From Candidatus Endomicrobium labiotermitis (GTDB lineage: Bacteria; Elusimicrobiota; Endomicrobiia; Endomicrobiales; Endomicrobiaceae): 64,000 nt of DNA. A program made the translations under genes and the position numbers. The notes below the pieces were generated by a model, which was not told the DNA's origin, did not search any database, and saw only the letters and a list, made by a program, of their open reading frames with translations. The stretch covers positions 2,585 through 66,584 of the forward strand of contig WRFE01000003.1 in the NCBI GenBank assembly GCA_009778965.1. Reading direction: 5' to 3'. Of this stretch, positions 1-64,000 are shown in pieces (the first letter of the stretch is position 1; each line of letters opens with the position of its first letter).

Positions 1-235
1 ATAAATGGCGACTTTTGGTCCTCTAACCGTGTTTGTATTTTTACAAACAGATGAAGGTTCTACCTTCAACCAAAAGACATTATTAATTTAAGCTTGTATG
101 CTTACATATACGACAAATACTCCTAAAATTTACTTTCTTGCATTATATAAAAGCACTCGGATAAATACAAATTGTATCTAACATTTTAATTTTTTGAGGC
201 TTTTATCTTCAAAAATATAGTACGTACTCTATGGT

Positions 236-2323
236 TTAATTATTTGCTGTTATCCCGTTGTAAAAATATTCTAATATATATGTTTCAAATGGATGTATAT
301 CTTGAATTTTTGACTTCATTATTTCAAATCCAATTCCATTGAATTTGACAATTACATCATGAATTGTTAAGTTTTCATCTTCAAAATTTATAATATTTGA
401 ATTTTGTATTTTTCTACTAATCATTCTCGGTAAACCATATTCTTCCAAAGCATAGACTATTTTCGGTAAAAAAGCATTTGAAAGTTTGAATACAAAAGGT
501 GATATATCTACGTTATTCTCACGTAAGCAGTATTTCTGCAAAACATTAACATCATTTAAAAGGGCAGCAAAATTAAATGTAACAAATTTTTCAAAATGAA
601 AATATTTTTCTGTAGATAAATTATTAAAACTAGATAAAATGTCAGGTATAGGTTTAGACCAATTATTAGATATAGCTTTTATATAAGAAACCATGTTTAC
701 ATATTCCGTGCCTACTGCCCCTCCGCAAAATTTTAAAAGCTTATATAACATTCTATCCCAATTATCAACATCTGAAGAAACAATGTATGCTAATCCATTC
801 CATTCTTTCGAATTGTTCTGCATGTCAGTTATTATATCCCGATGAAGTTCATGATCCATTGTCTGTAAAGCATGTTGTTTTATGAGCTTTTTATAAACTT
901 TTTCGCCCAATAAATTATCCATTTCTTCTTCCAATACTTTTATCTTTTTAATTTGCTCTCTGGTTAAATCTTGTTCAAATTTTGCTTCATCTATACTGCT
1001 TAGTAGTTCTTCTGGAAAAGGAAGTGTTAATTCAATTGGTTTTTCTTCCGGAGGTTTTTCTAATAAAAAAACCTTTCCTATGAAGTGCTTAAACATCCTA
1101 CCGCCTCGACCAATTATATTTTTATATTTGAAAATATTTAATTTAGGTCTGCCGTCTTTGTTCGCCCATAAAATAATATTTTCTGCTGATGTGTTTATTC
1201 CCTCAATAATAGAAGATGTAGAAATTATGCTATCTAAACCTTTTTTTTCTTCAAATAAAGATATTTGTATTTGACTCAAAGATCTATGCAATTTCCCATT
1301 ATGTATCCCTATCCCTTTTTTTGATAACTCTGCTAAAGTGTAATTTTTACTATAGTTTTTTATTAACCAATCAGAAAATGAGTCTAGTAGAGTATCATTT
1401 TTTTGAGGTATTTCTCGATTAAGATATTGTGACACTATATCTATATTGTTATATGTTCCACAATATATTAATGTTTTTGAGGAATACTTCTTAAGAATTT
1501 CTAAAAGCTCTTTATTCTTATCTACTTCAGACTCTTTATATCTTTCATTTTGTTCCAAAAATACAGTATTGAAATCTATTGGTATAAACTCCATATCCTT
1601 TGTGAATTGGTTATCTTTTGCAATCGATGAAATATTTGGAGATAAATAATATTTTTGTTTTGATTTTTTACCCAATTCTAATATTACTTTTAAAAGAGCT
1701 GAAGTTCTTCCTTCATCATCAAACTCGGCCTTATAAAATTCATCAACTATTAAAATATCTATTTCTTCTATTGTATTTATATATGTGAGAGCTCTTTCTT
1801 GTGGAAAAATAAGTATATTTTTATCCGCTAATTCCGCATCAGGCATTGTAATAATCTTATATTCTTTGGCAAATTTTTTATACAACCGCCTTCGAGTCTC
1901 ATCTGTCAAAGCGATAGTAGGTACAATTACAACAACATTTTTTGGTTTTTTTATTGCAATAAAAGCATCTATTATAAAACTTTTTCCAAAGCTTGTTGAA
2001 GCACTAACTGCTATGTTTTTACCGTTCAGTAATTTTTGTAATAAAAGAGATTGCTCTCTGTGCAATGTAAGCTCTTCATCAGTTCCAACATTAACTTTAA
2101 AAGCGTTATAGACATATTGCTCTTGCCAACTTGAGGTTTCAAAATCCATATAAGGATATAATCCAACCTCTCTGATTAGATAGTTAATTAACTCATTATA
2201 TTCAATATTGTTTTGCTTACAAACATCAAGCAATTTGATAAGTTCATTTCGTGCTTCATTTTCATTGTTATTTAACAATAAATTATTAATATTAGCACAT
2301 GACTCGAAAACATCAATCTTCAT
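236..2323 (-). CDS. hamB: Hachiman B, SF2 (Ski2-like) helicase, 695 aa
   Basis: Walker A ASTSFGKS, IVDEFYK, GIHNG, STSSIIEGIN and GRGGR helicase motifs; starts 1 nt after the hamA stop. Confidence 0.85.
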   Translation of the reverse strand: MKIDVFESCANINNLLLNNNENEARNELIKLLDVCKQNNIEYNELINYLIREVGLYPYMDFETSSWQEQYVYNAFKVNVGTDEELTLHREQSLLLQKLLNGKNIAVSASTSFGKSFIIDAFIAIKKPKNVVVIVPTIALTDETRRRLYKKFAKEYKIITMPDAELADKNILIFPQERALTYINTIEEIDILIVDEFYKAEFDDEGRTSALLKVILELGKKSKQKYYLSPNISSIAKDNQFTKDMEFIPIDFNTVFLEQNERYKESEVDKNKELLEILKKYSSKTLIYCGTYNNIDIVSQYLNREIPQKNDTLLDSFSDWLIKNYSKNYTLAELSKKGIGIHNGKLHRSLSQIQISLFEEKKGLDSIISTSSIIEGINTSAENIILWANKDGRPKLNIFKYKNIIGRGGRMFKHFIGKVFLLEKPPEEKPIELTLPFPEELLSSIDEAKFEQDLTREQIKKIKVLEEEMDNLLGEKVYKKLIKQHALQTMDHELHRDIITDMQNNSKEWNGLAYIVSSDVDNWDRMLYKLLKFCGGAVGTEYVNMVSYIKAISNNWSKPIPDILSSFNNLSTEKYFHFEKFVTFNFAALLNDVNVLQKYCLRENNVDISPFVFKLSNAFLPKIVYALEEYGLPRMISRKIQNSNIINFEDENLTIHDVIVKFNGIGFEIMKSKIQDIHPFETYILEYFYNGITANN

Positions 2324-2324
2324 T

Positions 2325-3242
2325 TTATATTTCCCTTATCTTTTTAGCCGCACTCACAAACTGCTTGCTAATGATATTTTTATTAGGCACAGGAAACAGC
2401 ATAATGTGAAAGGATATTTTGTCATAATATGTTATTCTTCTTGATAATTTGTTGATTTGTTTTTGATAATATGCAGTCGCTTTTTCTCTATGGTAAGCTA
2501 CGATATCATCCTTGTATTTTTTGTTTGACTCTTTGGCATTGGCGGTTATCGAACACTCATGCAGTAATAGAATAGGGATATGCAATTTAGGTTTTAATTT
2601 ATCTATTGATGTTTCAGTAAGCAAAATGCGTTTGATTTTACCGAGCAGGGTTGGTTTATTTCCTAATATTCTATCTAAATCTGCTATGTTAGTAATAATA
2701 CTATTTTCTTTTTTTAATTTTTTTGTTAATAAGGAATTGCCTACAGATTCTATTATTTTGTCTAGGCGAGAATTTGTTATTGAATTATAAAATTTTGCTT
2801 CTCCAAACCATAAAGAAAAATCATCATTACTTTCAATGACAATATGAACGCTATCAGAACCTTTTGCATAATCATTATTATTTTGCTTATAAAATATTTT
2901 AGGTACGATTGATAATGCACCATAATAATGTTTCATGATGCCATATAATAAAATTTCCGCTAGTTCGCTAGCACCATTAACATCATTTTCTAGTAATCTT
3001 AATTTTTTTGCTGATTCAGAAAGTTTAGACATATCCACTAATGAACGTCTTTCTTTCAGTGTTAATGCCGTTTCTGATATATTATCCCATATAAATCTTT
3101 GAAATTTAGAGTATCTCCATTTCTTATCTTCGAAATCATTTATAATACTTAATACATATTTATTATCAATTGGGGACAATGTATTATCTGTTGTCACATT
3201 AATGAATCTGTCATCAATTAAAACTTCAAAATTTGGAGGCAT
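2325..3242 (-). CDS. hamA: Hachiman A (DUF1837) nuclease, 305 aa
   Basis: LAEILLY...KIFYK...KGSDSVHIV...LWFGEAKFY pattern typical of DUF1837; coupled to the helicase. Confidence 0.85.
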   Translation of the reverse strand: MPPNFEVLIDDRFINVTTDNTLSPIDNKYVLSIINDFEDKKWRYSKFQRFIWDNISETALTLKERRSLVDMSKLSESAKKLRLLENDVNGASELAEILLYGIMKHYYGALSIVPKIFYKQNNNDYAKGSDSVHIVIESNDDFSLWFGEAKFYNSITNSRLDKIIESVGNSLLTKKLKKENSIITNIADLDRILGNKPTLLGKIKRILLTETSIDKLKPKLHIPILLLHECSITANAKESNKKYKDDIVAYHREKATAYYQKQINKLSRRITYYDKISFHIMLFPVPNKNIISKQFVSAAKKIREI

Positions 3243-3294
3243 GTGTTTCCTTTTAAATACCTAATCTAAAAAAATTTAATGTTTATAATCCCTA

Positions 3295-4215
3295 CTACTT
3301 AATCTCTTTTATTTGGTCTTTTGAAAACAGCATATAGTCGCCGTCGGTTTTAGCAACGGGCTTAATTTTGCCTATTCTTAAATAATATCTTATTGTTGAT
3401 ACCGGAACGCCTGCCGCTTTCGCAAAATCGCTGATTTTAAGCAGTTTATTTACCGGAATATCAGACGCTTTTTCATCAAACATTTCTATATAAACATTCA
3501 TAGAGCGTATATACGCCTGAAGCATAAACTTTTCGTAATTTTCGGTTTTCTGCGGCGTTAATTGTGCCTGTTCAATAACATTTATGTAATGCTTGCGGTC
3601 TCTGGGTCTTATGATTAAAGGCAAAAAACCGTTTTTCAATAAAATGAGATTTAGCAAAAGCCTTGCGGTTCTGCCGTTGCCGTCAATAAAAGGATGGATT
3701 GAAACAAACTTAAAATGAGCGACAGCCGCTTTGTGGGCAGGAGTTAATTCGCTTGTTTCAAGCCATTTCACGAAGTCTTGCATCAGGTCGTAAACTTTCG
3801 CGGGATTTGGCATAATTACCTGCGATCCGGCTATTCTTACGCGGACATTTCTGTATCTTCCGCTAAATTCTTCATCTATTCCTTTCAATATTTGCCTGTG
3901 AATCTCCAAAATATCGTTTTCCGTGATATTTCTTTTATCTTTGGCTAATTCCAAAACAAATTTAAAAGCATCCGCATGATTTTTTGCTTCAAGATAATCT
4001 TTAACCGGCTTTGAACCCGTGGTTATATTGTCACAAATTACCCTGCAGGTTTCTTTTCGCGTTAAAGTATTGCCTTCAATTGCATTAGATGTATATGCAA
4101 GTTCGGTCAAAAGCCAATCCTCCAACACCCTCATTTTCTGGGTATCGCGGGAAATAAGCTTTATTTGCTCTTCCTTTATGGCAATTTCTTTTAAAAGGTC
4201 TTCCATATTTTGCAT
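3295..4215 (-). CDS. Fic-family AMPylase with C-terminal MerR-type HTH, 306 aa (likely start Met at 4206 or 4215)
   Basis: Intact HPFIDGNGRTAR; inhibitory-helix motif SNAIEG; C-terminus LLKISDFAKAAGVPVSTIRYYLRIGKIKP fits a MerR HTH. Confidence 0.9.
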   Translation of the reverse strand: MQNMEDLLKEIAIKEEQIKLISRDTQKMRVLEDWLLTELAYTSNAIEGNTLTRKETCRVICDNITTGSKPVKDYLEAKNHADAFKFVLELAKDKRNITENDILEIHRQILKGIDEEFSGRYRNVRVRIAGSQVIMPNPAKVYDLMQDFVKWLETSELTPAHKAAVAHFKFVSIHPFIDGNGRTARLLLNLILLKNGFLPLIIRPRDRKHYINVIEQAQLTPQKTENYEKFMLQAYIRSMNVYIEMFDEKASDIPVNKLLKISDFAKAAGVPVSTIRYYLRIGKIKPVAKTDGDYMLFSKDQIKEIK

Positions 4216-4230
4216 AATACCGCCTTTATT

Positions 4231-4285
4231 TTTAGTGCATAGTTTTATTTATTACAACTATACACTAAACTTCGAATAATGTCAA
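4231..4285 (-). promoter_or_regulatory. sigma70 promoter of fic (TTGACA-17-TATAGT) overlapped by a 14-bp inverted repeat
   Basis: -35 at 4280-4285 and -10 at 4257-4262 on minus; arms tttagtgcatagtt (4231-4244) and aactatacactaaa (4256-4269), 13/14 complementary. Confidence 0.75.
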
Positions 4286-4533
4286 TCAACTTTTTTGTTT
4301 TATCTGCTTTGCCACTGAATTGCATATACGAAAGGGGAGCGCTGCGCCTCCCAACTTCCGCCATACTTTTTGCAGACAGTCAAAAAGTATGCAAAAACCC
4401 TGCCGCTGACACTAATTCGCTCGTATTTTTTAGGCGGCTGTGGAACTCGCTTCGCTCAGACAGTCCTCGCCGACTACTCCTAAAAAATTCTCGTTCATAT
4501 ATGCGTGTATGCGGCACTACAACTACAAAACAT

Positions 4534-4663
4534 GGATTCCGGATCAAGTCCGGAATGACAGAAAGGACAGACCCTTCGGCTTCGCTCAGGGTGACAAACC
4601 GAGAAAGTATGCATTATTACGACAATACCGCCCTCACCCTACCTCTCCCTGACAAGGGAGAGG
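4534..4663. repeat. Cluster of palindromic repeats (two GTCA-tagged REP-like hairpins plus a CCCTCACCCT..CTCTCCC..GGGAGAGG element)
   Basis: ggattccggatcaagtccggaatgac 4534-4559; gacccttcggcttcgctcagggtgac 4570-4595; 4631-4663 recurs at 14050-14085. Confidence 0.85.
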
Positions 4664-5503
4664 AGTTACTAACCAACAATAAGTAAAAAAATACCCTAAA
4701 ACTAGCAAACCTAGCGCTATTCTGTACCAGCCGAATGCTTTAAAATCGTGCTTTTTAACATAACCTAACAAGAAACGTATAGTAACAATAGATACTACAA
4801 AAGCAATTACCATGCCAAGAATGAGCGTTATTGCTTCTGCCGCGGTAAAATTCATACCGAATTTTGAAAGTTTTAACGCGCTTGCGCCAAACATAACAGG
4901 CACTGCAAGAAAAAACGTGTATTCCGCGGCAACGGTTCTTGAAATACCAAGAATCAGCCCGCCGATTATTGTAGATCCTGAACGCGAAGTACCGGGAAAA
5001 ACAGCCGCGATAAGCTGAAATAAACCTATTACAAATGCCATCATAAATGTTATTTCCGCAATTGAATTTATTTTAGGAGGAACGTTTTTGTTGCGGTTTT
5101 CAACAATAATAAAAAATATACCAAACAATATCAGCATTATGGCTACGGTTGTATAGTTATAGAAAAGTTCGTTCATTTTTTTATCAAACAAAACGCCTAT
5201 TACTGCCGCCGGTACGCACGAAACCGCTATTTTCAGCCACATTATTATGGTTTCTTTTTTTATTGCAATTTTTTTGTTTTCAAAAGATACCGGTAAAAGC
5301 CTTTTCCAGTAAAGCACAACAACCGCAAGAATTGAACCAAACTGTATTACAACCAAAAACATCTCTTTAAAAGCTTCGGTTATATTTAAATGTATAAACT
5401 CATCCGCAAGTATCATGTGACCGGTACTGCTTATAGGCAGCCATTCCGTTACGCCTTGTATAATACCTATAATAACAACTTTGACTATTTCTATAAATTC
5501 CAT
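4634..5503 (-). CDS. uppP: Undecaprenyl-diphosphate phosphatase (BacA/UppP)
   Basis: [13 protein letters not shown] and PGTSRSGST motifs; multi-pass hydrophobic protein. Confidence 0.95.
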
Positions 5504-5550
5504 TATTCCTCCTGTGTTTATAACGGTATTCTATGATAAATTTTAAATCA

Positions 5551-5578
5551 ATGCAATAAAAATTCCGGGGCTTGCGTT
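5551..5578 (+). promoter_or_regulatory. Conserved bipartite motif ATGCAATAAAA-N11-TGCGTT (candidate ECF-sigma promoter); also at 8296-8323 and 39976-40003
   Basis: Three copies with identical spacing, each 59-99 nt upstream of an exported-protein start codon. Confidence 0.55.
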
Positions 5579-5636
5579 ACTTTATCAAGGATTTGCAAAA
5601 AGCAGAATCCAAAAAACAAGGAAAAGGAGAAGTATC

Positions 5637-6098
5637 ATGATGAAAAAAATGGCGTTGGTAATGTTAGGATTGTTCGTAATGAGCAGCTTAGGTTTCGCGG
5701 GCGGAATTAAAGGCGAAGGGAAAGGCAAACAAATGGACCCGGAACAGAAAGCTAAATTTGAAGCAATGAAGAAAGAAAGAACGGAATACTTTAAAAACTT
5801 GGAAGTTCTTGTAGCAAAGTATAATGCCGCTTCCGAAAAAGACAGAGTAGCTGTAAAGAAAGAAATTACTAATCTTGTAACAACGAAAACCAATAAAAGA
5901 ATTGCTGATAAAAAAGCAGAAGTAGCAAAACTTGAAAAGAACAGAACCGCAGATGTAAACAAAAAAGTAGATTTTTTGCTTAGCGCGGAAGGACAAGCGA
6001 AAATGCAGAAAATGAAAGAAAAAGGCTTGCAGGCAAAAGGCGATAAAAGCTGCAAAAAAGATTTTAAGAAAAACAAAGGCGAAAAGATTAACGCATAA
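5637..6098 (+). CDS. Secreted Lys/Glu-rich helical protein, paralog A (Spy/CpxP-like), 153 aa
   Basis: Signal peptide ending GFA; RBS aggag; MDPEQKAKFEAM resembles the LTPEQ motif; clear paralog of 8384-8848. Confidence 0.8.
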   Translation: MMKKMALVMLGLFVMSSLGFAGGIKGEGKGKQMDPEQKAKFEAMKKERTEYFKNLEVLVAKYNAASEKDRVAVKKEITNLVTTKTNKRIADKKAEVAKLEKNRTADVNKKVDFLLSAEGQAKMQKMKEKGLQAKGDKSCKKDFKKNKGEKINA

Positions 6099-6113
6099 GG
6101 CTTGAGAATAGGT

Positions 6114-6156
6114 AAAAAGTCACTTGTCCGAAGATGAATCGGACAAGTGACTTTTT
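6114..6156 (+). terminator. Intrinsic terminator (18-bp perfect stem)
   Basis: aaaaagtcacttgtccga / tcggacaagtgacttttt. Confidence 0.9.
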
Positions 6157-6226
6157 CGCTTAGAATAATTTTATTAAAAACAGTCTTTTAAATCGCTGCT
6201 CACTATATTTTCAATACAATACTAAT

Positions 6227-6613
6227 ATGACAAAATTTGGTAAAACAATTATTCCATTCGAGTATCGCCCGGAACCGCATGAACTTGATACGGCAAAATT
6301 TTTCAACAAACTCGGAAAAGATGTAGAATTTCTTGCTCCGGTATATGTAAAAAATGCTAAAACGCCAGATATAAAAATGGACTGACTTTTATGGGAAATA
6401 AAAGCTCCGACAGGCAATAGCAGCCGTACTATTGAAAATAATTTAAGAGCTGCTTTAAAGCAATCCGCAAATCTGATACTTGATTTGCGCAGAATAAAAT
6501 TAAATGAACGAAAGGCTATTGCTCAAATTAACAGAGCGTTTAAAATAAGCAAGAAAATTGTAAGACTGTTCGTCATAAAAAAGAACCAAACTTTTCTTGA
6601 CATAAAAAGATAA
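6227..6613 (+). pseudogene. Stand-alone PD-(D/E)xK nuclease (CdiA C-terminal tRNase-like), 128 codons with an in-frame TGA at codon 53; absent from the ORF track
   Basis: Hand translation: MTKFGKTIIPFEYRPEPHELDTAKFFNKLGKDVEFLAPVYVKNAKTPDIKMD*LLWEIKAPTGNSSRTIENNLRAALKQSANLILDLRR...DIKR; TGA at 6383-6385 lies between the PD and ExK motifs. Confidence 0.7.
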
Positions 6614-6683
6614 ATAACCTATACTACTGTCAGACGGGGCGCAACCACTGCTGAATAGCGGAGGTTTCGCTCCGTCGCTTTTT
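6597..6683 (+). ncRNA. Candidate ~50-nt small RNA (about 6631-6683) with its own sigma70 promoter and terminator
   Basis: TTGACA 6597-6602, 17-nt spacer, TATACT 6620-6625; two hairpins followed by a T-run at 6679-6683; no ORF. Confidence 0.55.
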
Positions 6684-6703
6684 CGCAACAACCGGACAAC
6701 TTG

Positions 6704-6867
6704 GATTGCCACGTCGCTATCGCTACGAGCAATGACGATCAAGAAGACAACATACTGCGCAGTACTGCTGTCATTCCGGGCTTGACCCGGAATCTATGAT
6801 TTTGTAACCCTAAACTTATTTTTCATGTTTTTAACTACCGGATGCTGAAACAAGTTCAGCATGACAC
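6704..6867. repeat. REP-like hairpin cluster downstream of rtcB
   Basis: gattgccacgtc...gcaatgac 6704-6736; gtcattccgggcttgacccggaatc 6770-6794; gatgctgaaacaagttcagcatgacac 6841-6867. Confidence 0.85.
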
Positions 6868-6904
6868 ACATTAAACAAGCCAGCAATGACGACAAAGGCA
6901 CTTT

Positions 6905-8074
6905 CTACCCTTTTACCACAGCAAGCGGGGTTAATTCTGTTTCTATTGAAACTAAATCCCTTTGCGCCTGCATAACATCTTCTATATTTTTATACGCGCC
7001 GGCGGCTTCGTCTAATTGTCCTCTGCCTGTTATTGAATGAATAATTCCTTGCGAATCAAGTTTATTTTTTTCTTTATGGAAATCCAGCTCTCTTATGGCC
7101 TGCTTTCTGCTCATTTTTCTGCCTGCCCCGTGCGAACAGGACATAAAGCTTTCCTCATTGCCAAGCCCTTTTACTATATAAGACTTTGTACCTTGGGAAC
7201 CCGGAATTATGCCGGTTTGCCCGTTATAAGCAGACGTTGCGCCCTTTCTGTGAACCCATACTTCTTTTTTAAAATGTTCTTCCTTTTTGCAGTAATTATG
7301 CGCTATATCAATATCATCATAAAAAGAACATCCCGGTATTTCTTCCGTAAAAATGCCTTTTACAATGTTTGCCATGGTTTTTCTGTTAAGCAAAGCAAAT
7401 TCTACGCAAAAGTTCATTTCGGCAAGATATTCCTTAAATAATTTTTCAGTTATAGGAATAAAGGCTAAATCCGCCTCTTTTGGAACGTGGGGAAAATTCG
7501 GCATATTAAGCTTTTTTGCCTGCAAATTATAGTATTCGGCAACCTGTTTGCCCAAATTTCTGCTGCCGCTGTGTATCATAAACCAAATATGCCCGTCAGA
7601 CCCTTTTTGAATTTCTATAAAATGATTGCCGCCGCCTAAAGTGCCGGCTTGAAAAGTCGCCGCTTTATATTGCTCACTGACTATTTTCATAGGAGTTTTT
7701 GTTTTTTCTTTCCATTTATTGAGCGGCAAAATTTCTACGGGAGTTTTTCTGTGTTCAAAACCTACGGGTATAGATTTTTTAATTTTATGCGTAATTTTCA
7801 GCAAAGTTTTCGCGTCAATTTCTTTAAGATTGGTTTTAACCGCGCGCATTCCGCAGCCTATATCCACCCCAACCGCGTTTGGGATTACAACGTCTTTACA
7901 TGCAAGTATCCCGCCGATTGGCATACCGTAGCCGCTGTGAGCGTCCGCCATTAAAGCTATATGACGAAACGCAAAAGGAAGCTTTGCCAAATTTAACGCC
8001 TGCTTTTTTGAAGCTTCGTCTAAATCTTTACACCATGATTTTATTATAAGCCCTTCGGTTTCTATGTGTTTCAT
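6905..8074 (-). CDS. rtcB: RNA 2',3'-cyclic phosphate/3'-phosphate ligase RtcB, 389 aa
   Basis: DAHSGYG, GVDIGCG, GGGNHFIE, IHSGSR, HRKGAT, SHGAGR and DEAAGAYK motifs. Confidence 0.95.
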   Translation of the reverse strand: MKHIETEGLIIKSWCKDLDEASKKQALNLAKLPFAFRHIALMADAHSGYGMPIGGILACKDVVIPNAVGVDIGCGMRAVKTNLKEIDAKTLLKITHKIKKSIPVGFEHRKTPVEILPLNKWKEKTKTPMKIVSEQYKAATFQAGTLGGGNHFIEIQKGSDGHIWFMIHSGSRNLGKQVAEYYNLQAKKLNMPNFPHVPKEADLAFIPITEKLFKEYLAEMNFCVEFALLNRKTMANIVKGIFTEEIPGCSFYDDIDIAHNYCKKEEHFKKEVWVHRKGATSAYNGQTGIIPGSQGTKSYIVKGLGNEESFMSCSHGAGRKMSRKQAIRELDFHKEKNKLDSQGIIHSITGRGQLDEAAGAYKNIEDVMQAQRDLVSIETELTPLAVVKG

Positions 8075-8114
8075 TTTGGTCCTTTATAATACATTAATCT
8101 ATGATTTACTACGA

Positions 8115-8242
8115 GATTGCGGATCAAGTCCGCAATGACAGTATAGAAATACCGTTTCCCGGGTTGTCACCCTGAACTCGTTTTAGGGTTAGACAATTTA
8201 TATTTTTAGCAACGAGATGCTGAAACAAGTTCAGCATGACAC
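8115..8242. repeat. REP-like hairpin cluster upstream of rtcB
   Basis: gattgcggatcaagtccgcaatgac 8115-8139; gtcaccctgaactcgttttagggtt 8166-8190; 8216-8242 identical to 6841-6867. Confidence 0.85.
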
Positions 8243-8383
8243 CCCTAAAACAAAACCGCAATGACAGACACTATTTTAGCGATTCCCTAAATCAAATGCA
8301 ATAAAAAATCAGCAGCCTGCGTTAGTTTATCAAGGATTCACAAAAAAGACAGAATCCAAAAAACAAGGAAAAGGAGAAGTATC

Positions 8384-8848
8384 ATGATGAAAAAAACAGC
8401 GTTGGTGATGGCAGTAATGTTCGCTCTTAGCAGCATAGGTTTCGCAGGCGGAATGAAAGGCGAAGGAAAAGGCAAACAAATGGACCCCGAACAGAAAGCT
8501 AAAATGGAAGCAAAAAAAGCAGAGAAAGCGGAATACTTTAAAAACCTGGAAGTTCTTATAGAAAAGTATAATAACGCCGCCGAAAAAGATAAAGCCGCGA
8601 TAAAGAAAGAAGTTACTAATCTTGTAACAAAACAACAAGACAAAAGAATCGCATCAAAAAAAGATGAAGTCAGTAAACTTGAAAAGAACAAAACTGCCGA
8701 CATAAACAAAAAAGTAGAATTTTTGCTTAGCGAAGAAGGACAAGCGAAAATGCAGAAGATGAAAGAAAAAGGAAACAAAGAAGGTAAAGGCGAATTCAAG
8801 AAAGGCAAAGGCGGCAAAAAAGATTTTAAGAAAAATAAAGCTGAATAA
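8384..8848 (+). CDS. Secreted Lys/Glu-rich helical protein, paralog B, 154 aa
   Basis: Signal peptide; shares GKGKQMDPEQKAK, EYFKNLEV and INKKVEFLLS with paralog A; upstream ~90 nt also duplicated. Confidence 0.8.
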   Translation: MMKKTALVMAVMFALSSIGFAGGMKGEGKGKQMDPEQKAKMEAKKAEKAEYFKNLEVLIEKYNNAAEKDKAAIKKEVTNLVTKQQDKRIASKKDEVSKLEKNKTADINKKVEFLLSEEGQAKMQKMKEKGNKEGKGEFKKGKGGKKDFKKNKAE

Positions 8849-8870
8849 CCTTTAAAGTTAAAATAGAAAT

Positions 8871-8907
8871 CCCCGCCGGCAAATTAAGCTGCCGGCGGGG
8901 GTATTTT
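8871..8907 (+). terminator. Intrinsic terminator
   Basis: ccccgccggca / tgccggcgggg followed by a T-rich tail. Confidence 0.8.
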
Positions 8908-8939
8908 ATTTGTTTACAAATGGTTGTATTGCTTTTAGC

Positions 8940-9088
8940 GTCATTGCGATGAGCAACGAAAGTTGCGAAGAAGCAATCCATTGTTACTCACATACCCCGT
9001 CGGCTTTTGCCGACACCCCTTTATCTTAAAGGGGAATAACGGCGGAAGACAACGCGGATTGCTTCGTCATTTTATTCCTCGCAATGAC
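8940..9088. repeat. Paired REP (REPIN-like) element
   Basis: gtcattgcg...gcaatc 8940-8978 facing gattgc...cgcaatgac 9057-9088. Confidence 0.75.
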
Positions 9089-9111
9089 ATCCGAGGAGAT
9101 ATCTTGCGATA

Positions 9112-9489
9112 TTATTCTGCTTCTAATGACTTTTTTAATTTTATTTCTGTTAAAAGTTTAGCTAATTCTTCGAAAAAAATCGGCTTTTGCATATATCCCG
9201 CAGCGCCGAGTTCTTTTGCGTTTTCTTCCGTAAAGACCGATCCTGAACCTGTCATAAAATAAATATCAACATCCGCGTTAAGCTCTTTAAAATACGGAAA
9301 TAAATGATCGCCGTCCAAATCAGGAAGCATCAGATCTAAAAAAATAACGTCCGGCTTTTCGTTTTTACAAATTTCAAGCGCTTCTTTAGCCGTGCCCGCA
9401 AGAAAAACAGAAAAACCTTCTCTTTGCATAAATCTTGCTATGCTTTCTCTGGCAAAAACTTCATCATCAACTAACATAATTTTAATCAT
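9112..9489 (-). CDS. Single-domain response regulator (receiver), 125 aa
   Basis: MLVDDE, FLDLMLP (phospho-Asp), MTG and QKP motifs. Confidence 0.92.
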   Translation of the reverse strand: MIKIMLVDDEVFARESIARFMQREGFSVFLAGTAKEALEICKNEKPDVIFLDLMLPDLDGDHLFPYFKELNADVDIYFMTGSGSVFTEENAKELGAAGYMQKPIFFEELAKLLTEIKLKKSLEAE

Positions 9490-9553
9490 AACAAGATTTT
9501 ATCAAAAATAATTCCAAATATAAAGTTGTTAAGAGAGCATAAAATTCCATTTT

Positions 9554-9636
9554 GTCACCCTGAGCGAAACCGAAGGACCTGCCGTTAAAAAGCAGATGTT
9601 TCGGCTGCGCAACTGCGTTGCTCCGCTCAACATGAC
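9554..9636. repeat. Paired REP element in the divergent promoter region
   Basis: gtcaccctgagcgaaaccgaaggacc ... gatgtttcggctgcg...ctcaacatgac. Confidence 0.7.
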
Positions 9637-9650
9637 AACGCAAACATTCA

Positions 9651-9679
9651 TTGTAAAATATATATTATTTTGGTATTAT
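9651..9679 (+). promoter_or_regulatory. sigma70 promoter for the ALDH-kinase operon
   Basis: TTGTAA-17-TATTAT with TGn extension; RBS aaggagg before GTG at 9724. Confidence 0.6.
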
Positions 9680-9723
9680 CTCTCAATACAAATTATTCTG
9701 ATAAAAACGGCGAAGGAGGCTAG

Positions 9724-11328
9724 GTGATTAATAAGAAGATTAATCAATTTAACCTTTTTGTTGACGGAAAAGAAGTTGACACCGGCGTTTATGATTACAC
9801 TCCCTATTCAGATAAATTTATAACAGAATTCAAAAACACATACCGCATAATTACAAAATTAAAAAAAGACGAAATACCCGATAATGCAGACGAATATATC
9901 TATGCCCGCTACTGCGTAGGCGATGATTCTTTAAATTTAAAAGCTATAGACGCCGCGCATCGCGCCGCAAAAGAGTTTGGATCTTTTCCGGTTTCAAAAA
10001 GAAGAAAGATTATGCATGATATTCATGATAATCTTGAAAAAAACAAAGATAAGTTTATTAAAATGCTGCAAATAGAAGGTCATCCCATGAGCCTTGCTGA
10101 ATGGGAATACAGAGGAATGGAACTGATTTTTTCCGAGAAATCGGCAAAATTTTATGCCGACGAACTTTGGCGCGAAGTAACCCGTTTTAGAAACGAAACG
10201 CTTTATTTCGCAAGACGACCCGACGGAGTAGTTTGCATATCTTCCCCAAAAAACGCGTCGGCAAGCAATTCCAGCCTCGGGATTCACGCGCTGCTTAGCG
10301 GCAATACCTTAATAATAAAACCTCCTTTAAAAGCTCCGGTTTCCACTATATTTCTTTGGAAAGACATAATAAACCCCATGCTTGAAAAAAACGGCGCTCC
10401 CGCAGGCGCTATAAATATAGTCGTAGGAAATTCCAAAAGGATTATGGAGCAATGGCTGGCGTCGCCAAAAGTAAACGACGTATTGTTTTTCGGCGAAAGC
10501 GACGCGGGTCTTGAGATAGGCAGACAATGTTATAATGCCGGCAAAAAACCCATACTTGAACTTTCGGGCAGCGACCCGTTAATAGTATGGAAAGACTGCG
10601 ACGTTGACGACGCTGCAGATTCGGCCATGGACGCTTTTTTAGGCTCCACGCAGATTTGCATGGTACCGAAAAAGTTTATAGTGCACGAAGACATTTATGA
10701 TACTTTTGTGGATATAATGAAAGAAAAGATATCGAAAATAGTTTACGGACTGCCGTCGCAGCCTAACGTAATACTTTCTCCGGTAGTTAAAACCGACACT
10801 TTTGAAGAGTATTTTAAAGAAGCGCTGAGTAAAGGCGCAAAACTTTTATGCGGCGGAGCAAGAATAAATTATGACAATACGCTTAATCCGAAAGGGGCGT
10901 ATGTACGGCCTACCCTTATACAAATCGATGATGAACTGGATCCTTATTCTTTTTCCTGCGTTAAAAATGAGAGCTTTTTTCCGCTTATTCCCGTTATAAA
11001 AGTTAAGTCTTCAAAACCCGGAGCCGAAAAAGACAAGGAAATCTTTTCCAAAATGATAGATCTGGTTGACCAGAATGAATTCGGCTTAAGAATTTCCGCC
11101 TGGATAAAATCATACGTATATATAAGGCAGTTTATAAAATATCTTTCCAATTCCGGTCTTTTGAGAATAAACGCCAAACACGTTGAAGTTTCGGAATGTC
11201 TTGCCAGCCACGGCGGAACAAGAAAAACCAGCGGACCATTCGGCGAAATGAATTACATGTGGCTTAAAACCACTCATCTTCAAGGAATAACATTAGCAAG
11301 AGAAAGACGCAAAAACAGAAGAGACTGA
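9724..11328 (+). CDS. Divergent aldehyde dehydrogenase-superfamily protein, 534 aa
   Basis: SPKNAS (catalytic Asn), KPPLKAP, FFGESDAG, ELSGSDP (Glu), STQICMVP (Cys), NESFFP. Confidence 0.85.
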   Translation: MINKKINQFNLFVDGKEVDTGVYDYTPYSDKFITEFKNTYRIITKLKKDEIPDNADEYIYARYCVGDDSLNLKAIDAAHRAAKEFGSFPVSKRRKIMHDIHDNLEKNKDKFIKMLQIEGHPMSLAEWEYRGMELIFSEKSAKFYADELWREVTRFRNETLYFARRPDGVVCISSPKNASASNSSLGIHALLSGNTLIIKPPLKAPVSTIFLWKDIINPMLEKNGAPAGAINIVVGNSKRIMEQWLASPKVNDVLFFGESDAGLEIGRQCYNAGKKPILELSGSDPLIVWKDCDVDDAADSAMDAFLGSTQICMVPKKFIVHEDIYDTFVDIMKEKISKIVYGLPSQPNVILSPVVKTDTFEEYFKEALSKGAKLLCGGARINYDNTLNPKGAYVRPTLIQIDDELDPYSFSCVKNESFFPLIPVIKVKSSKPGAEKDKEIFSKMIDLVDQNEFGLRISAWIKSYVYIRQFIKYLSNSGLLRINAKHVEVSECLASHGGTRKTSGPFGEMNYMWLKTTHLQGITLARERRKNRRD

Positions 11329-11370
11329 TTTTGTTTATAAATATACCTATAAAAAGGATTCTTTAGACCG

Positions 11371-13548
11371 ATGTTTTCGCTTTCTAATTATTTTTTTAAT
11401 ATATACGCAATCCCGCCTCTTATAACAGCTTTTTTTGTTATTTTCATAACAATTAAAATGCTCGCCAATTGGGACAGATCCGACGCGATAAAGTATTTTG
11501 TGCTTTTTTGCTGTTCGCTTATTCTATGGCTGCTCGGCTTTTCAATGATGTACTTTTCGGCGAATCCCGATATTGCTTTCTTTTGGGCAAGAGTCGGATT
11601 TTTGGGAGTAACTTTCATTCCGGTTCTGGCTTTAATGTTCGTTTACGCTCAAGTCGGAACAAAAAAAATAAAAAGCAGCATATGGTATTTTGTCGCTTTC
11701 GCAGTTGTATGCTTAATCATTAACTGGTCAACCACTTTAATTTATAACGGCGTTAAACTTCATTTTTGGGGTTATTATCCTATAGCCGGCAAGCTTTACA
11801 TAATATTTTTGCTTATGTTTGTCGTTCTTTTCTCAATGTGCTCCTTTATTCTTTTTAAATCGGCTTTTAATTATTCGCTTCCTGCCGCGCAAAGACGCCA
11901 GATAGTTTATGTTTTTACGGCCTTTACCATATGCTTGCTCGGGGTTGTAGATTATATCGCCAAATATGAAGGCATAGAACTGTATCCTTTCGGTTATATA
12001 CTGATTGTTTTTTTCATAACTTTAATAAGTTTTGCGATAATAAAATATAATCTGCTTGACGTAGAGCTTGTTTTAGCCAGAACAGGACTGTATTTGCTGT
12101 TATATACCATTTTATTCGGCATTCCGGTTTTGATCGGGGTCAAAACCGGCAACTGGAAATTAGCTACTTTTATAGCCGTTATATTTGCGTCAATAGGAAC
12201 CATGGTTTTTAACGGCATACAAAAGAAAACCGAAAATCTGATGCTTGCGGAACAGCGTTCGTACCAGAATATTTTACTGCAGGCTGCCGCCGGGATGATG
12301 CAGCGCCACGACCTTAAAAAGCTTTTAAAAATAGTAGTTCATCTGGTAAAACGGTCGGTTAAAATAAAATTCGCTGCAATTTATCTTCTGGACGACGACG
12401 CGAAAGAATATAGAATAGTATCTTTCAGAGCTGATGACCGTCAGCATATTTTCAAAAATGCCCCTCCGGTTTTCTCGGACTCGCCTTTTGTTGAATTCAC
12501 AAAATCAAAAGAAATGCCTTTTGTTTATGAAGAAATTCCCGAAGCCGTTAAAAAGAAAATCCATTTTGATTTCAGAATAGGTCTTATAGTGCCGACTTTC
12601 GCGCTAAAAGAAGTAAACGGCTTTTTGCTGCTTGGTGAAAAAAACAACCACAAACCGTATTCCAAAGACGACATTAACATATTCAATATTCTTGCCTCCC
12701 AAACGGCAATGGCAATAGAAAACTGTATGTTTATCGAAGAATTTAAAAAAGCTCAGGAAAAAGTTTTTTCCGCGGAAAAGCTTGCTTCAATCGGCGGGCT
12801 TGCCGAAGGCGTAGCGCATCAAATTAACAACAGGCTTAACCATTTCTCCGTAATAGCCGGCGAAATGTACTATGAATTGGAAGAATTTAAAAATAAAATG
12901 ACGCCGCTTGTAAGCGACCAGAAAACTTTTTCCGAATCAATAAAATATTTTTATGACCTTTCGCATTCGCTTTCCGATAATGTAAAACGCACTAGCGCCA
13001 TAATAAAAGGCATTTTAAATTATGCGAGAGTTGAAGCAAGTGAAACGCAGTATAAAGAATTTGAACTTAAAGAAGTCGTTGAACTTTCAATAGATTTGCT
13101 TAAAGTCAAACATCACATAAAAGCAGAATCGCTTGTTGATTATTCCTCGGTCGGAAATAAAACGATATTCGGCATAAAATCGCTTATTATGGAATCGGTC
13201 TATAATCTTGTTGATAACGGCTATGAAGCAACGCTTGAAATGAAAGATTATGTGTCAAAACATAATCCCAGTATTAAGTATAATCCTAAAATAACCATTA
13301 TTCTTAATGATAATCCGGATTCAAGCGAAATAATAGTCGCGGATAACGGAATAGGAATAAAACCTGAAAATTTCAAGAAAACTTTCGCGCCGTTTTTTAC
13401 TACTAAATCTTCATATAAATCCGGCTCGGGAATAGGAATGTATGTCGTAAAAAGAATGATAGAAGAAATGCATAAAGGAAGTATTTGGATTGAATCCGAA
13501 TACTTGCAGGGAACAAAGATATATATTAATTTGCCTAAACCATCCTAA
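11371..13548 (+). CDS. Sensor histidine kinase: N-terminal 7TM sensor region, GAF-like domain, HisKA, HATPase; 725 aa
   Basis: About 7-9 hydrophobic helices; H-box VAHQINNRL; N-box NLVDNG; DNGIGI, PFFTTK, GSGIGM. Confidence 0.92.
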   Translation: MFSLSNYFFNIYAIPPLITAFFVIFITIKMLANWDRSDAIKYFVLFCCSLILWLLGFSMMYFSANPDIAFFWARVGFLGVTFIPVLALMFVYAQVGTKKIKSSIWYFVAFAVVCLIINWSTTLIYNGVKLHFWGYYPIAGKLYIIFLLMFVVLFSMCSFILFKSAFNYSLPAAQRRQIVYVFTAFTICLLGVVDYIAKYEGIELYPFGYILIVFFITLISFAIIKYNLLDVELVLARTGLYLLLYTILFGIPVLIGVKTGNWKLATFIAVIFASIGTMVFNGIQKKTENLMLAEQRSYQNILLQAAAGMMQRHDLKKLLKIVVHLVKRSVKIKFAAIYLLDDDAKEYRIVSFRADDRQHIFKNAPPVFSDSPFVEFTKSKEMPFVYEEIPEAVKKKIHFDFRIGLIVPTFALKEVNGFLLLGEKNNHKPYSKDDINIFNILASQTAMAIENCMFIEEFKKAQEKVFSAEKLASIGGLAEGVAHQINNRLNHFSVIAGEMYYELEEFKNKMTPLVSDQKTFSESIKYFYDLSHSLSDNVKRTSAIIKGILNYARVEASETQYKEFELKEVVELSIDLLKVKHHIKAESLVDYSSVGNKTIFGIKSLIMESVYNLVDNGYEATLEMKDYVSKHNPSIKYNPKITIILNDNPDSSEIIVADNGIGIKPENFKKTFAPFFTTKSSYKSGSGIGMYVVKRMIEEMHKGSIWIESEYLQGTKIYINLPKPS

Positions 13549-13592
13549 AAATGTACATTATATAGACATTCTCTATTTTGAGGCAGGAATTT

Positions 13593-13937
13593 ATGACTAA
13601 AGCAAAAAAAGTTTTGATTGTAGAAGATGATATTTTTATGCGACGCTTTCTCACGCGTTTCGGAGTAGAAAACGACGTGGCAAAAGACGGCGAAACCGCT
13701 CTTGAATTGTTAAAAGACAATTCTTATGACTGCGTTTTTCTAGATTTAAACTTAGGGACCGGAATAAGCGGTTTTGAAGTTTTAAAAAACATTAAATCGG
13801 ACAAACCTAAAACAGCGGTTATAATAATATCAGGCAGCGACGCGAAAGATGAAACAATCAGCATGGGAGCCGACTATTTTCTGGCAAAACCCATAGATTT
13901 GATTGAACTTAAACAAGTAGTAGAACATTATTTGTAA
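13593..13937 (+). CDS. Single-domain response regulator (receiver)
   Basis: VLIVEDD, FLDLNL, ISG and AKP motifs; start moved to the ATG at 13593. Confidence 0.9.
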   Translation: MTKAKKVLIVEDDIFMRRFLTRFGVENDVAKDGETALELLKDNSYDCVFLDLNLGTGISGFEVLKNIKSDKPKTAVIIISGSDAKDETISMGADYFLAKPIDLIELKQVVEHYL

Positions 13938-13970
13938 CCGACAAAAGCAGGTTGTACTTCCGCTCTTTTG

Positions 13971-14290
13971 TCATCCTCGAAATTTCCCCGATTACGAATT
14001 TCGAGGACATGATCCATCGGGATCCATTTTAACTATTATAGTCGTTGTACCCTCACCTTAATCCTCTCCCTGACAAGGGAGAGGATAGTTTTTTCGTCAT
14101 TGCGGACTTGATCCGCAATCTATACCTTTAATAAAAACCCCGCCTGCAAAATAAATTGCAGGCGGGGGTTTTCTTTGCTTATTTCTATAATGTTTTTTCG
14201 TCTTTGTCTGTCATACTGAGGCAGCTTTATTGCCGAATGTATCCAGTAGTTAAAGGTATGGATTCTTCACCCTGCGGGATTCAGAATGAC
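13971..14290. repeat. Composite repeat cluster with a bidirectional terminator (14133-14172)
   Basis: REPs at 13971-14026, 14096-14120 and 14210-14290; 14050-14085 is a copy of 4631-4663; 17-bp stem aaaaaccccgcctgcaa / ttgcaggcggggttttt. Confidence 0.8.
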
Positions 14291-14320
14291 AAACATTACC
14301 GGCAATCAAGAAATCGTAAT

Positions 14321-14821
14321 TTATTCCGTTATTTTAAAACCTTCCGGAAAATCGGATTGGGGAAAACTCTTCCATGTTTGGGTTCTGCTAAAAGGTCCAA
14401 GCTTGCCGCGGACTTTTAACTCTCCGTTTTCAAGCCAGATTTCAGCTTTATACGGGTCACCGCCTTTGTTTGGGTCTACAATCGTTCCTCCGGAATATTT
14501 TCCGCTTTTGTCTAAACGCAAATCTTTTATAATAACTAATCCGGCAAAAGGCTGATTGTCCATTTTAGGAGCAACTCTTTCTTTATTCGCGACAAAATTC
14601 CCTTCCTCGTCTTTAACAATATCTAGTTTTCCATCAGTATAAACGGCTATAATTTTCGCAAAAACCGCGCCGTCTTTTTCGTAAACAGACACTATGCTTT
14701 TAGGCTCTTTTGTTTTGTCATCAATTGTCTGCCAGAAACCAGTTACGGAATTACCGCTTTGCGCAAAACATACTGCTGCCGTAAAAAAACAAAATGCTAA
14801 AACTGCCATAAATCTTTTCAT
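14321..14821 (-). CDS. DUF2147-family exported protein, 166 aa
   Basis: Signal peptide; GFWQTIDD...GTIVDP..G..YKAEIW...LKVRGKLG..SRTQTW. Confidence 0.85.
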   Translation of the reverse strand: MKRFMAVLAFCFFTAAVCFAQSGNSVTGFWQTIDDKTKEPKSIVSVYEKDGAVFAKIIAVYTDGKLDIVKDEEGNFVANKERVAPKMDNQPFAGLVIIKDLRLDKSGKYSGGTIVDPNKGGDPYKAEIWLENGELKVRGKLGPFSRTQTWKSFPQSDFPEGFKITE

Positions 14822-15387
14822 TTAATCTCCTTATACACAAAACAGTCCGTAAGATGATCATTAACCATACCTGCTGCCTGCATAAACGCGTAAATTATGG
14901 TTGAACCGACAAATTTAAAACCCATTTTTTTCAAATCTTTGCTTATTTTATCGGAAATCGGAGTGGTTGCGGGGATATCTTTAAGTTTTTTCCGATGATT
15001 TATAATAGGCTTATAATCCACATATCCCCAGATAAACTTATCAAAACTCCCGTATTTTTTCACAATTTCCAAAAATAACTTTGCATTAGTAACAGCCGAG
15101 TTAATTTTCAGACGGTTTCTTATTATTCCGGGATTTGCCATAAGCTTTTCTATTTTTGCATCGCTGTAACGGGCTACTTTTTTAGGATCAAACCCGTCAA
15201 AAGCTTTCCTGTACGCTTCTCTCTTCTTAAGCACGGTTATCCACGAAAGCCCTGCCTGAGCGCCGTCTAAAATCAACATTTCAAATAGATGGCGGTCATC
15301 ATGTACAGGCCGCCCCCACTCATTGTCATGATAGTCTATGTATATGGGAATATCTCCCGGCCAAGGACATCTGATTTTTTCTTTCAT
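14818..15387 (-). CDS. tag: DNA-3-methyladenine glycosylase I
   Basis: RCPW, YHDNEWG, LDGAQAGLSW, IIRNRLKI, FKFVGSTI and NDHLTDC motifs; RBS ggagg before 15387. Confidence 0.95.
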   Translation of the reverse strand: MKEKIRCPWPGDIPIYIDYHDNEWGRPVHDDRHLFEMLILDGAQAGLSWITVLKKREAYRKAFDGFDPKKVARYSDAKIEKLMANPGIIRNRLKINSAVTNAKLFLEIVKKYGSFDKFIWGYVDYKPIINHRKKLKDIPATTPISDKISKDLKKMGFKFVGSTIIYAFMQAAGMVNDHLTDCFVYKEIK

Positions 15388-15474
15388 AAAGCCTCCTGCT
15401 ACATTATACAAAATTCAGTTGGTCACAAATTGTGACCTCAAGTCAGCATATTCGCTTTTTGTAATTGCCAATGT

Positions 15475-15720
15475 TTATATATTTTTCTCTTTGTGCGCTG
15501 TAATTATTGTAAAACTATACGCATTAACGGTTATCACGGAATTATCGACTTGCACATACCAATTCTTCCCTTTTCTGTTTATATTACTTGCTTTCTTGAT
15601 TTTACGCTTGCACCATGTCACAACATCATCAGTATCTAAGCCTAAATTATTTTTAATTCGCTCAATCCCTAATTCAGTTGTATGTATTTTATCAAGATTG
15701 TCTAATAAACTATTATTCAT
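15475..15720 (-). CDS. Small DUF3781-like protein, 81 aa
   Basis: IHTTELGIERIKNNL...RKGKNWYV...ITVNAYSFTIITAH; RBS gagg. Confidence 0.75.
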   Translation of the reverse strand: MNNSLLDNLDKIHTTELGIERIKNNLGLDTDDVVTWCKRKIKKASNINRKGKNWYVQVDNSVITVNAYSFTIITAHKEKNI

Positions 15721-15835
15721 TTCACCCTCGTTTCTTGTTTTTCGTCAATTGTGTCGACAATGTCGACACAATTTAAAATCTTTAAATTGTCATACCAGTG
15801 GGACGACAATTATGTAATCCAAATTTTTTCAAAAT

Positions 15836-16672
15836 CTATTTTGATTGTTTCAGCTTTTTTCTCTTTTCGGTTTCGATTTGTTTGATACCTTTTTCAGTCC
15901 TTGGCAAATCTTCAGGCATTGTCCCGCCAAGTTCTTTAATAGTTTGCCTTACTTTTTTGCCAACCTCGTGATGAGTGCAATTTGCCTGATTTTTGCCTTT
16001 AATATCTTCTCTTTTTAATTTTTCTTCAGTCTGTGTAGCTCTAAATAAATTAGCGGCAAGTTCCGTACTTCCCATATAATCTAATATTTCCTGGCTTTTC
16101 TTTAAATCTTTTCTTTTGTGAATATCTTTACGCCCGAGTCCGCCGTAAAGCCCTTTATAGCCATAATCTTGAAATATTGCATAATCCAATGGCAACTCAA
16201 CACCTGCTTCTTTTGCCGCTGCCGCAAGTTTTTTATTATGAAACTTCATTTCGTTCCTTAACAACAAACGCTTTTCATTTTCGGTTATTTCCATATTCCT
16301 ATCCGATAATTCCTGTCGGCGCGTTTGTATGGCAAAATAAGTTTGACCTATCGAAACAAGCGGTTTTGCCGGATCCGCATTTTGAATAATCAAATAACAT
16401 GCATAACGAGATAAAGCAAAATCTTTAACTTTTCTGTTTGCACCCTTTGCTAAATTTATCATTTTGTTGATTTCAACAAAATGATAAGCCTCGTCGGCAC
16501 CAACTGTTTTTGATGAAATAACAGCTTTGTTCAAAACATTTTCAAAATTGCGCCACTCATCATAACCTAATAGTTTTGATAAATCTCTTGCATACCATCT
16601 TTCAATATCGTTTTCATCAATAAATTTAATTTCCTCAAATGGACTTTTGTTTTTTATTGTAATTTCCGTCAT
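15836..16672 (-). CDS. dinD: DNA damage-inducible protein D (BRO-N domain), 278 aa
   Basis: WYARDL..LLGY..W, LSRYACYLI.QNADP, QTYFAIQTRRQE, ELAANLFRATQTEEKL. Confidence 0.9.
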   Translation of the reverse strand: MTEITIKNKSPFEEIKFIDENDIERWYARDLSKLLGYDEWRNFENVLNKAVISSKTVGADEAYHFVEINKMINLAKGANRKVKDFALSRYACYLIIQNADPAKPLVSIGQTYFAIQTRRQELSDRNMEITENEKRLLLRNEMKFHNKKLAAAAKEAGVELPLDYAIFQDYGYKGLYGGLGRKDIHKRKDLKKSQEILDYMGSTELAANLFRATQTEEKLKREDIKGKNQANCTHHEVGKKVRQTIKELGGTMPEDLPRTEKGIKQIETEKRKKLKQSK

Positions 16673-16720
16673 TTTTACACCTCTATATCAATTTTATTAG
16701 CTTAACATCTTGTATAACAC

Positions 16721-16750
16721 ATTATAGAATACATCTGTATTCCGCGTCAA
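16721..16750 (-). promoter_or_regulatory. dinD promoter TTGACG-18-TATAAT with a perfect palindromic operator in the spacer
   Basis: GAATACA-TC-TGTATTC at 16727-16742. Confidence 0.7.
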
Positions 16751-16920
16751 GTAGCATACAATTCCTTTAATCACGTAAAAAAGGATTTAATAAAAATTTT
16801 GCCCCAGGCTTGTATAATAAAAGCTTATTGAATTTTATCAAACATAAGTTATATAATAATTAAACAATATTGATTGTTCTTTGATATTAAAAATTTACTT
16901 CTTATTAGCAATGAGCCTTG

Positions 16921-17880
16921 GTTCCCATTGCGCGTTGTGGAGTAAGGAAACGGTTTAAGTGGAGCAAATATAACTGGTGGACAAGAGTTCCCATTGCGCG
17001 TTGTGGAGTAAGGAAACGGTTTGCAGACAGAATATACAGTACCACAACTGATGTTCCCATTGCGCGTTGTGGAGTAAGGAAACGGTTTATAAGAACAAAT
17101 CTTCAACATATTCCAGAAGTTCCCATTGCGCGTTGTGGAGTAAGGAAACGGTTTTATATGAAGTCAGGAATAGCAGGCTCGTTAGTTCCCATTGCGCGTT
17201 GTGGAGTAAGGAAACGGTTTAGTGAACGGCACGAAGCTGTTGACGGATTCGTTCCCATTGCGCGTTGTGGAGTAAGGAAACGGTTTTTGTTTTAGTATAG
17301 CACAGTGTGATAATCCGTTCCCATTGCGCGTTGTGGAGTAAGGAAACGGTTTTGGGTATATAGAATATGAAGGTAAAAAGTAGTTCCCATTGCGCGTTGT
17401 GGAGTAAGGAAACGGTTTACAAAATTTGCGCGAGCCGTACGCAGCGCAGTTCCCATTGCGCGTTGTGGAGTAAGGAAACGGTTTGCCAACAAATCAGTGG
17501 AAACCAGAATACTTGTTCCCATTGCGCGTTGTGGAGTAAGGAAACGGTTTTTTATAAAAAATACAAAAATTGACAAAATAGTTCCCATTGCGCGTTGTGG
17601 AGTAAGGAAACGGTTTAAGAGAAGCGATCAGAACAGCGTTGGGTATGTTCCCATTGCGCGTTGTGGAGTAAGGAAACGGTTTATTGAGAAACATATTCCT
17701 GTAGCAAAAGCAGTTCCCATTGCGCGTTGTGGAGTAAGGAAACGGTTTAGCGCGCGCTCGGAAACACGGCGATTCTCGGTTCCCATTGCGCGTTGTGGAG
17801 TAAGGAAACGGTTTAAAACCAAAATCATCCACCCATGTGTCATAGTTCCCATTGCGCGTTGTGGAGTAAGGAAACGGTTT
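16921..17880 (+). CRISPR. CRISPR array: 15 repeats of 36 nt, 14 spacers of 30 nt
   Basis: Repeat GTTCCCATTGCGCGTTGTGGAGTAAGGAAACGGTTT with strict 66-nt period; repeats appear identical; strand inferred from tracrRNA pairing. Confidence 0.99.
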
Positions 17881-17944
17881 CTATCTTTAAAAAAGCCTTT
17901 ATAAATAAAGATTTTTTTAAAGATAATTACAAAAACTTCACAAG

Positions 17945-18010
17945 TTCAATCCTTACTCCAACAAATGCGCCATCTTGGGTAACAAGGGCTTAAAAGCCCG
18001 CAAAATTTTT
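17945..18010 (+). ncRNA. tracrRNA (boundaries approximate)
   Basis: Anti-repeat tccttactcca (17950-17960, 11-nt exact) ...tgcgc...tgggtaac (17976-17983), then AAGGGCT-TAAA-AGCCC nexus hairpin and a T-run. Confidence 0.85.
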
Positions 18011-18019
18011 AAAAAAAGA

Positions 18020-18361
18020 TTAATCCCCAAACAATACGAGTTGTTCGTATTTTTTGGGGATTTTTTCTTTTTCCTCTTTATGACCATAGTAATTTTTTAT
18101 CATCCCATATTGTTTATCTGTTATTTGTATAAAAGCACACTGCCCCTCTTCAGGAGTACAAGCTCCCATCCTTTTGATTAATGCTTCAGCCTTATGTTGT
18201 GTAGGCATATTGCGAACATATACTGAAAATTGCATCATAGTAAATCCGTTTTCCAACAATAACTTACGGAATTTACTATATCGTCTTTTTTGCGAAACAG
18301 ATTGAGTAGGCAAATCAAACGATGCCATTACCCACATAGAGCGCCACCCGTTAAATTTCAT
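18020..18361 (-). CDS. cas2: Cas2
   Basis: WVMASFDLPT, FRKLLLENGFTMMQFSVY. Confidence 0.97.
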   Translation of the reverse strand: MKFNGWRSMWVMASFDLPTQSVSQKRRYSKFRKLLLENGFTMMQFSVYVRNMPTQHKAEALIKRMGACTPEEGQCAFIQITDKQYGMIKNYYGHKEEKEKIPKKYEQLVLFGD

Positions 18362-19325
18362 ATTTAGTATGAAACAATTCAGGCATTTCCATCTTTACAC
18401 CTCTTGAAGTCGGCATATTAGGTAGTAGTAATTTTCTGCGCGGATCTTCAAGAGTGTTACAAAAACTATCAACCATAAAATCTACAGCTTCAAATAATCT
18501 ATAATTTTTATTCTCTACTCTTACAACTTCTTGTAAAATACGTGATAACAATTCTCTTTTTAAGACAGTATTTAAAGATTCGTAATCATTATCTGAAAAA
18601 ATTTCAAAAATCACTTTATCTGCCACAAACCTAAACGGCTCTATAAAATCTTCAACCAAATTAAAAGGATTATCTCTTCTGCTGTGTCCAATCCCAAGAT
18701 TTAAGCATAGTCCTGCGCTTACAAGAGAACGCGCTACCATAGAACGAATAATCGCATAAGCATAATTAAGAGAGGAATTTATTACATCTGTTGCGCCTTG
18801 TTTTTCTCTTTTACGAACTGTTTTATTCAGTACTCCAAAAAAAACATCCCAATAAAATCTCGCAGACTGCCCTTCTTTATTGTCATCATCCCCATCAATT
18901 ACCTTATTTGCAATAGTAGTAAGTCTTTGAGATTCGTCTTTTGCAAAAGCCTCTAATACTGATGCTTGACCTAAAATTTTTGATTTTATTACCTGCCGCC
19001 ACCAAGGTTTTGTTAAGTTAGAATTTATATATTTGGCTTGCAAGTGAGGTCGCTTTGCGCCGTCTAAATTTATACCTATTGGTAAAGTTATACCGATAGG
19101 CATGTAATTATCTCCAACATAAACTATAGCTACACCTGCGTTTGAAAGTTCTTTTGAAACAGCAGAAGAAAGCAAAATTGAAGTGTGCGCCAAAATTAAA
19201 ACAGCAATATCAAAAGGCGCAAAATAATGCTTTTCGCCTTTTTCTATAAAGTTTATTTCTAACCTGCCCGTATCAATAGAAAGTTTCGCAGGCTTTTCTA
19301 TACTTATAATATGATTATTTGCCAT
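18351..19325 (-). CDS. cas1: Cas1 (type II)
   Basis: EGQSARFYW, NSSLNYAYAIIRS, GIGH...FNLVEDFIEPFR. Confidence 0.97.
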   Translation of the reverse strand: MANNHIISIEKPAKLSIDTGRLEINFIEKGEKHYFAPFDIAVLILAHTSILLSSAVSKELSNAGVAIVYVGDNYMPIGITLPIGINLDGAKRPHLQAKYINSNLTKPWWRQVIKSKILGQASVLEAFAKDESQRLTTIANKVIDGDDDNKEGQSARFYWDVFFGVLNKTVRKREKQGATDVINSSLNYAYAIIRSMVARSLVSAGLCLNLGIGHSRRDNPFNLVEDFIEPFRFVADKVIFEIFSDNDYESLNTVLKRELLSRILQEVVRVENKNYRLFEAVDFMVDSFCNTLEDPRRKLLLPNMPTSRGVKMEMPELFHTKYEI

Positions 19326-22300
19326 TTTTTATTTTTGCAATATCAGAACGGGTTTTTATTAACAACATATCTTTTAAACTATTAACATCGCGCCCATCGT
19401 CATTGACTTCCGAATGTAATATACAATGAAGCCCATCCCTAAACTTAAAACTTTGCACTTTATAAAAATTATTATTTTTCTTATCAAATAATATATCGCC
19501 AATAAAAATACGAATTATATTATTAGGTATTGGCTTATTAAAATAATCTCTGTAGTATGTTGCTATAGGAATTATATTAATTCTTTTTCTATTTTCTGCA
19601 TCAAAATCCATACAAGCAAAACCATCATTCATATAATACTTATTACCAATTTTTTGTCCTTTTTTGTTTACTAAAGTAATTTTTTTATCCCTTTCTTCTT
19701 TGTAATATGATTCCTGATATATTCCGCGAAGCTTTTTTACCTTATGCCCCCTATAAAATATACCATCATTTTCATTCTCCCCAAGAAAGGCATCTTTTAA
19801 TGATAATCCTTTTCTTGTTCTTTCTTGTAGCTGTTTAATAATTTCTTGTTTTAGTGTATTCCCTTCTACAAAAACATTAAGTTTTTTTATTAATTTGTCC
19901 AAATTAGTTTCCTTGCCTAAAATATCGGACAAAAAATACTTTTTCACAAATCTTTCATTCTCGTCACCTTTTAGAATTTTTACCGCATCGTATGCAAAGT
20001 CTTTAAAGAACGCTCCGCTTGGGAAATGGTCCGGTTTATGCCAAACGACAAAGTTTGTAAGATATTTTAAAGCTTTTTCTTTTATGATTTTATAAAGCAA
20101 GGCATCTTCTTTTTTAATCTCAAAATGAGGAATTTCTACTTCGCCTTTGTCGTTTTTAACTTCATACAATCCGCCATATTTTGCATTATGTTGTGAAGCC
20201 TGTTGAATTAACGAAAGAGTTGAAAGCCCTATAATTGCCGCGTCAACCGCATGATGCCTGTGGTCGCAACGTTTATTGAATTTATTTTCTTGACGCAAAT
20301 CTTGGCAAATTTTTTTGAATTGTTCTTGTTTATCAGTATCATTTATAGGTTTATCGCTTTCTTCTAAATCGTTTATATAATCCTCAAAGTTTTCCATCAA
20401 TGTTTTAGTATTTGAAAGACTTAAATCATGTTTTATCCATAATTCCTGCCATTTTTTGCTGTCTATCTCTTTGTCATTTTCATCAAAGAGTTTTTTACCT
20501 TCGGAAATACGAACAAGAGGTAAAATTTCACTAAAATTCCATTTGCTTCTCAAATACGCGGTAAGCGCTCCAAAAGATGGAGTAACTTTTGGACAAATAT
20601 CTTTACTCCAATCCATAATAATTTTATTTATCCAGGCAGTAGAATTTAAATGCAGATTTGAAAACTCACCTATAATATCTTTTATTTCATCGGGCTTTGT
20701 TAAAATAAAGTTGATTTTATCAAGCAGGCGCTTGCCTTTCTGAGTTGCAGTCCATTTTCTTTTACGTTTGTCATAATAACCTTTACTTTCTTTTGTGTAT
20801 TTTTGCCAAAGAGATTTAACTAAATTTATTAAAGAGCTATCTTTACGAAAATCTATCTTTTCATCTTTGCCGGCTTTTTTAGACTTTTTCTTCTCTTGCA
20901 AAAAAGCAATATAATCTTCTATATCTTTTTGAAATTTATATTCGTAAGGGATTTTATTGCCTTTATCATGGTTACACTTTGTATGGGCTAAAATTTTATT
21001 TGAAAAGATATTTGGTCCGCCTATTGCCTGTGGAATTATATGATCTATTTGGGTATTATTTACTATGTCGCCTATAGATAAAGTTTGACCGCAGTAAGGG
21101 CAGTGATTGTCTTGCTCTTGTCTCAAAAGATATTTCTCAATATTTTCACCTGACAAATAAATATTGTGGCTTTTTAATTCATTTATAGCTTTTGTTCTAT
21201 CGTCTTGCGCTATTTGATTTTGTTTTTCAATATAGCTTCTTTTTGCTAAAGAATTTTTTAATTCGCGGGTAAGTTCTATTGTCATTTCAGCAGGATTGCC
21301 GTCAAATTTCTTAACGATAAAATCCATTGTCCGTTTAAATTCACGTAACACTTTATCTATTACCGGATTATTTGTGGCAACTTTTTCATAATCTCTCAAA
21401 ACAGGATTTTCTTGGCTTTCAGATTTTGGCGGATAAAGTTTATTAATGATATTTTGCTCGTTTTCACTTTTTAGAAGTTCCGGAATAATTCTATTTAATG
21501 CTTTAATGCTATAACTTGCACGCCCTTGTTCCAAATCAAATTTATTGTTGTAAAAGATCTCTTCTTTACGCAGCATTTTTATAAACATAATTGCTTTTTG
21601 ATTATCTTCTTCTGTTTTATTTTTTACATTTTTTGTAAGTTCAGGAAATTTTAAATCTATATAACCGTCTTCATTTTCTTGAATATCAGCATATTTTGTT
21701 ATATTTGCTAAAAATTCCATTGCAAGTTCTTGCACTTTTTCAGAAAGAGAGTTAAAAGCGTTTATAAATTTAAAATCTTCTTTGTCGCAATTATAAAAAG
21801 CTTGTAAAGTTGTTATGCCTTTAAGTCCTGCGTCTTTTGCCGCATCGCCTTTGGCGCGGTCAATGGTAAATTTTTCGTTATCTCTAAAGCCAAGCTTTTC
21901 GTAAATCAGTTTATACGATATTTTTGCTCTATCATTGTATAGTTTAAAATTTTCACAAACAAAATCATAAATTTTTTTAATTTCATCTTCTGTTAACGAA
22001 CACTCTTCTTTTGAACCCAATGTTTTAACCCTTAAATTTGCAATGTTTGCTGCAAGACGGTATTTTTGAAAAACAGGTTGAGCAACAGCAGAGCGGTATT
22101 CGTCTTCTTCTAAACTGCAAAACCCGACAGTCTCCGGTTTCCACTTGATAGGTCTTTGATAAAACATCGCGCTAAAAAAAGCGTCTTTTAGCAAGACTTC
22201 ATCTTTGCCTGCGTGGTTAGTAAACATTTCTTTGTATGTAATTTGGTAATTGCCCTTTAATTCTTCGTGATGATTTATCTGTTTTTGCCAAATTTTTTCA

Positions 22301-22866
22301 AATTCATCCTCAATAATATCTCTTGTAATGAACGTTCCATCTTGATTTAACTTTCGCCAAGGGGTATTGTTTTCTGCCGCCTCTCTTTTTTCATACAGCA
22401 ATTGCCCTAATGTTTTATCGCCTAACATTGATTTTGTTTCTTTGATTTTTGAGCCAACATCGCCTTCAGCGCGTTTTAAATCACCTTTGTATCCTCTGTT
22501 TTTCACAATATGGCTGAATACTTTTATAAGTTCCGGCAAAGTTAATTTTTCAGAAATTGCTTTTGCCCGAAGCGCTATGACATCGCTGTCTTTTATAGCA
22601 TCTAGATTTTCTTTTGACACGCCAATGCTTTTTACAATATAGGTTAACTTTTTGAGCCTTTTGGCTTTCCGTTCTATTTGGCGGCGAATAAGGCGGGCTG
22701 AACGTCTGTCAGTGTTTAACGTAACCATAGCTTTTGGATTTACAGGTTCTCCAAAAATATAGCTATCCATATAGATTAAATCATCTATCTCATTATTTTC
22801 TTTAAGACTAAAAGCTGCAATTCCTATTGAAGATGTTCCTAAATCAATACCAAGTCTGTATTTCAT
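19315..22866 (-). CDS. cas9: Cas9, type II-C, 1183 aa
   Basis: RuvC-I GIDLGTSSIG; Arg-rich bridge helix; RuvC-II IELTRE; HNH CPYCG..IDHIIP..NKILAH..CNHDKGN; RuvC-III HHAVDA; no csn2 or cas4 in the locus. Confidence 0.97.
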   Translation of the reverse strand: MKYRLGIDLGTSSIGIAAFSLKENNEIDDLIYMDSYIFGEPVNPKAMVTLNTDRRSARLIRRQIERKAKRLKKLTYIVKSIGVSKENLDAIKDSDVIALRAKAISEKLTLPELIKVFSHIVKNRGYKGDLKRAEGDVGSKIKETKSMLGDKTLGQLLYEKREAAENNTPWRKLNQDGTFITRDIIEDEFEKIWQKQINHHEELKGNYQITYKEMFTNHAGKDEVLLKDAFFSAMFYQRPIKWKPETVGFCSLEEDEYRSAVAQPVFQKYRLAANIANLRVKTLGSKEECSLTEDEIKKIYDFVCENFKLYNDRAKISYKLIYEKLGFRDNEKFTIDRAKGDAAKDAGLKGITTLQAFYNCDKEDFKFINAFNSLSEKVQELAMEFLANITKYADIQENEDGYIDLKFPELTKNVKNKTEEDNQKAIMFIKMLRKEEIFYNNKFDLEQGRASYSIKALNRIIPELLKSENEQNIINKLYPPKSESQENPVLRDYEKVATNNPVIDKVLREFKRTMDFIVKKFDGNPAEMTIELTRELKNSLAKRSYIEKQNQIAQDDRTKAINELKSHNIYLSGENIEKYLLRQEQDNHCPYCGQTLSIGDIVNNTQIDHIIPQAIGGPNIFSNKILAHTKCNHDKGNKIPYEYKFQKDIEDYIAFLQEKKKSKKAGKDEKIDFRKDSSLINLVKSLWQKYTKESKGYYDKRKRKWTATQKGKRLLDKINFILTKPDEIKDIIGEFSNLHLNSTAWINKIIMDWSKDICPKVTPSFGALTAYLRSKWNFSEILPLVRISEGKKLFDENDKEIDSKKWQELWIKHDLSLSNTKTLMENFEDYINDLEESDKPINDTDKQEQFKKICQDLRQENKFNKRCDHRHHAVDAAIIGLSTLSLIQQASQHNAKYGGLYEVKNDKGEVEIPHFEIKKEDALLYKIIKEKALKYLTNFVVWHKPDHFPSGAFFKDFAYDAVKILKGDENERFVKKYFLSDILGKETNLDKLIKKLNVFVEGNTLKQEIIKQLQERTRKGLSLKDAFLGENENDGIFYRGHKVKKLRGIYQESYYKEERDKKITLVNKKGQKIGNKYYMNDGFACMDFDAENRKRINIIPIATYYRDYFNKPIPNNIIRIFIGDILFDKKNNNFYKVQSFKFRDGLHCILHSEVNDDGRDVNSLKDMLLIKTRSDIAKIKNGK

Positions 22867-22907
22867 CTTTTTTCTTCCTATAAATGTAATAATTTCTTCA
22901 AAATAAT

Positions 22908-22948
22908 CAAAAAGCCCCTTTGACTTATTAGGTCTCAGGGGCTTTTGT
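22908..22948 (-). terminator. Intrinsic terminator after gyrA (coordinates approximate)
   Basis: aaaagcccc...ggggctttt stem with A/T tails between the gyrA stop and cas9. Confidence 0.8.
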
Positions 22949-22950
22949 TT

Positions 22951-25470
22951 TTATTTCTTTTCTTCCGTTGTTTCTTGTGTTTCGCCTTCGTCGTCTTCTT
23001 TTACCACGCTGGCGATGGCTGCGACCTTGTCGTCCGCGTCCAGCTTGACCAGGCGGACCCCCTGGGTATTTCGGCTTATTACCGAGATGTTATCTACTTT
23101 CATTCTTATTGTTATGCCGTTTTGTGTCATTATCATTATTTCTTCGCCGGGGTTAGCGCGTTTTATGCCTACAACTTTGCCGTTTCTGTCAGTCGTTTGC
23201 ATATTTATTACGCCTTTGCCGCCGCGATGCGTTAAGCGATATTCGCTTACTTTTGTACGTTTTCCGTATCCGTTTTCGCTTACCGCAAGCACTGTGTCGT
23301 CTTTGCAAAGCACTTCCATACCTATAACTTCATCGTCTTTTCCTATGTCTATGCCGTTAACGCCCATACCCGTTCTGCCTATGGCGCGGACTTCGCTTTC
23401 TTTAAAGTGTATGGCTTGTCCGTCTTTGGCTGCTATCAACACTTCCGGACATTTGCCTATTGCTTTAACTTCGGCTAAAATGTCGCCGTCGTCAAGTTTT
23501 ATGGCAACTATGCCGCCTTTTCTCGGGTTGGAAAATTCTTCAAGCGCAATTTTTTTGATTGTGCCGTTTCTTGTACACATAAGCAAGTATTCATCTTTTA
23601 TTTCTTTAAGATTAAGCGTTCTTATAGGTATTGCCGCTGTAATTTTTTCTTCCGGGGCAAGCTGCAACAGATTTACTATTGCTTTGCCTTTTGACGCTCT
23701 GCCGGCTTCGGGTATTTCGTAAACCCTGTTCCAATACAAACGTCCGCGGCTTGTGAAGAACAACAGATAGGCGTGCGAACTTGTTATGAAAAGATTTTCA
23801 ACAAAATCTTCTTCTTTTGTGGTCATAGCGGTAATTCCGCGGCCGCCTCTGTGCTGCGCTTTGTAAGTGTCCAGCGGAATACGTTTAATATAGCCCGCGT
23901 GCGACATTGTTACCGCGACTTCTTCTTCCTGAATTAAATCTTCTATATTGAAATCCGCTTCGGCGGCCTGAATTTGCGTTCTTCTCTTATCGCCGTATTC
24001 TTCTTTGATTTCTTCAATTTCGGCTTTAATTAATGCAGCAACTTTTTTCGGATCTGCCAAAATTGAACGCAGCCTTTCGATTGTTTTTATGATTTCAAGA
24101 TATTCTTTGTCTAATTCTTCCCTTTCAAGTCCGGTCAGCTGATGCAGACGCATTTCCAAAATAGCTTCGGACTGGACTTTTGAAAGTTTGAATTTCGCCA
24201 TCAGTTGTTCGCGCGCGTCATCTTTATCTTTAGCGCCTCTGATAATTTTTACTACCGCGTCTATATTATCAACCGCGATTTTCAAACCTTCCAAAATGTG
24301 CGCTCTTGCTTCGGCTTTTTGAAGCTCAAACTTTGTGCGGCGTACAATAACGATTTTTCTGTGCTCGATGTGATGCTCAAGCACTTCTTTTATGTTCATC
24401 ACTTTCGGGCGGTTGTTGACAAGCGCAAGCATTATAACGCCAAAAGACGACTGCAAAGCGGTGTGTTTGTATAACTGGTTTAAAACAACCTGGGCGTTTG
24501 CGTCCCTTTTAATTTCTATGATTATTCTTATGTCGTCGCGTGCTGATTCGTCGCGAAGGTCGGAAATGCCGTCGATTTTTTTATCTTTTACAAGTTCGGC
24601 TATGGACATTATCAGGTTTGCTTTGTTTACCTGATAAGGAATTTCGTTGACTATAATTGTTTCCCTGCCGTTTTTGGCTTCTTCGATTTCGACTTTGGCT
24701 CTCATTTTTATGGAACCTCTGCCTCTTTCGAAATAGTCTTTTATGCCGCCTTTGCCAAGTATTATTGCGCCGGTAGGAAAGTCCGGACCTTTTATGTATT
24801 TGCCGATTTCCGAAACGGGAAGTTCCGGATCGTCTATCAAAGCGGAAACAGCATCGCAGACTTCGCTTAAATTATGCGTTGGAACGTTTGTCGCCATACC
24901 TACCGCGATACCTTGCGAACCGTTAATCAAAAGTCCAGGAAGTTTTGCGGGAAGAATTACGGGTTCTTTTAACGAACCGTCGTAGTTTGGCATAAAGTCA
25001 ACTGTATTTTTGTCTAAATCGGCAAGCATTTCATCCGCAATCGCGTCCATACGCGCTTCGGTATAACGCATTGCCGCGGCAGAGTCGCCGTCTATGCTGC
25101 CGAAGTTTCCCTGACCGTCAACCAAGGGGTAACGCAAAGACCATTCCTGCGCCATACGCACCATAGATTCGTAAATCGCGCTGTCGCCGTGCGGATGGTA
25201 TTTACCCATAACGTCACCGACTACCCTTGCGGATTTTTTATATGCGGTGCCGTGCTTCATCCCCATTTCTTTCATGGTATAAAGTATGCGCCTGTGAATA
25301 GGCTTTAAACCGTCGCGGACATCCGGAAGCGCTCTTCCCACGATTACGCTCATGGCGTAATCTATGTAAGACGTTTTCATTTCGTCTTCAATGTTGCGCG
25401 GAAAAATACCTGCAGGAAGCGCCGCTTCCTGTTCTTCGTTCTTTTTGGTGTCTTTGTCTGCCATTTTCAT
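22951..25470 (-). CDS. gyrA: DNA gyrase subunit A (start may be 25464)
   Basis: [25 protein letters not shown] (catalytic Tyr); GyrA-box QHRGGRG; C-terminal beta-pinwheel repeats. Confidence 0.99.
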
Positions 25471-25504
25471 TTCCTTTACGTGGATTTATTATTTTTTAAT
25501 TCTT

Positions 25505-25573
25505 TCAATTACTTCGCTAGTAGATTTTAGTAGCAAGCTAGTAGCAAATATTAAAATTCATTGAAAATACAAT
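25505..25573. repeat. 69-bp direct repeat, copy A (upstream of gyrA)
   Basis: 59/69 identical to 26974-27042 by manual alignment; contains three (c)tagtag units. Confidence 0.9.
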
Positions 25574-25577
25574 GAAT

Positions 25578-26915
25578 TTAATTGTTATTGTCTTTCAATT
25601 TTTCCTTTAATTTATTACTTAGAGAATAAACAAATTGTTTGATTCTTTTATTCTTTGTCAAAAAGCCTTTTTTTACAAGAAAGTCTAGGTCTTTCCTGGT
25701 AGTTTCATAAGCAACATTTAAAGTGTTTTTAAAATACTCTATATTTCTTATGTTCCTGTCCTTAATAAACGTTTTCATTATACTTCTTTGCCTGAAATTT
25801 AATTCTATGTCTTGTTCTATTAAATCCGCTGTTTTTTTATTTTCTTCTTTTTTATTTTCGGCATATTCGTCAAATCGTTTTATTGCATCGAGTATAATAT
25901 CTAAATTAAAATTGACAAAATAAGTTAAATCATTATCGTCGTATTCGCTATAAAGATATGCTCTTGCATACTGTATAGGTTTTTCTTTTAAAATACGCGA
26001 TATAACCAAATATTTAAAACTCTTATAACCGCTTTTTAATATATACCAATAAAACAATGCCCTTGCCGTACGACCGTTTCCGTCAACAAAAGGATGTATG
26101 TATGCAAGCCAAAAATGTATAGCTATGGCTTTTATAGCCGGATGAATAAAATCATCCTCGTCATTTTTATTAGCATAAGAGCATAATTGTTCTATAAGGT
26201 ACTCAACATTTTCCGCTTTAGGAGGATCAAACAACAAAGTATTATCTCTTGAGTCAACAACGCGTACATTATCAGTATCTTTTCTAAACATTCCGGCTTT
26301 TTCTTCATTTTCAAGCGTTTTTTCGGTAATAATTTTATGAATATATTTTATCTTTTCCGGACTTAACGTATCTCCACACTTCGTATCTATATATTCCATC
26401 GCTTTGTAATTATTTAAAATCATCTGTTCGTCTATGCTTTTCGGCAAGCTGTTTGTTCGCAGCATCTCTTTTGCTATTTCCCGAGTAACAGCCGCGCCTT
26501 CCAATTGACTTGAAGCAATACCTTCTTCCATTAATGAGTTTACAGAATATTCGTTTGCTTCTTCTGCTGTCAAATTATATTTAGAAAAATGCCTGTCAAT
26601 AATGCTTAATTTTTTTTGTATTTCTGATGTTTCAAGAATTTTACAATTTTGATCGCCTATATATATCTGTTTTTTACTGATATTTGATTTCCTAAAATTA
26701 ATCAACGCCCAAAATTGTTCCGGAGTTATATTTTCCGGGAGCGAATAATATTTTACGCTGTCCCAGTAATCACAGTTATTAATAGCTTTTTTTACTGCTT
26801 TATCTAATTCAGAATCTGTATCAGTTAAAAGATATGCAAATAAATCAATATTTTCTTGGCTTATTTGTTTTAATATTTCAATCCAATTAAAGTTTGGTTT
26901 TTCAGGTAATTTCAT
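25578..26915 (-). CDS. Fic-family protein with C-terminal winged HTH, 445 aa
   Basis: HPFVDGNGRTAR; inhibitory motif SSQLEG; C-terminal LNVAYETTRKDLDFLVKKGFL. Confidence 0.92.
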   Translation of the reverse strand: MKLPEKPNFNWIEILKQISQENIDLFAYLLTDTDSELDKAVKKAINNCDYWDSVKYYSLPENITPEQFWALINFRKSNISKKQIYIGDQNCKILETSEIQKKLSIIDRHFSKYNLTAEEANEYSVNSLMEEGIASSQLEGAAVTREIAKEMLRTNSLPKSIDEQMILNNYKAMEYIDTKCGDTLSPEKIKYIHKIITEKTLENEEKAGMFRKDTDNVRVVDSRDNTLLFDPPKAENVEYLIEQLCSYANKNDEDDFIHPAIKAIAIHFWLAYIHPFVDGNGRTARALFYWYILKSGYKSFKYLVISRILKEKPIQYARAYLYSEYDDNDLTYFVNFNLDIILDAIKRFDEYAENKKEENKKTADLIEQDIELNFRQRSIMKTFIKDRNIRNIEYFKNTLNVAYETTRKDLDFLVKKGFLTKNKRIKQFVYSLSNKLKEKLKDNNN

Positions 26916-26947
26916 TTTATTCTACCAATAGTTTTATTATTAGTAAT

Positions 26948-27042
26948 TAGTGTATAAAATCTGTTTCGCTTTGTCAATTACTACACTAGTAGGTTTTAGT
27001 AAAAAGCTAGTATCAAATACTAAAATTTGTTGAAAAAACAAT
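26948..27042 (-). promoter_or_regulatory. fic promoter (TTGACA-17-TACACT) adjoining direct-repeat copy B (26974-27042)
   Basis: Minus strand reads ttgaca aagcgaaacagatttta tacact; the -35 overlaps the repeat end. Confidence 0.75.
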
Positions 27043-27073
27043 AATTTTTTATTTATTATTTTTTCAAAAAATA

Positions 27074-27421
27074 TCACTTTTTACTACTTTTAACTTTTCC
27101 TGTTTTCTTTTTAGCTTTTGGCTTTGGCAAAGGCGTATTTTTTTCTAAAATACGCGTAACGTCTTTTGCAAGTACCGCATCATCTATATCTAAAATATAA
27201 TGTTCTTTCGCGCCTTTGTAAGGAAACCCTTTTGAGGAATTCTCCATTAAATCTTCCACGCAAGACAGCATTTTAACAAATACCGTATTATCGCAAACAA
27301 GCAAAACAGGCTTATCGTTAACATAAACCATATATTCGCCAAACATCTTTTTGTACCGGATGTTTCCGGTACCGGCTATTTGTTCGCAAATATAATCAAT
27401 AAAATCTTGTCTTGTTGCCAT
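27074..27421 (-). CDS. TfoX/Sxy N-terminal domain protein
   Basis: YKKMFGEYMVY..DK..LLVCDNTVFVK. Confidence 0.85.
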   Translation of the reverse strand: MATRQDFIDYICEQIAGTGNIRYKKMFGEYMVYVNDKPVLLVCDNTVFVKMLSCVEDLMENSSKGFPYKGAKEHYILDIDDAVLAKDVTRILEKNTPLPKPKAKKKTGKVKSSKK

Positions 27422-27433
27422 TTTTTTCTCAAA

Positions 27434-28606
27434 TTAAGAATTTACCGCTTTTTCAAGTCTTTTTAGCGCTTCTTTTATTACAGATAACGGCGAAGCGGCA
27501 TTCATTCTGAAAAAACCTTTTCCCTCTATGCCGAATGTTTGTCCGTAGCTAAACCACAGTTTTGCTTTTTTTGATACTAAGTCTTTTAATTGCTGCGGTT
27601 TTAAATTTAAAGAACGAAAATCCAGCCATAACAAATACGTTCCCTGCGGTCTTATAAGTTTAATTTGCGGCATATTTTCTTTTAGAAACGTTTCCACAAA
27701 ATCTATATTTTTTTCAATGTACGCGTTTAGCTCGTCAACCCATTTTTCGCCGTATAAATACGCTGCTTTGCAGGCAACAAGCCCCATAGTGTTGGCTTGC
27801 TCATAGCCGGTTTTTTTAATCTCTTCTTCAAATTTCTTTCTTAAAAGATCGTTTGCTATAAAAATATTAGACGCCTGAAGCCCTGAAAGATTAAAAGTTT
27901 TGCTCGGCGCGGTACATGTTACGCTATTTTTTAAAAATTTTTCGCTCAAGCCCGCAAATACAGTATGCTTGAAACCTTTGTAAACAAAATCACAGTGAAT
28001 ATCATCTGAAACAACAATTACGCCGTATTTAAGACAAATGTTTCCTATTTTTTTCAGCTCTTCCTTAGACCACACTCTGCCCACGGGATTATGCGGACTG
28101 CACAAAATAAAAAGTTTAACTTTTTCTTCTTTAATTTTCTTTTCAAAGTCCGCGAAATCTATTTCATATTTTCCGCCGCGCAAAACTAAAGAATTTTTTA
28201 CTAACTTTCTTTTGTTTACTTTAACGACCGCGTGAAAAGGATGATAAACGGGCGTTTGTATAAGCACTGCGTCAGATTGTTTTGTAAAAGCTCTGATAGC
28301 CATCGATATCGCAAAAACAACTCCGGGCGTTTGGACAATCCATTCTTTTTCGCTTTTAAAATTAAATCTTTTAAGAAACCAATTTTGAACGGCTTGATAA
28401 TAATCGTCTTTCGCAACTGTATAACCAAAGATCGCGTGCCGCGCGGATTTTACAAGAGCGTCAGTTACTTCCGGCGGAGCGGGAAAATCCATATCTGCCA
28501 CCCACAAAGGAAGCGTACCTTCGCAAAATCCGTATTCTTTGACAAAATCGCATTTTAAAGAATCTGTATTTTTTCTGTTAATTACTTTGTCAAAATTGTA
28601 TTTCAT
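27434..28606 (-). CDS. patB: PLP-dependent C-S lyase, MalY/PatB family
   Basis: PLWVADMDF, LCSPHNPVG, SDDIHCD, APSKTFNL (PLP Lys). Confidence 0.92.
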   Translation of the reverse strand: MKYNFDKVINRKNTDSLKCDFVKEYGFCEGTLPLWVADMDFPAPPEVTDALVKSARHAIFGYTVAKDDYYQAVQNWFLKRFNFKSEKEWIVQTPGVVFAISMAIRAFTKQSDAVLIQTPVYHPFHAVVKVNKRKLVKNSLVLRGGKYEIDFADFEKKIKEEKVKLFILCSPHNPVGRVWSKEELKKIGNICLKYGVIVVSDDIHCDFVYKGFKHTVFAGLSEKFLKNSVTCTAPSKTFNLSGLQASNIFIANDLLRKKFEEEIKKTGYEQANTMGLVACKAAYLYGEKWVDELNAYIEKNIDFVETFLKENMPQIKLIRPQGTYLLWLDFRSLNLKPQQLKDLVSKKAKLWFSYGQTFGIEGKGFFRMNAASPLSVIKEALKRLEKAVNS

Positions 28607-28632
28607 TTTTATTTTAATCTTTTTATGCCGGC

Positions 28633-29220
28633 TTAATTTGCATACCCTATAGGATGAACAATCATAACTTCATAACCTTTCGGCAACGGGAGCGTTCCTT
28701 TAAGCGTATCTCTGCCGTTTGCTTTGACTACGTTCGCAAAACCTGCGGAAGCGCAGTATAGTCCCGCGTTTTGATAAAGCGTGCCAACGTGCATTTGGGC
28801 AAACGCGTCGCCAGCATCCGCGGCATAAAGCAATGTAACGCCCGCAGGCGAAAATTTGCTTCTTTCATCCGAACTTAAAATTTGCTGCAATCTGTTGTTT
28901 TTTGCATCGTATAACCAAACGCCGTCTTGTAAAACAGCATAAACTTCAATTCTTTGGCTGTTTCTCGCGGTAGGCGCAGTGCGTCTGCCGTCAGCGCGGT
29001 TTATGCCCCAAGTTGCCCACAAAAGATTTGAAAGTTCTTGCGCGGGAAGAGGTTTTGCGCTTATATTTCTGTCTGTTTTTCTTAAATTAAGAGCTTCCAT
29101 TAATGGCTTTCCGCCGGTTTTGTCCGGTTCAGGCAAATTTTTAAAATTTTGGGCAAATGCAACTCCCGAAAAAATAAAAGCAAAGGACAAACAAATAAAA
29201 ATTTTTGATAATTTAGACAT
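28633..29220 (-). CDS. Exported nitroreductase-family (SagB-like) protein
   Basis: Signal peptide; ALNLRKTDR, LSNLLWATWG, RTAPTA; RBS aggag before 29220. Confidence 0.85.
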   Translation of the reverse strand: MSKLSKIFICLSFAFIFSGVAFAQNFKNLPEPDKTGGKPLMEALNLRKTDRNISAKPLPAQELSNLLWATWGINRADGRRTAPTARNSQRIEVYAVLQDGVWLYDAKNNRLQQILSSDERSKFSPAGVTLLYAADAGDAFAQMHVGTLYQNAGLYCASAGFANVVKANGRDTLKGTLPLPKGYEVMIVHPIGYAN

Positions 29221-29276
29221 TTTGATTCTCCTTTTCCTAATTTCTGCAACCTTTAATGTTTGCATTTTAGAAACAA

Positions 29277-30836
29277 CTACCTTACTTTAAAATATTTTTT
29301 TAACTTCTCTCTCATTTTGCGCTCTCGTGTTTTATAAAAATTGTCAAAATCTCTTAATAGCAACGATGTATTTTGCTTCAAAAAATGATCCTCTCTGTTT
29401 AATGCTTTTTTATGTTTATTCCAATAAGCTTCAAGAGAGCTTTTATTTTTTTCCTTGTTTTTTCTTGCATGCAACATCTCCAAATTAGGCAGACGGTCTT
29501 TTTTCGTTCTCCATTCTATAAAGCATTGTTCCGCTCTTATTTTTGTTATTCTTTCTTTCTGTAATTTTTCAATTAATCCGTCTTTGTTTTCAAAGATGCT
29601 ATGCGGATGCATATGATCCTGGTCAAAATCTTTTTCAGAATAATTATAATCATCATACAGTATCATTAATGCCAGCTTGCTATATTTACTTTTCTTAAAA
29701 TCTAGAATTTCAGATATATCATGAGCTGAAAGGACAAACAAGTCATTTTTTAAAATACTTCCTAAAGAATTTGACTTATTTTTATCTATAATATTTCTTA
29801 CTTTTAATAATGTTGTATCTGTAGATTTTCCATAAATTCTTTTTAAAAACGATCTAAATAAATATTCTTTAATTTCATCATCTGATCTTTTCTTGTTTTT
29901 ATAAAATATATATACAAGAGGAATAAGGGCACTATCAGATGTTATATTTTTATCGCTAAACCCAAGCTGATTGATTTTGCCTGCCATACGCAAAATAGCT
30001 TTTTCTATTCTGTTCCAATTTTTATATATTACATCTAATGATTTATCAATTTTATCAGTTATGCCTTGATTTGCTTTGAATTTAATAGTTTCGCCCGATA
30101 AAAACAAGCTTGTCTTCATTATAAATTCATAATCTATTGAAATTTCAAATTCTTTTTCAATTTTTCGCCTTAAATTTTCTAATTTTTTCCTTCCATCCTT
30201 TCCCCATTCTGGTTTAGCCGTCAATCTTGAGAGTAAGACTTGGCTGTTTGATAACGAGGTTCCTCCCTTGTTAACTCTCTCAAAAATATCTGTTATTTCG
30301 CCAATATCACCATTAACTTCATGACTGATAAAGAGTGCTTTTTGAAACTTATTTTTGAATTCTCGAAATTTTGGATCAAGTTGTTTGTTTCCGATAAGAA
30401 TATCGCCCACTTTAAAAAAACCTTTGCCTGCTTGATGCTCATCTAAAAACTTGAATGGATTTTCATTGCGTTTACATTCTGTATTAAAGTAAAGTTTTCT
30501 TTCATTGTAAGAACCATATAGCCCGATAGATATAGCGCTTAATCTTTGTTGTCCGTCTAAAACACCTATTTTGTCTTGAATATTTAAATCTGTCGCTTTT
30601 ATTGTTTCTTTGGAATTATAATATTTCAGAAGCTGCCAATATCCTACTTTTTCCAATTCGCTTGCTTTACTTGGTTTCCAAATCCAGAACATTCCTATAA
30701 AATATCCTTTATTGATTGAATCAAACAATTTTTCAACCTGTTTTTCCCTCCAAACAAAATTACGTTGGATATTGGGCATTACAATTTTATTTTTATTTTT
30801 TTCAAACCAATTGGCAAGATAAATTTTCTTACTCAT
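29277..30836 (-). CDS. DUF262 protein with C-terminal HNH-like (DUF1524-type) region, GmrSD-like, 519 aa
   Basis: PNIQRNFVW, LDGQQRL, FERVNKGG..LS; DQDHMHP...NLEML...KN. Confidence 0.82.
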   Translation of the reverse strand: MSKKIYLANWFEKNKNKIVMPNIQRNFVWREKQVEKLFDSINKGYFIGMFWIWKPSKASELEKVGYWQLLKYYNSKETIKATDLNIQDKIGVLDGQQRLSAISIGLYGSYNERKLYFNTECKRNENPFKFLDEHQAGKGFFKVGDILIGNKQLDPKFREFKNKFQKALFISHEVNGDIGEITDIFERVNKGGTSLSNSQVLLSRLTAKPEWGKDGRKKLENLRRKIEKEFEISIDYEFIMKTSLFLSGETIKFKANQGITDKIDKSLDVIYKNWNRIEKAILRMAGKINQLGFSDKNITSDSALIPLVYIFYKNKKRSDDEIKEYLFRSFLKRIYGKSTDTTLLKVRNIIDKNKSNSLGSILKNDLFVLSAHDISEILDFKKSKYSKLALMILYDDYNYSEKDFDQDHMHPHSIFENKDGLIEKLQKERITKIRAEQCFIEWRTKKDRLPNLEMLHARKNKEKNKSSLEAYWNKHKKALNREDHFLKQNTSLLLRDFDNFYKTRERKMREKLKKYFKVR

Positions 30837-30887
30837 TATTCTCTCAGGGTTCCCTTTTTTTCGTGATAATTATTTGTAACTGCCTTT

Positions 30888-30999
30888 AAGGCTTAAAATT
30901 TTGTGGCAAGGCGAAGAAAAATGTAAACGAAGTTTACGAAAAGCCGAGCGGTAAATGAGTTTACATTTTTCAAAGTCGCAGCCCAAAATTTTAAGCCGC
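30888..30999. mobile_element. ~112-bp MITE-like element with terminal inverted repeats; inverted copy at 51785-51897
   Basis: Reverse complement aligns end-to-end with 51785-51897 at about 90%; ends ggcttaaaattttg...caaaattttaagcc. Confidence 0.75.
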
Positions 31000-31006
31000 C
31001 ACAACA

Positions 31007-33526
<2,520 letters not shown>

Positions 33527-33564
33527 TTAAAACTCCTTCAAGCAAAGCTTGTTTTTATATAAGA

Positions 33565-33879
33565 TTATTTAATAGTAACTTTTATGTTTTTTATTTTTGC
33601 GTTGCCTACATATTGGTTAAGTTTGTTAATTATTTCTTTTTTACGGATTAAAATTTCGTTTATTACCGCGTTATATTTTGTTTGGGCAAAAATTGTTCCG
33701 TCTTTGTAGCCGCATACTTCCACACCGTCTATGCCAAGTTCTTTGTCCCACACTTTCATTATTGTAAAAAAATCTTCATCCAGCCCCAGCATTTTTTTTA
33801 TGGGTTCTAAAATGTCTGCTACGGGCAAAAGTTCGGATTTTCTTTTTTTATAGGATTTTTTTTCTTCAAAATAAGCCAT
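33565..33879 (-). CDS. dciA: DciA/DUF721-family protein
   Basis: About 100 aa between dnaN and gyrB; C-terminal pattern W...G..L......EI..KLN..VG...IK.I. Confidence 0.7.
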   Translation of the reverse strand: MAYFEEKKSYKKRKSELLPVADILEPIKKMLGLDEDFFTIMKVWDKELGIDGVEVCGYKDGTIFAQTKYNAVINEILIRKKEIINKLNQYVGNAKIKNIKVTIK

Positions 33880-33916
33880 ATGTTTTTAAAATGGAAAGTT
33901 AGGATGATAATCAATA

Positions 33917-34016
33917 ACCCTGGATTGCCGCGTCAGGATTTCGTCCTTCCTCGCAATGACGGCAACAACCTTTGCCGTTAACTTCACTCTCCACACTCCA
34001 CTCTTCAAACTGCCGT
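33917..34016. repeat. REP (33917-33962) plus pyrimidine heptamer-like tract
   Basis: accctggattgccgcgtcagg...ctcgcaatgacgg is 42/46 identical to 38882-38927 inside mnmE. Confidence 0.88.
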
Positions 34017-35138
34017 TTAAACTCTCATCGGCATTACTACGCAAAGGTAGTTTTTATCTTTTTCGGGGGAAAGGGTCGCGGGGTTTAACGCGTTGGTAAA
34101 CGCAAATACCGCAGACTCTTCGTCAACATTTTGCAGAACTTCTTTTATAAAATTAGGGTTAAAATTTATTTCCGTTGGTTCGCCTTTATAATCTACTTCC
34201 ACTTCCACTTCTCCAGAACCAAGTCCTGCCGTTGATGCGGAAATTCTTAATACGTTAGCGCTAAAATAAAATTTTACAGCTGAAGATCTGTCCGAAGAAA
34301 GTTTGTCGCCGGTTAAAAGCGCCATTTGTTTTACGGCTGTTAAAGTATCTTTTACGCTAAGTTTTACCTGCGATTCAGTCTTTTTAGGTATTACCTGCTC
34401 ATAGTTGGGGAAAACGCCTTCTATAAGCGTTGATAAGAACGTTATATCTTTAAATTCTATAGCGCACTGATTGTCCGCTATTCCTACTTTTATATCTTCT
34501 GCCGTATCAGCTGCAGAAATAAGCCTTAACATGTCTGCAATGGCTTTTGTTGGCACAATAGCTTTGCCTTTTATTTTTTTATCAAGCGACTCCGATGTAA
34601 CGTAGGCAAGCCTTCTGCCGTCTGTAGCAACCATTCTTAAAATGCCTTCTTCGGCTATAAAATAAACGCCGTTTAAAACATATCTTTGTGTATCTTTGGA
34701 AACAGCAAAAACCGTCTTTTTAAGCATTGATGAGAAAACGTCGGATTTTATAGTAAAATTATTTTCTTTAGGAAATTCCGGAATAACGGGATATTCTGTT
34801 TTAGATATTCCCATTAAAGTAAATTTTGATTTTCCTGATTTTATGTTTATTTGGTTTGTTTCGTCTGCTCTTATTTCTATTTCCGCGTCATTGGAAAGTT
34901 CTTTTATTATATCGGCAAATCTTTTAGCGGGTATTGTTATTCCGCCTTCTTCTATGATTTCGCCTTTAATTTGGCATTTTACCGCTATTTCTAAGTCGGT
35001 AGATGAAAGTTTTATTATATTTTTTTCGGTTTCAAATAAAAAGTTTGACAATACAGGAAGCGTGCTTTTTGAAGACGCTACGGGTGAAACTGTTTGAATC
35101 CCTCTCATTAATTCTTCTTTTCCACAAATTACTTTCAT
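34017..35138 (-). CDS. dnaN: DNA polymerase III beta clamp
   Basis: STLPVLSN, STDLE, VATDGRRL, IEGVFPNY, VVMPMRV. Confidence 0.98.
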   Translation of the reverse strand: MKVICGKEELMRGIQTVSPVASSKSTLPVLSNFLFETEKNIIKLSSTDLEIAVKCQIKGEIIEEGGITIPAKRFADIIKELSNDAEIEIRADETNQINIKSGKSKFTLMGISKTEYPVIPEFPKENNFTIKSDVFSSMLKKTVFAVSKDTQRYVLNGVYFIAEEGILRMVATDGRRLAYVTSESLDKKIKGKAIVPTKAIADMLRLISAADTAEDIKVGIADNQCAIEFKDITFLSTLIEGVFPNYEQVIPKKTESQVKLSVKDTLTAVKQMALLTGDKLSSDRSSAVKFYFSANVLRISASTAGLGSGEVEVEVDYKGEPTEINFNPNFIKEVLQNVDEESAVFAFTNALNPATLSPEKDKNYLCVVMPMRV

Positions 35139-35502
35139 TTCTTTATTCTCCTTTTTTAAAAAAAAGATTGTTATTATAATAGGCGGCTGTATATTGTTAA
35201 TAAGTGTTTAGTAATGTAAATAATCTATAATTATAAATATAAATTTAAAAAAAGTTGAGTTTAATAATTACGTTGGTAAAACCGTAAAGTTATAAACATT
35301 ATCAGCGTATAGAAATATTATACAAATTTTAGAGCAATTATGCACGTAAACATACAATTATTAATTGATAAATAATGAATGAAAATATTGCTTAATATAT
35401 TGCTTTGTAATATTGAACGGAACAATGTAATTGCGAAGTCGAAATATTTGCCTTTTAACGGCAGACACTTCGGCTTCGCTCAGTGTGACAATATAATAGT
35501 TG
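35139..35502. other. Predicted oriC unwinding region between dnaA and dnaN
   Basis: AT-rich; relaxed DnaA boxes at 35195-35203, 35215-35223, 35290-35298 and 35318-35326; minus strand reads box-ATATACAG-CCGCC-TAT TAT AAT AAC AAT (DnaA-trio-like, 35181-35167). Confidence 0.72.
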
Positions 35503-36861
35503 TTAATTGTCGCTGGATTCTCTTATTTTTTTGATAAGCTGGTTGATTTTTGTATTAAAATACGGGTCGGAGTTTACTTTTTCCGATATTTTTTTACAAG
35601 CGTGCATGACTGTGGTATGATCTCTTCCGCCGAAAGCTTCGCCAATATCGTTTGTAGAAAATTCATCAGAAAGAGTGCGCGCGAGGTACATTGCTATTTG
35701 TCTCGGGAACGCTATCGCGTCTGTTCTGCGCTTGGAACGCATATCTCTTAAGTCCATATTAAAATCCTGCGCTATAACTTTTTGTATTTGTTCTATTGTT
35801 ATGCGGACATCAGTTTGTTTTATTATGTCTTTCAATATTTTTTGGACAGAGTCCACAGTTAAAGGAGTGCCTGTAAAAGCCGCAAACGCGGTAATTCTTA
35901 ACAAAGAGCCTTCCAATTCCCTGATATTAGATTTTATATGCGTGGCGATATATAAAAGAACATCGTCCGGAACATAAAATTTTTCATCTTCCGCTTTTTT
36001 GCGAAGAATCGCTATTCTTGTTTCCAAATCCGGCGCCTGAATGTCCGCTGCAACGCCCCACTCAAAGCGCGAAATAAGCCTTTCTTCTATGTTTTCAAGC
36101 TCTTTGGGAGGACGATCCGAAGACACTACAATTTGTTTGCCTGAAGTATGAAGCGTGTTGAACATATTGTGAAATTCTTCCTGAGATTTTCCTTTGCCGC
36201 CCAAAAACTGTATATCGTCTATTAAAAGACAATCGAGGCTTCTGTATTTCTTGTGAAACTCAGGCATTTTGTCAAAACGCAAAAAATCTATAAATTCGGA
36301 AGTAAATTTTTCGGTTGTCGTGTATAAAACCCTCAAGTTAGGGTTGGACTGTTTTATATAATTGCCTATTGCGTGAAGCAAATGCGTTTTTCCGAGCCCT
36401 ACACCGCCATAAATAAAAAGCGGATTAAACTGTTTCCCAGGATTTTTTGCTACTGATTCCGCGCATGCGTGGGCAAATCTGTTTGAAGAACCTACGACAA
36501 AACGATCAAAAACGTATTTAGGGTTTATTTGGTCTTTTTGGACGCTTTGTACCTGCGGGACGTCTGCAGGCGCGGGCGTGTTTTCACCCTGCGCTATAAT
36601 GGGCTTTAAATCCTGCTGCGGTTTAAATTCAAGACTTGTCTGCTGCGCTAAAACGTCGGTTAAAAACTGTTCTATATTTTTTTTGTGATGGGTTTCTATC
36701 CATTGAGAAAAGTAAACATTTGGCACAGCTACCGTAAAAATATTGTTTTCTAAATTTAGCGGTTTTAGCGGCGCAATCCATAAATTATAGGTTTCCTGCG
36801 AAACGGATAAATTGATGTTATCCACAACTTTTTGCCATAGTTCTACAATCGAAACGCTCAT
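35503..36861 (-). CDS. dnaA: Chromosomal replication initiator DnaA
   Basis: NPLFIYGGVGLGKTHL, LLIDDIQF, RELEG, GGRDHTTVMHA. Confidence 0.99.
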   Translation of the reverse strand: MSVSIVELWQKVVDNINLSVSQETYNLWIAPLKPLNLENNIFTVAVPNVYFSQWIETHHKKNIEQFLTDVLAQQTSLEFKPQQDLKPIIAQGENTPAPADVPQVQSVQKDQINPKYVFDRFVVGSSNRFAHACAESVAKNPGKQFNPLFIYGGVGLGKTHLLHAIGNYIKQSNPNLRVLYTTTEKFTSEFIDFLRFDKMPEFHKKYRSLDCLLIDDIQFLGGKGKSQEEFHNMFNTLHTSGKQIVVSSDRPPKELENIEERLISRFEWGVAADIQAPDLETRIAILRKKAEDEKFYVPDDVLLYIATHIKSNIRELEGSLLRITAFAAFTGTPLTVDSVQKILKDIIKQTDVRITIEQIQKVIAQDFNMDLRDMRSKRRTDAIAFPRQIAMYLARTLSDEFSTNDIGEAFGGRDHTTVMHACKKISEKVNSDPYFNTKINQLIKKIRESSDN

Positions 36862-36976
36862 ACAATCCTCAAGTTATCCACAAGTGTGAATATAGTTATC
36901 AACAACATCAAAACTCATTGAAAAATGAAAGATTTTTGACAAATAAAATTGTATAAAATTTGTGATATTTTGTCAA
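36818..36976 (-). promoter_or_regulatory. dnaA promoter (TTGACA-17-TACAAT) and DnaA boxes
   Basis: Perfect TTATCCACA at 36818-36826 and 36874-36882; TTATCAACA at 36896-36904; -35 at 36971-36976 and -10 at 36948-36953. Confidence 0.88.
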
Positions 36977-37018
36977 GTATTCTTTTTATTTTGTTTGCTT
37001 TGGCACAGAATTTTGTTT

Positions 37019-37083
37019 GCAGTTATTTTTGCCAGTCTGTCATTCCGGACTTGATCCGGAATCCATGGTTTAATGAGAGATTG
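37019..37083. repeat. Paired REP (REPIN-like) element
   Basis: gtcattccggacttgatccggaatcc...gattgcggatcggtgtccgcaatgac; related copy at about 47101-47158. Confidence 0.85.
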
Positions 37084-37124
37084 CGGATCGGTGTCCGCAA
37101 TGACAACACAGAAATGCAGAGTTT

Positions 37125-38015
37125 TTAGATATACAATTTTTCAGTTAGATTTACAAAGTCTGATAAAGAAAGTTTTTCGGGGCGCAGCATGGGGTCTAAA
37201 CTGCAGGATTTTAGAATTTCAGCGGCTTTGATTTTGTCGATATTTGCAAAAGAGCTCAAAGAGTTCAGAATGGTTTTTCTGCGCTGGCTGAAAGCGTGTT
37301 TTATAAAAGGGAAAAGCAGTTTATTCGGTTCAGGCGAATTTTTGTTTGTAAGTTTTATTACTGATGAAATTACTTTCGGCGGCGGATTAAAACATTTGGG
37401 CGAAACGTCAAAAAGGATTTCGCGGTTAGCGTAATATTGTGTAAAAAGCGAAATGTAGCCGTATTCGTCATCATCCGGATTAGCCGCAAGCCTTTCAATA
37501 ACTTCTTTTTGAAGCATAAGGACACATTGTGTCCAGCTTGGCATAGGCAGAATCTTTTGAATAATTGCGGTGCCTACATTGTAAGGGAGATTGGAAATAA
37601 CCTTGAAAGGCAAAGTGAAGAGTGAAGACTGAAGAGTTGAGTTCACTGCCATTTTCTGCGTCGTCATTGCGGCCTCTGAGCCGCAATCTTGTTGTAAATC
37701 GGAGATCGCGGGTCGTTGCCCGCAATGACAAATAGGTTTTTTGTCATCAATGTTTAGCTTTAAAAAATCAGCAGTTATTATTTCAATGTTATTAATGTTG
37801 TGGAATGAATAATAATAATTTAATTTCTGCGATAAAGCCGGATCTATTTCCACAGCGGTTAAATGTTTAACTTTTGGCTGTATAAGTTTTGTCAAAACGC
37901 CTTTTCCCGGACCGATTTCGAGGACATTGTCCTCATTAGTTAGTTCGGCGGCTTTGATTATGTTGTTTGCTATATTGTTGTCTATTAAGAAGTTCTGTCC
38001 GTGTTTTTGTCTCAT
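37125..38015 (-). CDS. rsmA: 16S rRNA m6,2A dimethyltransferase RsmA/KsgA with an in-frame repeat-derived insertion
   Basis: HGQNFL, LEIGPGKG, AVEID and NLPYN motifs; 51 aa between DFLK and KVISNLPY. Confidence 0.96.
   Translation of the reverse strand: MRQKHGQNFLIDNNIANNIIKAAELTNEDNVLEIGPGKGVLTKLIQPKVKHLTAVEIDPALSQKLNYYYSFHNINNIEIITADFLKLNIDDKKPICHCGQRPAISDLQQDCGSEAAMTTQKMAVNSTLQSSLFTLPFKVISNLPYNVGTAIIQKILPMPSWTQCVLMLQKEVIERLAANPDDDEYGYISLFTQYYANREILFDVSPKCFNPPPKVISSVIKLTNKNSPEPNKLLFPFIKHAFSQRRKTILNSLSSFANIDKIKAAEILKSCSLDPMLRPEKLSLSDFVNLTEKLYI
37663..37729. repeat. Paired REP element inside the rsmA coding sequence
   Basis: Terminal inverted repeats GTCATTGCGG...CCGCAATGAC enclosing two hairpins. 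Confidence 0.9.
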
Positions 38016-38046
38016 AAAGAAAAGACCCTTTTATAATATTGGGAGT

Positions 38047-38496
38047 TTAACGAACAGTTTGGTTAATATAAGTATTTCTTTTTTCTATATGCGTTGTTAC
38101 GGGAACAGGTATGGCATTTGTATATTTTATTGCAATAGCGGTTGCCGTATACTTGATTTCTTTTATCGGATCGAATTTATTTTTAGTAGGCAAGACTTCT
38201 TCATCTATTCTTAAATTCATAATATCATCCGCACCAAGATTTTGAGCTTCTTTCATTAGCATCTCGTAAGTTATGCGAGACCCTTTTACGACTTCTCTTC
38301 CACGGATGTCTACTTTTTCTATTGCTGTTGATTTTAGAAAAATAATACCTTTTACTTCAAAATCTTTTACAACTGCATTATTGACGTCTGAAACAGAGCC
38401 ATAACTCTGTTGTTTGGATGTTGTTGTTGCGCATCCGTTAAAGAATAATATTGTTGTTGCTAAAAATACAAAACAAATATATTTATAAGCTTTCAT
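38047..38496 (-). CDS. Small lipoprotein of unknown function, 149 aa
   Basis: Lipobox-like FNGC after a hydrophobic stretch; RBS ggagg. Confidence 0.8.
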   Translation of the reverse strand: MKAYKYICFVFLATTILFFNGCATTTSKQQSYGSVSDVNNAVVKDFEVKGIIFLKSTAIEKVDIRGREVVKGSRITYEMLMKEAQNLGADDIMNLRIDEEVLPTKNKFDPIKEIKYTATAIAIKYTNAIPVPVTTHIEKRNTYINQTVR

Positions 38497-38574
38497 ACAT
38501 CCTCCATTTTTAGTTTTTGTGAATAAATTTTATCAAATTTAACACTAGCAGACAATAAAAATAATGTTTGAGTT

Positions 38575-39957
38575 TCATTTTCCTATGCAAAAATTTGAGA
38601 AGATTGTATCCAAAATATCATGAGAGGTGGTTATTCCTAAAATATCTTCGTAGGCTGCTAAAGCGGTGCGAAGTTCAAACGCTGCGATTTCATCTGCGTC
38701 TTGCAGCATATATTGCTCTTTTGTTTTTTCCAAAGCGCATTGTGCTTTTTTTAGCAGGTCAAAATGACGGGATGTTATCATTAAATAATCGTTAGTTTCG
38801 GTTATTCCTGCTATTTTGGCAATAGCATCTAATAGTTCTGGGATTCCGGAGCCGGTTTTTGAAGATACGGCTAATGAAGCGACCCTGGATTGCCGCGTCA
38901 CGACTTTGTCGTTCCTCGCAATGACGGACGGTAAGTCAGATTTATTGACTACTTCTATTATAGGTGTATTTAAGTTTGATTTTGTTATAAAGTCCGCGAT
39001 TTCCTGATCGTTTTTATCTAAGGGCTGCGAGCCGTCTATTACCCATATTATTAAATCCGCTTTTTGCACGGCGTCTTTTGAGCGCTCCTGCCCTAAAACT
39101 TCAATAGAATTTTCTGTATGCGTTCTTATTCCCGCGGTATCTATTATTGTTAAAGGAATGCCGCGGCAGTCTATTATTTCTTCTATGGTATCGGTTGTAG
39201 TTCCCTCTATTTCAGTTACAATCGCGCGGTTTTTGCCTAAAATCGCGTTTAAAAGTGAAGATTTTCCTGCGTTTGGCTTTCCTATAATTGCGGCTTTCAA
39301 GCCTTTTTGCAGACTTTCGCTTACTTTATAGTTCTCTATAAGTTTTTGGTTTTGCTCTATTAAATTGCCAAGCCGCTCAGTCTTTTCTTCTCGCGATAAA
39401 AACATTATATTTTCTTCCGGATGGTCTAGCGACACTTCCATATAAGCAAGCAAATTAATAAGAGTATTTTTGATGCCTTTAATTTTGTTTGAAAATTCGC
39501 CGCTTACATTATTTAACGCTGCTTTCGCGGCAGCCGCCGTTTTGCTTGAAATTAAAGCGCAGACAGCTTCTGCCTGGGCCAGATCTTTTTTCCCGTTTAT
39601 AAAAGCTCTGTATGTAAACTCTCCGGGCTCGGCCGGACGCGCGCCGTTTTTGTATAAAAGGTCTAAAATCTCTTTTACAATAACAGGATTTCCGTGCGTT
39701 GAAATTTCAATCAAATCTTCACCGGTATATGTATCAGGGGCTTTAAAAAAGGCACATAGTACCTCGTCTATTTTGTTGTTTCCGTCAACTATATAACCGT
39801 ATTTTATTTGTTTATCTTGAGATTTCGTTTCGAAAATCTTTTCTATAATATCAGGCGACTGCCTGCCGGAAAGACGTATAACCGCGATCGCGGATTTTCC
39901 CGCGGCGGTCGATAAAGCGGCAATAGTATCTTCTGTTTCGTAATTCATAATGTTCAT
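38575..39957 (-). CDS. mnmE: tRNA modification GTPase MnmE/TrmE (start 39948 or 39957)
   Basis: DTIAALST, YTGED, GKPNAGKSS, GTTTD, DTAG, NKSD and FSNFCIGK motifs. Confidence 0.98.
   Translation of the reverse strand: MNIMNYETEDTIAALSTAAGKSAIAVIRLSGRQSPDIIEKIFETKSQDKQIKYGYIVDGNNKIDEVLCAFFKAPDTYTGEDLIEISTHGNPVIVKEILDLLYKNGARPAEPGEFTYRAFINGKKDLAQAEAVCALISSKTAAAAKAALNNVSGEFSNKIKGIKNTLINLLAYMEVSLDHPEENIMFLSREEKTERLGNLIEQNQKLIENYKVSESLQKGLKAAIIGKPNAGKSSLLNAILGKNRAIVTEIEGTTTDTIEEIIDCRGIPLTIIDTAGIRTHTENSIEVLGQERSKDAVQKADLIIWVIDGSQPLDKNDQEIADFITKSNLNTPIIEVVNKSDLPSVIARNDKVVTRQSRVASLAVSSKTGSGIPELLDAIAKIAGITETNDYLMITSRHFDLLKKAQCALEKTKEQYMLQDADEIAAFELRTALAAYEDILGITTSHDILDTIFSNFCIGK
38882..38927. repeat. 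REP copy in-frame inside mnmE (G4-G5 loop)
   Basis: 42/46 identical to the intergenic copy at 33917-33962; encodes SVIARNDKVVTRQSRV. Confidence 0.92.
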
Positions 39958-40101
39958 TATTATATCATAATATGTATGCAATAAAATTGTTGAACCTTGC
40001 GTTTAGTTATTGAAAGTTGATTTTAATTGAAATAAATAATAGAATTGAAACACTTTCAGCAATGCTTTATTTGCTATATTCAAAACACAGGGGGAAGAAG
40101 T

Positions 40102-41982
40102 ATGAAAAATGGTTTATTTTTTGCTTTAGCTGTTGCTGTTTTCGGACTTGCAAGCTGTACGCACACGGTTGTTCATGAAAGAGTTGTTGAAGCCCAGCCT
40201 TCGGCAGTAAAAAATGTGTCAACAACGCAGTTGATATACGCGGCAGGCACAGGTAATGTTACTGAAGTAAGACGTCTTGTTAATGAAGGGTATGACGTAG
40301 ACGAAGCATATTACGCGTCAGGTTTTGAAGCGACTGCTTTAATGGAAGCCGCGAAAAAGAACCAGTATACAGTAGCGACGTTTTTGGTCAACACTGCGCG
40401 CGCGGATGTTAATATAGACGTTAATGACCAAACGGCTTTAACTATTGCCGTTGGCAGAAATTATTTGTCTATGGTTCAGCTTTTGGTGAACAATCATGCT
40501 GATATTTATAATTACCCTATATTGCAAATGGGCGTGAACAATCCAAACGATGCGAAAGTTTTGGAAGTGCTTGTAAGAGCGGGCGCGGGCAGAAGAGATT
40601 ATGATTATTCGGCCTGGGACGCTGACGAAGCTTTAATTAAAGCGGCGAAGCTAGGCAATAAAGAAGCTGTAAGAGTTTTACTGCAAGCCGGAGCGGACGC
40701 GGGAATGGGCGATGAACAAGGACGCGGACTTGTATTTTATGCCGCGCAGAGAAAAGATGCCGTTCTTTTAGAAGCGGCAGCCCCTTATATTGCCAACGAT
40801 ATTAATACTATTGATATAAACGGTATGACTCCTTTAATGGTCGCGGTACAAAGCGGAAATATTGCGGGAGTAAAATTTTTAGTCGCTAAAGGCGCGTATA
40901 TTAACATACAAGAAGACAGAGGCTATACTGCGATAGATTTTTCAAAAAATATTGATATAACCAACTTTTTAAAAGAAGCGCTTGAAGGACCAAAGAACGA
41001 AATGCCTGTGAATTATGAAGTAAAAAAGACTCAATCCGTAAGAACAGTCGCACAGCCGCAAAACAGAAATGTAAGAACTCCTTCTACTACAAGAGCTCCG
41101 GCTCCAAGAGCAGAAGCCGCTGTTGAGCCTGAGCCGGAACCGGAAGAAGAAGTTGAAATGGTAACTGTTACAGATACAAAAGGCAATGTCAGGCAAATGC
41201 CCGTAAAACAGCCTGCGAAACAGCAGCCTAATAATACTCCCGGAAGAAATACGCCTGCGCAGACAAAACCCGCAGATCCGGCAAAGCCAGCCGAACCGGC
41301 AGTTGTTGAAGAACCGAAGCCTGAACCAGTTGTTGATCCTAAAAATAATAATAATTCAAGACAGCCTGCGCCTGGAGTAAAGCAGCCGCCAACGCCTGCA
41401 AAACAGGCCCCGTCTGTTCCTAACAGAAATACGCCTTCGACGCCTGCAAAACCTGCAGAGCCAGCGAAACCGGCTGAACCGGCAGTTGTAGAAGAGCCAA
41501 AACAAGAGCCGGCGGCTCCGGAAGTAAAACAGCCGTCGACACCTGCTGGCAAGCAGCCGACGCCTGTAAAACAAGCGCCGACTCCTCCTGCAAGAAATAC
41601 GCCTGCGCAGCCTGCAAAGCCGGCAGAACCTGTAAAACCTGCGGAACCAGTTGTTGAGCAGCCAAAACCAGCAGAGCCTGCAAAACCTGCAGCTCCTGCG
41701 GTGAAACAGCCAGCGGCGCCCGCGCCAAAACAACCAGCGGCTCCGGCAAAACCGGCAACTCCTGTAAAACCTACAGCCCCTGTGAAAGACGAAGTGAAGA
41801 AAGTAGAAGAAAAAGTTGTTGAAGAAGTAAAAGAAATTGAAGAAGAAGTAACCAAAGAAGCGGAAAAAGTGGAAGATAAAACTAAAGGCAACAATGCCAA
41901 TACCGGCTATGGACAAACTTCTGACAAAGGCGCCCAGCAGGCTGACAACAGCAGAAAGCCGGGAACCGACAACAAGAAATAA
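40102..41982 (+). CDS. Ankyrin-repeat lipoprotein with long Pro/Ala/Lys-rich repetitive tail
   Basis: Lipobox LASC; ankyrin repeats TALMEAA, TALTIAV, ALIKAAKLG, TPLMVAVQSG; PAKPAEP repeats; RBS before 40102. Confidence 0.88.
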   Translation: MKNGLFFALAVAVFGLASCTHTVVHERVVEAQPSAVKNVSTTQLIYAAGTGNVTEVRRLVNEGYDVDEAYYASGFEATALMEAAKKNQYTVATFLVNTARADVNIDVNDQTALTIAVGRNYLSMVQLLVNNHADIYNYPILQMGVNNPNDAKVLEVLVRAGAGRRDYDYSAWDADEALIKAAKLGNKEAVRVLLQAGADAGMGDEQGRGLVFYAAQRKDAVLLEAAAPYIANDINTIDINGMTPLMVAVQSGNIAGVKFLVAKGAYINIQEDRGYTAIDFSKNIDITNFLKEALEGPKNEMPVNYEVKKTQSVRTVAQPQNRNVRTPSTTRAPAPRAEAAVEPEPEPEEEVEMVTVTDTKGNVRQMPVKQPAKQQPNNTPGRNTPAQTKPADPAKPAEPAVVEEPKPEPVVDPKNNNNSRQPAPGVKQPPTPAKQAPSVPNRNTPSTPAKPAEPAKPAEPAVVEEPKQEPAAPEVKQPSTPAGKQPTPVKQAPTPPARNTPAQPAKPAEPVKPAEPVVEQPKPAEPAKPAAPAVKQPAAPAPKQPAAPAKPATPVKPTAPVKDEVKKVEEKVVEEVKEIEEEVTKEAEKVEDKTKGNNANTGYGQTSDKGAQQADNSRKPGTDNKK

Positions 41983-42016
41983 CCGTGTGTAAAAATTAAC
42001 AATATAAGCAAAGTAG

Positions 42017-42048
42017 AAAAGACCTGAGAAATTCTTCAGGTCTTTTTT
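42017..42048 (+). terminator. Intrinsic terminator
   Basis: aaaagacctga / tcaggtcttttt. Confidence 0.85.
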
Positions 42049-42101
42049 ATTTTGGGTGTTTTTGTTGTTGGTTATTATTGCGGCAGATTCTTTTAAAGTA
42101 T

Positions 42102-42364
42102 GTCATGCTGAACTCTCGTTTCAGCATCCCGTCGTTAAAATATAAACTACATGACCCTGAAACAAGTTCAGGGTGACACTTAGGACACGGAATAGATTGC
42201 GGATTCCCGTGTAAATTGTATAGGGCACTCACATCTCGTGCCCGCCGTTGGCATGCGCTCCTTATTCGTCGCGCAACGGATGGGACAGGCTTGCTTCGCG
42301 ACTGTAATGACGATAATAGAAAAAATGGATTGCTTCTTCGGAAAAATGTTTCCTCATCGCAATG
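42102..42364. repeat. REP cluster between convergent genes
   Basis: gtcatgctgaactctcgtttcagcatc 42102-42128; gaccctgaaacaagttcagggtgac 42153-42177; further gattgc...aatgac units to 42364. Confidence 0.82.
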
Positions 42365-42385
42365 ACATTAACGACGGTTTTATTT

Positions 42386-43069
42386 TTAACTCTTAACTGC
42401 TTTCACGCCGACTTTTCTGAATGCGCCTTCGCCTTCGGAAAAGGTTTCTACTTTGGAGTTGTTTTCAAGATAAGTGTGTATTATTTTTCTTTCTTTTGCG
42501 CCCATAGGATCGAAACGGTAAATTTTACCTGTGCGAATAACATATTCCACGGCTTTATCAGCTAAGATTTTCAGTTTTTCGGTTTGTTTTATTCTGTAAT
42601 TTTCGCAGTCAATGTTTACCTTTATTTTAAAAGCCGAATCGTTGTTTGCGATAATTTGAATTATATATTCCAAAGCGTCTAAAGTCTGGCCGTTTTTGCC
42701 TATAATAAAACTTCCGTTGCTTGCGGAAACCTGGGCGTTTACGGTTTTGTTTTCATAAGATGAACTGATTTCTTTAAACTCAATGCCCATGTTATTTAAA
42801 ATATTTTTTAAAATAGTTTCAACATTTTCGCGAATCTTTTTTACGTCGGCTTCGCTTTCTTTTTCACTGATCTGAACTTGCTCAGAGCATTTTGAAGAAC
42901 TTACGGAAATCAAAACTCTTGCCGGTTTCGCGCCCATAAGCCCGAACAGTCCGCTTGAACCTTCATCAAGAATTTTTATTTCAGCGTCTTTTCTTTCACA
43001 GCCCAGCTGAGCAAGCCCTTTATTTATTGCTTCTTCTATTGTCTTTCCCGTAATTTCTATTTCAGGCAC
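42386..43069 (-). CDS. jag: Jag/EloR/KhpB RNA-binding protein
   Basis: GKTIEEAI, GLFG, KH domain IIGKNGQTLDAL, R3H-like ERKIIH. Confidence 0.95.
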   Translation of the reverse strand: MPEIEITGKTIEEAINKGLAQLGCERKDAEIKILDEGSSGLFGLMGAKPARVLISVSSSKCSEQVQISEKESEADVKKIRENVETILKNILNNMGIEFKEISSSYENKTVNAQVSASNGSFIIGKNGQTLDALEYIIQIIANNDSAFKIKVNIDCENYRIKQTEKLKILADKAVEYVIRTGKIYRFDPMGAKERKIIHTYLENNSKVETFSEGEGAFRKVGVKAVKS

Positions 43070-44642
43070 GATTCACTCCCGAGAGTTGTACTCTTTCTTT
43101 ATCTTTTTTTAGTACAAAATATTGCAAGCCCATTGAGAACACGCTGTTTGTAAGCCAGTAGAGGACAAGTCCGGACGGGAATGTCCAAAACAAGAACGTG
43201 AAAATTATAGGCATTAAATACATTATTCTTCTTTGCATCGGGTCGGAAGATACCGCCGTCATTTTTTGCTGTAAAAACATCCCTAAGCCCATTATCAAAG
43301 GAAGCAGGTTTATAGTTAAAAATCCCAAATCCATGAATTGGTCAGGAGCGGATAAATCTTTTACCCACAAAATCCAGGGCTCGTTTCTAAGTTCATAAGC
43401 GTTTCTGAGCATTGAGAAAAACGCCCAGAAAATAGGCAATTGCAAAATCATAGGAAGACAGCCGCCCAAAGGATTAACTTTTTGCGTTTTGTAAATGTTT
43501 AACATTTCAGCCTGCAGTCTTTTCGGGTCGCCTTTGAATTTGTCCTGAATTTCTTTTATCATCGGCTGAACGCGTTTCATAGCAGCCATGGCCTTGTAGC
43601 TTTTTAAAGATAAAGGCATAACTATAATCTGAATTATTATAGTGAGCATTATTATTGCCCAGCCGTAATTATGGGTAATTTTATAAAAATACGATAAAAC
43701 CGCAAGTGCCCATTTGCCTAAAAAGCCGAACATGCTGAAATCCACGGCTGATTCAAGGCCTATATTGAATGTTCTTAAAAAGGTAAAGCCTTTAGGACCT
43801 ATGTAGAAGTCCACCGAATAATCTTTTGACGCATTATCTGCAGGTGTTATGGCATTTATATGCAGCGAAAAAGGATGTTTTTTGCTTTGGCGCGACGGCG
43901 TAATTTGGTCAAAATCGATTGATTTTTCAGGTATAAACGCGGCAAGGAAATATCTGTTGTCTATTGCCGCCCATCTGAAAAGCCCGAAAGGTTCAGGCTC
44001 TTTTTTTAAGACTTTCAGCTTTCCGGGTTTTGTCGCGGTAAAAGCGATTATTCTTGTAACGGACGTATTTTCTTTCATCTCTTTCGCGTCTGTGCCAAGT
44101 CCGGGTCCCCAGTCAAGTTCTATGTTCGGGAGCTTCACTTCTTCTTTGGTTCTTGCAAGAGCTATATTAAGGTTGTGCATGAATGAATCTTGCGATAAAG
44201 TGTAGGTTTTTGTTATTTTCCAGCCTTGCGCCGAAGCGTATTCAAAAACAACTTTTTCATTGGATTTTGAAACGATTTTATAGTTTGCGCCGGGAAAATT
44301 TGCCATCATTGGAGCTGCGCCGGGCAATACTAAATCTACCCATTCTCCGTTTCTTTCTTTAATAGACCATTGTATTACAGCCGCGCCTCTGTTTGAAAGC
44401 GTAGCTCTGTATCTGGCGGTTTCAATATTTATTGTCTCTTCCTGAACAAAACCGCCATCCGATTCTTTTATTATTGAAACGGATTCCGCTGCGTTTGCTG
44501 CAGATTGGGCAGTCTGTGTTTGGACTGTTTGCGTTTGTCCGGGCTGATTTTGTTCCGGATTAGGCTTTGGAGCCGCGAAATAGTAATATACAAGAAGCGT
44601 CATCGCGGAAAAAACTAAAAATAACATCGAATTTTTGTTCAT
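43062..44642 (-). CDS. yidC: Membrane protein insertase YidC
   Basis: NYGWAII.LT, NPLGGCLP, LSAPD; position after yidD. Confidence 0.97.
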   Translation of the reverse strand: MNKNSMLFLVFSAMTLLVYYYFAAPKPNPEQNQPGQTQTVQTQTAQSAANAAESVSIIKESDGGFVQEETINIETARYRATLSNRGAAVIQWSIKERNGEWVDLVLPGAAPMMANFPGANYKIVSKSNEKVVFEYASAQGWKITKTYTLSQDSFMHNLNIALARTKEEVKLPNIELDWGPGLGTDAKEMKENTSVTRIIAFTATKPGKLKVLKKEPEPFGLFRWAAIDNRYFLAAFIPEKSIDFDQITPSRQSKKHPFSLHINAITPADNASKDYSVDFYIGPKGFTFLRTFNIGLESAVDFSMFGFLGKWALAVLSYFYKITHNYGWAIIMLTIIIQIIVMPLSLKSYKAMAAMKRVQPMIKEIQDKFKGDPKRLQAEMLNIYKTQKVNPLGGCLPMILQLPIFWAFFSMLRNAYELRNEPWILWVKDLSAPDQFMDLGFLTINLLPLIMGLGMFLQQKMTAVSSDPMQRRIMYLMPIIFTFLFWTFPSGLVLYWLTNSVFSMGLQYFVLKKDKERVQLSGVNRA

Positions 44643-44780
44643 TTGAAATCCTTTTTTAACTACAGATTAAAGAGTTTAAAGTGAAGAGTTAAGATACTGA
44701 GTTTTCGCAAAGCGAAAACTAATTAGTTAGATTTCGGCTTAGCCGAAATTCAATATCTCCACTCTTAATCTTTTCAATCT

Positions 44781-44999
44781 TCACTCTGTCTTTTGTGGTA
44801 CCGGATCTTCGCCGCCTTTGCAAAAAGGGTGACAGCGTATAATCCGTTTAAACGCTAAAAATATTCCTTTAAAAAAACCGTGAATTTCTATTGCCTGATA
44901 AGCGTAAGCGGAACAACTCGGCGTGAACCTGCATCTTGGAGGAAGAGTTGATGATACTGCCTGGTAACATCTTATCAAAAAAAGCGCGGTCCGTTTCAT
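44781..44999 (-). CDS. yidD: Membrane protein insertion efficiency factor YidD
   Basis: CRFTPSCSAY, RIIRCHPF..GG.DPVP. Confidence 0.95.
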   Translation of the reverse strand: MKRTALFLIRCYQAVSSTLPPRCRFTPSCSAYAYQAIEIHGFFKGIFLAFKRIIRCHPFCKGGEDPVPQKTE

Positions 45000-45367
45000 A
45001 ATTGTTCTGATTTGTCTTTATAAAAACCCGCGCTTTCAAGAAGCTCTAAAACTGTTTTTTTCAAGTCGCTGTAATCCGATGATGCGGTTTGAGGTTTGGA
45101 AATGAAAATCAAATCCAAGCCGGGTTCCAACAAATGCTTATGGGTTCTAAAAATTTCCCGTAACCTTCTTTTTGTTCTGTTTCTTTCAACGGCAGTCCCG
45201 ACTTTTCGGGAAGTCACAAGACCTAATCGCTTTAAATAAAGACCGTCATTCTTATATGCCAGAATTTTTATCTTTTTATCTTCGAGCCTGCGCCCGAGTT
45301 TAAAAACTTTTTTAAAGTCTTTCTGCAGATGAAGCTTTTCGCGATAAGAAAAAGAAAACTGTTTCAT
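44996..45367 (-). CDS. rnpA: Ribonuclease P protein component
   Basis: RLGLVTSRKVGTAVERNRTKRRLRE. Confidence 0.96.
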   Translation of the reverse strand: MKQFSFSYREKLHLQKDFKKVFKLGRRLEDKKIKILAYKNDGLYLKRLGLVTSRKVGTAVERNRTKRRLREIFRTHKHLLEPGLDLIFISKPQTASSDYSDLKKTVLELLESAGFYKDKSEQL

Positions 45368-45370
45368 TTT

Positions 45371-45462
45371 AGACGATGAGATGTTGAGAAGTTAAGATGT
45401 TGAGAGGAGCTCTGGTTGTTAAAGCCGTTGCCGTTACTCATCTTCCCTTCTGCCCACCTTCT
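45371..45462. repeat. Heptamer-tract hairpin element; related copies at 45687-45780 and about 58113-58198
   Basis: Purine-rich gatgagatgttgag arms with pyrimidine counterparts; 39-nt core 33/39 identical between the two copies flanking rpmH. Confidence 0.75.
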
Positions 45463-45466
45463 GTAG

Positions 45467-45601
45467 TTACGCGCTTAAAGTTTTTCTGCCTTTTCTTCTG
45501 CGCGCGCTCAATACTCTTCTTCCGCCCGGCGTCGCCATTCTCGCCATAAAGCCGATTTTCTTTTTTCTTCTGTCTTTGTTTGGTTGGAACGTTCTTCTCA
45601 T
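45467..45601 (-). CDS. rpmH: 50S ribosomal protein L34 (44 aa; absent from the ORF track)
   Basis: Hand translation [44 protein letters not shown]. Confidence 0.98.
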
Positions 45602-45795
45602 TTTTTAAGTCCTTTTTTTCTATTGAGGCTTTGCCTCTTTTTTGGTATTATATCTAAATTGCCGTTTGACTGTCAAACGCAAACGGCAGAAGGTGAGATG
45701 ATGAGAGGTTGAGAGAAGCTCCGGCTGCTTAAGCCGTTGCAGTTGCTCATCTTCCCAACATCCCATCTTCTCATCGTCTATATATAAGGGATTTT

Positions 45796-47091
45796 ATGAA
45801 AAAGATTTTTGGCGTGTTGCTGCTTATGATAATTGCTGTTGCTTATGCGGCGGCGGAAACAAAATTAACTTATGACGGTCTTGCGCGCGGACGTTACGAA
45901 TACCATTCAAATCTTATAGACGCGGGTTATACAGGTAAAGATGAAAAAAGTTTTTTCAGGTTTAAATTTCTCGCGGGTATTACTGCTGATTTTGACGAAT
46001 GGGTGTCCGCTTGTTTCAGAATGGGTACAGAAAGCCGTTCTTTTATATACAATGCAGGCGGCAGTACCGAATATAATGTCAACGAATTTTTTATAGACAA
46101 TTTGTATGTAAAAATTCCTTATTTTATGGATGTTTTGGAATTAAAAGCAGGAAGAATGGATTTGCCGATTTCGGAATACGGCGAAGGTTTTTTGATAGCC
46201 GACGGTACTCCCTTAGACGGCTCCAGAACTTGGTACTTTAACGCGATTAAAGCTAAATTTCTTCTAGGTGAAAATAAAACAAGCACCGTTGAATTTATAG
46301 GAATATACAATCCGCGCGTTGATGATGTTTTGCCCGTGATAAACCAAAACACGCCGCCCACGCCTTTAAACGATTCGCTGGAAACCGGATTTGTAGTTTA
46401 CGGAAGAACCGGCGATAAAGATAAGTTGTATTTTGAACCTTATTATATGTATAAACACGAAGACGCCGCCCAAGGCGGACGTCTTGAAGAGGATGTTCAT
46501 ACGTTTGGTTCTTATATGAAATACACGTTAAACGATGTTGCCGTTTTGCGCTGTCAGGGAGCAATGCAGATAAACAATTACGGCAGGGAAATAAATACTG
46601 CTTTTGGCGGATACGTTTTTACAGATTTTTCTTTGGGAATGCTTAACCCGCTTTCAATAGGATATGCTTATCTTTCCGGAAATGATCCGGACACCCTAGG
46701 CGCGGAAGGCTGGAATCCGTTATTTTCCCGTTATCCGTGGATGTCGGAAGCGGTAGGTTATTTATATAGATACGAGTCAGGTCTTTTGTATTGGACGAAC
46801 TTGCAAATATGTAAAGCGGATTTAAACATTTCTCTCAGCAAAGAATTGAAAATTCTTTTGTCCGGCGCTTTGCTTTATGCAAATGAAACCGTTGATAACG
46901 CGTCTGCTATATATCCGATGTTTGGCGAAGGCAAAAACAGAGGAACTCTGGCAGGGGCAAAAGTTTCTTATGTCTTTTCAAAATATGTAAGCTCTTATAT
47001 TTTGTGCGAATATTTTAAACCCGGCGATTTTTATTTTAGCAAAGCGAAAGACTTGGTTTTTGCAAGAATAGAATTGGCTGCTAAATTGTAA
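45796..47091 (+). CDS. Outer-membrane beta-barrel, alginate-export-like, 431 aa
   Basis: Signal peptide; alternating aromatic beta strands; LKAGRMDL..YGEGFLI; GYAYLSG.D; ends in RIELAAKL. Confidence 0.7.
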   Translation: MKKIFGVLLLMIIAVAYAAAETKLTYDGLARGRYEYHSNLIDAGYTGKDEKSFFRFKFLAGITADFDEWVSACFRMGTESRSFIYNAGGSTEYNVNEFFIDNLYVKIPYFMDVLELKAGRMDLPISEYGEGFLIADGTPLDGSRTWYFNAIKAKFLLGENKTSTVEFIGIYNPRVDDVLPVINQNTPPTPLNDSLETGFVVYGRTGDKDKLYFEPYYMYKHEDAAQGGRLEEDVHTFGSYMKYTLNDVAVLRCQGAMQINNYGREINTAFGGYVFTDFSLGMLNPLSIGYAYLSGNDPDTLGAEGWNPLFSRYPWMSEAVGYLYRYESGLLYWTNLQICKADLNISLSKELKILLSGALLYANETVDNASAIYPMFGEGKNRGTLAGAKVSYVFSKYVSSYILCEYFKPGDFYFSKAKDLVFARIELAAKL

Positions 47092-47214
47092 AACCCTATT
47101 TCTTGATCCGCAATCTATGATTTACGACGAGATTGCGGCTCAAAGTCCGCAATGACGACACAGAAATGCAGATTTTTAGAGAAACTAAATTAAATATCCG
47201 ACAGGAGAAAAATT

Positions 47215-47607
47215 ATGAAAAAAATATTATTTTTGTTTGTGGCGGCTTTAATGCTTGCAGGTCTTTCTTCTTGCGATAATAATATTTTATATCCGGTTAA
47301 CAGGGTTGAAATACATGACGCTGCCGGAAATAAACTGCCCGCTTATAAACCGGGCGGATTTCCCGTTGCGTCATTTGTTCAGCTTAATGCGGTGTTTTTA
47401 AATTCCAAAAATGAATCTTTGGAAGTTTCTAATCCCGAAGAGATTTTATGGACTATGAGCAACGGACAAGATTCGTGGTTTTTGCCGACAAATGCAGGAT
47501 ATGAAGTTTATTTTAATCCTCCGGCAGAGGCAGCTGGCCCAGATATGCTTTATATGAAAGTTGAATACAGAGAGTTTTCCGCGATTGTAAATTTTGCATT
47601 AAATTAA
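47215..47607 (+). CDS. Hypothetical lipoprotein, 130 aa
   Basis: Lipobox LSSC; RBS aggag. Confidence 0.75.
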   Translation: MKKILFLFVAALMLAGLSSCDNNILYPVNRVEIHDAAGNKLPAYKPGGFPVASFVQLNAVFLNSKNESLEVSNPEEILWTMSNGQDSWFLPTNAGYEVYFNPPAEAAGPDMLYMKVEYREFSAIVNFALN

Positions 47608-47620
47608 TTTTTTCGTTTTA

Positions 47621-47814
47621 TTTATTCAAGCGCTGAGCGCTACTGTGTCTGTCATTCCCGAAATCCGTTATCGGGAATCCATTTTGTATTTAACTTGGAT
47701 CCCCGATTTAGGCATTCGGGGATGACAAAAGAAAGGATTTAAATCCGCTTTTGTCAATTTCTAATTCATAGACCGCGCTAATGCGCTTTCCATAAACAAA
47801 ACCGGGTATTTAAC
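47621..47814. repeat. Modular repeat whose two end modules recur inverted at 55748-55920
   Basis: tttattcaagcgcYgagcRc (47621-47640 / rc 55901-55920) and ctaattcatagacYgcgctaatgc...accggg (47761-47814 / rc 55748-55801). Confidence 0.75.
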
Positions 47815-47857
47815 TACAACGACAAAAAATAAAAAATATAAATATACAGGAGAAGCA

Positions 47858-49576
47858 ATGAAAACAACACTGTTATTGTCAGGCGATGAAGCAATCGCTC
47901 GCGGCGCTTACGAAGCGGGATTAAAAGTGGCGGCGGCTTATCCGGGAACGCCTTCCACGGAAATTTTAGAGTATGTGTCGCAGTTTCCCGAAGTTGACGC
48001 CCAATGGGCAGTTAACGAAAAAACTTCTTATGAAGTAGCTTTAGGAGCTTCAATCGCGGGCGTAAGAAGTATGTATTCGTCAAAGCATGTGGGTTTAAAC
48101 GTAGCGATGGATCCTTTAATGACATCCATATATTCGGGAATTACCGGCGGTTTTATTGTTGTGGTTGCCGACGATCCGCAGATGGCCTCTTCCCAAAACG
48201 AGCAGGACTGCAGACTTCTTGCGAAATTTGCAAAAATGCCTATGCTTGAACCTTCTAGCCCGAGCGAAGCATATACAATGACAAAAATGGCGTTTGATTT
48301 AAGCGAAAAGTTTGACACGCCCGTGATGATACGTATTACTACGCGCGTGGCGCACACAAAAGAAAATGTTGAAATCGGCGAAAGAGTAGAAGTTGCGGAT
48401 AAACCATTTGTGCCTAATGCGCCGAAATACGTTATGGCGCCGGGATTCGCGTATAAAAAGCATATAGCGCTTGAAGCAAAACTTTTAGAAATGGCGAAAT
48501 ATGCCGATGAATCGGAATTAAATACCATTGAAATAAACGATAAATCCATGGGTATTATAACCGATGGCGTTGCTTATCTATATGTTAAAGAGGCGTTTCC
48601 GAATGCCTCTGTTTTAAAATTAGGTTTTACCTATCCTTTTCCTGACGAAAAAATAAAAGAATTCGCAAAACAGGTAAAAGACCTCTTTGTTATAGAAGAA
48701 CTTGAGCCGTTTATTGAAGAGCATGTTAAACAATTAGGCATACCCGTAAAAAGCAAAGATATTTCCTACAGAATAGGGGAATTAAACCCGACATTAGTTA
48801 AAGAAATAATTGAAGGCAAAACAAAAGTTGAAAAGCCCGCTAATTCCAGAAAGCCTGTTATGTGTCCGGGATGTTCGCACCGTCCGGTATTTTATGCTTT
48901 GAAAAAACTTGGCGTAATAGTTTCCGGTGATATCGGTTGTTATACTCTTGGGGCGTTAAAGCCTTTGGAAGCGCTGCACACGACTATATGTATGGGCGCG
49001 GGTGTTACTGTTTTTGCAAGTATGTCAAAAATTTTGGGAAGCAATAAAGTTGTCGGAGTTGTCGGCGATTCGACTTTTGTCCATTCGGGAATAGAAGGTT
49101 TAATAGACGCGGCATATAACGGCACTAAAGGTCTTCTTTTGGTTTTAGATAACGGAACGACAGGCATGACAGGCGCCCAGCATAATCCTTCGACGGGCAT
49201 TAACGCTAAAGGCGAAAAAACAAAAAAACTCAGCCTTGAAGAAATCAGCAAAGCTTCGGGCGCTGACATTGTTGAAGTAATAGACGCTTTTGCGGATAAT
49301 CTCCAGGATAAAATTAAAGAATTAATGAACAAAGACGCGCTGTCGGTTTTAATAGTGAGATATCCGTGCAGAATGATTGACAGAACAAAGAAGCCTTTGC
49401 CGGTATTTGATTCAAGCAAATGCAAAAATTGTAATGCGTGTCTTGTCGTGGATTGTCCAGCCATATCCAAAAACAAAGAGAATAAAATAGCTTTAGACGA
49501 ATATTTATGCGTCGGATGCGACGTATGCGTAAAGACCTGCAAATTCGGAGCGTTAACGAAAAGAGGTAACGAATAA
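47858..49576 (+). CDS. iorA: Indolepyruvate:ferredoxin oxidoreductase alpha subunit
   Basis: GDEAIARGA, YPGTPSTEI, KHVGLNVA, CPGCSHR, GDIGCY, GDSTFVHSG; C-terminal 2x[4Fe-4S]. Confidence 0.95.
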   Translation: MKTTLLLSGDEAIARGAYEAGLKVAAAYPGTPSTEILEYVSQFPEVDAQWAVNEKTSYEVALGASIAGVRSMYSSKHVGLNVAMDPLMTSIYSGITGGFIVVVADDPQMASSQNEQDCRLLAKFAKMPMLEPSSPSEAYTMTKMAFDLSEKFDTPVMIRITTRVAHTKENVEIGERVEVADKPFVPNAPKYVMAPGFAYKKHIALEAKLLEMAKYADESELNTIEINDKSMGIITDGVAYLYVKEAFPNASVLKLGFTYPFPDEKIKEFAKQVKDLFVIEELEPFIEEHVKQLGIPVKSKDISYRIGELNPTLVKEIIEGKTKVEKPANSRKPVMCPGCSHRPVFYALKKLGVIVSGDIGCYTLGALKPLEALHTTICMGAGVTVFASMSKILGSNKVVGVVGDSTFVHSGIEGLIDAAYNGTKGLLLVLDNGTTGMTGAQHNPSTGINAKGEKTKKLSLEEISKASGADIVEVIDAFADNLQDKIKELMNKDALSVLIVRYPCRMIDRTKKPLPVFDSSKCKNCNACLVVDCPAISKNKENKIALDEYLCVGCDVCVKTCKFGALTKRGNE

Positions 49577-50055
49577 TGGATAAAAAAATTACAAATATTT
49601 TGTTTTGCGGTACCGGCGGACAGGGCGTTTTGACAGCTTCGGAAATAGCCTCGCTTGCTGCAATGTATGACGGATTTCATGTTAAAAAATCAGAAGTTCA
49701 CGGAATGGCGCAGCGCGGCGGTTCTGTAGAATCGCATGTTCGTTTCGGGGAAAATGTGTCATCTCCTTTAATGGAAGCAGGGCAGGCGGATTTTTTAGTT
49801 CCGTTTTATAAAGACGAACACGACAGACTGATTTCATATCTTTCCAAAGACGGAAAAGATTTAGTCGACGATTTGGAGCAGGCGCATCTTAAATGCGAAA
49901 ACAAAAAATTTGTAAACACTTATATGCTTGGCAGGCTTTCAAAATATCTAAACGTATCGGAAGCAAGCTGGCTGAAAGCGCTGGAAGTCGGTTTTAAAGG
50001 CAGATTTGTCGAAGAAAACCGTAAAGTTTTTCTGGATGCAAGAAACGATAAATAA
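49576..50055 (+). CDS. iorB: Indolepyruvate:ferredoxin oxidoreductase beta subunit (short, 159 aa)
   Basis: GTGGQGVL, SEVHGMAQRGGSVESHVRFG. Confidence 0.93.
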   Translation: MDKKITNILFCGTGGQGVLTASEIASLAAMYDGFHVKKSEVHGMAQRGGSVESHVRFGENVSSPLMEAGQADFLVPFYKDEHDRLISYLSKDGKDLVDDLEQAHLKCENKKFVNTYMLGRLSKYLNVSEASWLKALEVGFKGRFVEENRKVFLDARNDK

Positions 50056-50064
50056 GAGGAAAAT

Positions 50065-50427
50065 ATGAAAAAAATAGTAAGTTTTGTCGCGATTCTTTCT
50101 TTTTTGTGTATGATTTCCGCGTGCGCTGCAACGACAAAAAAGGAATCGATGATATGTGAGAAAAAACAATCCGGAATGTCGCGCAGCGGCTGTTCAAAAG
50201 ATTTCGCAGATAAAAAAGAATGTTGTTCCGCAGAAGCTTCTTCTAATAAGAAATGTTGCGATTGTTCTTGCGAAAAATCGGACTGCTGCTGTTCGGAAGA
50301 TTCTGTAAATACAAAAGAATGTTCCGGAATGTCTTCCGCTGATAAAGAATGCTGCGATTGTTCATGCAAGAATAAACAAGCTGAAAAGAAATGTTCTAAT
50401 AAAGTGAAAACCGGATGTAAGAAATAA
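50065..50427 (+). CDS. Cys-rich (20 Cys/120 aa) predicted lipoprotein, metallothionein-like composition
   Basis: Lipobox ISAC; two CCDCSC motifs and a CCC; RBS gagga; fills the iorB-paaK gap. Confidence 0.75.
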   Translation: MKKIVSFVAILSFLCMISACAATTKKESMICEKKQSGMSRSGCSKDFADKKECCSAEASSNKKCCDCSCEKSDCCCSEDSVNTKECSGMSSADKECCDCSCKNKQAEKKCSNKVKTGCKK

Positions 50428-50474
50428 GAAGAGTTTTGATAAGAAATTTCTGAGTTATATAATTAAGAGGCGCT

Positions 50475-51776
50475 ATGATTTTCAATGAAAAGTTTGAGAC
50501 AATGGATTTGCTGGATTTAAAAAATCTGCAGTCGGAGCGTTTGCGTAAGCTTGCCGCGTATGTTTATAAAAATTCGCCTGTATATAAAAAAATGATTGAT
50601 GCAAGCGGTTTTTCGGTTTCCGATATTAAAACCATAGACGATATAACAAAACTTCCTTTTACCACAAAAGACGATATGAGGGACAATTATCCTTTTGGTC
50701 TTTTTTCCATGCCTATTGAGCAAATTGCAGAAGTGCACGTTTCAAGCGGCACTACTGGAAACCCTGTTGTTTCGGGTTATTCCAAAGAAGACATTGATCT
50801 TTGGGGCGAAGCCGTGGCGCGTTCCATTGTGTGCGCCGGAGGAAAGCCCGGAGATGTTATACAAATAGCTTACGGTTACGGTCTTTTTACCGGAGGTCTG
50901 GGGCTTCATTACGGAGCTTTAAAAATGGGCGCCACTATTATGCCTATGTCGTCAGGACAAACGCAAAGACAGATAAAGCTTATGAACGATTTTAAACCTA
51001 AAATTTTGGCTTGTACGCCAAGTTTTGCTTTATATATGGGCGAAGAAGCGCGCAATATGGGATTTAAGCCGGAAGATATTTCGTGGCAGATCGGTATATT
51101 CGGCGCAGAGCCCTGGACAATCGCGCTTCGCGACCAGATAGACAAATCTTTAGGAATGCTTGCTACTGATATTTACGGACTTTCCGAAATTACGGGTCCC
51201 GGAGTAGCGCAGGAATGTCATTTGAGAAACGGTTTGCATATATGGTCGGACGTTTTTTATCCGGAAATAATTGATCCTGTAACCAATAAGCCTGTTAAAG
51301 AGGGCGAAACTGGCGAGCTTGTTATAACCACGCTTACAAGAACAGGAATGCCGCTGCTGAGGTATCGCACAAGAGACTTGGTTTCTATTAACAACGAGCG
51401 CTGCGGCTGCGGGAGAACCATTCCGAGAATATCGAAAATTAAAGGCAGAACCGATGATATGATAATTGTGCGCGGAATAAATATTTTCCCCACGCAAATA
51501 GAATACGCGCTGCTGCAGGTTGAAGAATCTCTGCCGAATTATCAGATTGTTGTTGACAGAGCCGTGAATGGTCTTGATACTATAGAAGTTCAGGTAGAAA
51601 TTGACGAGAAGTTTTTCTCGGACGATATGGACAAGCTTGAAGCTGTCAGAAACAAAATTAAAAAGAGCATAGAAAACACAATTCTTGTCGGCGTAACCGT
51701 GAAACTTGTAGAACCGAAAACTATTACAAGAAGCGAAGGGAAAGCGAAACGAGTTATCGACAACAGAAAAATGTAG
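50475..51776 (+). CDS. paaK: Phenylacetate-CoA ligase family protein
   Basis: SSGTTG, YGLFTGGLG, YGLSEI.GPG, LLRYRTRD, GRTDDM, GKAKRV. Confidence 0.95.
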   Translation: MIFNEKFETMDLLDLKNLQSERLRKLAAYVYKNSPVYKKMIDASGFSVSDIKTIDDITKLPFTTKDDMRDNYPFGLFSMPIEQIAEVHVSSGTTGNPVVSGYSKEDIDLWGEAVARSIVCAGGKPGDVIQIAYGYGLFTGGLGLHYGALKMGATIMPMSSGQTQRQIKLMNDFKPKILACTPSFALYMGEEARNMGFKPEDISWQIGIFGAEPWTIALRDQIDKSLGMLATDIYGLSEITGPGVAQECHLRNGLHIWSDVFYPEIIDPVTNKPVKEGETGELVITTLTRTGMPLLRYRTRDLVSINNERCGCGRTIPRISKIKGRTDDMIIVRGINIFPTQIEYALLQVEESLPNYQIVVDRAVNGLDTIEVQVEIDEKFFSDDMDKLEAVRNKIKKSIENTILVGVTVKLVEPKTITRSEGKAKRVIDNRKM

Positions 51777-51784
51777 CATCTATA

Positions 51785-51897
51785 GCGGCTTGAAATTTTG
51801 GGCTGCGGCTTTGAAAAATGTAAACTCATTTACACGCGCGGCTTTTCGTAAACTTCATTTACATTTTTCTTCGCCTCGCCGCAAACTTTTAAGCCTT
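51785..51897. mobile_element. MITE-like element (inverted copy of 30888-30999)
   Basis: About 90% identity to the reverse complement of 30888-30999; 9 nt after the paaK stop. Confidence 0.75.
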
Positions 51898-51918
51898 TGA
51901 AATTCTGAGGAGGCTGAA

Positions 51919-52104
51919 ATGTCATTACTGGAAAAGATTAAATCGTTGTTTTGTTGTTCGGGAAAATGCTGCGGCAAAAAACAGGAAGATGATTTAAAAG
52001 GCGATGAAACAGTTCAAAAATTTGAAGATGACGGCGCGGAGATTTTAGGCGCTGACGCGGAAGAAAGAGAAGTTACGGAAAGACCGATGAAAGACGGAGA
52101 TTAA
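51919..52104 (+). CDS. Small acidic protein with CCxxxCC, 61 aa
   Basis: Strong RBS gaggagg; in operon context. Confidence 0.6.
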   Translation: MSLLEKIKSLFCCSGKCCGKKQEDDLKGDETVQKFEDDGAEILGADAEEREVTERPMKDGD

Positions 52105-52134
52105 CGGCAATTACGAATGAGATGGGAGAACGAA

Positions 52135-52572
52135 ATGAAAATAACGCAAGTGTCGGTGTTTATAGAGAATACAAAAGGCAGATTGTATAATTTGTGCGAT
52201 TTGCTGGGAAAAAACAAAATAGATATTAAAGCGCTTACCCTTGCCGAAAGTCCGGATTTCGGAATAGCCAGATTTATAGTCGCAAATGCCGATGAAGCTT
52301 TGGATATTGTCAAAAAGAGCGGCTTTACCGCTTCAATAGCTCACATTGTTGCCGTTGAAGTAAGCGATACGCCCGGCGGGCTTGCCGCGATTTTAAAAAT
52401 TCTTTCCGAAAACGACATAGATATAAAATATATGTATGGTTTTGTTGAAAAAGCGTCTGAAAAGGCTTTGATGGTTTTTAAATTTGCAGATATAGACAAA
52501 GCTATAGACGTTTTGCAAAAGAACGCAGTTCCGATAGTTTCAAAAGAAATGATTTTTAAAGGCAATAATTAA
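52135..52572 (+). CDS. Tandem ACT-domain amino acid-binding protein
   Basis: QVSVFIENTKGRL, D.PGGLA; usual paaK neighbour; RBS before 52135. Confidence 0.93.
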   Translation: MKITQVSVFIENTKGRLYNLCDLLGKNKIDIKALTLAESPDFGIARFIVANADEALDIVKKSGFTASIAHIVAVEVSDTPGGLAAILKILSENDIDIKYMYGFVEKASEKALMVFKFADIDKAIDVLQKNAVPIVSKEMIFKGNN

Positions 52573-52619
52573 CAGCAGATAATAGAGAAAAAAGAATAGA
52601 TAACAGACAACAGCCTTTG

Positions 52620-52669
52620 TCGTCATTGCGAGAAGAAAACGAAGTTTTCGACGTGGCAATCCAGGGTTG
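52620..52669. repeat. REP copy (family also found in mnmE)
   Basis: gtcattgcgag...gacgtggcaatccagggtt; reverse complement resembles 33917-33962. Confidence 0.8.
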
Positions 52670-52727
52670 TTTTTAAGAGTAATAATTTTTCAAGTTCCTG
52701 AATTATTAATTTTATCTGGAGTTGAAA

Positions 52728-53096
52728 ATGGATGAAAATAAAAAAATTGCGGTTATAGGCGTTTCCGATAATTGCGAAAAGTTCGGATATAAAATATTTA
52801 CGGATTTGTGCAAAGCGGGATTTGACGTTTGCGCTGTCGGCGTGCGCGGCGGTACGGTTGAAGGCAAGACTGTTTATAAGTGCTTAAAAGATTTGCCGTC
52901 AAAACCTGATTTGATAATTACCGTTGTTCCGCCGGTTGGCACGGACAAATTCGTGGACGAGGCAATAGAGCTTGGAATAAAAGAAGTCTGGATGCAGCCG
53001 GGATCTAAGTCCGCGGAAGCGGTGGAAAAAGCGAAAAACGCGGGGATGAAAGTTACTGAGCACGGATGTTTTATGGTCGCACATGGTATTTGGTAA
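52728..53096 (+). CDS. CoA-binding protein (YccU-like)
   Basis: IAVIGVS....KFG, VWMQPG, GCFMV. Confidence 0.88.
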   Translation: MDENKKIAVIGVSDNCEKFGYKIFTDLCKAGFDVCAVGVRGGTVEGKTVYKCLKDLPSKPDLIITVVPPVGTDKFVDEAIELGIKEVWMQPGSKSAEAVEKAKNAGMKVTEHGCFMVAHGIW

Positions 53097-53232
53097 ATTA
53101 TAACGGTTTAAAATCCCAGACTGCAATTTTTAATAAGGATAGTTTGCTCAAATCACATCATGCGCTATCGCGCATACGTGCCCGTCGCGTTGCGACTCAC
53201 AAGCATTTAAGCCTTTTGACGACAAAATAAAA

Positions 53233-54960
53233 ATGATTGAAAAATTAATAACTTTTTACAGAAAGAATGATTATATTATTCTTGCGGTTTTGCTGGGACT
53301 TATTATTTTTACGATATTTTGTCCGGTTGTTAAACATGACTTTATAAATTTTGATGACAATCTTCTTGTTTACGAAAATGATGATATAAAGCGTCTGGAT
53401 ATCTACAGTATAAAACAATTTTTTTCTAAATCTTACCACAATCTGTATCATCCCCTTGTTTACGTTTCTTTCGCGTTGGATTATAAAATTGCCGGTTTTA
53501 TGGATCCTAGCGTTTTTCATACGACAAATTTATTACTGCATATATTCAATTCTTTTCTGATCATGTTTTTAGTTTATCTGATATCAAAAAATATAACGCT
53601 ATCTTTTTTTGCCGCGGTTTTTTTTGCCGCACATCCCATGCATGTGGAACCGGTCGCATGGGTATCCGGAAGAAAAGAACTGCTCTTTGCGTTTTTTTAC
53701 TTGTTGTCATTAATGTTTTACATACTTTTTAAAACAAAAGATAAAAGAAAAACCTTATTTTATATTTTTTCAATTTTGATGTTTTTATGCTCACTGTTTT
53801 CCAAAGTGATGGCGGTTACTCTTCCGGCTGTTCTGGTTCTTTACGATTATATTTTTGCAGATAATTCTTTCGGCAAGAATTTAAAAGATAAACTTTTCGG
53901 GGTTTCGGTTAAAGATAAAACCCCTTTTTTTGTTTTATCGGCAGTTTTTGTTGTTATAGGGATATTGTCTGTCGCATCATCCTTTGACGGAAATATTTTT
54001 ACAGATTTTTTTAGAAACGCATACAGGGCGGCTTTTCAATATACTTTTTATATCATGAAGTTTTTTATTCCGCTAAATCTTTCGATAGTTTATCCTCCGG
54101 AAATGGAAAATAATACGATTTATAAAATTTTCATTCCCATATTTATGCTGTTTTGGGCGTATATAAACATTTGGGCGCTTAAACATTCAAAAAAAATATT
54201 TTTCGGTTTAATGTTCTACTCTATAACCATATTGCCTGTTTTAAATATGGTTCCGTTCGGCTTGAGCATTCCGGCAGACAGATTTACGTATATTCCTTAT
54301 TTCGGGCTGGCTTATTCTTTAATAGTTGCTGTTTATTTGATAAACTCTGGAACAAAGAAAAAAATTGCGCTTGTTTTTCTTTGCTTGTTTATAGCGCTTT
54401 TATTCTTTTTATCGCGAGATAGAGTAGGAGAATGGCAGAATAATATAGTATTGTTTACAAAAGCGATTGAAAGGCATCCTACGTATATTGCTTACACAAA
54501 TCGGGGTGCGGCGTATCTTGATATAAAAGAGTACGATCTTGCTCTTTCTGATGCAAAGATGGCATTAGAAACAGATTATCATTATAAAGCAATCGCGCAT
54601 ATTGTTCTTGCTTCTATATATAAAGAAACCGGCGATTATGGTAAGGCTTTGGAAGAAATAAATATTGCCTTGGAAAGCATTTCTTATGATGACGCAAAAG
54701 ATGCATACTTTATAAGAGCCGATATATACAGTCTGATGAAGCAGCCGGATAAAGCAATAGAAGATTTAAGATATTTGTATGATAATTATGAAAACATTAA
54801 TTATATTTTTTGGGCGGCTTCATCCGTATATGAAAAGGAAAGCAAGTATTCTTTGGCTGCTTATGAAATGGATAAGCTGTTAGCCATTGAGCCACATAAT
54901 AAACCTGCGGAAGAACACAGAAAAAAATTGCTTATAAAGCTCTTGGGAAATGAAAAATAA
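53233..54960 (+). CDS. TMTC-like membrane glycosyltransferase (GT-C) with C-terminal TPRs, 575 aa
   Basis: FINFDD, YHPL, HP.HVEPVAWVSGRKE, SKVMAV.LP and ADRFTY motifs, then TPR-like repeats. Confidence 0.85.
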   Translation: MIEKLITFYRKNDYIILAVLLGLIIFTIFCPVVKHDFINFDDNLLVYENDDIKRLDIYSIKQFFSKSYHNLYHPLVYVSFALDYKIAGFMDPSVFHTTNLLLHIFNSFLIMFLVYLISKNITLSFFAAVFFAAHPMHVEPVAWVSGRKELLFAFFYLLSLMFYILFKTKDKRKTLFYIFSILMFLCSLFSKVMAVTLPAVLVLYDYIFADNSFGKNLKDKLFGVSVKDKTPFFVLSAVFVVIGILSVASSFDGNIFTDFFRNAYRAAFQYTFYIMKFFIPLNLSIVYPPEMENNTIYKIFIPIFMLFWAYINIWALKHSKKIFFGLMFYSITILPVLNMVPFGLSIPADRFTYIPYFGLAYSLIVAVYLINSGTKKKIALVFLCLFIALLFFLSRDRVGEWQNNIVLFTKAIERHPTYIAYTNRGAAYLDIKEYDLALSDAKMALETDYHYKAIAHIVLASIYKETGDYGKALEEINIALESISYDDAKDAYFIRADIYSLMKQPDKAIEDLRYLYDNYENINYIFWAASSVYEKESKYSLAAYEMDKLLAIEPHNKPAEEHRKKLLIKLLGNEK

Positions 54961-54983
54961 TTAATTTATAATAAGGGAATTAA

Positions 54984-55640
54984 ATGAAAGTTAAAAAATT
55001 TAAAACAGTATTGTTTGACATGGATGGTGTGGTTGTAGATACAATGCCATATCATTTTATTTCGTGGTTTGAAGTGTTAAAGCGTTACGGCGTGAGAATT
55101 TCCCCTATGACTATTTTTGAAATGGAAGGCGCAAAATGGGACGCGGTTATAAAACTTGCTTATGAGCAATCCGGCAAAAAATTAGCTGCCGGGCTTGCCG
55201 ATAAAATCCGTTTTGAAAGAGAGAAGATTTTTAAAAAGTATTTTAACAGATATATTTTTGACGGAATTTCTGAATTCATAAAATCATTGAAAAAACAAGG
55301 AGTTTTAGTTGGTCTTGTTACCGGTTCTTCGTTAAAAGAGGCGAAAAGATTTTTGCCTAAAGAATTGTATAGTATGTTTAATGTTGTTGTGGCTGGTGAT
55401 ATGATAAAACGTTCAAAGCCTTATCCGGATCCATATCTTACTGCCGCAAAACAACTTGACGTTTTGTCTAAAGAATGTGTGGTTATAGAAAATGCCCCTT
55501 ATGGCATAAAGTCAGCTAAAGCTGCAAAAATGTATTGTATAGCGCTGGCAACAAGTCTTCCGAAAGATAAATTGTTAGAGGCCGACCGGGTTTTTAATAC
55601 GCATAAAGAACTGTATAAGTATTTTGATAAAAATAGTTGA
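54984..55640 (+). CDS. HAD-superfamily phosphatase (beta-PGM/CbbY-like)
   Basis: FDMDGVVVDT, VTGS, KPYPDPY, VIENAPYG. Confidence 0.93.
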   Translation: MKVKKFKTVLFDMDGVVVDTMPYHFISWFEVLKRYGVRISPMTIFEMEGAKWDAVIKLAYEQSGKKLAAGLADKIRFEREKIFKKYFNRYIFDGISEFIKSLKKQGVLVGLVTGSSLKEAKRFLPKELYSMFNVVVAGDMIKRSKPYPDPYLTAAKQLDVLSKECVVIENAPYGIKSAKAAKMYCIALATSLPKDKLLEADRVFNTHKELYKYFDKNS

Positions 55641-55933
55641 GAAATCAGTGTGTTTTTATTTTGGAATTTTAATGAATGCAGTCTGGAATCAAACGACATA
55701 AGTTTGTCGTTGTGCCGCATTAGCGCAGCAACTATAATAGTTTTGTTGTTAATCCCCGGTTTTGTTTATTTCAAAGTGCATTAGCGCAGTCTATGAATTA
55801 GACATTTTAAAATTACAATTGAGGACTGTCCGAAGCGGCAACCTTGAAAGATGTTATTTGCCGCAAGTTTCACAAATTGTTTTAAAAATTTCTAATGAAT
55901 GTGCTCGGCGCTTGAATAAACAAAACAAAAAAC

Positions 55934-55949
55934 TGTTTCACGTGAAACA
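55934..55949. promoter_or_regulatory. parS site 1
   Basis: Perfect TGTTTCACGTGAAACA. Confidence 0.97.
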
Positions 55950-55954
55950 ATCGT

Positions 55955-57361
55955 ATGAAAATTTTACTAATAAATCCCCCCATTTATGATTTTGCCGCTT
56001 TTGACCTTTGGGTTAAGCCTTTAGGTCTTCTTTATCTAGTCTCGATACTGAAACAGCAGGGCGTTGAAGTAGAAATGTTGGACTATATGGATAGACATTT
56101 CGCAGAGTCAGTCATTTCGAGACACGAAGCTATAAAAAATCCAAAAAAATCAGATGCTGTTGGGGTAATATCTTCTGCGTATAACAAGCAAGAGTATGGT
56201 TGCGGTCATTATATAAAGCAGGAAATAGAAAAACCTGCGGCTTTAAAACATATTCCCCGCCATTTTTTTCGCTACGGATTGCCAAAAGAAAATGCTGTTA
56301 ATTATTTAAAGAAGCAATATTCCTCTCCTCCGGATTTAATAATTGTTACTTCGGTAATGACATATTGGTATCCCGGGGTTTTTGAAGCGATAAAAACTGT
56401 TAAAGAAATTTTTCCTAAAACGTCTGTTGTTTTGGGCGGGGTATATGCAACACTTTGTTATGAGCATGCGCAAAAAAGCGGCGCGGATTACGTTTTAAAA
56501 GGCGGAATCGAAAATTTAAACAGTCTTTTTAAGGCGAAAACTGCGAGAATTGCGATTCCTTGCAGTTTTTCTGGCTTTCCTATACCATACCATCCTCCAA
56601 ATCAAAATAGGGGGTATGCGGTTTTGCGAATTTCTGCAGGTTGTCCGTTCAGGTGTAGTTATTGCGCACAAGATATTTTGTCAGGCGGTAACTTCGTTTC
56701 AAAACCATGGGAAAAAGTTTTTAAAGAAATCAAAGAGTTTGCTGACAGGGGAATAAACAATATAGTTTTTTATGATGACGCCCTTTTATATAACAGTGAA
56801 GCGGTTATAAAACCATTGTTAAAAAAAATAATAGAAAGCAATTTAAAAATAAATATACACACGCCAAACGGGTTGCATTTAAGGTATATGGATTTAGAGC
56901 TTGCCTGTTTAATGAAGAAAGCAAACTTTGTTATGCCAAGATTTAGTCTTGAAAGCGCAGATGCGCATATACAAAAAGAAACAGGAGCTAAGATTACAAA
57001 CGAAGGCTTTGAGAAAGCTGCAGCAGTGCTTCAAGAAGCAGGATATAAAAAAGGCGAATATTTGATATATCTATTAATGGGCATGCCGGGGCAGCCTTTG
57101 GCGGATGTAGAAGAATCTATGAGATATGTTCATAAGTTCGGTGCAAAAATCTCTTTATCGGAGTACTCGGTTGTTTCTGGGACTAAAGACTTTGAAAGGC
57201 AATTACAAATGACTAATGACGAATTGCGAATAAACGGTAAAGACTTTGCAAAAGAACCTCTGCTTCATAACAAATCTGTTTATCCCCTTTTTGATGTTAA
57301 AGGCTGGAGCGAGATTTACCGAATAAAAAATCTTGCAAAAGAGCTAAATAGTTTGTTATAA
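55955..57361 (+). CDS. B12-binding radical SAM protein, 468 aa
   Basis: N-terminal LLINPP..PLGLLYL; CPFRCSYC (CxxxCxxC). Confidence 0.92.
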   Translation: MKILLINPPIYDFAAFDLWVKPLGLLYLVSILKQQGVEVEMLDYMDRHFAESVISRHEAIKNPKKSDAVGVISSAYNKQEYGCGHYIKQEIEKPAALKHIPRHFFRYGLPKENAVNYLKKQYSSPPDLIIVTSVMTYWYPGVFEAIKTVKEIFPKTSVVLGGVYATLCYEHAQKSGADYVLKGGIENLNSLFKAKTARIAIPCSFSGFPIPYHPPNQNRGYAVLRISAGCPFRCSYCAQDILSGGNFVSKPWEKVFKEIKEFADRGINNIVFYDDALLYNSEAVIKPLLKKIIESNLKINIHTPNGLHLRYMDLELACLMKKANFVMPRFSLESADAHIQKETGAKITNEGFEKAAAVLQEAGYKKGEYLIYLLMGMPGQPLADVEESMRYVHKFGAKISLSEYSVVSGTKDFERQLQMTNDELRINGKDFAKEPLLHNKSVYPLFDVKGWSEIYRIKNLAKELNSLL

Positions 57362-57377
57362 TGTTTCACGTGAAACA
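57362..57377. promoter_or_regulatory. parS site 2
   Basis: Perfect TGTTTCACGTGAAACA. Confidence 0.97.
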
Positions 57378-57493
57378 AAGCAGCAATTGTCAAATTACAA
57401 AGTACAATTAACAAAAATAGCAAGAGGTTTTAAATTTGTTATTTGTAAATTGTTCATTGTTAATTATTAATTGAAGTCCGGAGTTTTTTGTTT

Positions 57494-58084
57494 ATGATGA
57501 TGAACATGTCGGTTTTAGTATCAGTTGTGTTTTTTCTTTTGTTGTTTGCCGGAAGAACTTTAATGCTTATGCGAAATGGCGTTAAAGTTTTTGTTTTTGA
57601 CAAAGGCGAGAACAAAACTTTTGCAGAAAAATATCTTGTGATATTCGCAATACCCATGATTGCCCTTTTTGTATTAAAGGTCGTTTTTAGCAGTTTGAAT
57701 ATTAAGCTTTTTTTGGTATCTCCGTTTTTCAATAACAAATATATTGCTTTATTTGGCATAATTCTTTGTTTTGTAAGTATTATTATTTTTCTTTTTGCCT
57801 TAATAGATTTTGGCAGTGCGTGGCGGATAGGTGTAGATAAACAAAACAGCCACAGGCTTGTAACGCGCGGCATATTTTCATGCTCAAGAAATCCTGTTTT
57901 TGTTTCAATGGGTGCATATGTAACCGGTATTTTTTTAATATTTCCGAATTGGATTTTTCTTGCGTTTCTTATACTGGCGTATATCGGACTGCATTTGCAG
58001 GTGTTAAATGAAGAAAAGTTTCTTAAAGAAAAGTTTGGCAGTGAATATAAAAATTACTGCTTGGCAGTAAGAAGATATTTTTAG
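57494..58084 (+). CDS. ICMT/PEMT-family membrane methyltransferase
   Basis: WRIGVD, LVTRGIF..SRNP.F, EEKFL..KFG.EY..YC..VRRY. Confidence 0.9.
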   Translation: MMMNMSVLVSVVFFLLLFAGRTLMLMRNGVKVFVFDKGENKTFAEKYLVIFAIPMIALFVLKVVFSSLNIKLFLVSPFFNNKYIALFGIILCFVSIIIFLFALIDFGSAWRIGVDKQNSHRLVTRGIFSCSRNPVFVSMGAYVTGIFLIFPNWIFLAFLILAYIGLHLQVLNEEKFLKEKFGSEYKNYCLAVRRYF

Positions 58085-58092
58085 CAGAGTAT

Positions 58093-58108
58093 TGTTTCAC
58101 GTGAAACG
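58093..58108. promoter_or_regulatory. parS site 3 (one mismatch)
   Basis: TGTTTCACGTGAAACG. Confidence 0.9.
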
Positions 58109-58216
58109 TTTTAGATGCTGAGAGGGTGAGAAGTTGAGAGGATGGGCAAGGACGTTAGCCTGTATTTTCTCAACACTCAACATCCCATCATCTCATCTTC
58201 CATAAATGGAGTTTTT

Positions 58217-58984
58217 ATGAGCAAAGTCATTGCAATAGCAAATCAAAAAGGCGGGGTCGGCAAAACTACTACCGCTATTAACTTGGCGGCAAGTTTGGCG
58301 CATTTGGGTCAGGAGTGTTTGCTTATAGATATGGATCCGCAAAGCAATACTACAAGCGGTCTGGGGATTGACCAGTGTAATGTAGAAAAAAACATATACA
58401 ATGTTTTGATAGATGAAGTTGCGTTAGAAGACATTCTTCACAGTACCGAAATGGACTGGCTGGATATTGCCCCTGCAACTACCGATTTAAGCGGCGCGGA
58501 AGTAGATTTAGTAAATATGGCAAATAGGGAACAAAAGCTAAAATCTGCTTTGGAGAAATTCCAGAAAGTTTACAAATACATTATAATTGATTGTCCCCCT
58601 TCCTTAGGGCTGCTCACTATAAATGCTTTAGTTGCTGCGGATACGGTAATAATCCCCATGCAGTGCGAATTTTTTGCTTTGCAGGGTTTGGGGCAGCTTT
58701 CAAAAACGATTTTTGCGCTTATGGAAAATTATAACTTAAATCTAGAAGGTGTACTGTTTACAATGTTTAATTCGCAGACAAACCTTTCGCATCAGGTAGT
58801 AGAAGAAGTCAAAAAGTTTTTTGGCGATAAAGTGTATGATACAAAAATACCAAGAACAATAAAGCTTGCCGAAGCGCCCAGTTTTGGAAAACCGGTATTA
58901 TTATATGATCCGCGCGGTAAAGGCACAGAGGCGTATATGGAGTTTGCGAAAGAATTTTTAGAAAGGCAGAGCAGCGGCAATTAA
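58217..58984 (+). CDS. parA: Chromosome partitioning ATPase ParA/Soj
   Basis: NQKGGVGKTTT, IDCPPSLG, LAEAPSFG; real start at ATG 58217. Confidence 0.98.
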   Translation: MSKVIAIANQKGGVGKTTTAINLAASLAHLGQECLLIDMDPQSNTTSGLGIDQCNVEKNIYNVLIDEVALEDILHSTEMDWLDIAPATTDLSGAEVDLVNMANREQKLKSALEKFQKVYKYIIIDCPPSLGLLTINALVAADTVIIPMQCEFFALQGLGQLSKTIFALMENYNLNLEGVLFTMFNSQTNLSHQVVEEVKKFFGDKVYDTKIPRTIKLAEAPSFGKPVLLYDPRGKGTEAYMEFAKEFLERQSSGN

Positions 58985-59004
58985 TACAAAAAAGAGGAAA
59001 GAAT

Positions 59005-59865
59005 ATGCAAAAGAAAGCACTAGGAAGAGGACTTGAATCACTAATACCATCGCTTGCGGCAAACAAGGCGCCGGCAGGGGAAGCGGTCATAACCATAGCT
59101 TTAAATAAAATAAAGCCTAATAGATTTCAGCCAAGACAAAATTTTGATAAATCAAAACTTCAGGAACTTGCGGACTCTATAAATAAGCATGGCCTTGCCC
59201 AGCCTATTTTGGTCGCGCCTTCAATATCTCCCGGAGAATATGAAATTATAGCCGGCGAACGCAGATTCCGCGCTTCAAAAATGGCAGGTAAAAAAGATAT
59301 AAGAGCTATAGTTCAAAAATCGGCTGATGATAAAAAGCGTTTTGATATAGCTTTAATAGAAAACTTGCAAAGGCAGGATTTGGATGCAATTGAAGAAGCT
59401 AAAGCGTACAAAAGACTTATTGAAGAATTCAACCATACTCATGATGATATAGCGGAAATAGTAGGCAAAGACAGATCCGTTATAACAAATACTTTAAGAC
59501 TTTTGGTTTTGCCCGAAGATATCCAGATCTTAATAACGGAAGGGAAGATTTCGGCAGGTCATGGCAGGATGCTTGCCGGCATTGAAGAAGAAGCTGAGCT
59601 TCGTGCGCTTGTAGAACAAATTGTTGAAGAAAAGCTTTCTGTCCGCGCTACGGAAAAAATTGTTTCTAAGAGCAAACTGGAAAAAGGGACGAAGTCCCAC
59701 AAAAAGCAGGAGATTGAGATTGTCCATTTGCAGGAAGAAATTCAAAGAAAACTGGGAACAAAGGTAAATATTTCCGGCAGCAGTAAAAAAGGCAAAATAG
59801 AAATTTATTATTATTCTTTGGAAGAATTGGAGCGTATCGCAAAAGAATTGAATTGTAATATATAA
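59005..59865 (+). CDS. parB: ParB/Spo0J
   Basis: ALGRGL, QPR, IAGERRFRA, ENLQR.DL, GHGR.L. Confidence 0.98.
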   Translation: MQKKALGRGLESLIPSLAANKAPAGEAVITIALNKIKPNRFQPRQNFDKSKLQELADSINKHGLAQPILVAPSISPGEYEIIAGERRFRASKMAGKKDIRAIVQKSADDKKRFDIALIENLQRQDLDAIEEAKAYKRLIEEFNHTHDDIAEIVGKDRSVITNTLRLLVLPEDIQILITEGKISAGHGRMLAGIEEEAELRALVEQIVEEKLSVRATEKIVSKSKLEKGTKSHKKQEIEIVHLQEEIQRKLGTKVNISGSSKKGKIEIYYYSLEELERIAKELNCNI

Positions 59866-60014
59866 AATATTTGTTGATAAATTAAAAATAATTTTTTATA
59901 AAAAATCAGTTTTTGATAAAATAATAAAAATACTTTCAAAAAATTAATTGAAAAATCAATTGATAATGCAAAATGTTAGGATTATGTTAAGTAGAAAGTC
60001 ATAAAAATTGTGGT

Positions 60015-60034
60015 TGTGAATAACTTGTTGATAA
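60015..60034 (-). promoter_or_regulatory. Tandem DnaA-box-like pair in the AT-rich gap after parB
   Basis: TGTGAATAA 60015-60023 and TGTTGATAA 60026-60034, each one mismatch from TGTGGATAA. Confidence 0.6.
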
Positions 60035-60290
60035 CATTTTAAAAATCAGCTAATAAATAGTAGTCAAAAATAAATAAATTTTAAGAATTTTTGCTGATCT
60101 TGCCTTTGAAGTTGTTGTTTATAGTTATAGAATAATCTAGATCTCCGCTATATTTACTTGGAAGGCAATTTAGGAAATAAAGCCGGTAAAATACAATTCA
60201 ATATCAGGGTCATTTCAGCAGTAAATCTGTTTTTTAATTACAGCCAATAAAAGCCCAATCTAAAATTCAAAAAAATTTTGCAAATATCAG

Positions 60291-60319
60291 TTGACAAAAT
60301 TTACCTTTCTGTATACAAT
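60291..60319 (+). promoter_or_regulatory. sigma70 promoter TTGACA-17-TACAAT; predicted +1 coincides with ATG 60326 (leaderless)
   Basis: -35 at 60291-60296, -10 at 60314-60319, 6 nt to the ATG, no RBS. Confidence 0.78.
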
Positions 60320-60325
60320 ATCAAT

Positions 60326-60820
60326 ATGTTCAAAAAGACAATAGCTTTAATTTTTGCCCTGACAATAGTTTTGGGTAACGTTTCTTTTGCCGCTGTGGAA
60401 ATCAGAAGCATGAATTTTTCCGCAAAAGATAACGTTGCTGTATCTTTTAATTCTAATGTATTGTTTGTTCAGGATTACGGCAAAATCCTTTCAAATATAT
60501 GCGATTCTTTGCAAAATGCCTTGCCGATGGCGGTGTTGTCTGCGGATTCATTTAAATTCATGTTTTTTGATAAAAGCAATGCGGAGCATTTTATAATCGG
60601 AGGTGTTACTAAATTTTTTATTAAATTTAGCGCCTTTTTCGTATCGCCTGAAAATATTTATATCGGAAGTATAGTTCTTCAGCAAGCTTTGTTTATGCTT
60701 TTTATGATTATTTCTTTTATGCTAAGTTATTTAGGTTTGTTGCGCCTGTTCAGCGCTGCGTCAAAAATTAATTTTTCAAAAATAAAATATAATGTAAAAA
60801 ATCCCGGTTTTGCGTATTAA
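60326..60820 (+). CDS. Leader membrane protein (signal peptide plus C-terminal TM helix), 164 aa
   Basis: MFKKTIALIFALTIVLGNVSFA...; hydrophobic ALFMLFMIISFMLSYLGLL; stop codon lies in the terminator loop. Confidence 0.7.
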   Translation: MFKKTIALIFALTIVLGNVSFAAVEIRSMNFSAKDNVAVSFNSNVLFVQDYGKILSNICDSLQNALPMAVLSADSFKFMFFDKSNAEHFIIGGVTKFFIKFSAFFVSPENIYIGSIVLQQALFMLFMIISFMLSYLGLLRLFSAASKINFSKIKYNVKNPGFAY

Positions 60821-60836
60821 CGCAAGCCGGGTTTTT
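60803..60836 (+). terminator. Intrinsic terminator-like hairpin overlapping the leader ORF stop
   Basis: cccggttttgcgt-atta-acgcaagccggg followed by ttttt; TAA at 60818-60820. Confidence 0.8.
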
Positions 60837-60856
60837 ACTATCTTAAGAGGAAACCT

Positions 60857-63800
60857 ATGACCTTCAAAAAACTGTGTTCGATTTTTACCGCGGCATGTTT
60901 CATGTTTTCTTTAGGCGGACAAGCTTTTGCCTCAGTGCCGGCAGGAATGCCTGTTGAGAAAATTAATATAGAGAACACTGTTCTCTTTTCCGATAAATTT
61001 GGCGCGGTAACCCAGAACCAAAACTACGGAAGCCCGCAGGTAATCATAAATATTCAAGATTTGCACAGCCATCCGCAGGTACAGAAAAATATAGCGTCAA
61101 TTCTTGAAAATTTGGATAACAAATATAAAATAAAAGCAGTTTATCTTGAAGGCGGCAGCGGAAAAGTTGATGTTTCATGGCTTGAAAAGGTTTCGGCTTC
61201 AAATAATGCTTTGATAGACCAAATGATAAAAGACGGATCTTTAACAGGTGTTGAATTATTCGCGGTTACGAATAATAAAAATAATATTTACGGACTTGAA
61301 AATACGGCAGTCCACCGCAAAAATCTGGAAAGGCTTGGAATGATTTATGATAACGAATCAAAATATACGCAGAAACTAAACAGAATTGAAAATGAAGTTA
61401 ATTATCTGTATAAAAAATACTCGGGCAAAGAAAATAAAAAATTCTCAAATGTTGTCGCAAAGTATCGCAGCGGAAAAATTGATGCGGTTAAGTATTATGA
61501 AGAAATGATTAAGGCAGCAGAAAGAATCAATGCCAATCCTGGCAAATACGATAATATTTTTTCGATAAATTTAGCGGATTTTTATGAAATACAAAGAGTT
61601 GCCGCGATAGACAGATTGTCAAAACAACTTGATACCAAAAGACTGAATGCCGAACTGCAAAAATATTTATCCGAACTTCAAGGAAGAATAAGTTATTCCG
61701 AATATAGAAACCTTCTTGAAAATACCGATAACTTACAGGATATCGGCATGGCAGTTAAGTACATAAGAGCTTACGGCGTTGACGGCAAAAGGATGCCTCA
61801 GCTTAAAGCGTTTGTTTATATAAAAGAATTGAGCTCGGATATTAATCCGGTTGAGCTTTACGGACAGGAGCAGCTGCTTCGCGAAAAAATAATGTCGGCT
61901 TTTTCAGCTTCAAAGCTGGAAAGCGAAACTGTGTTTTTAAAAGATTTTTATATGTATTTTTCAAACTATATGAAAAATAATCTTACGGCTGCCGACGAAG
62001 AATATTTTAACGGAAGATTTGAGCTTTTTTCAAACATTTATGGTAAATACGCGGCGGTAAATATTATTAAGGAAATGGAAAGTGAGTTTCCTGTTTTAAA
62101 TTCGTACTATGCCGCTAACAATAAAAGAAATGAAATTTTTATTGAAAATATAGAAAAAAATACAAAGCTTGTTTCCGGGCTTACAAAATCAGGAAAATCT
62201 CCGAACGAAATGTTGGAAAATGCGAAAGAAATTATAGTTGTTGTTTCCGGCGGTTATCACAGCCGCGGGCTTAATGAAATTTTAGACGGCAAAAAAATAA
62301 GCCACATGACAATAACCCCCAGAATTTCCGGCGGAGTTGAAAGCGCTCTTGCCAATTACAGACAAATTATAACGGAGCAAAGCCGTTTTTTTAAAGAAGC
62401 TTTGGCTTTTGCGGTAGCTTCTCAAATGCCGGGATCGAAAAAATTTGAGCTTATTGTTAATACCGTAAACGATCTTCTTAATAAAGTGGAATTCAATGAT
62501 AAAAATATTGAAGATTTAAGATTTGAGCTTGAAAAAGTTTTGGGAGAAGCCATAAGAATCGAAAAGTCCGACTCTGACTCTAATAAAGTATATATAAAAT
62601 CCGCTTCAGGCTTTGAGGTTTTAATCAGTAATGAAAACAATGCTATGCAGGCAATCCCAGTGGCGCCTTCGTCGGATTTAAAATTAGGGACTAAAGAGTT
62701 TAAAGCGTTTATGGGAAAAGCCTTTAACTTGTCGTCGCTTGCAAACATAATAGATGATAATACTTATGATTTTTGGAAAAAGATTTTCTTCGCAACGACT
62801 TTTGACAATGATTATGCCGACGGATTTTATCCGGAAGTCGAAAGATTAATCATTGCTCATTCGTATGATAGACTAAATGAAATTGACGGTTTTCCTATAG
62901 AACAATTAGCCAGAACTCCCAAAGATTTTCAAATGAAAGTTGTAAGGAAACAATTGGACATAGATTCCGGAGCCGTATCTGCGGACAGAGCGTCATCTTC
63001 CAATTGGTCAGGGTTTAAGAGTGCTGCGGCAAGAACAATACTAGGATTAATGCTTTTTGTAAGTTTCTTGTCTATTACGTCTTGTAGTTTGTTTGATCCG
63101 GGAAATCCCCCCGGAATAGTTCAAACTATACCTGACTTCAGCAAACAAAGCATTAAAAGCGTTGAATCCGTAAACGTTAAAACAACAAATGGAATAAGAC
63201 AGCTTGTTGTCGAAAATCAAGATGGCAAAGAACTGGCGTTAACAGGTAAAATTGTTTGCGTGGGTCCTGAAGCATTTACTTATTACGGGCATGAAAGCGT
63301 GGTTAAAATGATGAATTTTGCCGGCGCTACTACAATGAGATTATACGAGCTTCCATATGGAGATGTCGGGAAAACGCTTGAATTGTTAAACTATTTCAAA
63401 GAACACGGAATAACCGTTATAATGGGTTTTTCCGTTGAGGATATGCGTCCAGGAGCCGTTGGAGAACGTTTTTTTGAGACAACTTATACTGATGAAAACG
63501 GAGAAACAAAAAAACTGGGAAATCATTCTCAAATTCTTTTTTATGAGGTTGGAAATGAAGTAAGGCTTGTTTTTGGCGAATGGGTTCTTCAAAAAAACAA
63601 AGGGGACAGATTTGACGGCGCCACGTTTACCGAAAGCGTATGGAATGATCTGTTCAAATCATTTTTATCAAAAGTAAAAAGTTCTACGGAAAGGCCGTTT
63701 GGAACGGTTTTCGCCGATGTTCCTGATGTTAAAACGGTAAATTTTTATAAAGACTATGTGAGTATTATGGGAGTAAACTGTTACAGAGGGCACGCAAATG

Positions 63801-64000
63801 ATCCTGGCAGCTGGAGTTTCATGGATGTAAACGGCAAGCATGCCGGAGAACAGCTTTTGGCAATAACAGATGACGATATATGGGTTTATTTTGCGGAGTT
63901 TGGCATAAGCGCCAGAACTACCGGCGCCAGAATGGGACAGTACGATTTTGAAATTGACGGAAAAAGAGAGCAGTCTGAAGTGGGATATAGGCTTTTTCAA
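60857..64000 (+). CDS. 5' part (>=1048 aa, runs off the window) of a very large exported protein: signal peptide, ChaN/EreA-like domain, internal TM helix, clan GH-A glycoside hydrolase domain
   Basis: Frame read by hand is open from ATG 60857 to 64000; RBS agagga; IQDLHSH..Q.NI, YLEGG, GGYHS; GATTMRLY, YEVGNE, MGVNCYRG, FAEFG. Confidence 0.9.
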   Translation, partial: MTFKKLCSIFTAACFMFSLGGQAFASVPAGMPVEKINIENTVLFSDKFGAVTQNQNYGSPQVIINIQDLHSHPQVQKNIASILENLDNKYKIKAVYLEGGSGKVDVSWLEKVSASNNALIDQMIKDGSLTGVELFAVTNNKNNIYGLENTAVHRKNLERLGMIYDNESKYTQKLNRIENEVNYLYKKYSGKENKKFSNVVAKYRSGKIDAVKYYEEMIKAAERINANPGKYDNIFSINLADFYEIQRVAAIDRLSKQLDTKRLNAELQKYLSELQGRISYSEYRNLLENTDNLQDIGMAVKYIRAYGVDGKRMPQLKAFVYIKELSSDINPVELYGQEQLLREKIMSAFSASKLESETVFLKDFYMYFSNYMKNNLTAADEEYFNGRFELFSNIYGKYAAVNIIKEMESEFPVLNSYYAANNKRNEIFIENIEKNTKLVSGLTKSGKSPNEMLENAKEIIVVVSGGYHSRGLNEILDGKKISHMTITPRISGGVESALANYRQIITEQSRFFKEALAFAVASQMPGSKKFELIVNTVNDLLNKVEFNDKNIEDLRFELEKVLGEAIRIEKSDSDSNKVYIKSASGFEVLISNENNAMQAIPVAPSSDLKLGTKEFKAFMGKAFNLSSLANIIDDNTYDFWKKIFFATTFDNDYADGFYPEVERLIIAHSYDRLNEIDGFPIEQLARTPKDFQMKVVRKQLDIDSGAVSADRASSSNWSGFKSAAARTILGLMLFVSFLSITSCSLFDPGNPPGIVQTIPDFSKQSIKSVESVNVKTTNGIRQLVVENQDGKELALTGKIVCVGPEAFTYYGHESVVKMMNFAGATTMRLYELPYGDVGKTLELLNYFKEHGITVIMGFSVEDMRPGAVGERFFETTYTDENGETKKLGNHSQILFYEVGNEVRLVFGEWVLQKNKGDRFDGATFTESVWNDLFKSFLSKVKSSTERPFGTVFADVPDVKTVNFYKDYVSIMGVNCYRGHANDPGSWSFMDVNGKHAGEQLLAITDDDIWVYFAEFGISARTTGARMGQYDFEIDGKREQSEVGYRLFQ

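Follow-up and report, generated by a model that had tools for sequence, protein, structure and literature searches.

A stop codon inside a terminator-like hairpin ahead of giant genes in Endomicrobiaceae: a candidate ribosome-occluded attenuator

In Candidatus Endomicrobium labiotermitis, one of the Endomicrobia of termite guts, a giant gene of ~6.5 kb lies directly behind a small gene that ends inside a terminator-like hairpin. Only 20 nt, RBS included, separate the U-tract of this hairpin from the giant-gene ATG at 60857. The locus is part of the 64,000-nt stretch of DNA analysed here (the window), and it raises the question of how RNA polymerase passes the hairpin and what part the small gene plays in this. 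The reading we prefer, held with moderate confidence, is a ribosome-occluded intercistronic attenuator of the pyrBI or S. gallolyticus pil1 type, which would make transcription of the giant gene depend on translation of the small ORF ahead of it. The features of the locus are the following.

60291-60296, + strand: -35 hexamer TTGACA, an 11/12 consensus match together with the -10 hexamer, at a 17-nt spacer
60314-60319, + strand: -10 hexamer TACAAT, 6 nt 5' of the ATG at 60326; the mRNA is predicted to be leaderless
60326-60820, + strand: small ORF, the first cistron, encoding a lineage-specific membrane protein of 164 aa (from the reading frame, homologs and an AF2 model)
60326-60391, + strand: predicted signal peptide, aa 1-22, with cleavage between SFA and A (from sequence reading, hydropathy and an AF2 helix at 2-16)
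60653-60760, + strand: C-terminal TM helix region, about aa 110-145 (from hydropathy; AF2 helix 116-155, pLDDT ~89)
60728-60751, + strand: invariant motif YLGLLRLF (aa 135-142), where the TM helix ends on the cytoplasmic side (from a 12-sequence comparison)
60794-60838, + strand: putative intrinsic terminator/attenuator hairpin, with a core stem of 60803-60815 and 60820-60831, a loop at 60816-60819 and an outer A/U extension
60818-60820, + strand: TAA stop codon of the small ORF, within the hairpin loop and the right arm's first base (class "loop-edge")
60832-60836, + strand: U-tract of the terminator, T5 as read from the sequence (T5-T8 in relatives)
60845-60850, + strand: Shine-Dalgarno sequence AAGAGG for the giant gene, separated by 6 nt from the ATG at 60857 and unpaired with the hairpin
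60857-64000, + strand: 5' part of the giant gene, which encodes 2182 aa in full and extends beyond the window (signal peptide, a conserved N-domain with IQDLH, internal TM segments)

The promoter ahead of the small ORF, TTGACA-17-TACAAT, is the top-scoring site in a consensus scan of 59800-61200, and its 11/12 match, close to the consensus, bears out the promoter proposed in an initial annotation of this DNA. Relatives share TTGACA-17-TAnnnT ahead of the small-ORF ATG, and the distance of 6-8 nt between the -10 hexamer and the ATG is kept in the window's clade. No Shine-Dalgarno sequence precedes the ATG at 60326. From this promoter-ATG geometry a leaderless start appears plausible, and the earlier placement of the ATG at +1 agrees with the 6-nt distance and the missing Shine-Dalgarno sequence. 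Such a start is typical of the clade and not universal. As a special feature it is weakened by the leaders of three of the six modules (small ORF plus hairpin) in the window's genome, which carry Shine-Dalgarno sequences, and by the ~12% of strong promoters genome-wide that sit 6-8 nt ahead of an ATG, so that it is no rarity here either.

The small ORF had been described as a 164-aa frame with a signal peptide and a C-terminal TM segment, and this prediction stands, with hydropathy and the AF2 helix in agreement. The predicted layout comprises the signal peptide, a variable middle, the C-terminal TM segment and a basic tail. The N-terminal segment, MFKKTIALIFALTIVLGNVSFA followed by A, is signal-like with a predicted AxA-type site, a character that is kept in 12 homologs. 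The variable middle has no AF2 fold, and the pLDDT of the protein is 51. Residues Y135, G137, L138, L139, R140 and F142 do not vary in 12 sequences of the family, and YxGLLRLF is not present in four small ORFs of the same layout in the window's genome. Of 89 Endomicrobiaceae genomes, 32 encode homologs, which are 156-177 aa long. The ORF has no match in Pfam or NCBIfam, and its 164 codons contain no regulatory codon runs. The initial annotation had called it a leader ORF. As judged from its homologs, it is a real protein of a conserved membrane family restricted to Endomicrobiaceae and not a mere leader; four genomes carry it as a fusion with the giant protein, as would suit a functional protein partner, and in one genus the module stands ahead of an ABC-F ATPase operon rather than a giant gene.

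The GC-rich hairpin with five U residues and the TAA in its loop, and the RBS followed by the ATG at 60857, are located where they had been annotated. The extended A/U stem (60794-60838) has a dG of -24 kcal/mol and a z of -4.1, with equally good folds in 0 of 200 shuffles; the stem at the window locus contains a bulge. Its left arm is made up of the small ORF's final five or six codons, and the stop of this ORF lies 16-18 nt ahead of the predicted transcript 3' end. The geometry by which a ribosome on the last codons would cover the left arm holds as first proposed. In the MFE fold and the centroid fold alike, the hairpin does not include the RBS at 60845-60850. The fold of 60780-60870 includes no competing (antiterminator) structure, and no Rfam family matches 59800-61200 at E up to 1. 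Each of the hairpins occurs only once in the genome, which rules out a REP or mobile repeat.

A consensus scan and comparison with relatives revealed no conserved promoter in the interval from the hairpin to the giant-gene ATG. The scan gives only a weak 8/12 promoter-like site, TTAACG-16-TATCTT, which ends at 60844 and is present only at the window locus. For a conserved promoter there is no room after the hairpin, in keeping with the earlier remark on a separate promoter. A promoter embedded in the hairpin or the U-tract was rejected as a conserved feature when the relatives were compared.

The overlap of ORF and hairpin extends across the family. At 50 of 50 distinct loci from nine genera of Endomicrobiaceae, many of them from related genomes and hence not independent (about six independent hairpin classes), the small ORF reaches the hairpin and U-tract. 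The stop lies within the apical hairpin at 33 of these loci and at most 4 nt 5' of the GC stem at five; at eight the small ORF reads through the hairpin, and at four it forms an in-frame fusion with the giant gene that still contains the hairpin. The usual stop-to-terminator gap of at least 12 nt is found at none of the 50. Every locus has a U-tract of 5-8 directly 3' of the stem and an AT-rich ORF tail that is open as far as the hairpin. Stop-to-start spacing is 25-36 nt, and some relatives have ATGA overlaps.

The stem sequences themselves are unrelated among subfamilies (cccggttttgcg, gcatatagcat, aagctctgcctt and ctctgtctaaa). The last residues of the small protein (KNPGFAY), at whose codons the ribosome was earlier proposed to cover the left arm, differ among subfamilies and track the hairpin sequence. 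Stem conservation was judged from per-locus folds together with explicit compensatory changes inside subfamilies, CCCGG/CCGGG to CCCGT/ACGGG and CCGGC/GCCGG to CCGAC/GTCGG; a MAFFT-based consensus fold of eight hairpins, in which the right arms are misaligned, gives only 2 covarying pairs. The stop/hairpin geometry survives full turnover of the stem sequence, in paralogs and inside fused ORFs, and on this comparative evidence it is under selection.

The habit of the genome as a whole provides a control. RNAfold-based scans with home-made gene calls gave 96 confident predicted terminators in the window's genome, 83 of which begin at least 12 nt past a stop, the other 13 having a gap of <12 nt. 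Six of the 96 overlap a stop, four of them at small ORFs before giant paralogs, and a fifth small ORF before a giant paralog has its terminator at +6. The short-gap exceptions are enriched at small ORFs preceding giant paralogs (Fisher p = 2e-5). A long stop-to-terminator distance serves as a proxy for coupled, not runaway, transcription (PMC7858274), and the overall pattern of predicted distances in this genome fits the coupled type. The idea of a lineage without Rho that uses hairpins instead was rejected, since rho is present (669 bits).

The window's genome encodes 14 giant paralogs, and many relatives have 12-21. Six of the 14 are preceded by the module, and the small ORFs of these six mostly have no detectable homology. 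The other eight have no module, so the module is not required for giant-gene expression. The layout that the initial annotation suggested looking for ahead of other giant genes is present in this genome and in relatives; the C-terminal residues are not shared across subfamilies. Neither half of the giant protein matches Pfam or NCBIfam. The AF2 model of the N-domain has a pLDDT of 76.5, and a Foldseek search of this model against the PDB has no match at E <= 0.001. The erythromycin esterase EreC, which bears on a candidate ChaN/EreA idea for the N-domain, is the rank 20 Foldseek match, with a probability of 0.21.

In the mechanism that we propose, the 164-aa ORF and the 2182-aa gene would form one operon transcribed from the promoter at 60291-60319. 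A ribosome close behind the polymerase at the U-tract would hold the left arm, the hairpin would not form and transcription would read through into the giant gene. With the small ORF untranslated or the ribosome lagging, the hairpin would form and transcription would stop at ~60836; alternatively, the polymerase may pause at ~60836 until a ribosome arrives. Terminated short transcripts at the window locus would still encode the whole small protein. The giant gene would probably be transcribed only while a translating ribosome on the small gene closely follows the polymerase. We infer both termination at the hairpin and its suppression by ribosomes from the arrangement of the sequence; if a ribosome on the left arm decides read-through, the element is a ribosome-occluded attenuator. 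In E. coli, termination at tR2 falls from ~90% to <10% once a stop codon 28 bp ahead of this terminator is shifted to 5 bp, and it returns when translation of the construct is removed (PMC4824070). In S. gallolyticus pil1, a ribosome on the leader ORF destabilises a premature terminator (PMC3894217). The proposed mechanism is thus of an already known kind, that of pyrBI and pil1, and the description of the element as an undescribed one is not retained.

The hairpin might instead end most transcripts after the small gene and protect the 3' ends from decay, so that small and giant product are made in a fixed ratio with the small one in high excess. The loop position of the stop would then be a matter of compaction, and ribosomes would have no regulatory role, for example if the polymerase outruns them. 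It is common for an internal terminator to set stoichiometry within an operon, as in rplL-rpoB and rpsU-dnaG, AT-rich loops readily include stop codons, and the terminated transcript at the window locus would encode a complete small protein, its stop being 16-18 nt before the 3' end. However, with 83 of 96 terminators at least 12 nt from a stop, compaction is not the habit of this genome, and the stop/terminator overlap is specific to small ORFs before giant paralogs (p = 2e-5, as above). Termination at the 12 of 50 loci with run-through or fused ORFs would yield transcripts without a stop codon and no extra small protein, so the hairpin there does not serve to make more of it, and the AT-rich ORF tail is open up to the hairpin at all loci. 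A constitutive partial terminator of this kind is considered unlikely. We regard as very unlikely that the hairpin acts on a full-length bicistronic mRNA as an RNA processing or stability element or as a translational-coupling device. Intercistronic hairpins can set segmental mRNA stability, for example in the puf and mal operons, and a stop-to-start spacing of 25-36 nt with ATGA overlaps in some relatives is compatible with termination-reinitiation; yet the U-tract of 5-8 right after the stem at all loci is a termination signature that a stability hairpin does not need, and the RBS lies outside the structure.

The export-dependent stalling of the initial annotation would require the small protein to arrest its own ribosome, at YxGLLRLF, according to its export or insertion state; the ribosome would lag, the terminator would fire and giant-protein synthesis would be off when the export route is saturated. 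The predicted signal peptide is compatible with this, as are the variable middle with its pLDDT of 51, a size near that of SecM (170 aa) and VemP (159 aa), a downstream product predicted to be a large exported protein, and the position of the most conserved element, the invariant motif, 12-22 codons ahead of the stop. However, four same-layout small ORFs of the same genome lack the motif, and its position, where the TM helix ends on the cytoplasmic side, makes a structural role the ordinary reading. Subfamilies do not share residues at the stop, four genomes have small and giant protein as one fusion, the gene that follows does not encode an export factor and the giant-gene RBS is not sequestered. 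The sequence analysis gave no indication of export-dependent stalling, and control of this kind seems highly improbable. Marginally more doubtful still is the specific form in which the small protein would be a new monitor of export or membrane insertion that acts on transcription, YxGLLRLF slowing or arresting the ribosome until Sec or YidC engages the chain. If true, transcription of multi-kilobase genes for exported giants would halt at export saturation, the reverse of the SecM logic and at the level of transcription.

The preferred attenuator reading has several points of comparison. E. coli pyrBI shares a single intrinsic terminator without an antiterminator, a close ribosome that blocks the hairpin and read-through as the output (also discussed in PMC4824070 and PMC5021804). 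Its leader is a dedicated 44-codon peptide with UTP-sensitive pausing, whereas a 164-aa conserved membrane protein takes this place here, with no evident pause or nucleotide sensor; the pyrBI stop lies beyond the hairpin, and here it lies in the loop (eight relatives read through). Of the traits of the pyrBI/pil1 class, the module has a canonical terminator, overlap of ORF and hairpin at all 50 loci and no conserved downstream promoter, and it lacks a short dedicated leader without a function of its own. In pil1 (PMC3894217) the reach of the ribosome to a premature stem-loop terminator likewise decides transcription of genes for large surface structures; there phase-variable GCAGA repeats in the short leader set how far the ribosome gets, whereas here there is no repeat, a fixed geometry and a real protein. 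With the engineered tR2 spacing in E. coli (PMC4824070) the module shares a stop near or inside a terminator, which represses termination in a translation-dependent way and is the physical basis assumed here. That system was engineered in a model organism, whereas the present one would be a natural counterpart that an uncultured lineage has conserved.

SecM, MifM and VemP share with the small protein an export signal (predicted here), a similar size and possible control through ribosome position. They act mainly by translational unmasking of an RBS, on export-factor targets and with demonstrated arrest motifs. At this locus no gene for an export factor (SecA, YidC2, SecDF2) follows, and no RBS is sequestered; YxGLLRLF, as a candidate arrest motif, is invariant in the family and absent from four small ORFs of the same layout. 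The terminators of rplL-rpoB and rpsU-dnaG also lie between co-transcribed genes and lower distal expression, but they do not overlap an upstream stop, and translation dependence does not define them. The trp, his and leu attenuators use alternative pairing and regulatory codon runs; neither is present here, and there is no Rfam leader match.

The principle of a terminator occluded by a ribosome is known and well studied, in E. coli constructs and in a few leader peptides; its conserved natural use proposed here would be new. As far as we found, the literature holds no prior description of a full-size protein gene that serves as a leader and is conserved in this role across a family and its paralogs. 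If confirmed, the stop-in-loop terminator would be a compact natural part for translation-dependent control in synthetic operons. It would also be indirect evidence of transcription-translation coupling in Elusimicrobiota, and would mean that these deep-branching, mostly uncultured bacteria commit polymerase to genes of 2,000-9,000 codons only when translation keeps pace.

The small ORF is the 164-aa first cistron ahead of a 2182-aa giant gene, in a 1.89-Mb Endomicrobiaceae (Elusimicrobiota) genome of 38% GC. Every element that the initial annotation had described here, from the promoter through the hairpin with its embedded TAA to the ATG at 60857, was recovered at its coordinates.

Elements of the small ORF-giant gene locus
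60291-60296, + strand: -35 element TTGACA (sequence)
60314-60319, + strand: -10 element TACAAT, 17-nt spacer after the -35
60326, + strand: ATG of the small ORF, 6 nt past the -10, without a Shine-Dalgarno sequence
60326-60820, + strand: small ORF, 164 aa, TAA stop at 60818-60820
60803-60815 and 60820-60831, + strand: hairpin core stem with a 4-nt loop, lengthened by A/U pairs to 60794-60838
60832-60836, + strand: T5 U-tract, 3' of the stem
60845-60850, + strand: AAGAGG, ribosome-binding site (RBS) of the giant gene, not sequestered by the hairpin
60857 to beyond the window end, + strand: giant gene, 2182 aa in the whole-genome copy

The hairpin's energy of -24 kcal/mol (z = -4.1) was not equalled by any of 200 shuffles of the 91 nt around the stop. 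The promoter (TTGACA-17-TACAAT, 11/12) is the top promoter-like site in a scan of 59800-61200. Since the -10 lies only 6 nt from the ATG and there is no Shine-Dalgarno sequence, the predicted transcript start coincides with the AUG or adjoins it. The AT-rich spacer between parB and this promoter (59866-60290, 425 nt) has three DnaA-box-like 9-mers at 59872, 60015 and 60026, with one mismatch each, and two other genera have its motif TTGTG(A/T)ATAA..TTGTTGATAAC in the corresponding position; the spacer may be origin-proximal.

The giant gene belongs to a strongly expanded family sharing an IQDLH...GGYH N-terminal domain, with 14 copies in the window's genome (the others on contigs C19, C48, C5, C46, C27, C37, C2, C12, C22, C13, C51 and C9) and 12-21 in many Endomicrobiaceae relatives; the open frames with this domain reach about 9,000 codons. 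The family is missing from one complete genome (1.6 Mb) in the same genus. A PDB search with the AF2 model of the domain (pLDDT 76.5) gave no significant structural match.

The module, consisting of a small ORF, the hairpin and U-tract that it reaches, and the downstream gene, was compared at 50 distinct small-ORF loci, many phylogenetically related, taken from MAGs named Endomicrobium, termite-gut ones among them. The ordinary order of stop, spacer and terminator occurs in none of the 50.

Where the small ORF ends relative to the hairpin
Stop within the loop, at the loop edge or within the apical stem: 33 loci, including the window
Stop at most 4 nt 5' of the GC stem, inside the A-tract paired to the U-tract: 5 loci, one genus
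ORF running through the hairpin, ending past the U-tract or overlapping the next start (ATGA): 8 loci
ORF continuing in frame into the giant ORF, without stop, RBS or ATG and with hairpin and U-tract retained in frame: 4 loci (L048, L050, L055 and L094, a second copy), four genomes of one genus

Stem sequences are unrelated between subfamilies (cccggttttgcg, gcatatagcat, aagctctgcctt, ctctgtctaaa) and show compensatory changes within them, and the C-terminal residues of the small protein track the stem (PGFAY, KAYSM, VKLCL, TLSK). The conserved feature is therefore the RNA geometry and not a C-terminal peptide. The initial annotation had proposed looking upstream of other giant genes for the same layout together with conserved C-terminal residues; the layout, a hairpin with an immediately adjoining U-tract of 5-8 reached by the small ORF, is present in 50/50 loci, but the residues vary with the stem. 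At most loci the gene 3' of the hairpin begins 13-28 nt away. A giant gene occupies this position in about 45 of the loci, and an ABC-F type ATPase in five, all of one genus. At L103 (1024-14284; also L082, L084, L087 and L095) the small-ORF paralog has its stop in the terminator loop, and the ATPase, with two ABC domains and an ABC_tran_Xtn linker, is followed by a 1379-aa HD-domain protein and then a 2271-aa protein. ABC-F genes in Firmicutes are often under ribosome-dependent attenuation.

As a control, gene calls and an RNAfold-based terminator search, both in simple versions of our own, were applied to the window's genome. Among 96 confident terminators behind genes, the stem lies at least 12 nt past the stop codon in 83; another six overlap a stop, and four of them are at small ORFs upstream of giant paralogs (C3, C46, C37, C5). 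At a fifth such small ORF (C48) the stem is 6 nt past the stop, and at a sixth (C19) the reading frame passes through the hairpin, so that 6 of the 14 giant paralogs carry the module. The closeness of stop and terminator is enriched at these small ORFs (Fisher p = 2e-5). Four of the six have no detectable homology to the window's ORF; these four match its architecture, with a hydrophobic segment at the N-terminus, a TM helix at the C-terminus and a 16-29-residue tail. REP elements were ruled out, since no hairpin has a second copy in the genome. The two other stop-overlapping terminators have no giant gene downstream: one on C1 (- strand, 198-aa ORF at 46350-46944 in strand coordinates), with a stem beginning 13 nt ahead of the stop end, and one on C67 (-54) that looks spurious.

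In the window's clade the -10 is 6-8 nt from the ATG, which supports a leaderless first cistron, as initially annotated. This trait is neither universal, since three of the six modules in the window's genome have leaders with Shine-Dalgarno sequences, nor unusual there. Across the genome, strong promoter matches (TTGA[CA]A-16/18-TAnnnT) sit 6-8 nt ahead of an ATG opening an ORF of 80 or more codons in about 12% of cases and 1-5 nt ahead of such an ATG in none, suggesting a sizeable class of leaderless mRNAs. No conserved promoter was found from the hairpin to the ATG of the giant gene, as had been expected; the lone match, a weak 8/12 site over the right arm and U-tract (TTAACG-16-TATCTT, 60818-60844), is absent in relatives and would place its start about 6 nt upstream of that ATG. 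Transcripts from a promoter within the small ORF would still need to pass the hairpin.

A terminator hairpin must fold while the polymerase is on the U-tract, and a ribosome whose A site is about 10-15 nt or less from the stem blocks that folding. At E. coli tR2, placing the stop codon 5 bp instead of 28 bp upstream lowers termination from about 90% to less than 10%, and loss of translation restores it (PMC4824070). Tight coupling generally shields from intrinsic terminators (PMC5021804), and the S. gallolyticus pil1 leader ORF has exactly this ribosome-blocks-terminator logic (PMC3894217). A short gap from stop to terminator is taken to mark runaway transcription, and a long gap to mark coupling (PMC7858274). 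The window's genome is generally of the long type, and by this distance proxy the phylum would be coupled. On these grounds the hairpin at the small-ORF stop is read as a ribosome-occluded attenuator. A polymerase with a ribosome close behind on the small ORF would continue into the giant gene, and an uncoupled one would terminate, or pause awaiting the ribosome. In the run-through and fused variants the terminated transcript would lack a stop codon, so the hairpin there would not serve to make extra small protein and could act only as a translation-dependent gate. At the window's locus the terminated transcript would carry the full small protein, an excess of which is therefore a likely stoichiometric by-product.

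The small protein has no Pfam, NCBIfam or Rfam relative, and its matches in a 5.8-billion-protein collection are confined to Endomicrobiaceae and annotated as hypothetical. Searching 89 family genomes with its profile gives 1-4 copies in each of 32, which span 9 of 15 genera. Common to twelve homologs are a signal-like N-terminus, an FV(K/Q)DY segment, a middle that varies and a C-terminal hydrophobic helix, with an invariant Y-x-G-L-L-R-(L/V)-F followed by a basic tail of 12-22 residues; in the AlphaFold model (mean pLDDT 51) only three helices have any confidence. An analogy with SecM, VemP and MifM is built on the signal peptide, the size and the invariant YxGLLRLF, and the small protein could in principle sense export state as these do. 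This is improbable, however: the cytoplasmic end of the TM helix carries the motif, which is absent from some same-layout ORFs of the window's genome, the gene downstream of the hairpin is not an export factor, and the RBS of the giant gene is free. The in-frame fusions (a Rosetta-stone link) suggest that the small and giant proteins work together, and point to a working membrane protein and not the mere leader, or export sensor, initially proposed.

The initial observation is confirmed and much widened. The initial interpretation as a whole is partly supported: read-through into the giant gene is predicted to be gated by translation, but the mechanism is not an undescribed one (cf. PMC3894217). 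Rho is present in the window's genome, so the ribosome-occluded attenuator would supplement Rho-dependent polarity and not replace it. What is new is a natural variant; the underlying kind of control is already known.
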